NCBI GenBank assembly: GCA_964645865.1
Contig: CAZYCG010000004.1
Location: forward strand, 1 to 44,689
Direction: 5' to 3'
DNA length: 44,689 bases
Source: an uncultured Dehalococcoidia bacterium
Lineage (GTDB): Bacteria > Chloroflexota > Dehalococcoidia > Lucifugimonadales > OSU-TB39
Below, in pieces: positions 1 to 44,689 of the stretch. The notes beneath the pieces were generated by a model. That model saw only the letters and a program-made list of their open reading frames with translations. It was not told where the DNA came from and did no database searches. The translations under genes and the position numbers were made by a program. How positions within the stretch are numbered: position 1 is the first letter of the stretch; the number at the start of each line of letters is the position of its first letter.

Positions 1-28
1 TATACCAGTTCTTATATTAAATTTGTTG

Positions 29-712
29 TTATCTGATGTCATTTTCAAAAAAATATTTGGCGGTATTTATGTCATCTTTAGTGGTTAATTTAATGTTGTT
101 GTAAGATCCCATAAAGACGTTGACCTGGTTACCTAATTGTTCTACCAAAGAAGCGTCGTCTGTTACATCATTATTTATTTGTTCGTATGCCTTTTTTATA
201 ATCTCGTATTTAAATATTTGAGGAGTTTGGATAGACCATAAATTATCTCGAGGTATCGTATTGAGCACATTCTTGCCATCGACTTTTTTAATTGTGTCTG
301 TTACTGGCACAGCAGCAACGGCACTACCAGTGGTTTTTGCTGCTAGTAGGCCTTTTTCTATAATAGATTCGTTTATAAATGGTCTTGCACCGTCGTGAAT
401 TATTACCCATTTGGGGTTTTTAGATTTGGATAACCCATTTTTGACAGAGTCTTGCCTTCTTTCTCCTCCAATCGTAATATCAGTTATTTTATGCCATATT
501 GTATTTGGAAAAATCTGGACGGCATTTTTGTATAAGTCTTGAGATACAACCAATATAATCGATTGTATTAAACGACAATTATGAAATACACTCATTGTAT
601 GATGGATTAGAGGATCGTTTTTAAAAGGAAGCAACATTTTATTGATTCCTTTCATACGATTACCTTTGCCAGCAGCCAATATTATTGCAGTAACATTATC
701 ATTGGAATTCAT
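29..712 (-). CDS. ispD: 2-C-methyl-D-erythritol 4-phosphate cytidylyltransferase
   Basis: IILAAGKGNRM, GGERRQDSV, IHDGARPF, QTPQ, TDDASLVE and NIKLTT motifs. Confidence 0.95.
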   Translation of the reverse strand: MNSNDNVTAIILAAGKGNRMKGINKMLLPFKNDPLIHHTMSVFHNCRLIQSIILVVSQDLYKNAVQIFPNTIWHKITDITIGGERRQDSVKNGLSKSKNPKWVIIHDGARPFINESIIEKGLLAAKTTGSAVAAVPVTDTIKKVDGKNVLNTIPRDNLWSIQTPQIFKYEIIKKAYEQINNDVTDDASLVEQLGNQVNVFMGSYNNIKLTTKDDINTAKYFFENDIR

Positions 713-793
713 TTTCTGTTCGCATTGAATAGCGTATCTTAATAAGACCGGTACAAGTATACTACATGGATTAAATATAATACTAATTCGAAC

Positions 794-1957
794 ATGATTG
801 CTATCATATTAAAAAGAGTAATTTTCGATTTGATAGTTTTGCCTATTTTTTTAACTCTATTGGTAATTATATTTCTCGATGAAAAGGCAGTTTACAGGTC
901 TACTCTTTTAATAACTGAGCTGTTGCCAGGAATTTCGTTGCCTCTGTTGGATGGGCTGTATAGTTCTTCTGTTCATCAAACATTAGAACTAGAATTCGAG
1001 AATAAAATCATACAAGCAGATTTATATATGCCAAGTGGTAACCAAGATTCTCCTGCATTTATATTTTTTCTTGGAGTTTCTCCTGTTGAAAGAGGTTCAG
1101 ATCCACGAGTCGATAATCTTGTGAATACTTTGGCTGGATTAGGGATTGCTGTTTTGGTACCGTGGTTGGAGACGCAGGAAAAAGAAGTAGTTGTAAAAGA
1201 TGATATAGAATCATTGATTTATTTATTCGAATATCTGTCGGGTATGGATGGAATAGATAATACTAAGGTTGGTATGGGAGGGATTTGTACAGGTGCATCG
1301 ATGGTGGCTGTGGCTGCGAGTGATGATCGTATTAACCAAAAGGTTAAGTTTTTAAATTTATTTGCGGGTTACTATGATGCTTTTGATTTTATGGAATCTG
1401 TTTTAACTGAACAGAGATTTTATGATGGACGATTTCAGGATTGGAAACCAGATAGTCTTACGAAAAAAGTTATTTTAAGACAATTGGTTGAATCGATTTC
1501 TAATAGTCAAGATAAGGATTACCTGATTCGATTAATCTCAAATGAAGGTGCTAATATTCAAAATGAATTTCTCATTACAGATGAAGCTAAAGTCATTCAT
1601 TTGATAATATCTGATCCATATACAAACGATCTAGACGATTTATTTCAGCAATTACCACCCGAAACGATATCTTATTTGAATGGTATATCTCCAAGTAGCT
1701 TTACCAAAGGATTGAAAACCAATATTTTAATAATGCATGATAGAAATGATAAATTAGTGCCAGTAGAAGAATCCAGAAGATTTACCGATAGTTTAAAATC
1801 GCAAGAGTCAATTTATTACACAGAATTTTCTTCTTTTCAAAATCAAATTCAAGTTCACAAAGATGAAGATTCTAAAAACATTTCAATTGTGGATTACGCA
1901 AGAGAAGCATTAAAACTGCTTACTCATTTGTATGAGACCATGAAACAAGTTTCTTAG
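794..1957 (+). CDS. N-terminally membrane-anchored alpha/beta-hydrolase-fold protein
   Basis: Hydrophobic N-terminus; ADLYMP strand; nucleophile-elbow-like GMGGICTGA; ILIMHDRNDKLVP acid motif. Confidence 0.6.
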   Translation: MIAIILKRVIFDLIVLPIFLTLLVIIFLDEKAVYRSTLLITELLPGISLPLLDGLYSSSVHQTLELEFENKIIQADLYMPSGNQDSPAFIFFLGVSPVERGSDPRVDNLVNTLAGLGIAVLVPWLETQEKEVVVKDDIESLIYLFEYLSGMDGIDNTKVGMGGICTGASMVAVAASDDRINQKVKFLNLFAGYYDAFDFMESVLTEQRFYDGRFQDWKPDSLTKKVILRQLVESISNSQDKDYLIRLISNEGANIQNEFLITDEAKVIHLIISDPYTNDLDDLFQQLPPETISYLNGISPSSFTKGLKTNILIMHDRNDKLVPVEESRRFTDSLKSQESIYYTEFSSFQNQIQVHKDEDSKNISIVDYAREALKLLTHLYETMKQVS

Positions 1958-2025
1958 ATTTTCAATAGGTTTGTTTTGTTGTAAACTTTGATATTAAGGT
2001 TTTATTGGAGTCAATATAAATTTAT

Positions 2026-2508
2026 ATGGCAAACAATTATTGGATGATCGTTCAGACAGAAGAAAATTATAAGATAACCTCTGATAGAGGTTTTGATTTA
2101 GTTGGGTTGACAAAACGACAGCGTAAGCGTGCTCAAAGAATCGAACCTGAAGATCGGTTATTATTTTATATCTCGGGTGTGAAAAAATGGGTAGCGACTG
2201 CCTATATCGAATCAGAATGTTTTGAAGATGAAGAAATAATTTGGGAATCTATAGGGAATCGTAATGAAACATATCCGTATAGAGCAAAGATTAGAAAAGG
2301 CATTGCTCTTAAACCAGATAAATATATTAATGGTTTGGAGTTGGGTCCAACTCTTGAGTATACAAAAAGATGGTCTCCAAAATTATGGTATCTTGCTTTT
2401 GTAGATACTATACATTTATTGCCCCAAAGAGATTTCAATTTGATTGAAAATGAAATGAGAAGAACTTTGAAAAAAAAGCTAGTGGAAGTTAAGTCAGAAA
2501 ATGAGTAG
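2026..2508 (+). CDS. EVE (PUA-like) domain protein
   Basis: NYWMIV start, IEPEDRLLFYISG and YPYR motifs typical of EVE domains. Confidence 0.8.
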   Translation: MANNYWMIVQTEENYKITSDRGFDLVGLTKRQRKRAQRIEPEDRLLFYISGVKKWVATAYIESECFEDEEIIWESIGNRNETYPYRAKIRKGIALKPDKYINGLELGPTLEYTKRWSPKLWYLAFVDTIHLLPQRDFNLIENEMRRTLKKKLVEVKSENE

Positions 2509-2564
2509 CATTTGGGATGCAGAAATTTATTTATGCGGTTAAATCCGTTTATGGTATTCAATAA

Positions 2565-3128
2565 ATGAAAACTATGCTAAAACAAGCATTTAATGTTGCT
2601 TTATTAAAATCGTCTCCCACGGACCGAGTTGTTAATGATCCAGATTCGATATTACATTCAACTGGTATAGTGTTGTTAGTAGGAATCTCTTTCACGCTAG
2701 GCTTGTCGGGTATTTTTGACCCAAAATTTACAGAAGATCAATCATGGGGTGGATTAAGCGACAGATTCATAGCTTTGTGGATTATTATAATAACTACTTT
2801 GGTAGGTTGGATTTTATGGTCATGTTCTGTATATTTGTTTGCTTCGAAGTTTTTAGGTAGCGGAGCCCATTTTAAATTGATTATGAGGTCACTCGGGATT
2901 TGTTATTTGCCTGGTATTTTATTAGCTTTCATAAAAAATCCATATAATGAAAGTTTTCCTGTGGGTCCAATATTGTTTGGTATAGGAATGGTGTGGATAT
3001 TGGTATCTGCGATTAAAATTAATCTAAAAGTGCAGGATATAGATTGGGTTGGAGGTATACTTGCAATAGTTCCTGGTTGGTTTTTGGCTGGATTGATATT
3101 CAATCTTTTGATGAGTTGGTTTACCTGA
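2565..3128 (+). CDS. Yip1-like multi-pass membrane protein
   Basis: About 5 hydrophobic segments; ASKFLG...F..IMRSLG.CY.P pattern like bacterial Yip1 proteins. Confidence 0.55.
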   Translation: MKTMLKQAFNVALLKSSPTDRVVNDPDSILHSTGIVLLVGISFTLGLSGIFDPKFTEDQSWGGLSDRFIALWIIIITTLVGWILWSCSVYLFASKFLGSGAHFKLIMRSLGICYLPGILLAFIKNPYNESFPVGPILFGIGMVWILVSAIKINLKVQDIDWVGGILAIVPGWFLAGLIFNLLMSWFT

Positions 3129-3152
3129 TAATTGGTTCATAGTGGGTTATGC

Positions 3153-3953
3153 ATGCATAATATTATTTTGAATAGACCTATAATATTTTTAGATTTTGAA
3201 ACAACTGGACTTGATATTGATTTTGACAGAATAGTAGAGTTTACAACACTTAAAGTTTATCCTGATGGATCTAATCAGATAAAAAGCGAAATATTGAATC
3301 CAGGTATTTCTATTCCTTCAGTCGCAACAAGCATTCATGGTATTTCTGATAAAGATGTTGAGAGTAAACCGAAATTTATCGAATATGCTAAATCTTTGTA
3401 TGAATTTTTTTCTGATTGTGATATTGCAGGTTACAATGTGAAAAAGTACGATGTGCCTCTTATGGTAAATGAATTCAAGCGAGTTGATATCGATTTTGAT
3501 ATTGATTTACATACAATAATTGACTCAATGATAATTTTTCATTCCTTGGAACCTTTGGAACGACCTCGAGATTTGACAGCAGCTTATAAAAAATATTGTG
3601 GAAAAGAATTAATAGGAGCACATAGCTCTAAAATTGACGTTGAGGCGACCATGGAAATTCTTGATGCACAAATCAAACATTACCCTCAGTTACCGAATAC
3701 TATAGAAGCAATAAATAAGTTTTTTAATGGGAAACAACCAAATTGGATAGACGAACAAGGTAAAATAATTACTTCTGAAAAAGGTGTGGTTTTTGGTTTT
3801 GGTAAATACCGAGGCGAATTAATTTCTGAAGTGATAAAAACGGATGATGATTACATTAACTGGATTTTAGATGCAGATTTTTCATCTGAAATAAAGCAAT
3901 ACATTACGCAACACTTAAATGAAAATAGAGCTATCTCAGATGAATTCAAATGA
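3153..3953 (+). CDS. DEDDh 3'-5' exonuclease (DnaQ/Pol III epsilon-like) with C-terminal FGKY-type domain
   Basis: ExoI FLDFETTG, IHGI, ExoII GYNVKKYD, ExoIII AHSSKID; C-terminal FGFGKYRG...YINWIL; ATG at 3153 preferred over TTG at 3132. Confidence 0.88.
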   Translation: MHNIILNRPIIFLDFETTGLDIDFDRIVEFTTLKVYPDGSNQIKSEILNPGISIPSVATSIHGISDKDVESKPKFIEYAKSLYEFFSDCDIAGYNVKKYDVPLMVNEFKRVDIDFDIDLHTIIDSMIIFHSLEPLERPRDLTAAYKKYCGKELIGAHSSKIDVEATMEILDAQIKHYPQLPNTIEAINKFFNGKQPNWIDEQGKIITSEKGVVFGFGKYRGELISEVIKTDDDYINWILDADFSSEIKQYITQHLNENRAISDEFK

Positions 3954-3965
3954 CATAGCTCTATT
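3924..3965. terminator. Hairpin at convergent exonuclease/glnII junction, likely bidirectional terminator
   Basis: AATAGAGCTAT (3924-3934) and its perfect reverse complement ATAGCTCTATT (3955-3965), with inner TCA/TGA pairing. Confidence 0.6.
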
Positions 3966-4003
3966 AGTTGGCTGCTAGAGAGTTAACTTTTAGTATTTAT
4001 AAC

Positions 4004-5005
4004 TTATTTACTTGCCGCTCCGCAAACAGTGTCAATAATAATTCTAGTGGATAGGTAAGGATCGACATTAGCATTAGGTCGGCGATCTTCTATATATCCT
4101 TTTTTGTCTCGTGCAACTTGCCAAGGTATTCTTATTGAAGCACCTCTATCTGAAACACCATAAGAAAAATCCTTGTAACTTGCTGTTTCATGCAGGCCTG
4201 TTAACCTATCTTCAATGCCTGCTCCGTAAGCCGCAATATGTTCTTTTGTTTTAGTACCTAAAGCTTCAGCAGCAGCAATACATGCATCATAATTTCCTCT
4301 CATCTCGTTAGTAGAGAAATTGGTGTGTGCACCTGCTCCATTCCAGTCTCCCTGTACAGGTTTCGCTGCAAGGGACACAGTTACTCCATAATTTTCAGCT
4401 ATTCTAGATAATAACCACCTAGCGATCCATAATTCATCTGCAACTTGTGGAGCCGCAACCGGTCCTATTTGAAATTCCCATTGTCCTGGCATAACTTCAG
4501 CATTTATACCTGCTATATGTAAACCAGCTTCTATGCATGCGTCCATATGTTCTTCTACTATATCTCTTCCAAAAATAACGTCCGAACCTACAGCGCAATA
4601 ATAATCACCTTGCGGTGCTGGAAATCCACCTTCTGGCCAACCTAAAGGAGCATTACCATCAAAAAAAGTATATTCCTGTTCGATTCCAAACCAAGTGTCA
4701 TATTTATTGTATTTACTCGAGGATGCTTCACATGCCGCTCTGGTATTGCTTGGATGTGGAGTCATATCGGGTAGGAGTGTTTCGTTCATTACAATTACAT
4801 TGTCTCCTCCACGTATAGGGTCTGGTACCGTCAATACTGGATTTAAGACTACATCTGAACTTTCTCCTTCAGCTTGTTGTGTACTGGAGCCATCAAAACC
4901 CCAAACAGGAGGTGTCTCTCCATCCGCGACAACTTTTGTTTTCGATCGTAAATGCGCAGACGGAGTATTGCCGTCTAGCCATAAGTATTCTGCTTTATAT
5001 ACCAC
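4004..5005 (-). CDS. glnII: Glutamine synthetase type II
   Basis: AEYLWLDG, LRSKT, WGFDGSST, WFGIEQEY, INAEVMPGQWEFQIGP, WNGAGAH, RLTGLHET, EDRRP; GTG at 5005 preceded by GGAGGA. Confidence 0.93.
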   Translation of the reverse strand: MVYKAEYLWLDGNTPSAHLRSKTKVVADGETPPVWGFDGSSTQQAEGESSDVVLNPVLTVPDPIRGGDNVIVMNETLLPDMTPHPSNTRAACEASSSKYNKYDTWFGIEQEYTFFDGNAPLGWPEGGFPAPQGDYYCAVGSDVIFGRDIVEEHMDACIEAGLHIAGINAEVMPGQWEFQIGPVAAPQVADELWIARWLLSRIAENYGVTVSLAAKPVQGDWNGAGAHTNFSTNEMRGNYDACIAAAEALGTKTKEHIAAYGAGIEDRLTGLHETASYKDFSYGVSDRGASIRIPWQVARDKKGYIEDRRPNANVDPYLSTRIIIDTVCGAASK

Positions 5006-5094
5006 TTTTATTCCTCCATTTAATTTAATATCCAATAATAACATGTATGAAAAGTTGATTTTGAGCAGAAATATTAAAATTTTATTACAATTTA

Positions 5095-6279
5095 TTAGGT
5101 TTTATCATCGCTATCAATAACCCAATCTGAATTAGCAAGTGGGCCTGGATTATCGTATCTGAATGTGCTGTACACTAACCCGGAAACACTAGGGTGATTT
5201 AGTAATTCTGATTCTTCTTCTGAAAATATGGGGTCCCATTGACGCGCAATATAAAGTTTAGTTTTTGAATTTTTTATATATTCGGAGTAGTCGTTTAGAT
5301 GTTCAATTAACTTTGGCATATTGTAGCCATCCAAATAGTTTTGTTTATATCCATATCCTCTATGCATAGGCCATAATTGATGCCATATTGAAGGACATTG
5401 AGAAGAATTTTGATTGATGATTAATTCATCAATCAAAGATTCTTTAATCCATTGGGGATAGTCAATAGTAGCATTGCCGAGAGGAGGACCAATAATATTT
5501 CCTCTTGCACATCCCACAGATAATTCTAGGTTTCTTAATTTAGTAGCCTCTCTCATTTCTTTGAGGAATAATGTAATATATTCCCCTAAAAGATCATGCC
5601 ACAGATTCAAGTCGAAATTTTCAGTGAGTATATCACGTCCGTATCGACTTAAATAATCTTCTCTTATTGGTTCATTAAATCCAAAAGCATCTGCATGTTC
5701 AGGTGGTTTTGCCTCTGTTCTAAAACAAAGGAATATTCCATCAAAGTCGTATCCTTTTAGAATTGAAATAAATTTATCAATCAAATATTTTCTAGCTTCA
5801 GGGTAGGCTAGGCATAATACTCCCCATTGCCTGATTTCTCCATTTCGATCAGTCAAAACAAATTCAGGATTTTCTCTTGTAAAATAACTTTGCCATGCAA
5901 AATGTTGGCCGTGCATTGCGTTGTGATGACTTTTCGCTCTTATTCTTGCTGGAGCTAAAGGCCAACCTTCACCAAAAATACTGACATAAGCGTGTGCTTT
6001 CAATCCCAGATCATGAGCCATTTCGGGTAACACTTCGAAATCATCCCAGTTTAATTCATTTTTTAAATTATTGACTGCTTTACGGTAGTTTTTTGCGTAC
6101 CGGTAATTACCAAATCTAGATGTACGGCCTTGGCGCCAATGTATTGATGATATGCCTAATTCGTTTTTCCAGATTTCCATTCTTTTGTATAATGAATCCG
6201 GGTTGTCTAATAGGCCGTCGCCCTCACCAAAAGTTAAATGGTCTCCCCATGATGCGCTAGCTATGTTATTTTTAAGCAT
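5095..6279 (-). CDS. Glycoside-hydrolase-like TIM-barrel protein (GHL10/DUF187-like)
   Basis: AHDLGLKAHAY, NPEFVL, LCLAYPEARKYL, YDFDGIFL, FGFNEP, W...ITLFLKE pattern; overlaps tatD stop. Confidence 0.55.
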   Translation of the reverse strand: MLKNNIASASWGDHLTFGEGDGLLDNPDSLYKRMEIWKNELGISSIHWRQGRTSRFGNYRYAKNYRKAVNNLKNELNWDDFEVLPEMAHDLGLKAHAYVSIFGEGWPLAPARIRAKSHHNAMHGQHFAWQSYFTRENPEFVLTDRNGEIRQWGVLCLAYPEARKYLIDKFISILKGYDFDGIFLCFRTEAKPPEHADAFGFNEPIREDYLSRYGRDILTENFDLNLWHDLLGEYITLFLKEMREATKLRNLELSVGCARGNIIGPPLGNATIDYPQWIKESLIDELIINQNSSQCPSIWHQLWPMHRGYGYKQNYLDGYNMPKLIEHLNDYSEYIKNSKTKLYIARQWDPIFSEEESELLNHPSVSGLVYSTFRYDNPGPLANSDWVIDSDDKT

Positions 6280-7072
6280 TTGTCATCCTTCCGTAATTAT
6301 TTTTTAATTTAGGTAAAAGTTCTAATATATTATTACAAGTGGTTCTTTTTACTTCATCGTAGTCGACCTTGTGAAGGTTACTTATTGTATTTGCTATATC
6401 TTTAATATGCTTAGGTTCAGTCCAATTTTCACGTTTCGACTTAAAAGGTTGTGGGGCACTGTCACTTTCCAAAACCATGTGGTCCAGTGATATGGTTGAT
6501 ACCACTTTCTGTAGTTTTTCTAACCTAGTTAGTGGTCTAGCTAACGATATGAAAAACCCCATATCTATAACTTTTTTTGCTAATGCCTCATCGCCTTGGA
6601 AGTAATGCATGGCACCTCCTACCTCGAAAGCTTGCTCTTCCTTTAATATTCTTAAAGTTTCATTATCTGCTTCTCTACTATGAAATATGATTGGCAATTT
6701 TAAGGTTTTAGCCATTCGTATTTGTAACCTAAAAGCATTATATTGCCATTCCCTATCAGGCATACCATCCAGAAAATCTAGACCTACTTCGCTTACTACG
6801 GTTACTTTTTCAGTTGAATTGGTGATTTTAATCAATTCGGTGATTGTTTGTTCTGTCAATGGGAATTTAATATCCATAGGGTGAATCCCAATACCACAAA
6901 ATAATTGGTCAAACTCTTTGGCCATATTTGCACATTGTTTTGAAGTTTCAAGTGTAGTGCCAGCAACAACTATTTTTGACACCTCAGATTGGAGTGCTCT
7001 ATTCAAAATATTTGGTATCTCTACGTTATCGAATTCATTGATGTGCGAATGACAGTCAACCAGATAACTCAT
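6272..7072 (-). CDS. tatD: TatD family metal-dependent hydrolase/DNase
   Basis: DCHSH, GIHP, EVGLD, FHSRE, MHYF and LESD motifs. Confidence 0.9.
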   Translation of the reverse strand: MSYLVDCHSHINEFDNVEIPNILNRALQSEVSKIVVAGTTLETSKQCANMAKEFDQLFCGIGIHPMDIKFPLTEQTITELIKITNSTEKVTVVSEVGLDFLDGMPDREWQYNAFRLQIRMAKTLKLPIIFHSREADNETLRILKEEQAFEVGGAMHYFQGDEALAKKVIDMGFFISLARPLTRLEKLQKVVSTISLDHMVLESDSAPQPFKSKRENWTEPKHIKDIANTISNLHKVDYDEVKRTTCNNILELLPKLKNNYGRMTNA

Positions 7073-7506
7073 GGATTTTCCTGTATAGCGTCATCTAAAG
7101 CTGACCACGATAACAGAGCACATTTTATGCGAATCGGGAAATGTTTAACTTGAGATAGTTTTAGTAACTCACCTAATTCCAAGCAGTTGTTTTCGTTGAT
7201 ATTACTATTTATATAATCAATGAATTTATTTTGTAATTTTGAGAGATGGGTGATTTGTTTGTTTATGATGGTTTCAGAAAGTAGGGAGCCGGCTGCTATG
7301 TTTATTTTACATCCTACGGTTTGAATGCCAACTTTTGATATTATGCCATTTTTGACAAGTAGCTGTATTTTAACTTCATCTCCGCAAAAAGGGTTTACGG
7401 AATTACCTGAATGAGTCTCATTAGACAAAAGCTCATTATTTCTAGGTCTAATACTGTGTTCCAGAATATTTTTGTCATACAGTTGAGCTAGCTTATCGCT
7501 TGGCAT
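7069..7506 (-). CDS. sufU: SufU/NifU-N family Fe-S assembly protein (second copy)
   Basis: NPFCGD, GCKI and RIKCALL keep three Cys plus Asp; overlaps sufS. Confidence 0.85.
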   Translation of the reverse strand: MPSDKLAQLYDKNILEHSIRPRNNELLSNETHSGNSVNPFCGDEVKIQLLVKNGIISKVGIQTVGCKINIAAGSLLSETIINKQITHLSKLQNKFIDYINSNINENNCLELGELLKLSQVKHFPIRIKCALLSWSALDDAIQENP

Positions 7507-8749
7507 GGGTGAAATATTTTATAGCTTCTTGGAGTGTATCTACGAGGATGTCTACTTCGGTGGTCGTGTTGTATAAATAAAGACTTGCTCTTGCTGTAGC
7601 TGGAACACCTAATATTTGCATTAAGGGCATAGTACAATGATGTCCAGTTCTAACAGCTATACCATAAGAATCCAGAAAAGTTCCAATGTCATGCGGATGT
7701 AAGTTCTCGGAGTAGAAAGAAATTATCCCTCCTCTTTTTTCAGGGTCTTCAGGTCCATATACGGTTATGTTGTCAAGTTTTTTAAATTGTTTTAATGCAT
7801 ACCCAATCAATGATTTTTCGTGTTGGTGAATATTGGACATGCCGATTTTATTTAAGTATTCAATTGCAGAGTCAAATCCTATTACGTCAGCTATATTAGG
7901 TGTTCCAGCCTCAAACCGCATTGGTAATTCGTTCCAAGTTGCATCTTTGAGAGTAGCCTGCAAGACCATTTCTCCTCCCCTAAAGAATGGCTCCATATTT
8001 TCTAGTATGGAATTTTTTACATAGAGGACGCCAATTCCAGTTGGCCCCAACATTTTGTGGCTTGAAAAGGCGAGAAAATCGCAATCAAGGTCAATTACGC
8101 TAACTGGCTCGTGAGGTACGCTTTGGGCTCCATCAACTAATATTTTCGCACCATGGTTATGAGCTATTTCTCCTATTAGTTTTACAGGATTAATTGTTCC
8201 TAATGAATTGGATGTGTGTACAATGCTTACCAATTTTGTCTTATCTGTGATTAAGGATTCAGCCTGATTTAAATCTAAAGTTCCATCTTTAAGAACAGAT
8301 ATAAACCTGAGCTCAGCTTTCTTGTCTTGCGCTAATTTTTGCCAAGGCAGTAAATTACTGTGATGCTCCATAGATGTCAAAACTATGTTGTCACCTGCAG
8401 ATATATTTTCTTCTCCCCAAGTACGCGCTACTAGGTTAAGAGATTCGGTCGTGTTTCTGGTCCATATAATATTGGCCGAAGATGTAGATGATATGAAATG
8501 TGATACTGATTCCCGAGATTTTTCAAATAAGTCGGTCGCTCGTTGACTGAGAGTATGGACGCCTCTATGCACGTTTGAATTATATTCTGAATAGTAGTTA
8601 GATATCGATTCTATTACTGTATTGGGTTTTTGGGAAGTCGCTGCGTTATCCATGTAAACCAACGGATGTCCGTTGATAGTTTGTTTAAGTATTGGAAAAT
8701 CATTTCTTATTTTGTTTAAATCCAATTGCGTTTTTTCAGTTGTTGACAC
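7493..8749 (-). CDS. sufS: Cysteine desulfurase SufS
   Basis: DNAATSQKP, NVHRG, MEHHSN, SSHKM (PLP Lys), RTGHHC catalytic Cys; GTG start. Confidence 0.96.
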   Translation of the reverse strand: MSTTEKTQLDLNKIRNDFPILKQTINGHPLVYMDNAATSQKPNTVIESISNYYSEYNSNVHRGVHTLSQRATDLFEKSRESVSHFISSTSSANIIWTRNTTESLNLVARTWGEENISAGDNIVLTSMEHHSNLLPWQKLAQDKKAELRFISVLKDGTLDLNQAESLITDKTKLVSIVHTSNSLGTINPVKLIGEIAHNHGAKILVDGAQSVPHEPVSVIDLDCDFLAFSSHKMLGPTGIGVLYVKNSILENMEPFFRGGEMVLQATLKDATWNELPMRFEAGTPNIADVIGFDSAIEYLNKIGMSNIHQHEKSLIGYALKQFKKLDNITVYGPEDPEKRGGIISFYSENLHPHDIGTFLDSYGIAVRTGHHCTMPLMQILGVPATARASLYLYNTTTEVDILVDTLQEAIKYFTHAKR

Positions 8750-8773
8750 TATTTAATCCTCGATTTCAGTTAT

Positions 8774-9172
8774 TTATTCGATTAAATCTGAGATAGTAGT
8801 AGAGTTCAGGACATCAGATACTGCTTTTTCAACTTTTTGCCAAACAGGTCTTTGTTCACAACAGGAAGTTTTTTCACATGAATCAGGTGCTTTGATACAT
8901 TCCAATAAGTTTAGCGGAGATCCAAGATGATTCATTACCATGTTTAGATTAATTTCATCTGGTTTAGTAGCTAGACTGTGTCCGCCATTTGGACCAGTTT
9001 CAGATTTTGTTAACCCTTTTTGTTGCAACGTAACTAATAGCTTAGATAAATATGGCTGAGGAATATTTTGTCTGTTAGCAATTTCAGATGCTTTAATTGG
9101 TGAAATTGATTGATTTTTTGCCAAATCTACTAATGCTCTAACTCCATAGTCTACCTGCATTGGTATATACAT
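8774..9172 (-). CDS. Rrf2 family transcriptional regulator with Cys cluster motif
   Basis: DYGVRALVDLA, IPQPYLSKLL, GPNGGHSL; C-x6-C-x4-C-C. Confidence 0.92.
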   Translation of the reverse strand: MYIPMQVDYGVRALVDLAKNQSISPIKASEIANRQNIPQPYLSKLLVTLQQKGLTKSETGPNGGHSLATKPDEINLNMVMNHLGSPLNLLECIKAPDSCEKTSCCEQRPVWQKVEKAVSDVLNSTTISDLIE

Positions 9173-9201
9173 TAATATCCTCCTAAGTTTTTTTGATATA
9201 G

Positions 9202-9672
9202 CTATTCTGTGGTAACGGTACCTTTTTGATCTTCAATCGCTGAATTCAATGTGTGCCAGCCTAATATCGCACATTTTATTCTAGCTGGATAAGCTGATAC
9301 ACCTGCTAGAGATTGTAAATCTCCTAGTATGGGTGATTCCTCAATAACTCCTGTATCATTGGTAATCATTGCATGAAATTCTTGGAATAGTTCCTTTGCT
9401 TCGTCCAATGACATGTTTTTTAATTTATCTGTCATCATTGATGCAGATGCCTGTGATATAGCACATCCTGAACCACTGAATTTTATGTCTGTTATTTCGT
9501 CTCCGTTTACTAATATGTATACCTTGATATTGTCTCCACAAAACGGGTTGAATCCCTCGGCATCATGGGTTGGATTAGGTATATCTCCGTAATTTTGAGG
9601 GTTTTGGTTGTGCTCAATAATTATGTCTTGATAGAGTTCATCTAAATCAGACTTATTGTCATAATCTGTCAT
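9202..9672 (-). CDS. sufU: SufU Fe-S assembly sulfur transfer protein
   Basis: LYQDIIIEH, NPFCGD, GCAISQASAS, RIKCAILGW. Confidence 0.93.
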   Translation of the reverse strand: MTDYDNKSDLDELYQDIIIEHNQNPQNYGDIPNPTHDAEGFNPFCGDNIKVYILVNGDEITDIKFSGSGCAISQASASMMTDKLKNMSLDEAKELFQEFHAMITNDTGVIEESPILGDLQSLAGVSAYPARIKCAILGWHTLNSAIEDQKGTVTTE

Positions 9673-9702
9673 TTTGAATTTTATTGTTCCTGTATGTTAG
9701 TT

Positions 9703-10956
9703 TTAATTGGGTAACCAATTACTATGCAGATATTTTTTGAATAAATCCAGTTGGATGTCGTCAATTATTTGATTTGCGAACCCGTTGATTAGGAGTTTTC
9801 TAGCCGTTTCAATTCCTATTCCTCTGGATTGCATATAAAAAAGCGCTTCAGAAGCGATTGACCCTGCAGTTGCTCCATGAGCACATTCGACATCGTCAGC
9901 ATAAATTTCAAGCATGGGTTTAGTATTGATCCTCGCTCCTTTCGAAAGAAGTAAGTTTTTGTCTGTTTGTTTCGCAACAGTTTTCTGTGCGTTTTTTCTT
10001 ACCAAAACACCGCCACTAAAAACTGCTTTAGATTTGTCGTCCAATATTCCTTTGTAATATATTTCGCTTTTAGCCTTTGGCACGGCATGATCAATCATTA
10101 TGTGGTTGTCGATATGTTCAGATCCAGAGGTGAAATATAAACCTTTTAGAGAACATTCACTGCGTTCACCTGCTAAATTTATTTTCAGTTCGTTTCTCAA
10201 TATTGATGCGCCTTTTGCTATTGATATTGACTCAAATGTACTGTTCTTTTCCTGATGAACATAAGTTGAGTTGATTTGATAGGCTTCAGGATTTTGATTG
10301 ATTAACTGATAATATGTTAAATGAGAATTTTCACCTAAGAATATTTGAGTGACACTATTATTTAAGTGGGTTTTATCGGTTAGGCTCACGTGACACTCTA
10401 GGATGGTAGATTTGTTATTTGGTTGTGTCATTATAACGGTACGTGGATGAGTCTCGGTTGGGGGCTTTGGGTTTGTGGATACGTGTATGATTTGAATTAA
10501 ATCGTTGGAGTCATCTCCAGATTTAATTGAATGAAATATTCGAGGTATTTGAACCAATGCTCCATCATAAAAAGCACCGTTATTGATATTAGAGAAAACA
10601 TCTTCAGCTGGTACTGACTGCCATTTTTTAAAACTTTGTTCCACCTCGACCGAAATAGTATTGTTTCTAAAGTTAATGGGTGCTGAAGATAGGTATTCAG
10701 CAAAATATCCATCAATAAAAATTAATAGTATTGCAGTATCCATGAGTGGTACGTGTTTTTCTAAATCAGCTAAGGTCATTTGTCCAACTTTAGTTTCAAT
10801 TTCTTTATCTGGACTGCCCAGCTTATTTGGCGGGTTGAAATTGGTATTTGCTATCGGTTTTAAATTGGTATATTTCCAATTTTCGTTACCTTTGGAAGTA
10901 GTTGGTATAGCCTTACTTCCTGCAATTTCCGGATTCATATAATAAGGTCGATTCAC
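9703..10956 (-). CDS. sufD: Fe-S cluster assembly protein SufD
   Basis: ENWKYT, HPR, AQKT, KPMLEIYADDVECAHGAT, FYMQSRGI. Confidence 0.93.
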   Translation of the reverse strand: MNRPYYMNPEIAGSKAIPTTSKGNENWKYTNLKPIANTNFNPPNKLGSPDKEIETKVGQMTLADLEKHVPLMDTAILLIFIDGYFAEYLSSAPINFRNNTISVEVEQSFKKWQSVPAEDVFSNINNGAFYDGALVQIPRIFHSIKSGDDSNDLIQIIHVSTNPKPPTETHPRTVIMTQPNNKSTILECHVSLTDKTHLNNSVTQIFLGENSHLTYYQLINQNPEAYQINSTYVHQEKNSTFESISIAKGASILRNELKINLAGERSECSLKGLYFTSGSEHIDNHIMIDHAVPKAKSEIYYKGILDDKSKAVFSGGVLVRKNAQKTVAKQTDKNLLLSKGARINTKPMLEIYADDVECAHGATAGSIASEALFYMQSRGIGIETARKLLINGFANQIIDDIQLDLFKKYLHSNWLPN

Positions 10957-11029
10957 TATCTCAAGTCCTTTGTTTTCAGTATGCTTTTTTGCTTTGGTTT
11001 AAATTTGCCATCAGAAATCAGAATTATAT

Positions 11030-11785
11030 TTAATGAGTTTTGGTTGGCTCTTTTAACCAGTCATATCCTTTTTGTTCCAATTGTTCTGCCAATTGGTGAT
11101 CTCCAGACTTGACTATCTTTCCGTCCATAAGAACGTGCACATAATCTGGAGTTATATAAGTCAGTATTCTTTGGTAATGAGTCACTAACATTATTGATAA
11201 CTCGGGATTTTGTAAGATTTTTACACTTTCAGCTATAGTTTTTAAAGCGTCTATATCTAATCCGGAATCCGTTTCGTCTAGTAGAGCTAATTGAGGTTGT
11301 AAAACAGCAAGTTGCAAAATTTCATTTCGTTTTTTTTCACCACCAGAAAATCCATCATTTACAAATCGTTTTGAAAGTTCTGGTTTCATCCCAACTAATT
11401 TAATTTTTTCTTGATACAGTTTATTAAATTCTCTTATCGGCATTTCTTTCTGTCCTGCATGAACCCTTTTAGCGTCTAAAGCAGTTTTCAAAAATTGCCT
11501 GTTTTTAACACCGGGTATTTCGACAGGATATTGGAATGCAAGAAAAACACCCTCTTTTGACCTTTCGTCGGGTGGCATTTCAACAATATTGTTGCCTTTA
11601 TATATTATTTCACCTTTATTTACCGAATAGTTAGGGTTGCCTGCGATAACATTTGCCAAAGTACTTTTGCCGCTTCCATTTGGTCCCATTACTGCATGTG
11701 TTTCACCAGCGTTAATGGATAACGAAATCCCATTTAATATTTTGGTTTCTCCTATAGAAACATGGAGGTCATTAATTTGTAGCAT
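11030..11785 (-). CDS. sufC: Fe-S cluster assembly ATPase SufC
   Basis: GPNGSGKST, FQYPVEIPGV, FSGGEKKRNE, LDETDSGLDID. Confidence 0.97.
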   Translation of the reverse strand: MLQINDLHVSIGETKILNGISLSINAGETHAVMGPNGSGKSTLANVIAGNPNYSVNKGEIIYKGNNIVEMPPDERSKEGVFLAFQYPVEIPGVKNRQFLKTALDAKRVHAGQKEMPIREFNKLYQEKIKLVGMKPELSKRFVNDGFSGGEKKRNEILQLAVLQPQLALLDETDSGLDIDALKTIAESVKILQNPELSIMLVTHYQRILTYITPDYVHVLMDGKIVKSGDHQLAEQLEQKGYDWLKEPTKTH

Positions 11786-11834
11786 GTTATTATTTCACCT
11801 TATTAAAAGCTAATTGATTATTATTTGAACTAAT

Positions 11835-13301
11835 TTAACCAACGGCGCCTTCTAAGCTGACTCTTAGAAGTTGTTGTGCTTCCATCGCGAATTCAAACGG
11901 TAATTCTTGGAATATACCTCTGCAAAAGCCATTTATAATCATGTAATGAGCTTCTTCTTCAGAAATTCCTCTTTGCATGCAATAAAAAAGTTTGTCATCG
12001 CTAACTTTTGATGTCGATGCTTCATGTTCCATGTTAGCTGAAGGATTTCTCACTTCTATATAGGGAACAGTGTGTGCACCACATGAATCTCCTATAAGTA
12101 AGGAATCACATTGAGTGTAATTTGTTGCATTATCAGCTGATGGCATTATCTGTACTAATCCTCTATACGTATTTTGACCTTTGCCAGCAGAAATCCCCTT
12201 GGCAACTATTGTACTTTTTGTGTTTTTGCCAATATGGATCATCTTGGTTCCAGTGTCAGCCTGTTGGTGGTTGTTAGCCAGTGCTACTGAATAAAATTCT
12301 CCGGTGGAGTTTTCTCCTTCAAGTATTACACTAGGATATTTCCAAGTTATTGCTGAACCTGTTTCAACTTGTGTCCAGGATATTTTAGAATTTCTTCCAA
12401 TACATCTTCCTCTTTTAGTGACAAAGTTATATACTCCTCCATTTCCATCTTTATCGCCAGGATACCAATTTTGTAGAGTAGAATACTTAATTTCGGCATT
12501 TTCTAATGCTACAAGTTCTACAACAGCTGCATGCAACTGGTGCGTTTTTCTCATTGGAGCTGTACATCCTTCTAGATAACTTACATATGAATCTTTATCT
12601 GCCACGATCAATGTTCTTTCGAATTGTCCAGTTTCTTCAGAGTTGATTCTAAAATAGGTCATCAATTCAATAGGGCATCTTACTCCTGGTGGTACATAGA
12701 CAAAAGAACCGTCACTAAAGACTGCTGAATTAAGAGTTGCATAGAAATTATCACTATATGGAACAACCGAACCTAGATATTTTTGAATTAATTCAGGATG
12801 TTTTTTGACTGCTTCACTTACTGAACAGAAAATCACTCCAGCATCTTCAAGCTTTTGTTGATAAGTTGTTGCTACTGATACGCTGTCAAAAATGGCATCG
12901 ACAGCTACGCCTGTAAGTTTCTTTTGTTCTTCTAAAGGTATACCCAGTTTTTCAAAAGTAGATAAAAGTTCAGGGTCTACTTCATCTAAACTTTTTGGTT
13001 TTTCAGTTTGAGCTGTTGGAGCAGCGTAATAATGGATATCTTGATAGTCAATGTTTTTGAAATTTACTTTTGCCCAATCAGGTTCGCTATCTGAATATTT
13101 TAACCATTGCTTGTAAGCATTCAATCGCCAATCTAGTAAAAATTGAGGTTCTTCCTTTTTTCGAGATATCATCCTAATTACATCTTCATTTAGACCTTTT
13201 GGTGCTATGTCAGATTCGATTTCAGTGGTGAATCCATATTTGTAATCAGAAGAAATTTCTTGATTTTTTGAATTTCGTGATAGAACTTTATTTGAAGGCA
13301 T
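11835..13301 (-). CDS. sufB: Fe-S cluster assembly protein SufB
   Basis: [43 protein letters not shown]. Confidence 0.97.
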
Positions 13302-13366
13302 ACGCGTACCTATGTTGTTATTTATCTGAAAGTAAAATTTTAAGCAGGATTTCAGATTTAATTTTA

Positions 13367-13391
13367 ATTATAGACCAATATGGTCAACAAA
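13367..13391 (-). promoter_or_regulatory. suf promoter -10 (TATAAT) abutting a candidate Rrf2/IscR-type operator
   Basis: Minus strand TTTGTTGACCATATTGGTCTATAAT; GACCA-N3-TGGTC palindrome at 13373-13385; perfect TATAAT at 13372-13367. Confidence 0.6.
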
Positions 13392-13455
13392 TAAAATTAA
13401 TTAACAGGATTTTCAAATATAAACTATATTTTTCGCAAAAAATAAAATCTAAATT

Positions 13456-14388
13456 TCAATATATATTCAATAAATCGTAAATCATGGTTTTAGTTTTAAG
13501 TGAATTAACGTCTACTGCTAATTTGGTATTACCCACAGTTGAAAGTATTTTTGTTTGTCCACGAAATTGGGATGAAGAACAGTCTACTTTTATTGATACT
13601 TGTTCAAATTGAAATAATGTAGGGTCCAAATATCCAGCTATTGCGGCAGGGTCATGGAAATGAAATTCTGTGCGGGTATCACAACTATATTGATTGAACC
13701 AACTGTTTATTAATTTGTTTGAAAGATCAGCTATTTTGCCGTTGTGCTTCAACCATGGCATTTCAGATTTCGATACATATACTTCTTGGGTTATATTTAA
13801 AGGGATTAACGTAGTTGGTATATCGGATCTAAATATATACTCTGCGGCGATTGGGTCATTATAAATATTGAATTCCGCAAAGGATGTAATATTTCCCCTT
13901 GAATTAATTGCTCCTCCCATAATAGTGATACTATTTACTGAATTTCTAAATGATGGATTGGTTTTTAATGCCGTAGCAATGTTTGTGAGAGGACCAATCG
14001 CAAGTATATCTATTTTTTTTGAATTAATTTTGGATAATATTTCTTTTGCTGGGAGGATTGGTTTTTTTAGGTGGTATTTGCTTAGGTCTAGTCCTAAGCC
14101 GTTTGCACCATGAAATTCATAAGCATATTTGAATTTGCCCTCAATAGGGTGAGTTGCGCCAACTCCAATTGCAATATTATCTGTTGCCAAATGTGACATT
14201 GCATGTTGTTTATAAAAATTCAATAATGAACATGCGTTTGTTGTTGTATCTTCTATTGTCGCGTTCCCTCCTACAGTAGTAATTACCGGTAGGATATTGG
14301 TTGTTGACTTGCTTAAGTGATTTAGTACCATAAAAATGGCTAAGAAGTCATCTACTCCTGGGTCGCAATCAATCAGTATAGTTGCCAT
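13456..14388 (-). CDS. Inosine-uridine preferring nucleoside hydrolase family protein
   Basis: DCDPGVDD, GGN, HGANGLG, GPLTNIA, GNIT..AEFNIY.DP, HDP; start set at MATILID. Confidence 0.92.
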   Translation of the reverse strand: MATILIDCDPGVDDFLAIFMVLNHLSKSTTNILPVITTVGGNATIEDTTTNACSLLNFYKQHAMSHLATDNIAIGVGATHPIEGKFKYAYEFHGANGLGLDLSKYHLKKPILPAKEILSKINSKKIDILAIGPLTNIATALKTNPSFRNSVNSITIMGGAINSRGNITSFAEFNIYNDPIAAEYIFRSDIPTTLIPLNITQEVYVSKSEMPWLKHNGKIADLSNKLINSWFNQYSCDTRTEFHFHDPAAIAGYLDPTLFQFEQVSIKVDCSSSQFRGQTKILSTVGNTKLAVDVNSLKTKTMIYDLLNIY

Positions 14389-14389
14389 T

Positions 14390-15265
14390 TTATCGAGAAA
14401 CAAATAACCGATTGGTTATAGCAGGGGAATAGCATTTTATTAATAGAGTGACCTTGTTCATAAAAGTCAATCTTGTTCTTTTTTTCATAATCAAGTCAGG
14501 CTTTTTATTCATTTGCTTTAATAATCGGATATATACTTCAGCAATTAGTTCTAAACACTGTTGGGAATCTTTATGTACTAAGTATTTAAGAGGTTTACTT
14601 TTGGTAAAATATTCTTCAGCTCGCGAGATTTGTGTTTGGATAAGCTTATTGAAGTTGCCATTTATAGTACTATTTTCCAAATCATTATATGTATATCCTG
14701 CATTTTCGAAGTCATCTTTTGGTAAGTAAACTCGATTAAGCTCAAAATCTTCTTTAACATCTCTGATGATGTTTGTTAATTGCATTGCTATACCTAAATC
14801 TATAGCTAGTTCTTTACATATATCGTCTTCGTACCCAAAAATATTTAGGCACATTAATCCAACAACAGAAGCTACTCTATGACAATAAAGTTTTAATTCT
14901 CTGAAGTTGTTAAATTTTACAAAATCAATATCACTTTCCATTCCTAGTAAAAGATCTTCAAAATATGCAACAGGGATCTTATATACATTTATCACATCAT
15001 TAAGGGCCAATACGATTGGATTTAAGTCAGCGGATATGGATCCGATTTGTAAACTAGACCTTATTTTATCTATGCGCAGTTTTTTCTCAGACTTTTTATT
15101 GTCATTGTCTACGATATCATCACACAATCTGCAGAAAGCGTATATTGCATATATCGCCTTCCTTTTATGAGGGGGTAGAGTTCGTGATGCCAAAAAAAAA
15201 CTTGTCGATTGTGCTTTAACAAGTTTCTCACATTGTTTATAAGAATCAGCTAATGCAGGTTTCAT
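14390..15265 (-). CDS. Phytoene/squalene synthase family protein (CrtB/HpnD-like)
   Basis: SFFLAS, YAFCRLCDDIVD, YCHRVASVVG, LGIAMQLTNIIRDVKED, RVYLP. Confidence 0.92.
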   Translation of the reverse strand: MKPALADSYKQCEKLVKAQSTSFFLASRTLPPHKRKAIYAIYAFCRLCDDIVDNDNKKSEKKLRIDKIRSSLQIGSISADLNPIVLALNDVINVYKIPVAYFEDLLLGMESDIDFVKFNNFRELKLYCHRVASVVGLMCLNIFGYEDDICKELAIDLGIAMQLTNIIRDVKEDFELNRVYLPKDDFENAGYTYNDLENSTINGNFNKLIQTQISRAEEYFTKSKPLKYLVHKDSQQCLELIAEVYIRLLKQMNKKPDLIMKKRTRLTFMNKVTLLIKCYSPAITNRLFVSR

Positions 15266-15332
15266 CTCATTGAAATTTCAAGTACATTACTTAAACTTTG
15301 GAATTATTATTTCACAAACCTGATGATTTTAA

Positions 15333-15851
15333 TCAAATACCCATAACCTGTACCACTATTTCTCGTGGAGTTATTTTTGATTCATCAAGTTCAACTACGA
15401 AAATACGTTGCCATTGTCCCAGTGTTAAAAATCCATTTGCTATTGGTATTGTTTCACTACTGCCAAGTAAGAGGTGTTGACAATGAGAATGACCATTTGG
15501 AGGTTCACCTTCATTCATGTTTACAGTCCTGATTGTGAAGTCATTATGTCCATACCTTGAATTTTTTGGTGATAGTTTTTCTAATAAACTGGACATGTCA
15601 TTTAGCAGTAGTGGTTCATTTTCCTGAATTACTATTGCTGATGTCGTGTGTCTTGAAAATATGGTTGCAGTTCCGTTATAAACGCTTGTTTTATCAACGG
15701 TGTCAATTATTCTGTCAGTTATGTCGATAAATTCAGGAGCCGATGAAGTGTTAATTATTAGTGTTGAGGTTTTTGATATAAATCCTGATTTTACTTGAGG
15801 TTCATTATTTGAATTCATCTTGATTTCCTTGAAGCTTTTAGACATTTTCAT
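15333..15851 (-). CDS. yjbQ: YjbQ/UPF0047 family protein
   Basis: FIDIT, HTTSAIVIQENE, NGHSH, LGQWQRIFVVELD; true start may be a downstream Met. Confidence 0.9.
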   Translation of the reverse strand: MKMSKSFKEIKMNSNNEPQVKSGFISKTSTLIINTSSAPEFIDITDRIIDTVDKTSVYNGTATIFSRHTTSAIVIQENEPLLLNDMSSLLEKLSPKNSRYGHNDFTIRTVNMNEGEPPNGHSHCQHLLLGSSETIPIANGFLTLGQWQRIFVVELDESKITPREIVVQVMGI

Positions 15852-15913
15852 TCGTGTATAAAATTAAACTATAACATCAAATTAAACTCATAGTAAGGTT
15901 GTAATATTAACAA

Positions 15914-16996
15914 TTAATATTGTCTTTTTGTTAAGAATAATGCGAGAGATTCTATATCTTTTCTGGATTGGCTTGGCATTGGGATTTTGCTTATACTATC
16001 TAACGCTTTATCGTAATATGCAGTTGCTAATGCGATGCAGTGTTGTTTGGATTTTGCTTGATCCATTATATTCAGGATTTCATTTAAGTCTCGGTTAGAA
16101 ATTTTTTGTTTATTATAGATTTCTTTAATGGTTTCTTGGTTTGCATATGTAGTATTAGAGATTGTCATTATAATAGGCAAACTATTTTTTTTCCTGATTA
16201 TGTCGGCACCGACTGGTTTTCCGGTTTTTGATTCTGTACCCCATATCCCTAAGATGTCGTCAGTTATTTGAAATACAAATCCCAAATATTTACCGAAATC
16301 ATTGAAGGCTTTTAGTTTATCTTGGTTTTCAGTTGCTAAATTTACACCTATGTTTATTGCTGCAGCTATTAATGAACCTGTTTTTTTTGAAATCATTTCC
16401 AAATACAGTTCTTTTGTCAATGATGCTTGTCCTTCGTATTTTATGTCTAAATATTGTCCTTCAATCATTTCAAGGCATGCCTGAGTTAAAATATAGTTGA
16501 TACTCAAACATTTATTTAATGGTATATTTGTTGCTATTAATTTATTCATTGTAATATCTGCAATTATTCGTAAGTTGTTTCCTGCAACTAAAGCTTTTGG
16601 ATTCCCCCATAGTGCCCAAATAGTAGGCCTATTGTGTCTTAATTTATCTTTGTCTTGTATATCGTCATGTATCAAAGAGAAGTTATGTATTAATTCAAGT
16701 GGTATCGCTGCCGGTATCGCTTTTTTTACGCCTCCACCAGCAGCGTTACAAGCCAAGATGCATAGGATAGGTCTCAATGCTTTGCCGGAGATTGGTTTAT
16801 TTGTTAAATTGCCACTAGGATCTGTCCAGCCAAGGAAATATTTCAACATGGTATTGATTTTTGTGTTTCCTGCGGGAAATTCATTTTGCATTATTGAATT
16901 AACTTGTGTGTGATATTTCGAAAATATCTTTGTCACGTGTTCGTTATAATTTGAATTCAGGGAACTGCTCTTACTTGAAATTTCTTGATGCACCAA
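15914..16996 (-). CDS. Polyprenyl diphosphate synthase (GGPP synthase-like)
   Basis: GKALRP, FARM NFSLIHDDIQD..RHNRPT, GQYLD, KT, SARM FQITDDILG. Confidence 0.93.
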   Translation of the reverse strand: MVHQEISSKSSSLNSNYNEHVTKIFSKYHTQVNSIMQNEFPAGNTKINTMLKYFLGWTDPSGNLTNKPISGKALRPILCILACNAAGGGVKKAIPAAIPLELIHNFSLIHDDIQDKDKLRHNRPTIWALWGNPKALVAGNNLRIIADITMNKLIATNIPLNKCLSINYILTQACLEMIEGQYLDIKYEGQASLTKELYLEMISKKTGSLIAAAINIGVNLATENQDKLKAFNDFGKYLGFVFQITDDILGIWGTESKTGKPVGADIIRKKNSLPIIMTISNTTYANQETIKEIYNKQKISNRDLNEILNIMDQAKSKQHCIALATAYYDKALDSISKIPMPSQSRKDIESLALFLTKRQY

Positions 16997-17113
16997 ATAT
17001 TCCTATAATCAAATTTGCGTTATCTTTGATTGCGTTTTCGGGTAATAATTCACAGTATATATTTGGAAACGCGAGTTGTCCAAAATCAGAGGTTTATAGA
17101 GTGTATGAATCTG

Positions 17114-17143
17114 TTGTATATGTTTAAAACTTTGTGTTATATT
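17114..17143 (+). promoter_or_regulatory. Candidate sigma70 promoter of nuo operon
   Basis: TTGTAT-18 nt-TATATT with TG extension, just upstream of nuoA. Confidence 0.35.
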
Positions 17144-17159
17144 TCAATCTGCTTGTACG

Positions 17160-17561
17160 ATGGAAAATTTTGATGAGTATTATCGCCAATATGGCCTTAT
17201 AACAATTTTTTTGGCAATAGCAATATCTGTGCCAATAGGTATGATGTTGTTGTCTTGGGTTTTCTCCTTGTTAGGAGTCAGGCCTAGTCTCCCCAGTTCA
17301 ATAAAACAGAGTATATATGAATGCGGATTTGAGACCGTAACGGGTATGTGGGAAAGGTTTAATTTCAGATTCTATAGTTTTGCAATATTGTTCGTTTTGT
17401 TTGATGTTGAAGCGATTTTCCTATTTCCTTGGGCAGCCCAATTTGGTTACTTATCGAAGGAATTCGGTCTTTATATATTGCTAGAAATGTTAGTTTTTAT
17501 CGGTATTTTATTTTTTGGTTGGCTATACGCTTGGAAAAGAGGAGATCTAGAATGGACGTGA
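17160..17561 (+). CDS. nuoA: NADH-quinone oxidoreductase subunit A
   Basis: [34 protein letters not shown]. Confidence 0.96.
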
Positions 17562-18181
17562 ACTCTGGAATTTATACGGGCTCCCAATACGAACACGAAT
17601 ATGTAGAAAAGAGTTCAGAAGAATTAGATAAATCAGAAGGTGAATATATAGATTTTCTCAAAACAAATCGCTTGGATCCCATACCAGCTTTCGGCGAGAT
17701 ATTATCTAGCGAAGAGTCGGAGCAGATAAACAGGAATGTGGCTTTAACTACTTTAGATTCGTTAGTAGGATGGGCTCACAAATCATCTGTTTGGCCGTTG
17801 TCTTTTGGATTAGCTTGTTGTGCTTTTGAGATGATGGCCAGTGCTATGTCCAGATTCGATCTCTCTAGATTTGGGATGGAAGTATTTAGGACATCGCCAA
17901 GACAAGCAGACTTAATGATTGTTGCGGGTACGGTTACTTGGAAAATGGCTCCAGCTATTGAAAGGATTTATGAACAAATGGCTGATCCTAAGTGGGTTAT
18001 TTCAATGGGGGTTTGTGCTACTAGTGGAGGTCCATATTATGGTTCCTATAGTGTTGTGCCTGGTGTAAATAAAATTGTGCCTGTCGACGTTTATGTCCCA
18101 GGTTGCCCTCCTCGTCCCGATGCACTAATTTACGGGATAATGCAATTGCATGAAAAGATTCAAAAGGCTTCTAAAGGCTGA
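17552..18181 (+). CDS. nuoB: NADH-quinone oxidoreductase subunit B
   Basis: [31 protein letters not shown]; ATG at 17552 with AGGAG RBS. Confidence 0.96.
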
Positions 18182-18208
18182 ATGTATTAAAGGGATTCTG
18201 GAATAATA

Positions 18209-18652
18209 ATGACCAAGATTTTAACAGGTAAAGAAATATCAACGAAACTTAGTGGTGTCGGTGATTTTAATGAGTTCGATGATGTGTCAGTATGGGTTCC
18301 CAAAAAAGAAATTTTAAGAATATGTGATTTTTTGAAAAATGATGCTGAGTCTAAGTTTATATTTTTGAGGGCTATTTCAGCTGTTGACTATATCGAATAT
18401 TTTGAAATCGTCTACCATTTGCTTTCAGTCGAATTTAATCATTCATGCGTTTTAAAAACCAAATGTTACGGTAGAGAAGATGCGTATTTGCCATCAGTTA
18501 CGAGCTTGTGGAACGGAGCGAATTTACAGGAAAGAGAGATTTGGGACTTGATGGGGGTTAGGTTTGAAGGACATCCTAATATGAAAAGGATTTTGTTATG
18601 GGAAGGATTTGAAGGCCATCCTTTAAGAAAAGATTTTACAGAGTCAAAGTAG
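18209..18652 (+). CDS. nuoC: NADH-quinone oxidoreductase subunit C
   Basis: AVDY, EREIWDLMGVRFEGHP, HPLRKDF. Confidence 0.96.
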   Translation: MTKILTGKEISTKLSGVGDFNEFDDVSVWVPKKEILRICDFLKNDAESKFIFLRAISAVDYIEYFEIVYHLLSVEFNHSCVLKTKCYGREDAYLPSVTSLWNGANLQEREIWDLMGVRFEGHPNMKRILLWEGFEGHPLRKDFTESK

Positions 18653-18659
18653 AAAATAA

Positions 18660-19763
18660 ATGCCTATAGAAACAAAACCAATAACTATTAATCTCGGGCC
18701 ACAGCATCCAAGTACGCATGGAGTCTTTAGGTTGAGAGTTACTCTTGACGGAGAACAGGTGATCGACGTTGAGCCTGTTTTCGGGTATATGCACAGAGGA
18801 AGTGAGAAATTGGCTGAACAAAGGTCATATACTCAAATAGTAACCTTAACTGATCGGCTTGATTGGGTGTCGAGTATGAGTAACAATCTTGCTTATGTAA
18901 GATCAGTTGAAAAATTAGCGGGAATCGATGTGCCGATAAGAGCGCAGTATATTAGAGTGATATCAGCTGAATTACAACGTATAGCGAGTCATTTGGTTGC
19001 TACAGGATTTTTCCTTCAAGAACTTGGTGTATTTGGTACAACTCTTATGTACTGTTTTAGAGAAAGGGAAAGAATCCTTGATCTGTTTGAAATGCTGTGC
19101 GGTGCACGGATGACCTTAAGCTACATGAGGCCAGGTGGTGTTACTCAAGATGCTCCTGACGTTTTTTGGCAGTCCCTCGACCGTTTTGTTAGTGATATGC
19201 CAGGTTATGCAGATGAATTGGAGAGTATGATTAATGACAATGAAGTTGTGCTAGCTAGGACTAAAGGGATAGGTATTATTGAAAAAGATTACGCAATTAA
19301 TTCGTCCGTCACGGGCCCAATATTAAGAGCAACTGGTGTCAATTGGGATTTGAGGAAATCAGATCCTTATGAAGTATATCGGGATATGGATTTTGATGTT
19401 CCTGTAGGTTCTACGGGCGACACCTACGATCGTTATTTAGTAAGAATTAAGGAAGTCAGGGAAAGCCTTAAGATTATAAAACAATGTGTCAAACGTATTG
19501 AGCCGGGTCTTGTGCGTACTGAAACCAACTATTTTGTTAGGCCTCCTATAGGAGAAGTATATTCGTCAATAGAAGGGCCAAAAGGAGAGTTAGGTTTTTA
19601 TCTTGTTAGTAATGGAGATATAGCTCCTTATCGATGCAAAATCAGAGCCCCTTCTTTTCTCAACTTGACAGTTTTAAAGGAAATATTAACTGGTGGCAAA
19701 TTCGCTGACTTAATTGTGGTTTTTGGTAGTTTTGATGTTGTGATGGGAGAAGTTGACAGATGA
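18660..19763 (+). CDS. nuoD: NADH-quinone oxidoreductase subunit D
   Basis: NLGPQHPSTHGVFRL, GYMHRG.EK, EGPKGE, DVVMGEVDR. Confidence 0.97.
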   Translation: MPIETKPITINLGPQHPSTHGVFRLRVTLDGEQVIDVEPVFGYMHRGSEKLAEQRSYTQIVTLTDRLDWVSSMSNNLAYVRSVEKLAGIDVPIRAQYIRVISAELQRIASHLVATGFFLQELGVFGTTLMYCFRERERILDLFEMLCGARMTLSYMRPGGVTQDAPDVFWQSLDRFVSDMPGYADELESMINDNEVVLARTKGIGIIEKDYAINSSVTGPILRATGVNWDLRKSDPYEVYRDMDFDVPVGSTGDTYDRYLVRIKEVRESLKIIKQCVKRIEPGLVRTETNYFVRPPIGEVYSSIEGPKGELGFYLVSNGDIAPYRCKIRAPSFLNLTVLKEILTGGKFADLIVVFGSFDVVMGEVDR

Positions 19764-20965
19764 TTGATTTTAATACGATTAATGATTTGATTAATGGTTT
19801 TATACCGGATAGTCTAGCTTGGCTAGGATATGCTGTTTCAGGGTTCGTTTATGCGTTTATGATAATAAACCTTGTAGTTATGACAACAGCCCTATATATA
19901 TGGTTTGAAAGACGTATGATGGCGAGGTTCCAATCACGTTTAGGCCCAAATAGATGGGGCCCGTTTGGGTTGTTGCAGCCGATAGCGGATGTGCTGAAAC
20001 TGCTAGCTAAAGAAGATGTTATCCCTACAGTTGCTGATAAAAAATTATTTGCCCTTGCACCTATCATTTTGTTATTCCCGGCATTAATCGTTTTCAGTGT
20101 AATACCGTTATCTGAAGATTCATTTCTGGGTGGGCTAAATGTGGGTGTTTTATTTGTACTGGGTGTAACTGGAATTAATACCATAGCAATTTTAATGGCT
20201 GGTTGGAGTTCTAGAAACAAATATGCTTTGTTAGGAGCGATGCGTGGTGTGGCGATGCTTATCAGCTATGAAGTTCCTATGGTTATAACTTTGTTGGGAA
20301 CCGTTTTGATGGCTGGGTCCATTTCTCTTTCGGGAATTGTAGCAAGCCAATCTGTATGGTTCATTATTACTCAACCATTGGGTTTTCTTGTATTTATAAT
20401 TGCTGCGTCAGCTGAAATGAGTAGAGCTCCTTTTGATATGATCGAATCTGAGTCAGAATTAGGATCTGGATATCATACAGAGTACAGTGGTATTAAATTT
20501 GGAATATTACAATTGGCTGAATTTATGGCGCCTATCGTAACCGCTGTGTTAGTGACAGTATTATTCCTCGGAGGAGCAAATTCACATTTTGGTATTCCAG
20601 GTCAATTTTGGTTTGTATTTAAAGTATTTTCCGTAGTGTTTGCTTTATTATGGGTGAGAGTAACTCTACCAAGATTAAGAGTGGATCAGATAATGGCATT
20701 TGCTTGGAAAGGTTTGTTGCCGATGGCGATAATTAATACTTTAGTTATAGCAATCGAAATTTATTTGTTTAATGATTCTGTAGGTGCTGTCCCAAGCATT
20801 AAAACTCAGCATCTATTAATAATGGCTGTAATTAATTGGGTTATAGCAGGTTTAACCGTTTATTTGATATCGCGCTTGATGATTAAATCGAGTTCAAGAG
20901 ATTCTATTTCTCAGGAACATGGAGATACTGATAAAGTGTTTTTAAATAAGGAGAGTGTAGTTTAA
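19760..20965 (+). CDS. nuoH: NADH-quinone oxidoreductase subunit H
   Basis: ERR..ARFQSRLGPNR.GPFGLLQPIAD, RAPFD..ESESEL, EYSG, LPRLRVDQ. Confidence 0.97.
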   Translation: MIDFNTINDLINGFIPDSLAWLGYAVSGFVYAFMIINLVVMTTALYIWFERRMMARFQSRLGPNRWGPFGLLQPIADVLKLLAKEDVIPTVADKKLFALAPIILLFPALIVFSVIPLSEDSFLGGLNVGVLFVLGVTGINTIAILMAGWSSRNKYALLGAMRGVAMLISYEVPMVITLLGTVLMAGSISLSGIVASQSVWFIITQPLGFLVFIIAASAEMSRAPFDMIESESELGSGYHTEYSGIKFGILQLAEFMAPIVTAVLVTVLFLGGANSHFGIPGQFWFVFKVFSVVFALLWVRVTLPRLRVDQIMAFAWKGLLPMAIINTLVIAIEIYLFNDSVGAVPSIKTQHLLIMAVINWVIAGLTVYLISRLMIKSSSRDSISQEHGDTDKVFLNKESVV

Positions 20966-20966
20966 T

Positions 20967-21638
20967 ATGTATGGTTTTGGTTTAATTAAAGCCTTTTCAG
21001 TTACTCTCAAGAATCTGTTGATTCCAAGTAGAATGTTTACTCATCATCAATATCCCGATCGTAAATTGGGTCCTTTAGATTTGGCGAAACAAGCGGATAA
21101 AAATATTTTACTTTATGTTATTCAAAATCCGAAAACTATAATAAAGTCATTGCTTGGATTGGTTGTACAATCTGATAAATTTCCCCAGCATGCAAGATTC
21201 AGAGGCCAAGAATTTGCTTGGTATGAACAGAGGTGCACAGGATGTGCTAGTTGTGCTAAGTATTGTCCGCTAGGAATTATAGAAATAGTGACTGGGCGTA
21301 GCGAGGATTACTTACAAGATGGTGGTAAATATAATATTGATGTATTCGATATAGATATTGGCAGATGCATGTTTTGTGGGTTATGTGTTGAAGCTTGTCC
21401 TTACGACGCTTTGCATATGGGCAGTGGGTTTGAGGAAGGTGTTTATGACAGACAAGATCTGATTGTTGATGTAGAAAAATTGAAAAAATCATCCAAGCAT
21501 CCTAGTGCTTGGTTTAGACCTCAATTGAATGAAGAAGATTATAATCCTCAAAAACATGATCCTCTCGAATGGACTCAAGTCGGAAGACATGTGAAACCTT
21601 CTTCAAAAGACCAACAAGGGAAATGGGCTGACCGTTAA
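20967..21638 (+). CDS. nuoI: NADH-quinone oxidoreductase subunit I
   Basis: Two CxxCxxCxxxCP motifs, QYP...RFRG; has an insertion and a C-terminal extension. Confidence 0.93.
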   Translation: MYGFGLIKAFSVTLKNLLIPSRMFTHHQYPDRKLGPLDLAKQADKNILLYVIQNPKTIIKSLLGLVVQSDKFPQHARFRGQEFAWYEQRCTGCASCAKYCPLGIIEIVTGRSEDYLQDGGKYNIDVFDIDIGRCMFCGLCVEACPYDALHMGSGFEEGVYDRQDLIVDVEKLKKSSKHPSAWFRPQLNEEDYNPQKHDPLEWTQVGRHVKPSSKDQQGKWADR

Positions 21639-22165
21639 TGGGTACTATCGAATCTACTATAGTTGTTGATATAGCTTTTTATGTTTTGAGCATTATTGTA
21701 CTTGCTGGTGCGATTGGTGTGGTAACAACTAAAAGTGTTTTTAGGGCGGGAGTGATGTTGATAGGTTCGTTTTTTGGTGCTGCAGGGCTGTTTATATTGA
21801 TGAGGGCAGAATTCATAGGGGTTGTCCAGATACTGATTTATGTTGGTGCAATTTCAGTATTATTATTGTTTGGAACTCTTATGACCAGAGATGTGGAGTA
21901 TGCCAGTTTAACCAATAACAAGAAAGTCCCAGGTATTGTAATATGCGCTACTTTACTCGCTGTATTCATATTTGTAATTGTTACTTCTCAATTAGACATT
22001 CAGAACATAAGTAACACTGCGGGGAATGATTCTTATATAAATGCGATTCCTTATTTAGCTGAACTGCTTATGAATGAATTTGTTGTCGTTTTTGAAATAG
22101 TATCGGTTTTGTTGTTAACTGCCATTATAGGCGGTTTGATGCTTGTCAGGGAGAATAGAAGTTGA
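21638..22165 (+). CDS. nuoJ: NADH-quinone oxidoreductase subunit J
   Basis: AEF.GVVQILIYVGAISVL, FEIVSVLLL. Confidence 0.95.
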   Translation: MGTIESTIVVDIAFYVLSIIVLAGAIGVVTTKSVFRAGVMLIGSFFGAAGLFILMRAEFIGVVQILIYVGAISVLLLFGTLMTRDVEYASLTNNKKVPGIVICATLLAVFIFVIVTSQLDIQNISNTAGNDSYINAIPYLAELLMNEFVVVFEIVSVLLLTAIIGGLMLVRENRS

Positions 22166-22494
22166 ATCTTGAGAACTTTCTTTTATTGAGTGCCATTTTA
22201 TTTTCAATTGGATTATATGGCGTCATATCCAAAAAAAATCTCATAATTGTATTGATGGGGCTAGAATTAATGTTTAATGCTATAAATATTAGTGCAGTAG
22301 CATTTTCTAGATACGTTACACCATATGCGCAATTGGATGGGCTGAGTAATACATTTTTAGTAGGTCAGGTATTTACTTTATTTATAATTACTGTATCAGC
22401 GGCGGAAGTGGCGCTAGGTGTAGCAATAATTTTTGCATTTTATAGAAACAAAAAACTGATTTCTGTGGAAAATGCTAATATTTTGAAAAATTGA
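22162..22494 (+). CDS. nuoK: NADH-quinone oxidoreductase subunit K
   Basis: LMGLELMFNA, GQVF.LF.ITVSAAEVALG; TTG start overlapping nuoJ stop. Confidence 0.95.
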   Translation: MNLENFLLLSAILFSIGLYGVISKKNLIIVLMGLELMFNAINISAVAFSRYVTPYAQLDGLSNTFLVGQVFTLFIITVSAAEVALGVAIIFAFYRNKKLISVENANILKN

Positions 22495-22538
22495 GATGAA
22501 TATATTTATAGGAAGTAATATTTCAAAGAGAATTAATA

Positions 22539-22733
22539 ATGTGGGTTGATTATATTCGTGTAAATAATTTAATGATAGCAACTATGTGGAAAGATGTTTT
22601 AGAAGGTGATGGATTGCCGACACATATATTACCTGCTGATAATATAGTTGATTGGTCTGAAGTAGGTTCCTTTAGAGTTCTAGTTCCTAAAGGAAGAGAA
22701 CATGTAGCTGATGAAATAATTAGGAAACTATAG
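22539..22733 (+). CDS. Small hypothetical protein (DUF2007/PII-like pattern) inside nuo operon
   Basis: 64 aa, A.MWK.VLE..G.P...V.VP....A.EII pattern; ends 3 nt before nuoL ATG. Confidence 0.7.
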   Translation: MWVDYIRVNNLMIATMWKDVLEGDGLPTHILPADNIVDWSEVGSFRVLVPKGREHVADEIIRKL

Positions 22734-22736
22734 TTT

Positions 22737-24683
22737 ATGAGTTTTACCATTGAATCTATAATCTGGGCAATATTTTTTATTCCTTTAATTTCTTTCATTT
22801 TATGTTTGTTTAAATTTAAGGTAGGCGAATCTAGAATAGCAGGGGTGATAACTGTTTTTAGCATAGGTGCGAGTTTCATCCTGTCTCTATATTCATTTAT
22901 CAAAATTTTGTCTGATACTCCTCTTCCTACGGAACGATTAACATCTTTTTCATGGATTGTAATTGATTCTTTTGATGTAACATTTGGAATTATATTAGAT
23001 CCGTTAACTGTTTCTATGTTGGTTGTGGTAACTTTTGTTAGTTTGTTAGTGCAGATTTATTCCATTTCATATATGAGCCATGATACTGGATATTCACGTT
23101 ATTTTGCTTATATGTCATTGTTCACTGCTTCAATGATAGGGCTTGTCATTGCTTCTAATGTAGTTCAATTATTTATTTTCTGGGAACTTGTGGGATTATG
23201 TTCATATTTGCTTATAGGATTTTGGTTTACAAAACCTAGCGCTGCCTCTGCAGCAAAAAAAGCATTTCTTGTCACACGTATAGGTGACTTTGGGTTTTTG
23301 ATTGCTATATTGTATTTGATATTTAACACTGATGGGGTTTCTCAGTTTGGTAATCCATTATCTATTGTTGATTTAGGTGTGAATATTGGTGAGGCTATCA
23401 AATTGGGATTAATAGCTCCAACAGTTGTTACTTGGATAGCTGTTGGTATATTTGCTGGAGCTGTTGGAAAATCAGGGCAATTTCCTTTACATGTCTGGTT
23501 GCCTGATGCTATGGAAGGTCCGACTCCAGTTAGTGCATTAATACACGCAGCTACAATGGTTGCCGCAGGAGTGTTTTTGGTTGCTAGATTTTTCCCTTTG
23601 TTTTCTTCTTCAACTACAGCAATGTCGATAGTAGCATTGGTTGGTGGTGCCACTGCTCTTTTAGCGGCGATTTTGGCGCTAGTAATGGTTGATATTAAAA
23701 AGGTGTTGGCTTATTCAACTGTCAGTCAGCTTGGGTACATGATGTTGGCTTTAGGTGTTGGCGCCTATGGCCCAGCTATATTCCATTTAGTGACTCACGC
23801 ATTTTTCAAGTCTCTTTTATTTTTGGGAGCTGGTAGTGTAAATCATGCGACTGACACTTATGATATGAATGATATGGGTGGATTGCGAAAAAAGATGCCA
23901 AAGACGCATATCACGTTCGCCGTAGGAGCCTTTAGTTTAATTGGAATATTCCCGTTGTCTGGATTTTGGAGCAAAGATGAAATTTTGGGTTATGCCTTAG
24001 ATGCTGGCACAGATATAAGCGTAATTGTTTTCATATTGGGAGCAGCTTCAGCTATAGCTACTGCTTGTTACGTTACGAGAATGATGTGGATGACGTTTTG
24101 GAAATCGGAATCTAAGAATATCCTTGATAGAGGAAATTCTGTACACGAATCACCTAATTTGATGGTGATTCCTTTGTATGTTTTGAGTTTTATAAGTATT
24201 GGCATTGGGTTTTTACTGAATCCACCAATTTCGTTAGGAGTAGTTAAAAAACACTGGTTTAATTCATTCTTAGATTCTCATGCTCATCATGTTGAATTTA
24301 ATATAATATTAGGTATTTGCTTGTTGGTTGCTTCTATTGTGACTGTTGTAATTACCCTTTGGTTTTATAGAAATTCTATAAATCAAATCCTAAAGGGTGA
24401 AGTTTATAATCGAATATATTTGTTTATTTTTAATAAGTATTATATTGATTATCTCTATGAAAAAGTTTTCGTTTTCAAAATATTTTACGATGTTGTTTGT
24501 AAATTTACCGACTGGTTTGATCGTAACATAGTTGACGGAGTTTCTACTTTAACTACCCGAGTGACCTTTCAGGCAGGTGTGATATTGGGATTAATTCACA
24601 CGGGGCAAACACAACTTTATGCTTTATTTATGGTCGTTGGATTTTTGGGTCTTGTTTTATGGTATTTGGTAGGAGCAGGTTAA
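22737..24683 (+). CDS. nuoL: NADH-quinone oxidoreductase subunit L
   Basis: WELVGLCSYLLIGFW, GKSGQFPLHVWLPDAMEGPTPVSALIHAATMV, HAFFKS. Confidence 0.97.
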   Translation: MSFTIESIIWAIFFIPLISFILCLFKFKVGESRIAGVITVFSIGASFILSLYSFIKILSDTPLPTERLTSFSWIVIDSFDVTFGIILDPLTVSMLVVVTFVSLLVQIYSISYMSHDTGYSRYFAYMSLFTASMIGLVIASNVVQLFIFWELVGLCSYLLIGFWFTKPSAASAAKKAFLVTRIGDFGFLIAILYLIFNTDGVSQFGNPLSIVDLGVNIGEAIKLGLIAPTVVTWIAVGIFAGAVGKSGQFPLHVWLPDAMEGPTPVSALIHAATMVAAGVFLVARFFPLFSSSTTAMSIVALVGGATALLAAILALVMVDIKKVLAYSTVSQLGYMMLALGVGAYGPAIFHLVTHAFFKSLLFLGAGSVNHATDTYDMNDMGGLRKKMPKTHITFAVGAFSLIGIFPLSGFWSKDEILGYALDAGTDISVIVFILGAASAIATACYVTRMMWMTFWKSESKNILDRGNSVHESPNLMVIPLYVLSFISIGIGFLLNPPISLGVVKKHWFNSFLDSHAHHVEFNIILGICLLVASIVTVVITLWFYRNSINQILKGEVYNRIYLFIFNKYYIDYLYEKVFVFKIFYDVVCKFTDWFDRNIVDGVSTLTTRVTFQAGVILGLIHTGQTQLYALFMVVGFLGLVLWYLVGAG

Positions 24684-24724
24684 TTTAAAATTATGGAAAA
24701 TAGATTTAGGGTTTAAAAGATAAA

Positions 24725-26239
24725 TTGGAAAATATACCTATATTAACTGCTATTGTGTTTGCGCCTTTTATAGGTGCAGGTGTTATTGCTTTATTTATTC
24801 GTGATCATAGCAAAGTACGTATATGGAGTTTGTGTTTTGTAGTAATAGAATTGTTGTTATGTTTGATAGCATTTTTTTCATATGAAAGATTGCACCCCGA
24901 TCAATTTCAACTAGTAGACAAAAGCGATAATTGGATTTCATTTTCTAAATATACCCTTTCATATCATTTAGGAGTTGATGGAATCAGCTTGCCATTGGTG
25001 TTGCTGAATGGAATATTGGGTGTCGTTGCAGTGATGGCTTCATGGAAAATAGCATATAAGGTTCCCAAATACTTTGCACTTTTGCTAGTTTTGCAGGGAG
25101 CAGTCATGGGAGTGTTTACTTCTCTTGATTTAATTCTGTTTTTTATTTTTTGGGAAATAGAATTGGTCCCGATGTATTTCCTTATTTCTCAGTGGGGAAG
25201 TGGAAGGAAAGAATATTCTGCTATGAAATTCTTGATTTTCACATTTTTAGGTAGTGCATTTATGTTTATTGGTATTATTGGGGTAGCCTTGAGCGTAGGA
25301 AGTTTCAATATAGATGGACTAGCTGAATTAGTTAGAAATAACGATGCTGCTTTCATAATACCTCAAGCCATTATTTTCGGTTTGTTATTTATCGGATTTG
25401 CTGTTAAACTCCCGGTTTGGCCTATACATACTTGGCTGCCTGATGCACACACAGACGCTCCAACTGCCGCAAGTGTGATGTTAGCTGGTGTTTTGTTAAA
25501 GATGGGTGGATATGGCATTCTAAGACTTTGCGTTTCTTTATTCCCCGAAGTTATGCTTGATGGAGCTGGTCATATATTGATTGTTGCCGGCATGATTAAC
25601 GTAATATACGGGGCATTGATTACATTGAGGCAAACTGATTTAAAACGTTTGATAGCATTTAGTAGCATAAGTCACATGGGTCTGGTTCTAATAGGTATTG
25701 CGTCTTTGAATGTTAATTCCTCTCACATCGGTTTAACTGGAGCCTCAATGCAAATGTTCACACATGGCACAATAACCGGATTAATGTTTTTGGTTGTAGG
25801 TTTTATTTATGAAAAAACTCACACTAGACATATACCAGACTTGGGTGGTTTGGCTGCAAGAATGCCAATTATATCAATTGTGTTTGTGATAGCTGGATTG
25901 GCTTCACTGGGTTTGCCAGGAACAAGTGGGTTTGTTTCAGAATTATTAGTATTTGTCGGGACTTTCCCTATTTGGCAATGGTATACGGGTATAGCTGCTT
26001 TTGGGATAGTTATAACAGCTGGTTATATCTTATGGATGATTGAACGTACTTTGTTCAGAGAACCCAGAGAAAGATTTTCTGATATTAAAGATGCAAGTCG
26101 TTTTGAGATGATACCTATGCTACTTTTACTTTTTGTAATAATAGCAGTTGGAGTTTACCCTTCGATTATCAGTGATTTGTTTAATGAAGGTTCAATTGAA
26201 ATAATGCAGAATGCAATTGCATCTGTTCAGGTAAATTGA
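24725..26239 (+). CDS. nuoM: NADH-quinone oxidoreductase subunit M
   Basis: GVDGIS, FWE..LVPMYF, VKLP.WP.HTWLPDAH, KMGGYG, LGLPG.SGFVSE; TTG start. Confidence 0.96.
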   Translation: MENIPILTAIVFAPFIGAGVIALFIRDHSKVRIWSLCFVVIELLLCLIAFFSYERLHPDQFQLVDKSDNWISFSKYTLSYHLGVDGISLPLVLLNGILGVVAVMASWKIAYKVPKYFALLLVLQGAVMGVFTSLDLILFFIFWEIELVPMYFLISQWGSGRKEYSAMKFLIFTFLGSAFMFIGIIGVALSVGSFNIDGLAELVRNNDAAFIIPQAIIFGLLFIGFAVKLPVWPIHTWLPDAHTDAPTAASVMLAGVLLKMGGYGILRLCVSLFPEVMLDGAGHILIVAGMINVIYGALITLRQTDLKRLIAFSSISHMGLVLIGIASLNVNSSHIGLTGASMQMFTHGTITGLMFLVVGFIYEKTHTRHIPDLGGLAARMPIISIVFVIAGLASLGLPGTSGFVSELLVFVGTFPIWQWYTGIAAFGIVITAGYILWMIERTLFREPRERFSDIKDASRFEMIPMLLLLFVIIAVGVYPSIISDLFNEGSIEIMQNAIASVQVN

Positions 26240-26258
26240 CTAAGTTGAAAAAAACATC

Positions 26259-27797
26259 ATGAGTATTCAAGATTTACAATTTATAACGCCGGAAGTAACC
26301 ATAATGGTTTTGGCTTTAGCGGTGTTACTTATTGATTTGCTATTAAAAGATTCAAAATATGTTTCTTTTACATTCAGCGTTTCAAGATTGTTAACATACA
26401 TTCTTGTTATAGGATTATTGATTGCTTTGGGATTGATAGTCACATTGTGGTTGGGTTTGGATTGTAAAGCTGACTATTTTGTAATGTCTTGGATGACTTG
26501 TGATGAAAATGCTGTTTTGTCTGTTAACTTCAAATATTTGACTATAGATAAATTTAGTTTGATGGCTAAATTTATCTTGGTAGCAACCACGATACTTGTT
26601 GGGATTGTATCGAGTGAATATTTCTCCAAATCTTTTAAGTTCAAGGGTGAATATTATTCTCTTCTTTTATTTTCTCTTTTAGGAATGATGCTACTTGTAT
26701 CTTCAACTGAGATGATAACTTTATATGTCGCCTTGGAATTATCTACTTTGCCATTGATAGCCCTATCTGCGATAACACGTAGTAACAGCGGATTAGAAGC
26801 GAGTGTGAAATTCATTATTTTAAGTGCCGTAAGTTCAGCCTTTTTGCTCTATGGATTGGTTATGCTTTATGGGGTAACTGGTACGACAGATTTAGCAAAC
26901 ATTAATAATGCTATAAGCCTTCAATCATCAATAAGCAATTTGATGTTATTAGCTATAATACTTGTTGTTGTTGGGTTTGGATTTAAATTGACTGCTGTTC
27001 CATTTCATATGTGGACCCCCGATGTTTATCAAGGTTCTCCTTTGCCGATAACAATATTTTTGTCGATAGCTAGTAAAATAGCTGTAATAACTGTAGCTAT
27101 ACGACTGTTTCACGATAATTTGTCGATTCTGTCTGATGATTGGGTTAAAGCAATTTTTGTACTTGCGGTAGCTTCAATGACTTTAGGTAATCTTGTTGCG
27201 TTAACTCAAAACAACGCCAAAAGGTTGTTGGCGTATAGCAGTATCGCTCATAGTGGCTATATGATGATTGGGTTAGCATTATTGCCTAGTGGTTCAAACG
27301 GGATAGCAACGGGTGGGTCAGCGATAATTTTTTATCTAGTTGGTTACGCGATGATGAATCTTGTGGCATTCTCAATAATATATATAGTCAAAAATAAAAC
27401 AGGAAATTATGATATCAAGTCATTAGAAGGGTTTGGGTATGCTTCTCCAATATTAGGAATATCGTTGACGATAGCATTAATATCTTTGATAGGGCTTCCA
27501 CCTACGGTTGGATTTATGGGCAAGTTTTATTTGTTTTCTGTAGCTATTGAACATGAAATGACATGGTTAGTGATAATCGGAGTTATTAATAGCGTTGTTT
27601 CTTCTTATTACTATCTTAGGATTGTAAAAGCTTTGTACAGTAACAAACAGCAAGCTTATGGAAATATACCAATTATAAGAGGGATTCCGATTATAGCTAT
27701 TTTGTGTACTATTGGGATAATAGTTTTGGGTGTGTATCCTGGCTATTTTATAGGTTTAGCTGAAGAGGCAATCAAAGTACTTTTGTCTCCTGTATAG
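26259..27797 (+). CDS. nuoN: NADH-quinone oxidoreductase subunit N
   Basis: FKLTAVPFHMWTPDVYQGSP, KRLLAYSSIAHSGY, GLPPTVGF.GK, YYYLR. Confidence 0.97.
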   Translation: MSIQDLQFITPEVTIMVLALAVLLIDLLLKDSKYVSFTFSVSRLLTYILVIGLLIALGLIVTLWLGLDCKADYFVMSWMTCDENAVLSVNFKYLTIDKFSLMAKFILVATTILVGIVSSEYFSKSFKFKGEYYSLLLFSLLGMMLLVSSTEMITLYVALELSTLPLIALSAITRSNSGLEASVKFIILSAVSSAFLLYGLVMLYGVTGTTDLANINNAISLQSSISNLMLLAIILVVVGFGFKLTAVPFHMWTPDVYQGSPLPITIFLSIASKIAVITVAIRLFHDNLSILSDDWVKAIFVLAVASMTLGNLVALTQNNAKRLLAYSSIAHSGYMMIGLALLPSGSNGIATGGSAIIFYLVGYAMMNLVAFSIIYIVKNKTGNYDIKSLEGFGYASPILGISLTIALISLIGLPPTVGFMGKFYLFSVAIEHEMTWLVIIGVINSVVSSYYYLRIVKALYSNKQQAYGNIPIIRGIPIIAILCTIGIIVLGVYPGYFIGLAEEAIKVLLSPV

Positions 27798-27825
27798 TAG
27801 CTGCTTGAATTAGCTAAACCTTCAA

Positions 27826-27855
27826 TTGACAATTTTTGTGGCACCTTGCTAGACT
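27826..27855 (+). promoter_or_regulatory. sigma70-type promoter for nadK-NUDIX-M20-PAC2 run
   Basis: TTGACA-18 nt-TAGACT with TG extension. Confidence 0.5.
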
Positions 27856-27896
27856 GAGTTTCTATGCTAGTTTTTTTGTTAAGAGAATTAATTTGA

Positions 27897-28724
27897 ATGG
27901 TTTCTGAAAATCTCATAGGATTTATTTATAAAGAGAATTCTTCCCAAGCGATGAAACTTGTGAATTCAATTATTGAAGATTTCGCCCTTGAAAACAACTC
28001 TTGGGTATTAAGCTCTCCGGAACTTCATGTAGATAATGAACAGTTAAAGGAAACTGCATTGATCATTGTTGCTGGAGGAGATGGTACTATTCTTAAAATA
28101 GCAGGGGTTTCAGCTGTTCACAGTATACCGATTGTCGGCATAAATCTAGGTAGAGTAGGTTTTATGACAGAAATCGAACCTGAGGAAATCAAATCAAAAC
28201 TTAGTAAATATTTGTGTCTTGAAACAAGATTAGAGAAACGAATGATGCTAGAAGTGAATATTTCGGGTAATGAAAAGTCAGGACTGCATGCATTGAATGA
28301 TGTAGTTATTTCTCATTCTGTAGTTGGGAATTTGATTGATCTTTCAATTAAAGTCGATGATGTTTTCATAGATAAATATAGAGCTGATGGTGTGATAATT
28401 GCTTCTCCCACCGGAAGTACTGCTTATTCATTTTCAGCAGGTGGTCCGATAATGTTTCCCGAAGCTAAAAACATACTGATTCAACCATTGGTTCCACATA
28501 TGAAAATAGGCAGGGCGATGGTTATTTCAGGCGAATCTACAGTTGAGGTAGGTATAGAAAACGCTAATCAAGCAATTATGACTGTAGATGGCAAACAATA
28601 TGAAACGCCTGTTACTCAAAACAATCAAGTAACCGTTTGTAAGAGTCCATATATTGCTACTTTTCTAAGGGAAAAAGATCCTAAAGCATTTTACAAGGAT
28701 TTATTTGAATTTTTGTCCAACTGA
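27897..28724 (+). CDS. nadK: NAD kinase
   Basis: GGDGT, GINLGRVGF, LND, ADG..IASPTGSTAYSFSAGGP. Confidence 0.95.
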   Translation: MVSENLIGFIYKENSSQAMKLVNSIIEDFALENNSWVLSSPELHVDNEQLKETALIIVAGGDGTILKIAGVSAVHSIPIVGINLGRVGFMTEIEPEEIKSKLSKYLCLETRLEKRMMLEVNISGNEKSGLHALNDVVISHSVVGNLIDLSIKVDDVFIDKYRADGVIIASPTGSTAYSFSAGGPIMFPEAKNILIQPLVPHMKIGRAMVISGESTVEVGIENANQAIMTVDGKQYETPVTQNNQVTVCKSPYIATFLREKDPKAFYKDLFEFLSN

Positions 28725-28750
28725 CTTGTTATTCAAATAAACTATAAAAA

Positions 28751-29290
28751 TTGACTGAAAATAATCATTTCGAAATTATAAAAACAGATGAAGTCTACAA
28801 GGGACATGCTTTTTCTGTAGACGTCGATGAGTTACGGTCAAAATCAGGGTTGGTTTTTGAAAGGTCTGTTGTGAACCACCCTAGGTCAGTAGTAGTCCTT
28901 CCAGTGGATGCTAAAGGTAACTTGGTTTTGGTAAGGCAATATAGGCACCCAGCAGGAATTTATCTTTTAGAGGCACCAGCGGGTAAACTAGAGGGTAATG
29001 AATCGCCTATTAAATGTGCACAAAGGGAATTACAGGAAGAAATAGGATATAAAGCGTCTAATTTAAAATTGGTGACTGAATTTTATGTAAGTCCTGGATA
29101 TAGTACTGAATATATGTATGCTTACCTGGCTACTGGATTAGAACCAAGCGTTCTTGAACCAGATTTTGATGAATTTATAGAAGTTGAACGGTATCCGATC
29201 AGCGAAATACATGAATTGATAACTAAAGGTTTAGTAAAAGATTTGAAAACAATTATGATAATGATGTATTTAGAAAAAAATGTGAAATGA
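28751..29290 (+). CDS. NUDIX hydrolase (ADP-ribose pyrophosphatase-like)
   Basis: RQYR, Nudix box PAGKLEGNESPIKCAQRELQEEIGY, SPG. Confidence 0.92.
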   Translation: MTENNHFEIIKTDEVYKGHAFSVDVDELRSKSGLVFERSVVNHPRSVVVLPVDAKGNLVLVRQYRHPAGIYLLEAPAGKLEGNESPIKCAQRELQEEIGYKASNLKLVTEFYVSPGYSTEYMYAYLATGLEPSVLEPDFDEFIEVERYPISEIHELITKGLVKDLKTIMIMMYLEKNVK

Positions 29291-29327
29291 AAAATTCATT
29301 TATTTTAAAGTGAATTGGGGAAATGTA

Positions 29328-30683
29328 ATGGATAAATTTAAAGAACTCACTTCTCAAGTAGATAACCATATTGATGAAATTATTGAACTAGAACAAGAAT
29401 TGGTAAAAATAGAATCAGTTAATACTGGAAGTATGCCTACTGGAAATGAAACCGAAGCATGTGAATATATAAGAGACTGGTTGAACCAATACAATATTCA
29501 ATCTTCTATACTGGAATCAGTTCCTGGTAGAGGTAATATAATATCTAAGATTGAAGGTGAAAATTCAGTAAACGGACTTATGTTCATGTCTCACACTGAT
29601 GTTGTTCCTGTGGAGGATGAGTCAAAATGGAATTACCCGCCTTTTGGTGGAGTCTTAGATAATGGAAGAATTTATGGTAGAGGAGCATCTGATTGTAAAG
29701 GATTATTAACCTCTCAAATGATGGCTATGCGATTACTAAACATAAACGAGATCAAGTTAAAAGAAAATTTGATACTTGTGTCAGGTGCAGATGAAGAACA
29801 TGGTGGAAGATATGGTTTTGGTTGGTTGGCTGAAAATCATCCTGAAAAAATCACTGCTAAATATGCAGTTAACGAAGGGGGAGGTAATGCTTTAAAAGCA
29901 GCTGGCACATCAGCTTATTTGTTAGGCGTTGGTGAGAAAGGTAGGTTGCAAGTTGAAATTTCAATAAAAGGTACCAGCGCTCATGCGTCAATGCCTTGGC
30001 AAGGTGAAAACGCTTTATTTGTCTTGGGACAAGTAGTTAAACGTATAGAAGATTATCAAGCAGAACGAGATGTTTCACTTGAATTTTTCAAATATCTATC
30101 TAATTTAGCAATCGAAGATAACCCAACTATTGATAATATAGATGAAATAATTTCTGGGTTTGAATCTGAAAATAAACATATGGCAACGATGTTGAAAGCC
30201 CAATCACGCATGACTATTACTCCTACAATAGTGCATGGTGGAATTAAATCTAATTCCGTTCCAGAATCAATAAATTTGACTTGTGATGTAAGAACATTAC
30301 CTCACCAAGATCAAATATATTTAGAACAAGAACTGGACAAAATTTTAGAAGGTATTAATGGAGTAGATTACACCATAGACTACATGGCAATCCCAAATTC
30401 TTCTCCGTATGAAACGTCCTTTATAGATACTTTAAAAGATGTAACGGAAAAAATTGTGGATAGGAATAATTTACAGTGGGTTCCCACGGTTTGTACTGGC
30501 TTCACTGATTCGAGGTTTACTCGGGACCTAGGAGTTGAGACTTATGGTTTTATGGGCGCCCATCCTGATGACGACCCTATGTTAACGAATATTCATGGCA
30601 CAGATGAATCAGAAAGTGTTCAATCTCTTGTAGTTAGTACAAAGATAATGTTAGGTCTTGCATATGAGTTATTGGCTAAATAA
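29328..30683 (+). CDS. M20/M25/M40 family metallo-hydrolase (ArgE/DapE-like)
   Basis: SHTDVVP, GRGASDCKG, DEE, NEGG, HG.DE; start set at MDKF. Confidence 0.9.
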   Translation: MDKFKELTSQVDNHIDEIIELEQELVKIESVNTGSMPTGNETEACEYIRDWLNQYNIQSSILESVPGRGNIISKIEGENSVNGLMFMSHTDVVPVEDESKWNYPPFGGVLDNGRIYGRGASDCKGLLTSQMMAMRLLNINEIKLKENLILVSGADEEHGGRYGFGWLAENHPEKITAKYAVNEGGGNALKAAGTSAYLLGVGEKGRLQVEISIKGTSAHASMPWQGENALFVLGQVVKRIEDYQAERDVSLEFFKYLSNLAIEDNPTIDNIDEIISGFESENKHMATMLKAQSRMTITPTIVHGGIKSNSVPESINLTCDVRTLPHQDQIYLEQELDKILEGINGVDYTIDYMAIPNSSPYETSFIDTLKDVTEKIVDRNNLQWVPTVCTGFTDSRFTRDLGVETYGFMGAHPDDDPMLTNIHGTDESESVQSLVVSTKIMLGLAYELLAK

Positions 30684-30727
30684 TTACTTAAACAATATTT
30701 TTTATATTGTAGTATGAGGTTTGTTGA

Positions 30728-31600
30728 ATGACTGACATTGAAATATATGAACATCCAGATGGAGATTTTTCTAATCTGATATTTGCTTTTTCAGGCTGGT
30801 CTGATGCAAATGGTACAGCTACTAAAGCAGTACAATTTCTCATTGATAAAACTAAAGCAAAAAAATTCGCTGAAATATCTCCAGAAAATTTTTATGATTT
30901 CAGTTTGGTTCGACCTAATATGAAATTCGATAATTTTGGAAAAAGAATTCTTGAATGGCCTAAAAACGAATTTTATTATTCGACAGATGAATCGACTAAA
31001 GGTTTAATGTTTTTTGTCGGAGCAGAGCCTAATTTAAAATGGAAAACTTTCAGTTCTTTAATCTCAGAGTTTTGTACTGATTTCAAAATAAATATGATGA
31101 TTTCACTTGGAGCGTTGTTAGATTCAGTGCCTCATACTAGACCAATAAAAGTTTCTGGTCGTTTTAGTAATAATCAATTAAAAGAACGTATGGAATGGTT
31201 GGGAGTTAAAGATTCACAATACGAAGGGCCAACTGGAATAAACACGGTACTTATGCAAGAAAGCATTGAAAAAGATGTGCAACATGTGAGTTTATGGGGG
31301 CATACTCCTCATTATGTGACATCTAGCACTAATCCTAACGTAACACTTGCTTTGTTGAATAGGGCGATGAATTTGGGAGAATTTGAAGTAGATGTACAAC
31401 GCTTCGTAGATGAAGGTGATAGATTTATAAATAGAGTAAATGGGGCGGTTGAAATTCAGGGTGAAATCAAATCTTACGTGCAAAAATTGGAACAAGCTTA
31501 TGATTTGGATGTTGGAACTAATGCAGATATACCTAGTTCAGAAACAATGATCGAAGAATTGGAAAAATTTCTCAATAATCAAATGCCTAAAAATGAGTAA
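30728..31600 (+). CDS. PAC2 (proteasome assembly chaperone) family protein
   Basis: AFSGW.DA, FYDF...RP, G.EPNLKW, LGAL...PHTRP, YEGPTGI, PHY, EELEKFL. Confidence 0.9.
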   Translation: MTDIEIYEHPDGDFSNLIFAFSGWSDANGTATKAVQFLIDKTKAKKFAEISPENFYDFSLVRPNMKFDNFGKRILEWPKNEFYYSTDESTKGLMFFVGAEPNLKWKTFSSLISEFCTDFKINMMISLGALLDSVPHTRPIKVSGRFSNNQLKERMEWLGVKDSQYEGPTGINTVLMQESIEKDVQHVSLWGHTPHYVTSSTNPNVTLALLNRAMNLGEFEVDVQRFVDEGDRFINRVNGAVEIQGEIKSYVQKLEQAYDLDVGTNADIPSSETMIEELEKFLNNQMPKNE

Positions 31601-31620
31601 GTTAAAAATTGATTTATGGA

Positions 31621-32670
31621 TCAATTGCTCGTATTTAATATGGAATTGTTGGATGGTACGGGGATAGGTATGGGCGTAACACCAATAAGTTGATTTAAAT
31701 TAATTTCCTGATGGGGTTGTTTCAAACCGAATTGTGAATTTATTTGAGTTGCTAATATTGAAATTTCTACAGACTTCTTCCATTTTTTGTTTTGTACTAC
31801 CCCTAGAATGATTTTTGCGTCTGGGTGGATATTTTGTTTCAATGCTGTGGTAATTGTCTGGATTTGTTCTAAAGTCAAATCTTCACCTGCTTTTATGTTA
31901 ATTAAAAGCCCGTCAGCGTTATAGATTGGGGTTTCGTGGTTGCTTTGATTTATAGCGTTATTCAAAGCATCTTGTGCGGCGTTGCGACCTTTGGCTTTAC
32001 CAGTAGACATATAAGAAAAACCACCTTTTGAAAGGATAGAATGTACGTCAGCGAAATCAACGTTTATTAAACCTGGTATTGTAATTATGTCAGCGATTGA
32101 CTGTACTCCGTTCTGTAGGACTTCGTCAGCTTTGGAAAAAGCAAGTTCTAATTTGTTTGTATATGTTTGATCTTGTAAAAGGCTGTCGTTTTCTACCACT
32201 ATGGTTGTGTGAGCTTTTTTGGAAACAGCCTCTAAACCTTGGATAGCATGTTTATATCTGAAATCTCCTTCAAAAGTAAAAGGTAAAGTCATAACAGCAA
32301 CTACCAGTGCTCCTTGTTTTCTGCCAATATCAGCTATGATAGGGCTAGCACCTGTACCTGTACCACCACCCAAACCAGATACCAGGAATAATAAGTCAGT
32401 GTCTCTTAACAGATCTTCTATCTGTTTTCTACTTTCCTTTATAGCTTTGCTGCCTTTCGATGGGTCTCCACCAGAGCCCATTCCAGACGTACATTTGGGA
32501 CCTATTGCAAACGTTCTGATAGGATTCTGAATTTGCTGTAAAGCTTGGACGTCTGTGTTTAATCCAATGATTTCCACATTTGGGTCATCAGTTGAAATTC
32601 TGTTAATTGCGTTACCTCCAGATCCTCCGATGCCTACGATTTTAATTTTTGTCAACGATGAATTTTCCAT
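31621..32670 (-). CDS. ftsZ: FtsZ family GTPase (orphan, probably a paralog)
   Basis: GGSGGNAINR, NTD, GGGTGTG, PFTFEG, T7 loop GLINVDFADV; ATG at 32670 has GGAG upstream. Confidence 0.9.
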   Translation of the reverse strand: MENSSLTKIKIVGIGGSGGNAINRISTDDPNVEIIGLNTDVQALQQIQNPIRTFAIGPKCTSGMGSGGDPSKGSKAIKESRKQIEDLLRDTDLLFLVSGLGGGTGTGASPIIADIGRKQGALVVAVMTLPFTFEGDFRYKHAIQGLEAVSKKAHTTIVVENDSLLQDQTYTNKLELAFSKADEVLQNGVQSIADIITIPGLINVDFADVHSILSKGGFSYMSTGKAKGRNAAQDALNNAINQSNHETPIYNADGLLINIKAGEDLTLEQIQTITTALKQNIHPDAKIILGVVQNKKWKKSVEISILATQINSQFGLKQPHQEINLNQLIGVTPIPIPVPSNNSILNTSN

Positions 32671-32718
32671 TTTAAAACACTCCATTTGCCGTTTGATAAT
32701 ATTTGGTGAGGGAAATAT

Positions 32719-32979
32719 TCAATTTAATGGACGTAGCAGGAATTTAGAAATATACCAATTGTTGGCTTTGTCGAATTCAACAAAAACTTTATTGCTTCCT
32801 GTTTTGAGGACAATTCCGGTCGAACCCTTTTTAGGCCCCCCAGTTAAATTTCCCGTATATTCGACTCTGCATCCTGGAAATAATATTTTTGAATGCGAAG
32901 AATTAACATCAGTCAAGGGTAAAGATGGATAATTCCCAATCAACACGTTAGACATTTTAAGTTGTACGATTGTGTCCAT
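32719..32979 (-). CDS. Small hypothetical protein, SH3/KOW-like beta-barrel pattern
   Basis: PGCRVEY..G...G..GIV...VFVEFD....W.I....LRP; ATG at 32979 or 32955 (TTG at 33015 coincides with the -35 box). Confidence 0.65.
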   Translation of the reverse strand: MDTIVQLKMSNVLIGNYPSLPLTDVNSSHSKILFPGCRVEYTGNLTGGPKKGSTGIVLKTGSNKVFVEFDKANNWYISKFLLRPLN

Positions 32980-32986
32980 ATAGAAC

Positions 32987-33015
32987 ATATTAGAACAGAA
33001 CAGATGTTCTGTCAA
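32987..33015 (-). promoter_or_regulatory. sigma70 promoter (TTGACA-17-TAATAT) overlapped by a LexA (SOS) box
   Basis: -35 TTGACA 33015-33010, -10 TAATAT 32992-32987; ACAGAAC-AGAT-GTTCTGT at 32995-33012 matches GAAC-N4-GTTC. Confidence 0.8.
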
Positions 33016-33040
33016 TATTTAAATGATATTGGACTTTTGG

Positions 33041-33058
33041 ACTACAATACGTTGTAGT
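33041..33058 (-). terminator. Short hairpin after PHP gene stop
   Basis: ACTACAA-TACG-TTGTAGT perfect 7-bp stem; no clear U-tract. Confidence 0.35.
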
Positions 33059-33064
33059 ACTACT

Positions 33065-33997
33065 TCAAGATTTAAATATCGGTTGCGTCCAAGCCTTAAA
33101 TCCTCCAGACGATTTGATTGTAGCTCTCATGTAAGATGAATTTGGAGGTAATTCAAAATTAAAGTTGAGGTCATCTGTTTCGTACAATAATTCACCTTCG
33201 TAACCGGTTATGCTTGTAACATATTCTGTTAATTTTAACGGGTCGTCTTCATTTGTACCGATTGATATATTTAGTGATTTATCAGAACGGTCCAATTGAT
33301 CTAAATACACCCCAGTTGACGCATAAAAGTCTCCATTTTTGATGGAATCCATTATTGAAAGTTCAGAAAGAGAATCTGCCTTTACGCATATCCACCCTCT
33401 ACCAGGATTTGCCATCTTGGGTGTGAAATCATGGTAATGATGGGAATCATCTGCTGCTACTCCATAAATCAATTTACCTGAACTCAAAATCCCGTCCCAT
33501 ATTTGTTCTGCGCTGGGTCTGGTTTTACTTCCGTAAACATTGGTGTCGTGGATACCGTTAAAAACTTCTATAGCGGTGGCACCATTGACTTGAATCAAAT
33601 CACTAATTGTATAGGCCCATTTATAATTAGGGTGATTTATAGAAGCAATACCACCTGCCTCTTTTATTGAATCAATATTCGCCTGTATTGTTGAAACAAC
33701 GCCATCAACTTCTATAGGTTCTACCACTCTTTCAATGCCTATACCGTTGATGTGGATTGGTACTGTAACATCATTATTTTGGATGTTCATAGTAACCTCT
33801 TCTCCTGGAATCATTAAAGGTGTTTCAGCAGTTTCAATTTCATTTCCGTAATCAAGTATTGTCCTATGATTATGGTCAGTTAAAACCAAAAAATCATATC
33901 CGTGTGCTTTGTACCATTCGGTTACTTTAATAGGATCTTCATCCCCATCAGATTTAGTGGTATGGGTATGTATGTTACCTTTATAGAATTGCTTCAT
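33065..33997 (-). CDS. PHP-domain metallohydrolase (CehA/McbA-like)
   Basis: KGNIHTHTTKSDG, TDHN, GEE, NHP, EVFNG, DDSH. Confidence 0.88.
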   Translation of the reverse strand: MKQFYKGNIHTHTTKSDGDEDPIKVTEWYKAHGYDFLVLTDHNHRTILDYGNEIETAETPLMIPGEEVTMNIQNNDVTVPIHINGIGIERVVEPIEVDGVVSTIQANIDSIKEAGGIASINHPNYKWAYTISDLIQVNGATAIEVFNGIHDTNVYGSKTRPSAEQIWDGILSSGKLIYGVAADDSHHYHDFTPKMANPGRGWICVKADSLSELSIMDSIKNGDFYASTGVYLDQLDRSDKSLNISIGTNEDDPLKLTEYVTSITGYEGELLYETDDLNFNFELPPNSSYMRATIKSSGGFKAWTQPIFKS

Positions 33998-34204
33998 GAT
34001 TTTTATCCTTGTTTTACGTGATTTGTCTTATGTTAATATATTTATCATTCAATTAGTTGCTTATGTTATTGATTTAATGTTAACGATATCACTCAACTAA
34101 TAATATAATCAAAACAAATATTTGTTCAGATATAAATATGCTGATACCATAAATCAAAATCAGGATTTATGTGAATATGATAATAACATTTTGGAGGATT
34201 AATT

Positions 34205-35188
34205 TTGGCATCAAACAAAAAAGATGGGTTTCTTATTATTGACGGTTTGAATGTCAGTAATTGGGAAAGCGAAAACGTTTATCGTGATTTGAATAAAGGC
34301 AATGTTAATGCGATTAATGCTACAACAGCTACGTGGGAAAATTATTCGCAAACTCTCGACAATATCGCTGTTTGGTATTCAAAGTTTAATAATAGAACAG
34401 ATATTTCTTTAGTCAGGAAAGTAGATGATATATTCAAAGCATCTGATAATGGTCAGGTAGGAATAATAATAGGGTTTCAAAATGCATCTCCAATCGAAAA
34501 TAATTTAGATTATTTATATACATTTGATGAACTTAACGTAAAAATAATTCAATTCACTTATCATGAGAGGAATTTATTAGGTAATGGTTGTTACGAACGG
34601 GTAGATGAAGGAATAACAAATTTTGGGATTGACGCAATTAAAATAATGAATGAAGTCGGGATTTTGATTGATTTGTCTCATGTAGGTATAGTAACAACTA
34701 TGGAGACTATCGACTATTCGGAGAAACCTATAGCTATAACCCATGCTAATCCAAAGTCTTATCATAACGTCCCAAGAAATAAAACTGATGAAGCGTTGAA
34801 ACTAATGGCCTCTAAAGGAGGAATTGTAGGTGTTACAGCTATTGCTCCATTTTTAAAAAAAGGGAATGCTTCTACTGTTGAAGATTATGTTGAGGCGATT
34901 AGTTATACAGTGGATCTAGTAGGTATAGACCATGTGGGTGTTGGTACAGATTTTACCCAAGACCAGCCTGAGGAATTTTGGAGATATATAGGTTCACAGC
35001 AGGGTACTAAGTTTCCTTCTACATTTACTGATGTAACAACTCCATCGAATTATCCAATAAATTTTGAAACTCCAGACAAGTTTCCTGTTTTGATAGATAC
35101 CATGGAAAATAAGGGGTTTTCATCGGAAGAAATAGCGAAGATTCTTGGATTGAATTGGATTAGAGTTTTTCAAGAAGTTTGGGAGTGA
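34205..35188 (+). CDS. Membrane dipeptidase (peptidase M19)-like amidohydrolase
   Basis: IIDGL, GFQN, DLSHVG, THANP, HNVPRNK, GTDF, NWIRV; TTG start with GGAGG RBS. Confidence 0.88.
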   Translation: MASNKKDGFLIIDGLNVSNWESENVYRDLNKGNVNAINATTATWENYSQTLDNIAVWYSKFNNRTDISLVRKVDDIFKASDNGQVGIIIGFQNASPIENNLDYLYTFDELNVKIIQFTYHERNLLGNGCYERVDEGITNFGIDAIKIMNEVGILIDLSHVGIVTTMETIDYSEKPIAITHANPKSYHNVPRNKTDEALKLMASKGGIVGVTAIAPFLKKGNASTVEDYVEAISYTVDLVGIDHVGVGTDFTQDQPEEFWRYIGSQQGTKFPSTFTDVTTPSNYPINFETPDKFPVLIDTMENKGFSSEEIAKILGLNWIRVFQEVWE

Positions 35189-35196
35189 TTAGGAAT

Positions 35197-36327
35197 TTAG
35201 AGGTAAGTTTCAATAGATAGATCATAAATTTTGCCATTATATTCAATTTTGTATTTTTGAAAATCAACTTCTGAATGTTCTTTGATTTTGTTTGAATCGG
35301 TTATTTTTTTTCCACTGTTTAAGTTTATCTCAAAATCTTTGTTGTCATACATGATTCTAATATTGGCATCTTGTCCACTTACAGTAGAAGCTAAAGATTT
35401 TATCGCTTTTTCGTAACTAAATAATATTAGGTGAGCTTCATTTAAACTGACTGGCCTAAAATTAATTTTATGATTTGGACCAGCTTGAGCTAGTTTTGAA
35501 ATATCAGGAGAGATTACACTTCCTATTTTTGAATATCCTCCAGTAGTTCCTCTATCAGCCATTAAAATAATTGGTTGCCCGTTCCCAGGTATTTGTATAG
35601 CTCCAAATTCAGTTCCGCTAGATATTATATCGGCACCACCATTATGATTTATACTTGGTCCATTTAAGCGATACCCTATGCGATTCGAGTTTGATGATAT
35701 TGTGTATGTGGATTCCCAAAGACGAGCGATTGATTCTCTACTAAATTTATTAAGTGAATTTGATATTAGGATTCGAAGTTCCAAAGGATTTGATGGTATG
35801 ACAAAATCAAAACCGGTTAGAAAGGAAGTTTTTATGTATTCATCATTGGAGTTTATTCCTTTAAATAAGACATCACCTGTTTTTAATATTCTTCCTTCTT
35901 GACCTCCAAATTTACCGGTTAAATAAGTTGAATGGCTGCCCATTATTAAGGGAGAGTCAAATCCACCTTTTACGGATAAATAATTTATAATCCCTTGTTT
36001 AGGTGATTCGAACGATATTATATCGCCTTTAGAAATTTCTATGGGCTGCCAAAGTTGTATTTGTTTTTCGTTAAGTTTCACTAAGCTTTTTGCGCCAGTT
36101 ACAGCAATAATAGCATTATCTAGAGCAGTTAATTTAGGTCCCAAAAATGTAGTTTCTAGACAAGCGAAATTCAATGGATTGTTTAATAAAGTATTTGCCG
36201 CTTTAAATGAAAATGAATCCATTGGGCCCGAGACTGGTACACCAATATTTTGGAATCCATATCTGCCAAGATCTTGAATGGTAGTTTGTGGTCCAGGGTC
36301 ATTGATCTCAAATACTTTAGTTTTCAT
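35197..36327 (-). CDS. pxpC: 5-oxoprolinase subunit C / biotin-dependent carboxyltransferase-family protein with C-terminal extension
   Basis: TTIQDLGR, GVPVSGPMD, GSHST, SNRIGYRL, GAIQIP.NGQPIILMADRGTTGGY. Confidence 0.9.
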   Translation of the reverse strand: MKTKVFEINDPGPQTTIQDLGRYGFQNIGVPVSGPMDSFSFKAANTLLNNPLNFACLETTFLGPKLTALDNAIIAVTGAKSLVKLNEKQIQLWQPIEISKGDIISFESPKQGIINYLSVKGGFDSPLIMGSHSTYLTGKFGGQEGRILKTGDVLFKGINSNDEYIKTSFLTGFDFVIPSNPLELRILISNSLNKFSRESIARLWESTYTISSNSNRIGYRLNGPSINHNGGADIISSGTEFGAIQIPGNGQPIILMADRGTTGGYSKIGSVISPDISKLAQAGPNHKINFRPVSLNEAHLILFSYEKAIKSLASTVSGQDANIRIMYDNKDFEINLNSGKKITDSNKIKEHSEVDFQKYKIEYNGKIYDLSIETYL

Positions 36328-37054
36328 TGTTTATGCTCTTATTTGGCTTGAATTTGTCAGTTTTAACCAAATTAAATATAGTTTCATATTCATCTATAGA
36401 TTTTAATGGGACAAATCTTATCAGGTCTCCAGGCGTTATAAGTGAAGGAGGATTTTTTTCATGATTGAAAAGTATAAGAGGAGTTTTTCCTATGAGTTGC
36501 CATCCACCAGGACTCTCACTAGGATAGATACCCGTTTGTTTGTCAGCAATCCCTACTGATCCTGCTGGTATTAGTGTTCTTGGAGTTGTTAATCTAGGAG
36601 TAGATATAGATTCTTCCATGCCTCCTAAATAAGGGAAGCCTGGAGTGAATCCAAGCATGTAGACAAGGTATTTGGGAGTAGAATGGATTTCAATAACTTG
36701 ATCAGTAGTTAAATTATTATGTTCGGCCACAAATTCTAAATCTTCACCATATATATCACCGTATAGCACTGGTATGTCTATCACTGTTTGTTTTGTTAAC
36801 TCGCTTTCAAGTTTTGATAACTGTTGTTCAATTATTTTAATCAAATGTTCATTAGATAACTCAGAGGGATTATATTGTATGAGTATTGAATTGTATGATG
36901 GGATTAATCCTGTTATTCCGAAATGCGAATTTTCTTTCAATAGGTTAAATAAGGTATGTACTTTGTTATTGATATCGGGGTTTATTTCATCCCTAAATCT
37001 TACAGAGACAAAGCAATCGCTTGTTGATTCTATTGTTGGGTTATCTGTGTTCAT
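36317..37054 (-). CDS. pxpB: 5-oxoprolinase subunit B (KipI/AHS1 family)
   Basis: IPVLYG, YMLGFTPGFPYL, PR..TPR..IPAGSVGIA, YPSESPGGWQLIG. Confidence 0.92.
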   Translation of the reverse strand: MNTDNPTIESTSDCFVSVRFRDEINPDINNKVHTLFNLLKENSHFGITGLIPSYNSILIQYNPSELSNEHLIKIIEQQLSKLESELTKQTVIDIPVLYGDIYGEDLEFVAEHNNLTTDQVIEIHSTPKYLVYMLGFTPGFPYLGGMEESISTPRLTTPRTLIPAGSVGIADKQTGIYPSESPGGWQLIGKTPLILFNHEKNPPSLITPGDLIRFVPLKSIDEYETIFNLVKTDKFKPNKSINNEN

Positions 37055-37083
37055 TGGTACTTACGCGGCGCTGTAACTGTTTT

Positions 37084-37851
37084 TTAACTAGCTATATTTT
37101 GTAAAGGTATAATTTCTACACCTGCAGATTTGAGAGTGTTATTTATGTTCATAGCCATTTGTACTGCTCCGGGGGTGTCGCCATGTATGCACAAACTATC
37201 AGCTTCAACTTCAATTTCATTGCCACTTATTGTAGTAGCGATACCTTCAATTACCATTTGATTACTTCTATCTGCAACTTCATTCACATCGTGTAAAACC
37301 GAACCTTCTTTCGACCTCGAGACCAAAGATCCATCATCGTTAAGAGCCCTGTCTGCAAATATTTCATTATATGCTTTCAACCCCATTTCTTTTGCGGTTT
37401 TTACCCATTTCGAACCAGATAAAGCTAGAAGTATTAGATTTGAATCATATTCTAGTATAGCTTCACAGATTGTTTTAGCTATTTTTTCATTAACAACAGC
37501 TTGGTTGTATAGAGCTCCATGGGGTTTTACATGTTGTAATTTTTTATCTTTAGTAAATGCTTGCAGAGCACCTATTTGATAAAGAATATCTGATTTTAAT
37601 TCGTCCGAAGAAATATCCATGTTTCTTCTGCCAAATCCAGCTAAATCTGGATAGCTTGGGTGAGCACCGATTTCTACACCATGATTTTGTGCAAGTGTAA
37701 CTGTTTTGTTCATCCAAATAGGATCTCCTGCATGAAATCCGCATGCTATATTCGCAGAACTTATATACTTGATTACTTCTTCATCATGACCTAATTTATA
37801 CATTCCAAAACTTTCGCCCATATCGCAGTTTATGTCGACTTGTTTTGCCAT
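37084..37851 (-). CDS. pxpA: 5-oxoprolinase subunit A (LamB/YcsF family)
   Basis: DINCDMGES, ACGFHAGD, GAHPSYPD..GFGRR, HVKPHGALYN, CIHGD. Confidence 0.95.
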   Translation of the reverse strand: MAKQVDINCDMGESFGMYKLGHDEEVIKYISSANIACGFHAGDPIWMNKTVTLAQNHGVEIGAHPSYPDLAGFGRRNMDISSDELKSDILYQIGALQAFTKDKKLQHVKPHGALYNQAVVNEKIAKTICEAILEYDSNLILLALSGSKWVKTAKEMGLKAYNEIFADRALNDDGSLVSRSKEGSVLHDVNEVADRSNQMVIEGIATTISGNEIEVEADSLCIHGDTPGAVQMAMNINNTLKSAGVEIIPLQNIAS

Positions 37852-38042
37852 ATGCTATCTATCCTAATATGAATTTGACCAATTAATACTTTAAGTTATA
37901 GATTAAAATATTTTGATTACATTTATATATTATAGAAATGATATATATTTTGGTAAACTGAAACAAAGTTTTAATTTAATTGCTTGTTAGGAATTTCAAG
38001 CTTTTTTGTGATTTAAATATAATAAAATGTTGATGGGTTTAA

Positions 38043-38300
38043 ATGGATAATCAAGTTCTTGCGGAAGCTTTAACTCTAACTTTAATAGGCGTTGGTACTG
38101 CTTTTGTTTTGTTGATTGTATTAATGTTATCAATAAAAACAATGTCCTATTTATTAGCGAAATTTTTAAAGAAACCGATGTTTGATGGTGTTGAGAATGA
38201 GTCTTCGTTAACTACTGACGATAACAGGGATAAAATTATAGCTGCTACTTTGGGAATAGCTGCATATAGAGCTCTATTGTCGAAACAGAAATCCGGATAA
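38043..38300 (+). CDS. oadG: OadG/MmdD-like subunit of Na+-translocating decarboxylase
   Basis: Single N-terminal TM helix (LTLIGVGTAFVLLIVL), linker, IIAA..IAAY helix; directly upstream of the beta subunit. Confidence 0.8.
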   Translation: MDNQVLAEALTLTLIGVGTAFVLLIVLMLSIKTMSYLLAKFLKKPMFDGVENESSLTTDDNRDKIIAATLGIAAYRALLSKQKSG

Positions 38301-38399
38301 AATGAAAAGATAATGGGTGTCTATTAATAAAAATGTTTACAGACTTAAGAATAGAAAATCAATTTTGTAATGATGTGTTATTGACCGTGTCATCGGAGA

Positions 38400-39569
38400 G
38401 TGCAGGTGACTGAGTTTCTAGAATTTATAAATGCTTCGGGGTTCATGAATATCGGTTGGCAGAATTTTATAATGCTTCTAGTAGGGACTGCATTTATAAT
38501 TTTGGCGATAAGCAAAAATATGGAGCCCTATGAACTGTTACCGATCGGATTGGGAATTTTAGTAGTTAATCTTCCTTTTACGGGTTTAGCAGCTGATCCA
38601 ACATCGTCATCTGGTCATCAAGATGCAGGAATATTAGGTGTAATTTTCCATTACGGTTTATCTTTTTGGAATATAATACCGCCCATAATATTTATAGGGT
38701 TAGGTGCTATGACTGATTTCACTTCAATAATAGCGAATCCTAAAACGATTTTATTAGGTGCTGCAGCACAGATTGGTATTTTCTTAGCTTTTTGGGGTGC
38801 TCTTACAGTTCATTTAATACCTGGTATTACCGGGTTTACCATAGAAGAAGCGGCTGCAATTGGTATAATTGGTGGTGCAGATGGTCCTACTACTATATTT
38901 TTATCAGCAAAGCTTGCGCCACATTTGTTGGGTATTACTGCAGTAATAGCTTATTCCTATATGGCGAGTGTTACTTTTATTCAACCGCCTCTTATGAAAT
39001 TGCTAACTACTCACAAAGAACGGATTATTGAAATGAAGCCTCCTAGAGAAGTTTCTAAATTAGAAAAACTTATTTTCCCTCCGTTAGCAATGCTTATAAT
39101 CATACTAGTGGTGCCAAGGTCTGCTCCATTGATTAGTATGTTCATGATTGGCAATATGTTTAGAGAAAGTGGGGTGGTTCCAAGATTAGCTGATACTGCC
39201 TCTAATGAGTTAATTAATATTGCAACAATTTTCTTGATGCTAACTGTAGGAGCACAATTGACAGCTGATAGAGTTTTTAACCTCGATTCTATATTGATTT
39301 TAGTGTTGGGATTGGTAGCATTTTCAGCAGGGACAGTATCTGGAATAATTTTTGCCAAATTCATGAATATATTCATGAAAGAAAAAATAAATCCCCTAAT
39401 TGGATCGGCGGGAGTTTCTGCTGTTCCAATGGCAGCAAGGATATCTCATCATATAGGGCAAGAATCTAATCCTAAAAGCTTTTTATTGCCGCATGCTTTA
39501 GGACCGAATGTTGCAGGAGTTATTGGTTCAGCGGTAGTAGCTGGGGTTTTCAGTTCCTTGTTGGGATAA
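38400..39569 (+). CDS. oadB: Na+-translocating decarboxylase beta subunit
   Basis: EP..LLPIG.G, GAMTDF, GAAAQ.GIF, IGIIGGADGPT, AYSYMA, GVSAVPMAAR, GPNVAGVIGSA. Confidence 0.96.
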   Translation: MQVTEFLEFINASGFMNIGWQNFIMLLVGTAFIILAISKNMEPYELLPIGLGILVVNLPFTGLAADPTSSSGHQDAGILGVIFHYGLSFWNIIPPIIFIGLGAMTDFTSIIANPKTILLGAAAQIGIFLAFWGALTVHLIPGITGFTIEEAAAIGIIGGADGPTTIFLSAKLAPHLLGITAVIAYSYMASVTFIQPPLMKLLTTHKERIIEMKPPREVSKLEKLIFPPLAMLIIILVVPRSAPLISMFMIGNMFRESGVVPRLADTASNELINIATIFLMLTVGAQLTADRVFNLDSILILVLGLVAFSAGTVSGIIFAKFMNIFMKEKINPLIGSAGVSAVPMAARISHHIGQESNPKSFLLPHALGPNVAGVIGSAVVAGVFSSLLG

Positions 39570-39596
39570 TGAATTATTTAGAGCGGTTTTTAATAG

Positions 39597-40028
39597 ATGG
39601 ATAAGAAATTTAAGATTAAAGTAAGTGAAACATGGTACAGCGTTGAAATTATTGATTTAGATGCTAATAAAGCTATTGTGTCTGTTGATGGTGAAGAGAT
39701 ATCAGTGGAAATAATTGAAGATGTTGTTGGCAATGTTGAACAAGATCCTGTAGTGCCTCTTGAGCAGGACTTTAAAGCCGAAACTCAACCTTCTTCTCCT
39801 AAAAAAATATCTGCTCCTAAAGTTTTTAAATCTCCTATGCCAGGTGTGATAATATCCGTAGCACATAAAGAAGGTGATAATGTTATCACTGGTGATGAAG
39901 TATGTGTTTTGGAAGCAATGAAGATGCAGCAAACATTGAAAGCCGATTGGAGTGGTGTTGTAAAGAAAGTGCATGTTAAATCAGGTGACCAAGTACTTGA
40001 CGGTGATCCAATATTAGAACTTGAATAA
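39597..40028 (+). CDS. Biotin carboxyl carrier subunit (MmdC/GcdC-like)
   Basis: SPMPG, VLEAMKM biotinylation motif; N-terminal double beta-hairpin and Pro/Ala linker. Confidence 0.93.
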   Translation: MDKKFKIKVSETWYSVEIIDLDANKAIVSVDGEEISVEIIEDVVGNVEQDPVVPLEQDFKAETQPSSPKKISAPKVFKSPMPGVIISVAHKEGDNVITGDEVCVLEAMKMQQTLKADWSGVVKKVHVKSGDQVLDGDPILELE

Positions 40029-40045
40029 TCGCAAGGAGATATACT

Positions 40046-41158
40046 TTGGAAAATAACATTACTAAAGTAAATAATTTAGGTCAGTCTATATGGTATGACA
40101 ATATAAGTAAAAAGATGATTTTATCTGGAGAATTGGAAAGTTTAATTAATAAAGGAGTAAGCGGATTAACGTCTAATCCAACAATATTTTTTAAAGCAAT
40201 AACAGGTTCAACAGACTACGATAAGCAATTGAATGAATTAGCATTACAAACATCTGATACTGAGACCATATATGAATATTTAGTAATCGAGGACATACGA
40301 TCTGTAGCAGATTTATTGAAATCAACTTATGAAAAGACAAACGGAGCAGACGGATACGTTTCTTTAGAAGTCAATCCTAATTTGGCTAACGAAACTGATA
40401 AAACTGTTGAAGAGGCTAAAAGACTATTCGAAACAGTTAATAGAAAGAATCTTATGATTAAAGTGCCTGCTACTCCAGCTGGTATACCTGCAATTAGGTC
40501 ACTTATAGGAAAAGGAATTAACGTTAATGTCACTTTGATATTTTCGTTGCAGGCGTACTCTGATGTAAGGCAAGCTTATCTTTTGGGGTTAAATGATTTT
40601 GAAACTATCGGTGGAGATTTGTCTAGTGTTGCTTCGGTAGCGTCTTTCTTTGTTAGCAGAGTTGATACTTTAGTGGATAAAAAACTATCGGAAATAGATA
40701 CAATTTCTTCAACTGGAATAAATGATTTGTTTGGCAAAGCAGCTATAGCTAATGCTCAATTAGCATATAAAGCTTTTAAAAATGATTTTTATTCAGCAAA
40801 ATTTACTGAGCTTAAACGAAAGAAAGCTCGTGTACAACGTCCTTTATGGGCAAGTACTGGAACCAAGAATTCCGAATATAGTGATGTACTTTATCCGGAT
40901 TCTCTCATAGGCAATGACACGGTCAATACTATGCCAGATGCTACATTGGAATCTTTTCTAGACCATGGAAATGTAACTGATTCTTTAGTCGGAGATGAAA
41001 ACCAATTTGAAAAATATTTTGACCAACTAAATTCTTATAATATAAGAATAGAAGATATAACAAGTGAATTGCTTGATGATGGTGTTAAGCAGTTTGTTGA
41101 TTCATACAATGAATTGATAATTGCTATAGAAAAGAAATGCCTACAAATCACCAAGTAG
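40046..41158 (+). CDS. tal: Transaldolase (long type)
   Basis: QSIWYD, TSNPTIF, VSLEV.P, IKVPAT, NVTLIFS, ASFFVSRVD, QRPLWAST; TTG start with AAGGAG. Confidence 0.95.
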   Translation: MENNITKVNNLGQSIWYDNISKKMILSGELESLINKGVSGLTSNPTIFFKAITGSTDYDKQLNELALQTSDTETIYEYLVIEDIRSVADLLKSTYEKTNGADGYVSLEVNPNLANETDKTVEEAKRLFETVNRKNLMIKVPATPAGIPAIRSLIGKGINVNVTLIFSLQAYSDVRQAYLLGLNDFETIGGDLSSVASVASFFVSRVDTLVDKKLSEIDTISSTGINDLFGKAAIANAQLAYKAFKNDFYSAKFTELKRKKARVQRPLWASTGTKNSEYSDVLYPDSLIGNDTVNTMPDATLESFLDHGNVTDSLVGDENQFEKYFDQLNSYNIRIEDITSELLDDGVKQFVDSYNELIIAIEKKCLQITK

Positions 41159-41249
41159 TTATATTAAGCTGAAATCGTTTGCTGAACTTATTTTTTTACA
41201 ATTTCCCAATTTGTTTATTCAAACCAAATATATTATTTGATTCTAGCTT

Positions 41250-41321
41250 GCCAACGTAGCTCAGGGGTAGAGCAATTCTTTCGTAAAGAATAGGTCGTGG
41301 GTTCGAATCCCACCGTTGGCT
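41250..41321 (+). tRNA. tRNA-Thr (anticodon CGT), CCA not encoded
   Basis: Acceptor GCCAACG/CGTTGGC, D stem GCTC/GAGC, anticodon stem ATTCT/AGAAT with CGT at 41282-41284, T arm GTGGG-TTCGAAT-CCCAC. Confidence 0.96.
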
Positions 41322-41339
41322 TAAAATTTGATTTAATTG

Positions 41340-41669
41340 TTAATTAGCTTTTGGAGGCGTATATGGTACTTTGCCTGCATCTTTTAATGCATCTACACCT
41401 TCGTCAGGGGTAATTAATGCAGTTGTTTTAAGATTGGTAACGGCTCCTGCACCAGCTACTGCCATCAGCATTGATGCAATGGTTTTGTTATTAGGTGCTT
41501 CCAAAATCATAACTAGGTCATATTCACCTAAAGCCATAAAAGCCTGGACTATTTTAACTCCAAATTTGCCAAGCATAGGGCTAAGCTTTTCAAATCTGTT
41601 TTCAGGATTTTGCACTTGATTGGCCCAAGCTTCAGAAGTATAAGAACATTGGGTTAAATAATATGGCAT
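41340..41669 (-). CDS. GYD domain protein
   Basis: MP.Y.....YT.E, GEYDLV, AGAGA...KT; GGAGG RBS. Confidence 0.9.
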   Translation of the reverse strand: MPYYLTQCSYTSEAWANQVQNPENRFEKLSPMLGKFGVKIVQAFMALGEYDLVMILEAPNNKTIASMLMAVAGAGAVTNLKTTALITPDEGVDALKDAGKVPYTPPKAN

Positions 41670-41855
41670 TTAATGCCTCCTTTGTTGAATAATTGGTTTT
41701 TGGTTAACATATTTGATTGGTGGATTTACAATCAGATGTGTTCCAATACTCAAAATAAGTATAACAATTCTACGATAGGTAAATATATATCTATAAATGG
41801 AATTTGCAATAAATCAACTCAAACCAAATGTAATGATTTTATAAGAATAAATGTA

Positions 41856-43184
41856 ATGCTTGCCACAGTGTTGAAAATATCAGCTCACAAAAAAGTCATG
41901 GCGATTGCTTTGCCGTTGATTTTATCTAATTTAACAGCTCCTTTACTCGGTTTGGTAGATACTGCAGTTATTGGTCATCTTGGTGAAGCAAAGTTTTTGG
42001 CATCTATAACAGCTGGAGCATGGATTTTCTCATTTTTATATGGCAATTTTATTTTTTTGAGGATGGGAACTACTGGTTTAGCTGCCCAATCATTCGGTTC
42101 GAAAAATTACGATGAATTAGTCAACATTGTTGTTCGTTCTCTTATTATTGGATTATGTTTTGGTATTTTAATTTTATTAATAAGAGATAGCATAATGCCT
42201 TTAGTCAATCCCTTGTTGAATCTGAGTGACGAGGTATCGGAGCATGCTTCATTATATATTTCAATAAGAGCTTTAAGTGCTCCCGCAGCGCTAATGAATT
42301 TCGGTGTTACTGGTTGGTTGATAGCAATGCAAAAAACCAAAGTAGTATTATTTTTGGCATTTGTAGTAAACGGATTGAATGCCATACTAGATGTAATATT
42401 TGTAAATGTTTTTGATATGGGTGTTAGTGGTGTTGCCACTGGTACTTTAATATCCGAATGGATAGCATGTTTGATTGGCCTTGCAGTCGTTTTTTCAACT
42501 ATAAAGAAAATTAATTCGGAAATAACTTTGTCCAGTATTTTTAATAAAAGTTCATTTGGATTACTGTTCAACATAAACGTCGATATATTTTTAAGAACTT
42601 TATGTTTAACGTTAAGTCATCTATGGTTTATAAATAGGAGTTCTACAATAGGAGACTTGCAATTAGCAGTTAATGGTGTTTTATTAAATTTTCATGTATT
42701 TGCAGCATTCTTTATCGATGGTTTTGCATTTACTGCAGAAACATTAGTGGGTGAATCAAAAGGTGCACGAGACTTTAAAATGTTTCGAGAATACGTTATA
42801 ACGTCATCTTTTTGGTGTTTACTGGTAGGTGCTTTTTGTTCCCTCATATTTTTAGGATTAGGGTCCAATATTGTTGAGTTGCTTACGGATATAGACGCCG
42901 TTAATCAGCACTCTGGACCATATCTTATTTGGGTTGTGGTTTTACCTGTAATAGCAGCAGTAAGTTACCAGCTCGACGGAATCTTTTTAGGTGCGACCCA
43001 AACCTCAGCAATGAGAAATGGAATGTTCATTTCCCTGTTAGTTTTAGTAGGTACTTCTTTTTATTTGGTTAGTAATTTTGGTAATCATGGGCTGTGGGGA
43101 TCATTCGTTTTATTTATGTTAGCGAGATGTATTACTCTAGGATTAAAATACAGGAATTTAGAAAAAACAATTGTAGGGGATTAA
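41856..43184 (+). CDS. dinF: MATE family efflux transporter (DinF-like)
   Basis: ALPLILSN...PLLGLVDTAVIGHL, FLRMGTTG, DG.A, DGIFLG; start moved from 41673 to 41856. Confidence 0.9.
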   Translation: MLATVLKISAHKKVMAIALPLILSNLTAPLLGLVDTAVIGHLGEAKFLASITAGAWIFSFLYGNFIFLRMGTTGLAAQSFGSKNYDELVNIVVRSLIIGLCFGILILLIRDSIMPLVNPLLNLSDEVSEHASLYISIRALSAPAALMNFGVTGWLIAMQKTKVVLFLAFVVNGLNAILDVIFVNVFDMGVSGVATGTLISEWIACLIGLAVVFSTIKKINSEITLSSIFNKSSFGLLFNINVDIFLRTLCLTLSHLWFINRSSTIGDLQLAVNGVLLNFHVFAAFFIDGFAFTAETLVGESKGARDFKMFREYVITSSFWCLLVGAFCSLIFLGLGSNIVELLTDIDAVNQHSGPYLIWVVVLPVIAAVSYQLDGIFLGATQTSAMRNGMFISLLVLVGTSFYLVSNFGNHGLWGSFVLFMLARCITLGLKYRNLEKTIVGD

Positions 43185-43194
43185 TTTAAATACA

Positions 43195-43572
43195 TTAAAA
43201 TTCTATGGGTGTGGGAGATTCTAAATGGAATATTTTTCTAACAGGTTCTATTATTGTCCAAGTGGTATTGGTGCCATTTGGTATAAATACTAAATCTCCG
43301 GTATTATATTCTTTAGCATCAGCGTTATCTATAGCGATGGATATTTTGCCTTGAATCAGGTAAAAAGTTTCATTCCAAGTATATTCCCAGTTGAATTTTC
43401 CAATGCTACACGACCATACTCCATTACACAGTAATTTGTTTTCTGATTGCCATAATACAGTTCCATGTGCTTCCGCATCTCCTGATAGTATGTTTGATTT
43501 TTCAATTGGCCATGGGGTAAGTTCAGTATGATGAGCTGTTGTAGATGTAATAGTTCTTTTCGATTCGGACAT
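43195..43572 (-). CDS. Cupin domain protein (DUF861/EutQ-like)
   Basis: GVWSC..G.F.W.Y..NE..Y..QG, GDLVFIP.G....W...E.VRK. Confidence 0.88.
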   Translation of the reverse strand: MSESKRTITSTTAHHTELTPWPIEKSNILSGDAEAHGTVLWQSENKLLCNGVWSCSIGKFNWEYTWNETFYLIQGKISIAIDNADAKEYNTGDLVFIPNGTNTTWTIIEPVRKIFHLESPTPIEF

Positions 43573-43652
43573 TTTTTTCTCCTATGACGGCTTAAGTCTA
43601 AGTATTGTACTTTCTTATGGGGTTTAACTCAAATATCGATAAGTATTTTAGG

Positions 43653-44689
43653 TTAAAACCCTGGGAATTTAATCTGAGTATATTTATTTAAAGTTACCGT
43701 AGTTTTGATGTTTGACACTCCTACTCCAATCATCCGTATTTTGCGGTATGCTAGTAATTCGGGTTTTGCTAAAGATATCACTATCTTACTGATATCCTCA
43801 CTCGCATTAATTGGTGAACCAGAACTGGCTTGTCGTGTTATAGTTTTGAAATCGTGGAATCGTAGTTTTAGTTTTACTGTATTACCAAAAACAGAATCCT
43901 TTGTTAGACTTGTTGAAACCTGTTCGCTAAGACGAATTATGACATCTCTAATTTCATCGATATCTACTATATCTTCAGGTAAAGTAACTTCAGAACTAAA
44001 CGATTTCCGTTTTGATTCATATGTAAGTTGTCGGTCATCTTCTCCGTTTGCTAATTTGATCATTTGTTGGGCTTGATTACCAAATAGCATATTCAGATTT
44101 GCAATAGAAGATTTTGCTAGGTCTTCGATTGTTTGTATTCCTTGTAGGTTTAGACGCTCCGTAGTTTTGGGACCGACGCCCCATAATTTGCCGACGTTCA
44201 TTGGTGCAAGGAACTTTTTTTCAGTTCCAGGTAATACGATAGTTAATCCGTCAGGTTTGTTAATATCTGAAGCGATTTTTGAGATAGATTTGCTTGTACT
44301 TATTCCAACCGAAATAGTTAATCCTAATGCTTGTAATATTGATCGTTTAAGTTCGGTGCCGGTTTTGTACAGATCATCATTATTTTTGATTAAGTGTGTT
44401 ATTTCAAGATATGCTTCGTCTATTGAAAGAGGTTCTATTTTTGTGGTGAACGTTTGAAATATCTCGAAAGCTTGGGCTGAAATTTGTTTGTAACGGTCAA
44501 ATCTTGGATCAATTCGAATTAGATTTTTACATCTTTTTAGAGCAGTTATCATTGGCATTGCTGAATGAATGCCAAATTTTCTAGCTTCATATGATGCAGC
44601 GGCTACGACGCCTCTTGATTCAGGACTGCCGCCGACTACCACTGGTTTATTTCTTAATGAATAATCATCAAATTGTTCAACTGACGCAA
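43653..44689 (-). CDS. dinB: DNA polymerase IV (5' end outside window)
   Basis: ASVEQ...KPVVVGG, SYEARKFGI.SAM, SIDEAYL, KIASD.NKPDG, GVG.KT; frame open to window edge. Confidence 0.95.
   Translation of the reverse strand, partial: ASVEQFDDYSLRNKPVVVGGSPESRGVVAAASYEARKFGIHSAMPMITALKRCKNLIRIDPRFDRYKQISAQAFEIFQTFTTKIEPLSIDEAYLEITHLIKNNDDLYKTGTELKRSILQALGLTISVGISTSKSISKIASDINKPDGLTIVLPGTEKKFLAPMNVGKLWGVGPKTTERLNLQGIQTIEDLAKSSIANLNMLFGNQAQQMIKLANGEDDRQLTYESKRKSFSSEVTLPEDIVDIDEIRDVIIRLSEQVSTSLTKDSVFGNTVKLKLRFHDFKTITRQASSGSPINASEDISKIVISLAKPELLAYRKIRMIGVGVSNIKTTVTLNKYTQIKFPGF

Follow-up and report, generated by a model that had tools for sequence, protein, structure and literature searches.

PxpABC is taken to be a soluble 5-oxoprolinase that depends on ATP, and sodium-pumping biotin decarboxylases are known, to our knowledge, with few carboxyltransferase types (OadA, MmdA/GcdA, malonate). 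In the window, which is the whole stretch of 44,689 nucleotides of an uncultured Dehalococcoidia bacterium analysed here, a pxpABC operon diverges from an operon encoding parts of such a pump, and its PxpC carries an extra C-terminal tail. We ask what this tail is, whether it is related to the N-terminus of the neighbouring biotin carrier, and whether it could dock the one set of proteins to the other, as an earlier note had proposed from the sequence. A literature search of main texts found no description of the tail or of a PxpABC-OadB link.

Extent, predicted fold and conservation of the PxpC tail

The gene and the parts of its tail are as follows (AF2, AlphaFold2).

35197..36327, minus strand: pxpC-like gene, 376 aa, with a CT_A_B core (residues 1-313) followed by a tail
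35200..35388, minus strand: C-terminal tail of PxpC, residues 314-376, beyond the PxpC models and YbgK
35320..35364, minus strand: tail hairpin 1 (NIRIMYDNKDFEINL), residues 322-336, with AF2 strands at 325-327 and 330-332
35203..35268, minus strand: tail hairpin 2 (includes KYKIEYNGKIYDLSI), residues 354-375, with AF2 strands at 354-363 and 366-375

The product matches Pfam PF02626 (CT_A_B) over residues 28-292 with 282.8 bits (cut-off 25; E 4e-84) and TIGR00724 with 295.1 bits (curated cut-off 230.2). Its score against the PxpC equivalog NF045499 is 214.4 bits, far below the cut-off of 500. Judged by these profiles, the window PxpC is a member of the CT_A_B family that is not certified as a canonical 5-oxoprolinase subunit. 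The NCBIfam PxpC model, 306 positions long, reaches as far as residue 313, and E. coli YbgK (5dud; 310 aa) aligns with residues 10-299. Since the PxpC models and YbgK stop by residue 313, residues 314-376 are extra, and the protein extends about 63 residues beyond the usual family end.

The earlier note had placed a tail of about 55 residues at 35197-35364, an interval that corresponds to residues 322-376 plus the stop codon. The tail is confirmed as a genuine feature of the window PxpC, and both pairs of sequence strings quoted for it and for the start of the carrier (39597-40028) are present in the translations. The accompanying statement that ordinary PxpC ends near the core proved to be only partly right: among the 120 best homologs listed, 46 are shorter than 330 aa and 21 measure 330-359 aa, but 53 have at least 360 aa.

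From a 40-sequence alignment, AF2 predicted the tail as two beta-hairpins with four strands, at a block pLDDT of 75-90. The model thus has a four-stranded antiparallel sheet after the carboxyltransferase core, as in an OadA-type association domain or a PT or BT-like domain. A 23-residue helix (295-317) is predicted immediately N-terminal of the tail strands; by alignment to 5dud, PxpC without a tail has this helix too. Tail identity in five close orthologs is 46-67%, against 72-78% for the core, and the two-hairpin pattern is kept in homologs with about 40% core identity. A tail profile recovers the window tail from its own genome at E 1.2e-17. By these identities and pLDDT values, the tail is conserved and predicted to be structured. 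In a quick tree, the window PxpC has a long branch of unusual composition, and its placement is unsure.

The Foldseek search suggested by the earlier note gave no informative match. A tail-only AF2 model (pLDDT 70, pTM 0.37) reached a best E of 0.23 in Foldseek against the PDB and a best Z of 4.1 in a wide VIA-align, and in both searches the top match was no biotin enzyme. Matches to the full-length model were confined to PxpC and urea-carboxylase cores, and the ESM Atlas, with the tail as query, returned nothing usable.

Relation of the tail to the N-terminus of the biotin carrier

The neighbouring genes of the window supply the proposed partners.

36317..37054, minus strand: pxpB-like gene (CT_C_D); Pfam PF02682 E 5e-71; TIGR00370 219.7 bits, over its cut-off
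37084..37851, minus strand: pxpA-like gene (LamB/YcsF); Pfam PF03746 E 3e-101
38043..38300, plus strand: oadG-like membrane anchor, 85 aa; Pfam PF04277 31.3 bits (cut-off 27)
38226..38282, plus strand: alanine-rich C-terminal helix of OadG, residues ~62-80, putative core of a docking domain
38400..39569, plus strand: oadB, beta subunit of a Na+-translocating carboxybiotin decarboxylase; Pfam PF03977 E 2.5e-139, 464.6 bits
39597..40028, plus strand: small biotin carrier, 143 aa, with an EAMKM motif; Pfam PF00364 over residues 76-142, 69.1 bits
39603..39716, plus strand: N-terminal pair of carrier hairpins, residues 3-40, conserved across 12 cassette carriers

The pxpA, pxpB and pxpC genes are contiguous on the minus strand and co-operonic; oadG diverges from pxpA with 191 bp between them. 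An OadB beta subunit, an OadG-type anchor and a biotin carrier are all present, and these are parts of a Na+-translocating biotin decarboxylase (OAD / MMD / GCD). Both oadB and the carrier are, respectively, the sole copy and the sole short Biotin_lipoyl ORF found in the genome. The OadG block RD(R/K)AxAAAxAVxAL is conserved in 13 OadG sequences, with A67 invariant. In the window genome, which is 81% complete, there was no match to PYC_OADA or to Biotin_carb_C, and the sole Carboxyl_trans is a fused AccD-AccA beside leuD and ftsK. An OadA or MmdA/GcdA carboxyltransferase for the pump was found neither in the operon nor in the rest of this 81%-complete genome, which therefore leaves PxpBC as the candidate partner.

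PxpC tails and the N-termini of small biotin carriers share the motif h-x-h-x-V-N/D-G-x-x-Y/F-x-V-x-V-E. An HMM made from the tails of 23 one-hairpin PxpCs was searched against 8413 ORFs. Its best foreign matches were carrier N-termini (E 1.3e-6 to 2e-2), as was every foreign match below E ~5, and the matched part of the carriers was residues 2-22 (E 1.3e-6 to 3e-3). In hhalign, tails of the window type aligned with one-hairpin tails at E 1.6e-5 (probability 79%), with tail hairpin 2 as the counterpart of the single hairpin, and carrier N-termini aligned with one-hairpin tails at E 9.5e-5. The direct comparison of tail and carrier N-terminus was weak (E 2.3e-4, probability 44%, 15 columns) and paired tail hairpin 1 with carrier hairpin 2. 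When an HMM of carrier N-termini was used instead, PxpC tails were among the best sub-threshold matches (best E 0.048), none of them individually significant. The carrier hairpins themselves align with the CT-BCCP linker region of the PycB and OadA models and with 5ks8_C 498-614.

Searches with the window sequences were less telling. BLASTP of the window tail against the window carrier N-terminus gave no alignment, and the one-hairpin HMM, run on the window proteins, scored the carrier at E 7.4 and the tail at E 430, neither significant. With E up to 10, NCBIfam returned 0 families each for a 67-aa tail piece and a 58-aa carrier N-terminus; the tail alone matched neither the OadA nor the PycB models. 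The tail profile had 129 matches among 1.84 billion representative proteins, with biotin carriers absent; by length and match position, these matches resemble PxpC C-terminal fragments, full PxpCs and long repetitive proteins. Over 201 class genomes the same profile scored strongly in the window genome only, being too insensitive for a census. On the evidence of the family profiles, the tail hairpins probably belong to one sequence module with those at the N-terminus of small biotin carriers. The resemblance that the earlier note had read from the window is upheld at the family level by HMM and hhalign, but not as a significant match between the two window proteins.

Gene linkage, fusions and distribution of tailed PxpC

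Flanks of up to 10 kb per side were fetched for 26 long-tailed and 29 untailed loci. The oadB gene lay near pxpC in 13/26 of the long-tailed loci versus 0/29 of the untailed ones (Fisher p 7e-6; the loci come from related genomes, so independence is overstated). Six further long-tailed genomes hold an oadG-oadB-two-hairpin-BCCP cassette that is unlinked to pxpC. Among relatives of the same order, four of five have a single co-directional operon, pxpA-pxpB-pxpC-oadG-BCCP-oadB. Two-hairpin tails occur beside two-hairpin carriers in 12 of 13 adjacent loci, those for which a carrier N-terminus was read; the other, L047, shows no carrier. In six untailed Dehalococcoidia genomes, oadB stands beside a 73-aa hairpin-less carrier (four) or has no carrier (two). 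At all loci examined, pxpA is co-operonic with pxpC.

Fusions were also observed. A Thermotogae homolog (L031) is a PxpC-hairpins-BCCP chain with a biotinyl domain, encoded in the order OadG::hairpins::BCCP, oadB, pxpA, pxpB, PxpC::hairpins::BCCP, and its PxpC extension aligns to PycB 463-590 and OadA 463-581 (linker plus BCCP). At another locus (P0121), PxpB, PxpC and BCCP are fused.

The distribution of the tail across genomes is less restrictive. At the genome level, oadB is present with 20/26 tailed and 19/29 untailed PxpCs, which does not discriminate between them; genome-wide co-occurrence was dropped as a test, since these anaerobe-rich lineages commonly have oadB regardless of the tail. 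Five tailed members of a nested subclade (L009, L012, L014, L023 and L025) gave no oadB match in their genomes, and these genomes contained no carrier of 130-170 aa, just biotin/lipoyl ORFs of E2 size, of ~630 aa and of 76-100 aa. As to assembly type, L012, L014 and L023 are single-chromosome assemblies. In family f24, a tailed PxpC is found in 9/9 genomes with oadB unlinked, a two-hairpin carrier was matched in 0/9, and in the 2/9 genomes inspected oadB is without a BCCP or OadG neighbour. One-hairpin PxpCs occur in 22/24 cases in pxpA-(~400-aa gene)-pxpB-pxpC loci with oadB not nearby. The ~400-aa gene is Nramp in L064, the sole locus scanned; L064 is also one of the two one-hairpin exceptions, and its oadB shares an operon with its own Carboxyl_trans. 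Conversely, 17/22 class-sample genomes with a two-hairpin carrier lack PxpC, and in two of these the carrier sits after a biotin carboxylase.

Two ideas of the earlier note have to be read against this pattern. Its proposal that the divergent operons form one machine gains from the single operons of same-order relatives, the fusions and the local linkage, but not from the genome-level counts. The occurrence of the tail where oadB or a carrier is missing, which it had named as adverse to docking, is partly borne out by the L009 subclade, f24 and those same counts.

A possible docking module, its alternatives and known systems

We consider it about an even bet (probability about 0.5) that the tail is a four-stranded sheet association module docking PxpC, probably together with the carrier sheet, around the OadG helix. 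This reading combines the predicted model, the profile matches and analogy with other biotin enzymes. The tail would be akin both to the sheet lying between carboxyltransferase and biotin carrier in OadA/PycB and to carrier N-termini. In the PT domain of pyruvate carboxylase, a sheet wraps a hydrophobic helix from another subunit. Likewise, the PxpC sheet and the N-terminal sheet of the carrier may jointly enclose the alanine-rich C-terminal helix of OadG, one PxpBC-type carboxyltransferase and one biotin carrier would thereby be tethered to the OadB pump, and PxpBC would exchange a carboxyl group with the window carrier. The role of the OadG helix is proposed because of two systems. In one, the OadG tail attaches to the association domain of OadA at an OadG:OadA ratio of 1:2 (PMC7274780); in the other, an Ala-rich helix of MfPC lies inside two four-stranded sheets, and the holoenzyme is lost in the A465R mutant (PMC5059739). 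Physical binding of BCCP-biotin is described for MSMEG_0435, a PxpC homolog (PMC13012033). The docking first suggested by the earlier note is favoured by a conserved tail that is predicted to be structured and resembles carrier hairpins, and by cassette enrichment, but the tail is also kept without the partners. A predicted complex of the tail, the carrier N-terminus and the OadG C-terminus scored 0.19 against a mark of 0.32, in a run without controls, and weighs neither for nor against docking.

It is possible, though we would not expect it, that the tail is a self-contained PT-like element, in which helix 295-317 and the four strands serve the stability or oligomerisation of PxpBC or PxpABC, with no part played by the pump. 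The likeness to the carrier would in that case be a matter of common descent alone, such as the splitting of an ancestral CT-linker-BCCP chain like those of L031 and urea carboxylase. Such an element would account for tails that persist in lineages without oadB or a hairpin carrier and in ordinary pxpA-(~400-aa gene; Nramp in L064)-pxpB-pxpC loci, and it is in keeping with the existence of fused forms. In the quick tree, the subclade without oadB is nested next to a sister that has oadB adjacent, which is compatible with a pump that was lost and a tail that was kept. The AF2 helix directly precedes the strands, but it occurs in tail-less PxpC too and so is not tail-specific. Cassette enrichment (13/26 versus 0/29), the single operons of same-order relatives and the matching numbers of hairpins in tail and carrier are left unexplained by an element of this kind.

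Alternatively, the tail might tether PxpBC to the biotin carrier for regulation, with biotin sequestered, rather than for catalysis. A precedent is MSMEG_0435, which binds a pair of BCCP domains with one biotin held and reduces the activity of propionyl-CoA carboxylase (PMC13012033), and tailed genomes without oadB do carry ~630-aa ORFs with a biotinyl domain. However, MSMEG_0435 itself (294-318-aa chains) is without such a tail, the constant co-operonic pxpA points to an enzyme pathway, and the window genome shows no other carboxyltransferase for the pump to serve; we regard a regulatory tether as improbable. Hardly credible is a chance or compositional beta-strand pattern on a dispensable tail. 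The empty BLASTP comparison of window tail and carrier, the empty NCBIfam searches of both short pieces and the matches of the tail profile to repetitive giant proteins are what such a pattern would give, but it is contradicted by conservation across ~40%-identical homologs, by AF2 confidence over the tail, by significant and specific HMM and hhalign links, and by fusions and gene linkage.

If the tail is a docking module, a wider proposal can be made, to which we assign a distinctly lower likelihood: pxpABC and oadG-oadB-BCCP may encode an undescribed membrane-bound biotin machine, in which PxpBC and the carrier are clamped to the OadB sodium pump by a split BT-like domain. The clamp would consist of the OadG alanine helix and eight strands, four contributed by the PxpC tail and four by the N-terminus of the carrier. 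In a reverse-pump version, carboxybiotin would be made at the expense of the sodium gradient and used by PxpBC to N-carboxylate a lactam, whose ring PxpA would open, and CO2 would be released; uphill hydrolysis of 5-oxoproline, or of a related lactam, would in this way draw on the sodium-motive force in place of ATP. In the forward direction, the machine could be a new decarboxylase-driven Na+ pump acting on an N-carboxy or carboxy substrate. The recurrent linkage or fusion of a hairpin-bearing PxpC with oadG, oadB and a carrier points to pump partners of a fourth type and suggests a biotin-dependent, membrane-coupled PxpABC branch in Chloroflexota and Thermotogae. The tail, the carrier N-terminus and the OadG helix also provide a testable handle on subunit stoichiometry in split biotin enzymes.

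Canonical PxpABC (E. coli YbgJKL, B. subtilis PxpABC) has three genes, with order and strong family matches as in the window; E. coli PxpC ends at 310 aa versus 376 aa here. The canonical enzyme is described as ATP-dependent, with a biotin partner absent (PMC13274462). Urea carboxylase / urea amidolyase (K. lactis; 3va7, 5i8i) has CT subdomains A-B and C-D homologous to the PxpC and PxpB cores and a covalently linked BCCP, so that the CT fold is able to work with carboxybiotin. Unlike the window system, it is a single chain with biotin carboxylase and has no OadB, OadG or PxpA, and a hairpin tail was not identified at the matching position. In small carriers (MmdC/GcdC-type; 1.3S), the motif lies at the carrier N-terminus, whereas in PxpC it lies at the C-terminus of the catalytic subunit; the N-terminus of transcarboxylase 1.3S has a role in subunit assembly.

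The association domain of OadA, like the PxpC tail, directly follows the carboxyltransferase and consists of short beta-hairpins. As in the OadA system, OadG, OadB and a biotin carrier are present in the window, whose OadG keeps an amphipathic Ala-rich C-terminal helix, and the L031 homolog has the full CT-hairpins-BCCP order. In contrast to OadA (HMGL/PYC_OADA), the window carboxyltransferase is of the PxpBC type (urea-carboxylase CT A-D) and the carrier, which has hairpins of its own, forms a separate chain, the association here being proposed from sequence and model. MfPC (PDB 5ks8) carries a BT-like domain with a four-stranded antiparallel sheet in the CT-BCCP linker, the region (5ks8_C 498-614) to which the window carrier aligns. 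Where MfPC has two sheets around one Ala-rich helix (PMC5059739), the window offers four plus four strands and an Ala-rich helix. In MfPC, the sheets belong to two copies of the beta subunit and the helix to the biotin carboxylase; in the window, PxpC and the carrier would supply the sheets and OadG the helix.

Extent and conservation of the PxpC tail

The window contains two divergent operons, arranged as follows.

Genes of the pxp and oad operons in the window
35197-36327, minus strand: pxpC-like ORF, 376 aa
36317-37054, minus strand: pxpB, same operon, upstream of pxpC
37084-37851, minus strand: pxpA, same operon, upstream of pxpC and pxpB
38043-38300, plus strand: oadG, beyond a 191-bp gap from the pxp operon
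38400-39569, plus strand: oadB
39597-40028, plus strand: biotin carrier, 143 aa

No further pxp genes lie downstream of pxpC on the minus strand of the window. An M19 membrane dipeptidase gene (34205-35188, plus strand) converges with pxpC, 8 bp separating the stop codons, and its place beside an oxoprolinase-type operon suggests peptide or amino-acid salvage. PxpB (245 residues) runs about 30-40 residues past its family models, CT_C_D ending at 205 and TIGR00370 at 215.

The PxpC core ends at about residue 313. The Pfam CT_A_B match covers residues 28-292, the NCBIfam PxpC model (306 positions) runs out at residue 313, and E. coli YbgK (5dud, 310 aa) aligns to residues 10-299. Since all stop by residue 313, residues 314-376 are extra. 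This agrees with the earlier note, which had placed an additional tail at what are residues 322-376 plus the stop codon; every sequence string it cited is found in the window's proteins. Among the best 120 of 3431 homologs with E <= 1e-10, 46 are shorter than 330 aa, 21 have 330-359 aa and 53 have at least 360 aa. Of 52 homologs with lengths of 360-395 aa, 39 were aligned with the window's PxpC. At a core identity of about 40%, these tails share the patterns l-r-V-l-V-D-G-x-x-f-E-V in the first hairpin and a-T-V-x-G-x-x-Y-x-F-E-V-x-V in the terminal one, which alone is retained in forms of about 345 aa. Five close orthologs are 72-78% identical in the core and 46-67% in the tail. AlphaFold2 on the long-tailed alignment (mean pLDDT 85.5) predicted a helix at 295-317 followed by strands at 325-327, 330-332, 354-363 and 366-375, with block pLDDT values of 75-90 over the tail. 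The tail is thus conserved and predicted to be ordered.

Relationship of the tail to biotin-carrier hairpins

The tail had been said to mimic the N-terminal hairpins of the neighbouring carrier. For the window's own pair, similarity was not significant in pairwise comparison, and a short piece of each had no match among NCBIfam models; at the family level, however, the resemblance was borne out. Alignments were made of 20 two-hairpin tails, 22 one-hairpin tails and 12 carrier N-termini from cassettes (oadG, oadB and a two-hairpin carrier). By hhalign, the two-hairpin tails matched the one-hairpin tails with the window's QKYKIEYNGKIYDLSIET paired to their one hairpin (E 1.6e-5, probability 79%), and the carrier N-termini matched one-hairpin tails at E 9.5e-5 and two-hairpin tails at E 2.3e-4 (probability 44%, 15 columns). 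We built an HMM from the final 24 residues of each of 23 one-hairpin tails and ran it over every one of the 8413 ORFs in the fetched loci; beyond its training tails, it found only biotin-carrier N-termini (residues 2-22, E 1.3e-6 to 2e-2), the earliest unrelated ORF appearing at E ~6. In the opposite direction, an HMM of carrier N-termini had PxpC tails at the head of its sub-threshold list (best E 0.048). A two-hairpin-tail profile did not reach carriers among 1.84 billion representatives, indicating that the relationship is a short shared motif and not a long alignable domain.

Fusions join the same elements in one chain. One Thermotogae operon (L031) holds two of them.

Fusion genes of the Thermotogae operon
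L031:4760-5380, plus strand: OadG::hairpins::biotinyl fusion, 206 aa, motif SLKM
L031:8039-9376, plus strand: PxpC::hairpins::biotinyl fusion, 445 aa, motif AMKM

The former opens the operon, followed by oadB, pxpA and pxpB, and the latter ends it; its extension (hairpin, hairpin, linker, biotinyl domain) aligns to PycB 463-590 and OadA 463-581. As each fusion has a biotinyl domain, the operon has two carrier domains. An arylmalonate-decarboxylase/Asp-Glu-racemase-family gene follows pxpC there. A PxpB-PxpC-BCCP fusion of 664 aa was also found.

Genomic distribution of tail, carrier and oadB

With each species represented by one genome, a scan gave 593 confirmed PxpC loci. In the best 80 of these, with tail classes assigned by reading the tails, 26 were long-tailed, 24 had one hairpin, one continued into a fused biotinyl domain, and the remaining 29 had no hairpin tail. 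Flanks of up to 10 kb per side were fetched, and in these oadB was found at 13/26 long-tailed, 1/1 fused, 2/24 one-hairpin and 0/29 untailed loci; the Fisher p of 7e-6 for long-tailed versus untailed overstates the case because the genomes are kin. Genome-wide, oadB was present with 20/26 long-tailed, 21/24 one-hairpin and 19/29 untailed PxpC, which are similar shares. Four long-tailed loci without oadB lie on short or cut-off contigs. Six long-tailed genomes carry the same compact cassette at another site, one (L054) has oadB farther off among other neighbours, and no oadB was found in L009, L012, L014, L023, L025 and L048. In L064, the one scanned of the two one-hairpin loci with oadB, the oadB operon includes its own Carboxyl_trans subunit, and adjacency may be coincidental. 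A Tissierellaceae-like pxp locus in a record labelled Varibaculum timonense (L074, G068:C3:215882-223618) holds two oadB copies that are identical and separated by 6.6 kb; they may stem from a duplication or be an artefact of assembly or binning.

In 200 genomes drawn evenly from the window's class, PxpC occurred in 21 besides the window's own. Four of five PxpC genomes of its own order have oadB on the strand of pxpC, 1-2 kb further downstream (pxpA-pxpB-pxpC-oadG-BCCP-oadB), with two-hairpin carriers and short two-hairpin tails. GFO/IDH/MocA oxidoreductase, DHDPS-family lyase and TauE-type exporter genes flank these operons (L114-L117, from G109, G144, G168 and G222), hinting at a catabolic pathway whose substrate is possibly other than 5-oxoproline. 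The fifth (L118, G272:C8) has a two-hairpin carrier, and oadB was not found anywhere in its genome; pxpA, pxpB, pxpC, a 116-aa ORF and the carrier are accompanied by a DHDPS-family gene at oadB's expected place. In six untailed Dehalococcoidia genomes, oadB adjoins a 73-aa hairpin-less carrier (4) or no recognised carrier (2).

The tail also occurs apart from the pump. In L009, L012, L014, L023 and L025, which a quick tree nests beside an oadB-adjacent sister, the tail is well conserved, pxpC is surrounded by unrelated genes, and no 130-170-aa carrier was seen in the genomes. All nine genomes of family f24 have a tailed PxpC and an unlinked oadB; the carrier-alignment search gave no two-hairpin match in them, and in the two inspected neither carrier nor OadG adjoins oadB.

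oadB homologs of f24 with no OadG or carrier recognised beside them
L127:6672-7811 (G100)
L129:6615-7898 (G163)

These f24 oadB genes are orphan pump subunits; two Amidohydro_3 genes follow the one in G100. Conversely, two-hairpin carriers were found in 22 class-sample genomes, 17 of them lacking PxpC, carrier counts being lower bounds because the search overlooked two carriers visible by eye (G109, G168). In two same-order genomes without PxpC, a biotin carboxylase of about 520 aa directly precedes a two-hairpin carrier (L131:5197-7175, L132:6460-8444), so that the same carrier type serves an ATP-dependent carboxylase there. Together with the genome-level oadB counts, these cases show that the hairpin is a general biotin-enzyme assembly element and that the PxpC tail is distributed more widely than its association with the pump.

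The window's genome (1.49 Mb, 81% complete) has one oadB, one CT_A_B gene and one Carboxyl_trans gene, the last a 587-aa AccD-AccA fusion (G000:C32:9721-11028; L006:1219-2982, minus strand). At this completeness, PYC_OADA and Biotin_carb_C had no match, the window's carrier is the only short biotin-carrier ORF, and neither a biotin carboxylase nor an AccB-type carrier was found for the fusion; either the assembly lacks those genes or the carrier of the window is a shared one.

Possible roles of the tail and known biotin enzymes

From residue 5, 22 or 24 on, the window's carrier aligns to PycB, oadA (TIGR01108) and OadA (NF010643) at positions 467, 471 and 480, and it aligns to 5ks8_C 498-614; its hairpins therefore lie at the position of the CT-BCCP linker. 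In two-subunit pyruvate carboxylase, according to PMC5059739, this linker folds as an antiparallel sheet of four strands, a pair of these sheets holds one alanine-rich helix of the other subunit (one helix to two sheets), and A465R abolishes the holoenzyme. For oxaloacetate decarboxylase, PMC7274780 proposes the OadG C-terminal helix as partner of the OadA association domain (AD) in a PT-like structure; it gives a gamma:alpha ratio of 1:2 and loss of alpha upon deletion of the gamma tail. OadG of the window and 12 relatives has an alanine-rich C-terminal helix, RD[RK]AxAAAxAVxAL, with A67 invariant.

The most economical reading is that a PxpC clade acquired, or kept from a fused ancestor, a sheet of the PT/BT/AD association type. 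Where the cassette is present, four tail strands and four carrier strands would be placed to surround the OadG helix, reproducing the one-helix-two-sheet architecture and fixing a 1:1:1 assembly; we give this enclosure a probability of about 0.5. The main rival, that the tail acts in cis for PxpBC as a PT-like element and resembles the carrier through ancestry only, is possible though less probable. Genomes without oadB or a biotin carrier had been the earlier note's test of docking; in part the tail does persist where these were not found (the L009 group, and f24 for the two-hairpin carrier), and at the locus it is enriched beside oadB. A regulatory tether, by analogy with the MSMEG_0435-0436 model in PMC13012033, seems improbable. 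Hydrolysis of 5-oxoproline is uphill (Keq ~0.035) and canonically driven by ATP, as stated in PMC13274462; on the boldest reading, carboxybiotin or a sodium gradient would drive it here.

Association hairpins as such are already known; in the literature searched, supplements aside, we found no description of them on PxpC in a PxpABC-OadGB-carrier gene set. The one-helix-two-sheet architecture proposed for OadG, PxpC and the carrier would be like that of two-subunit pyruvate carboxylase, but with its sheets coming from two different donors, PxpC and the carrier.
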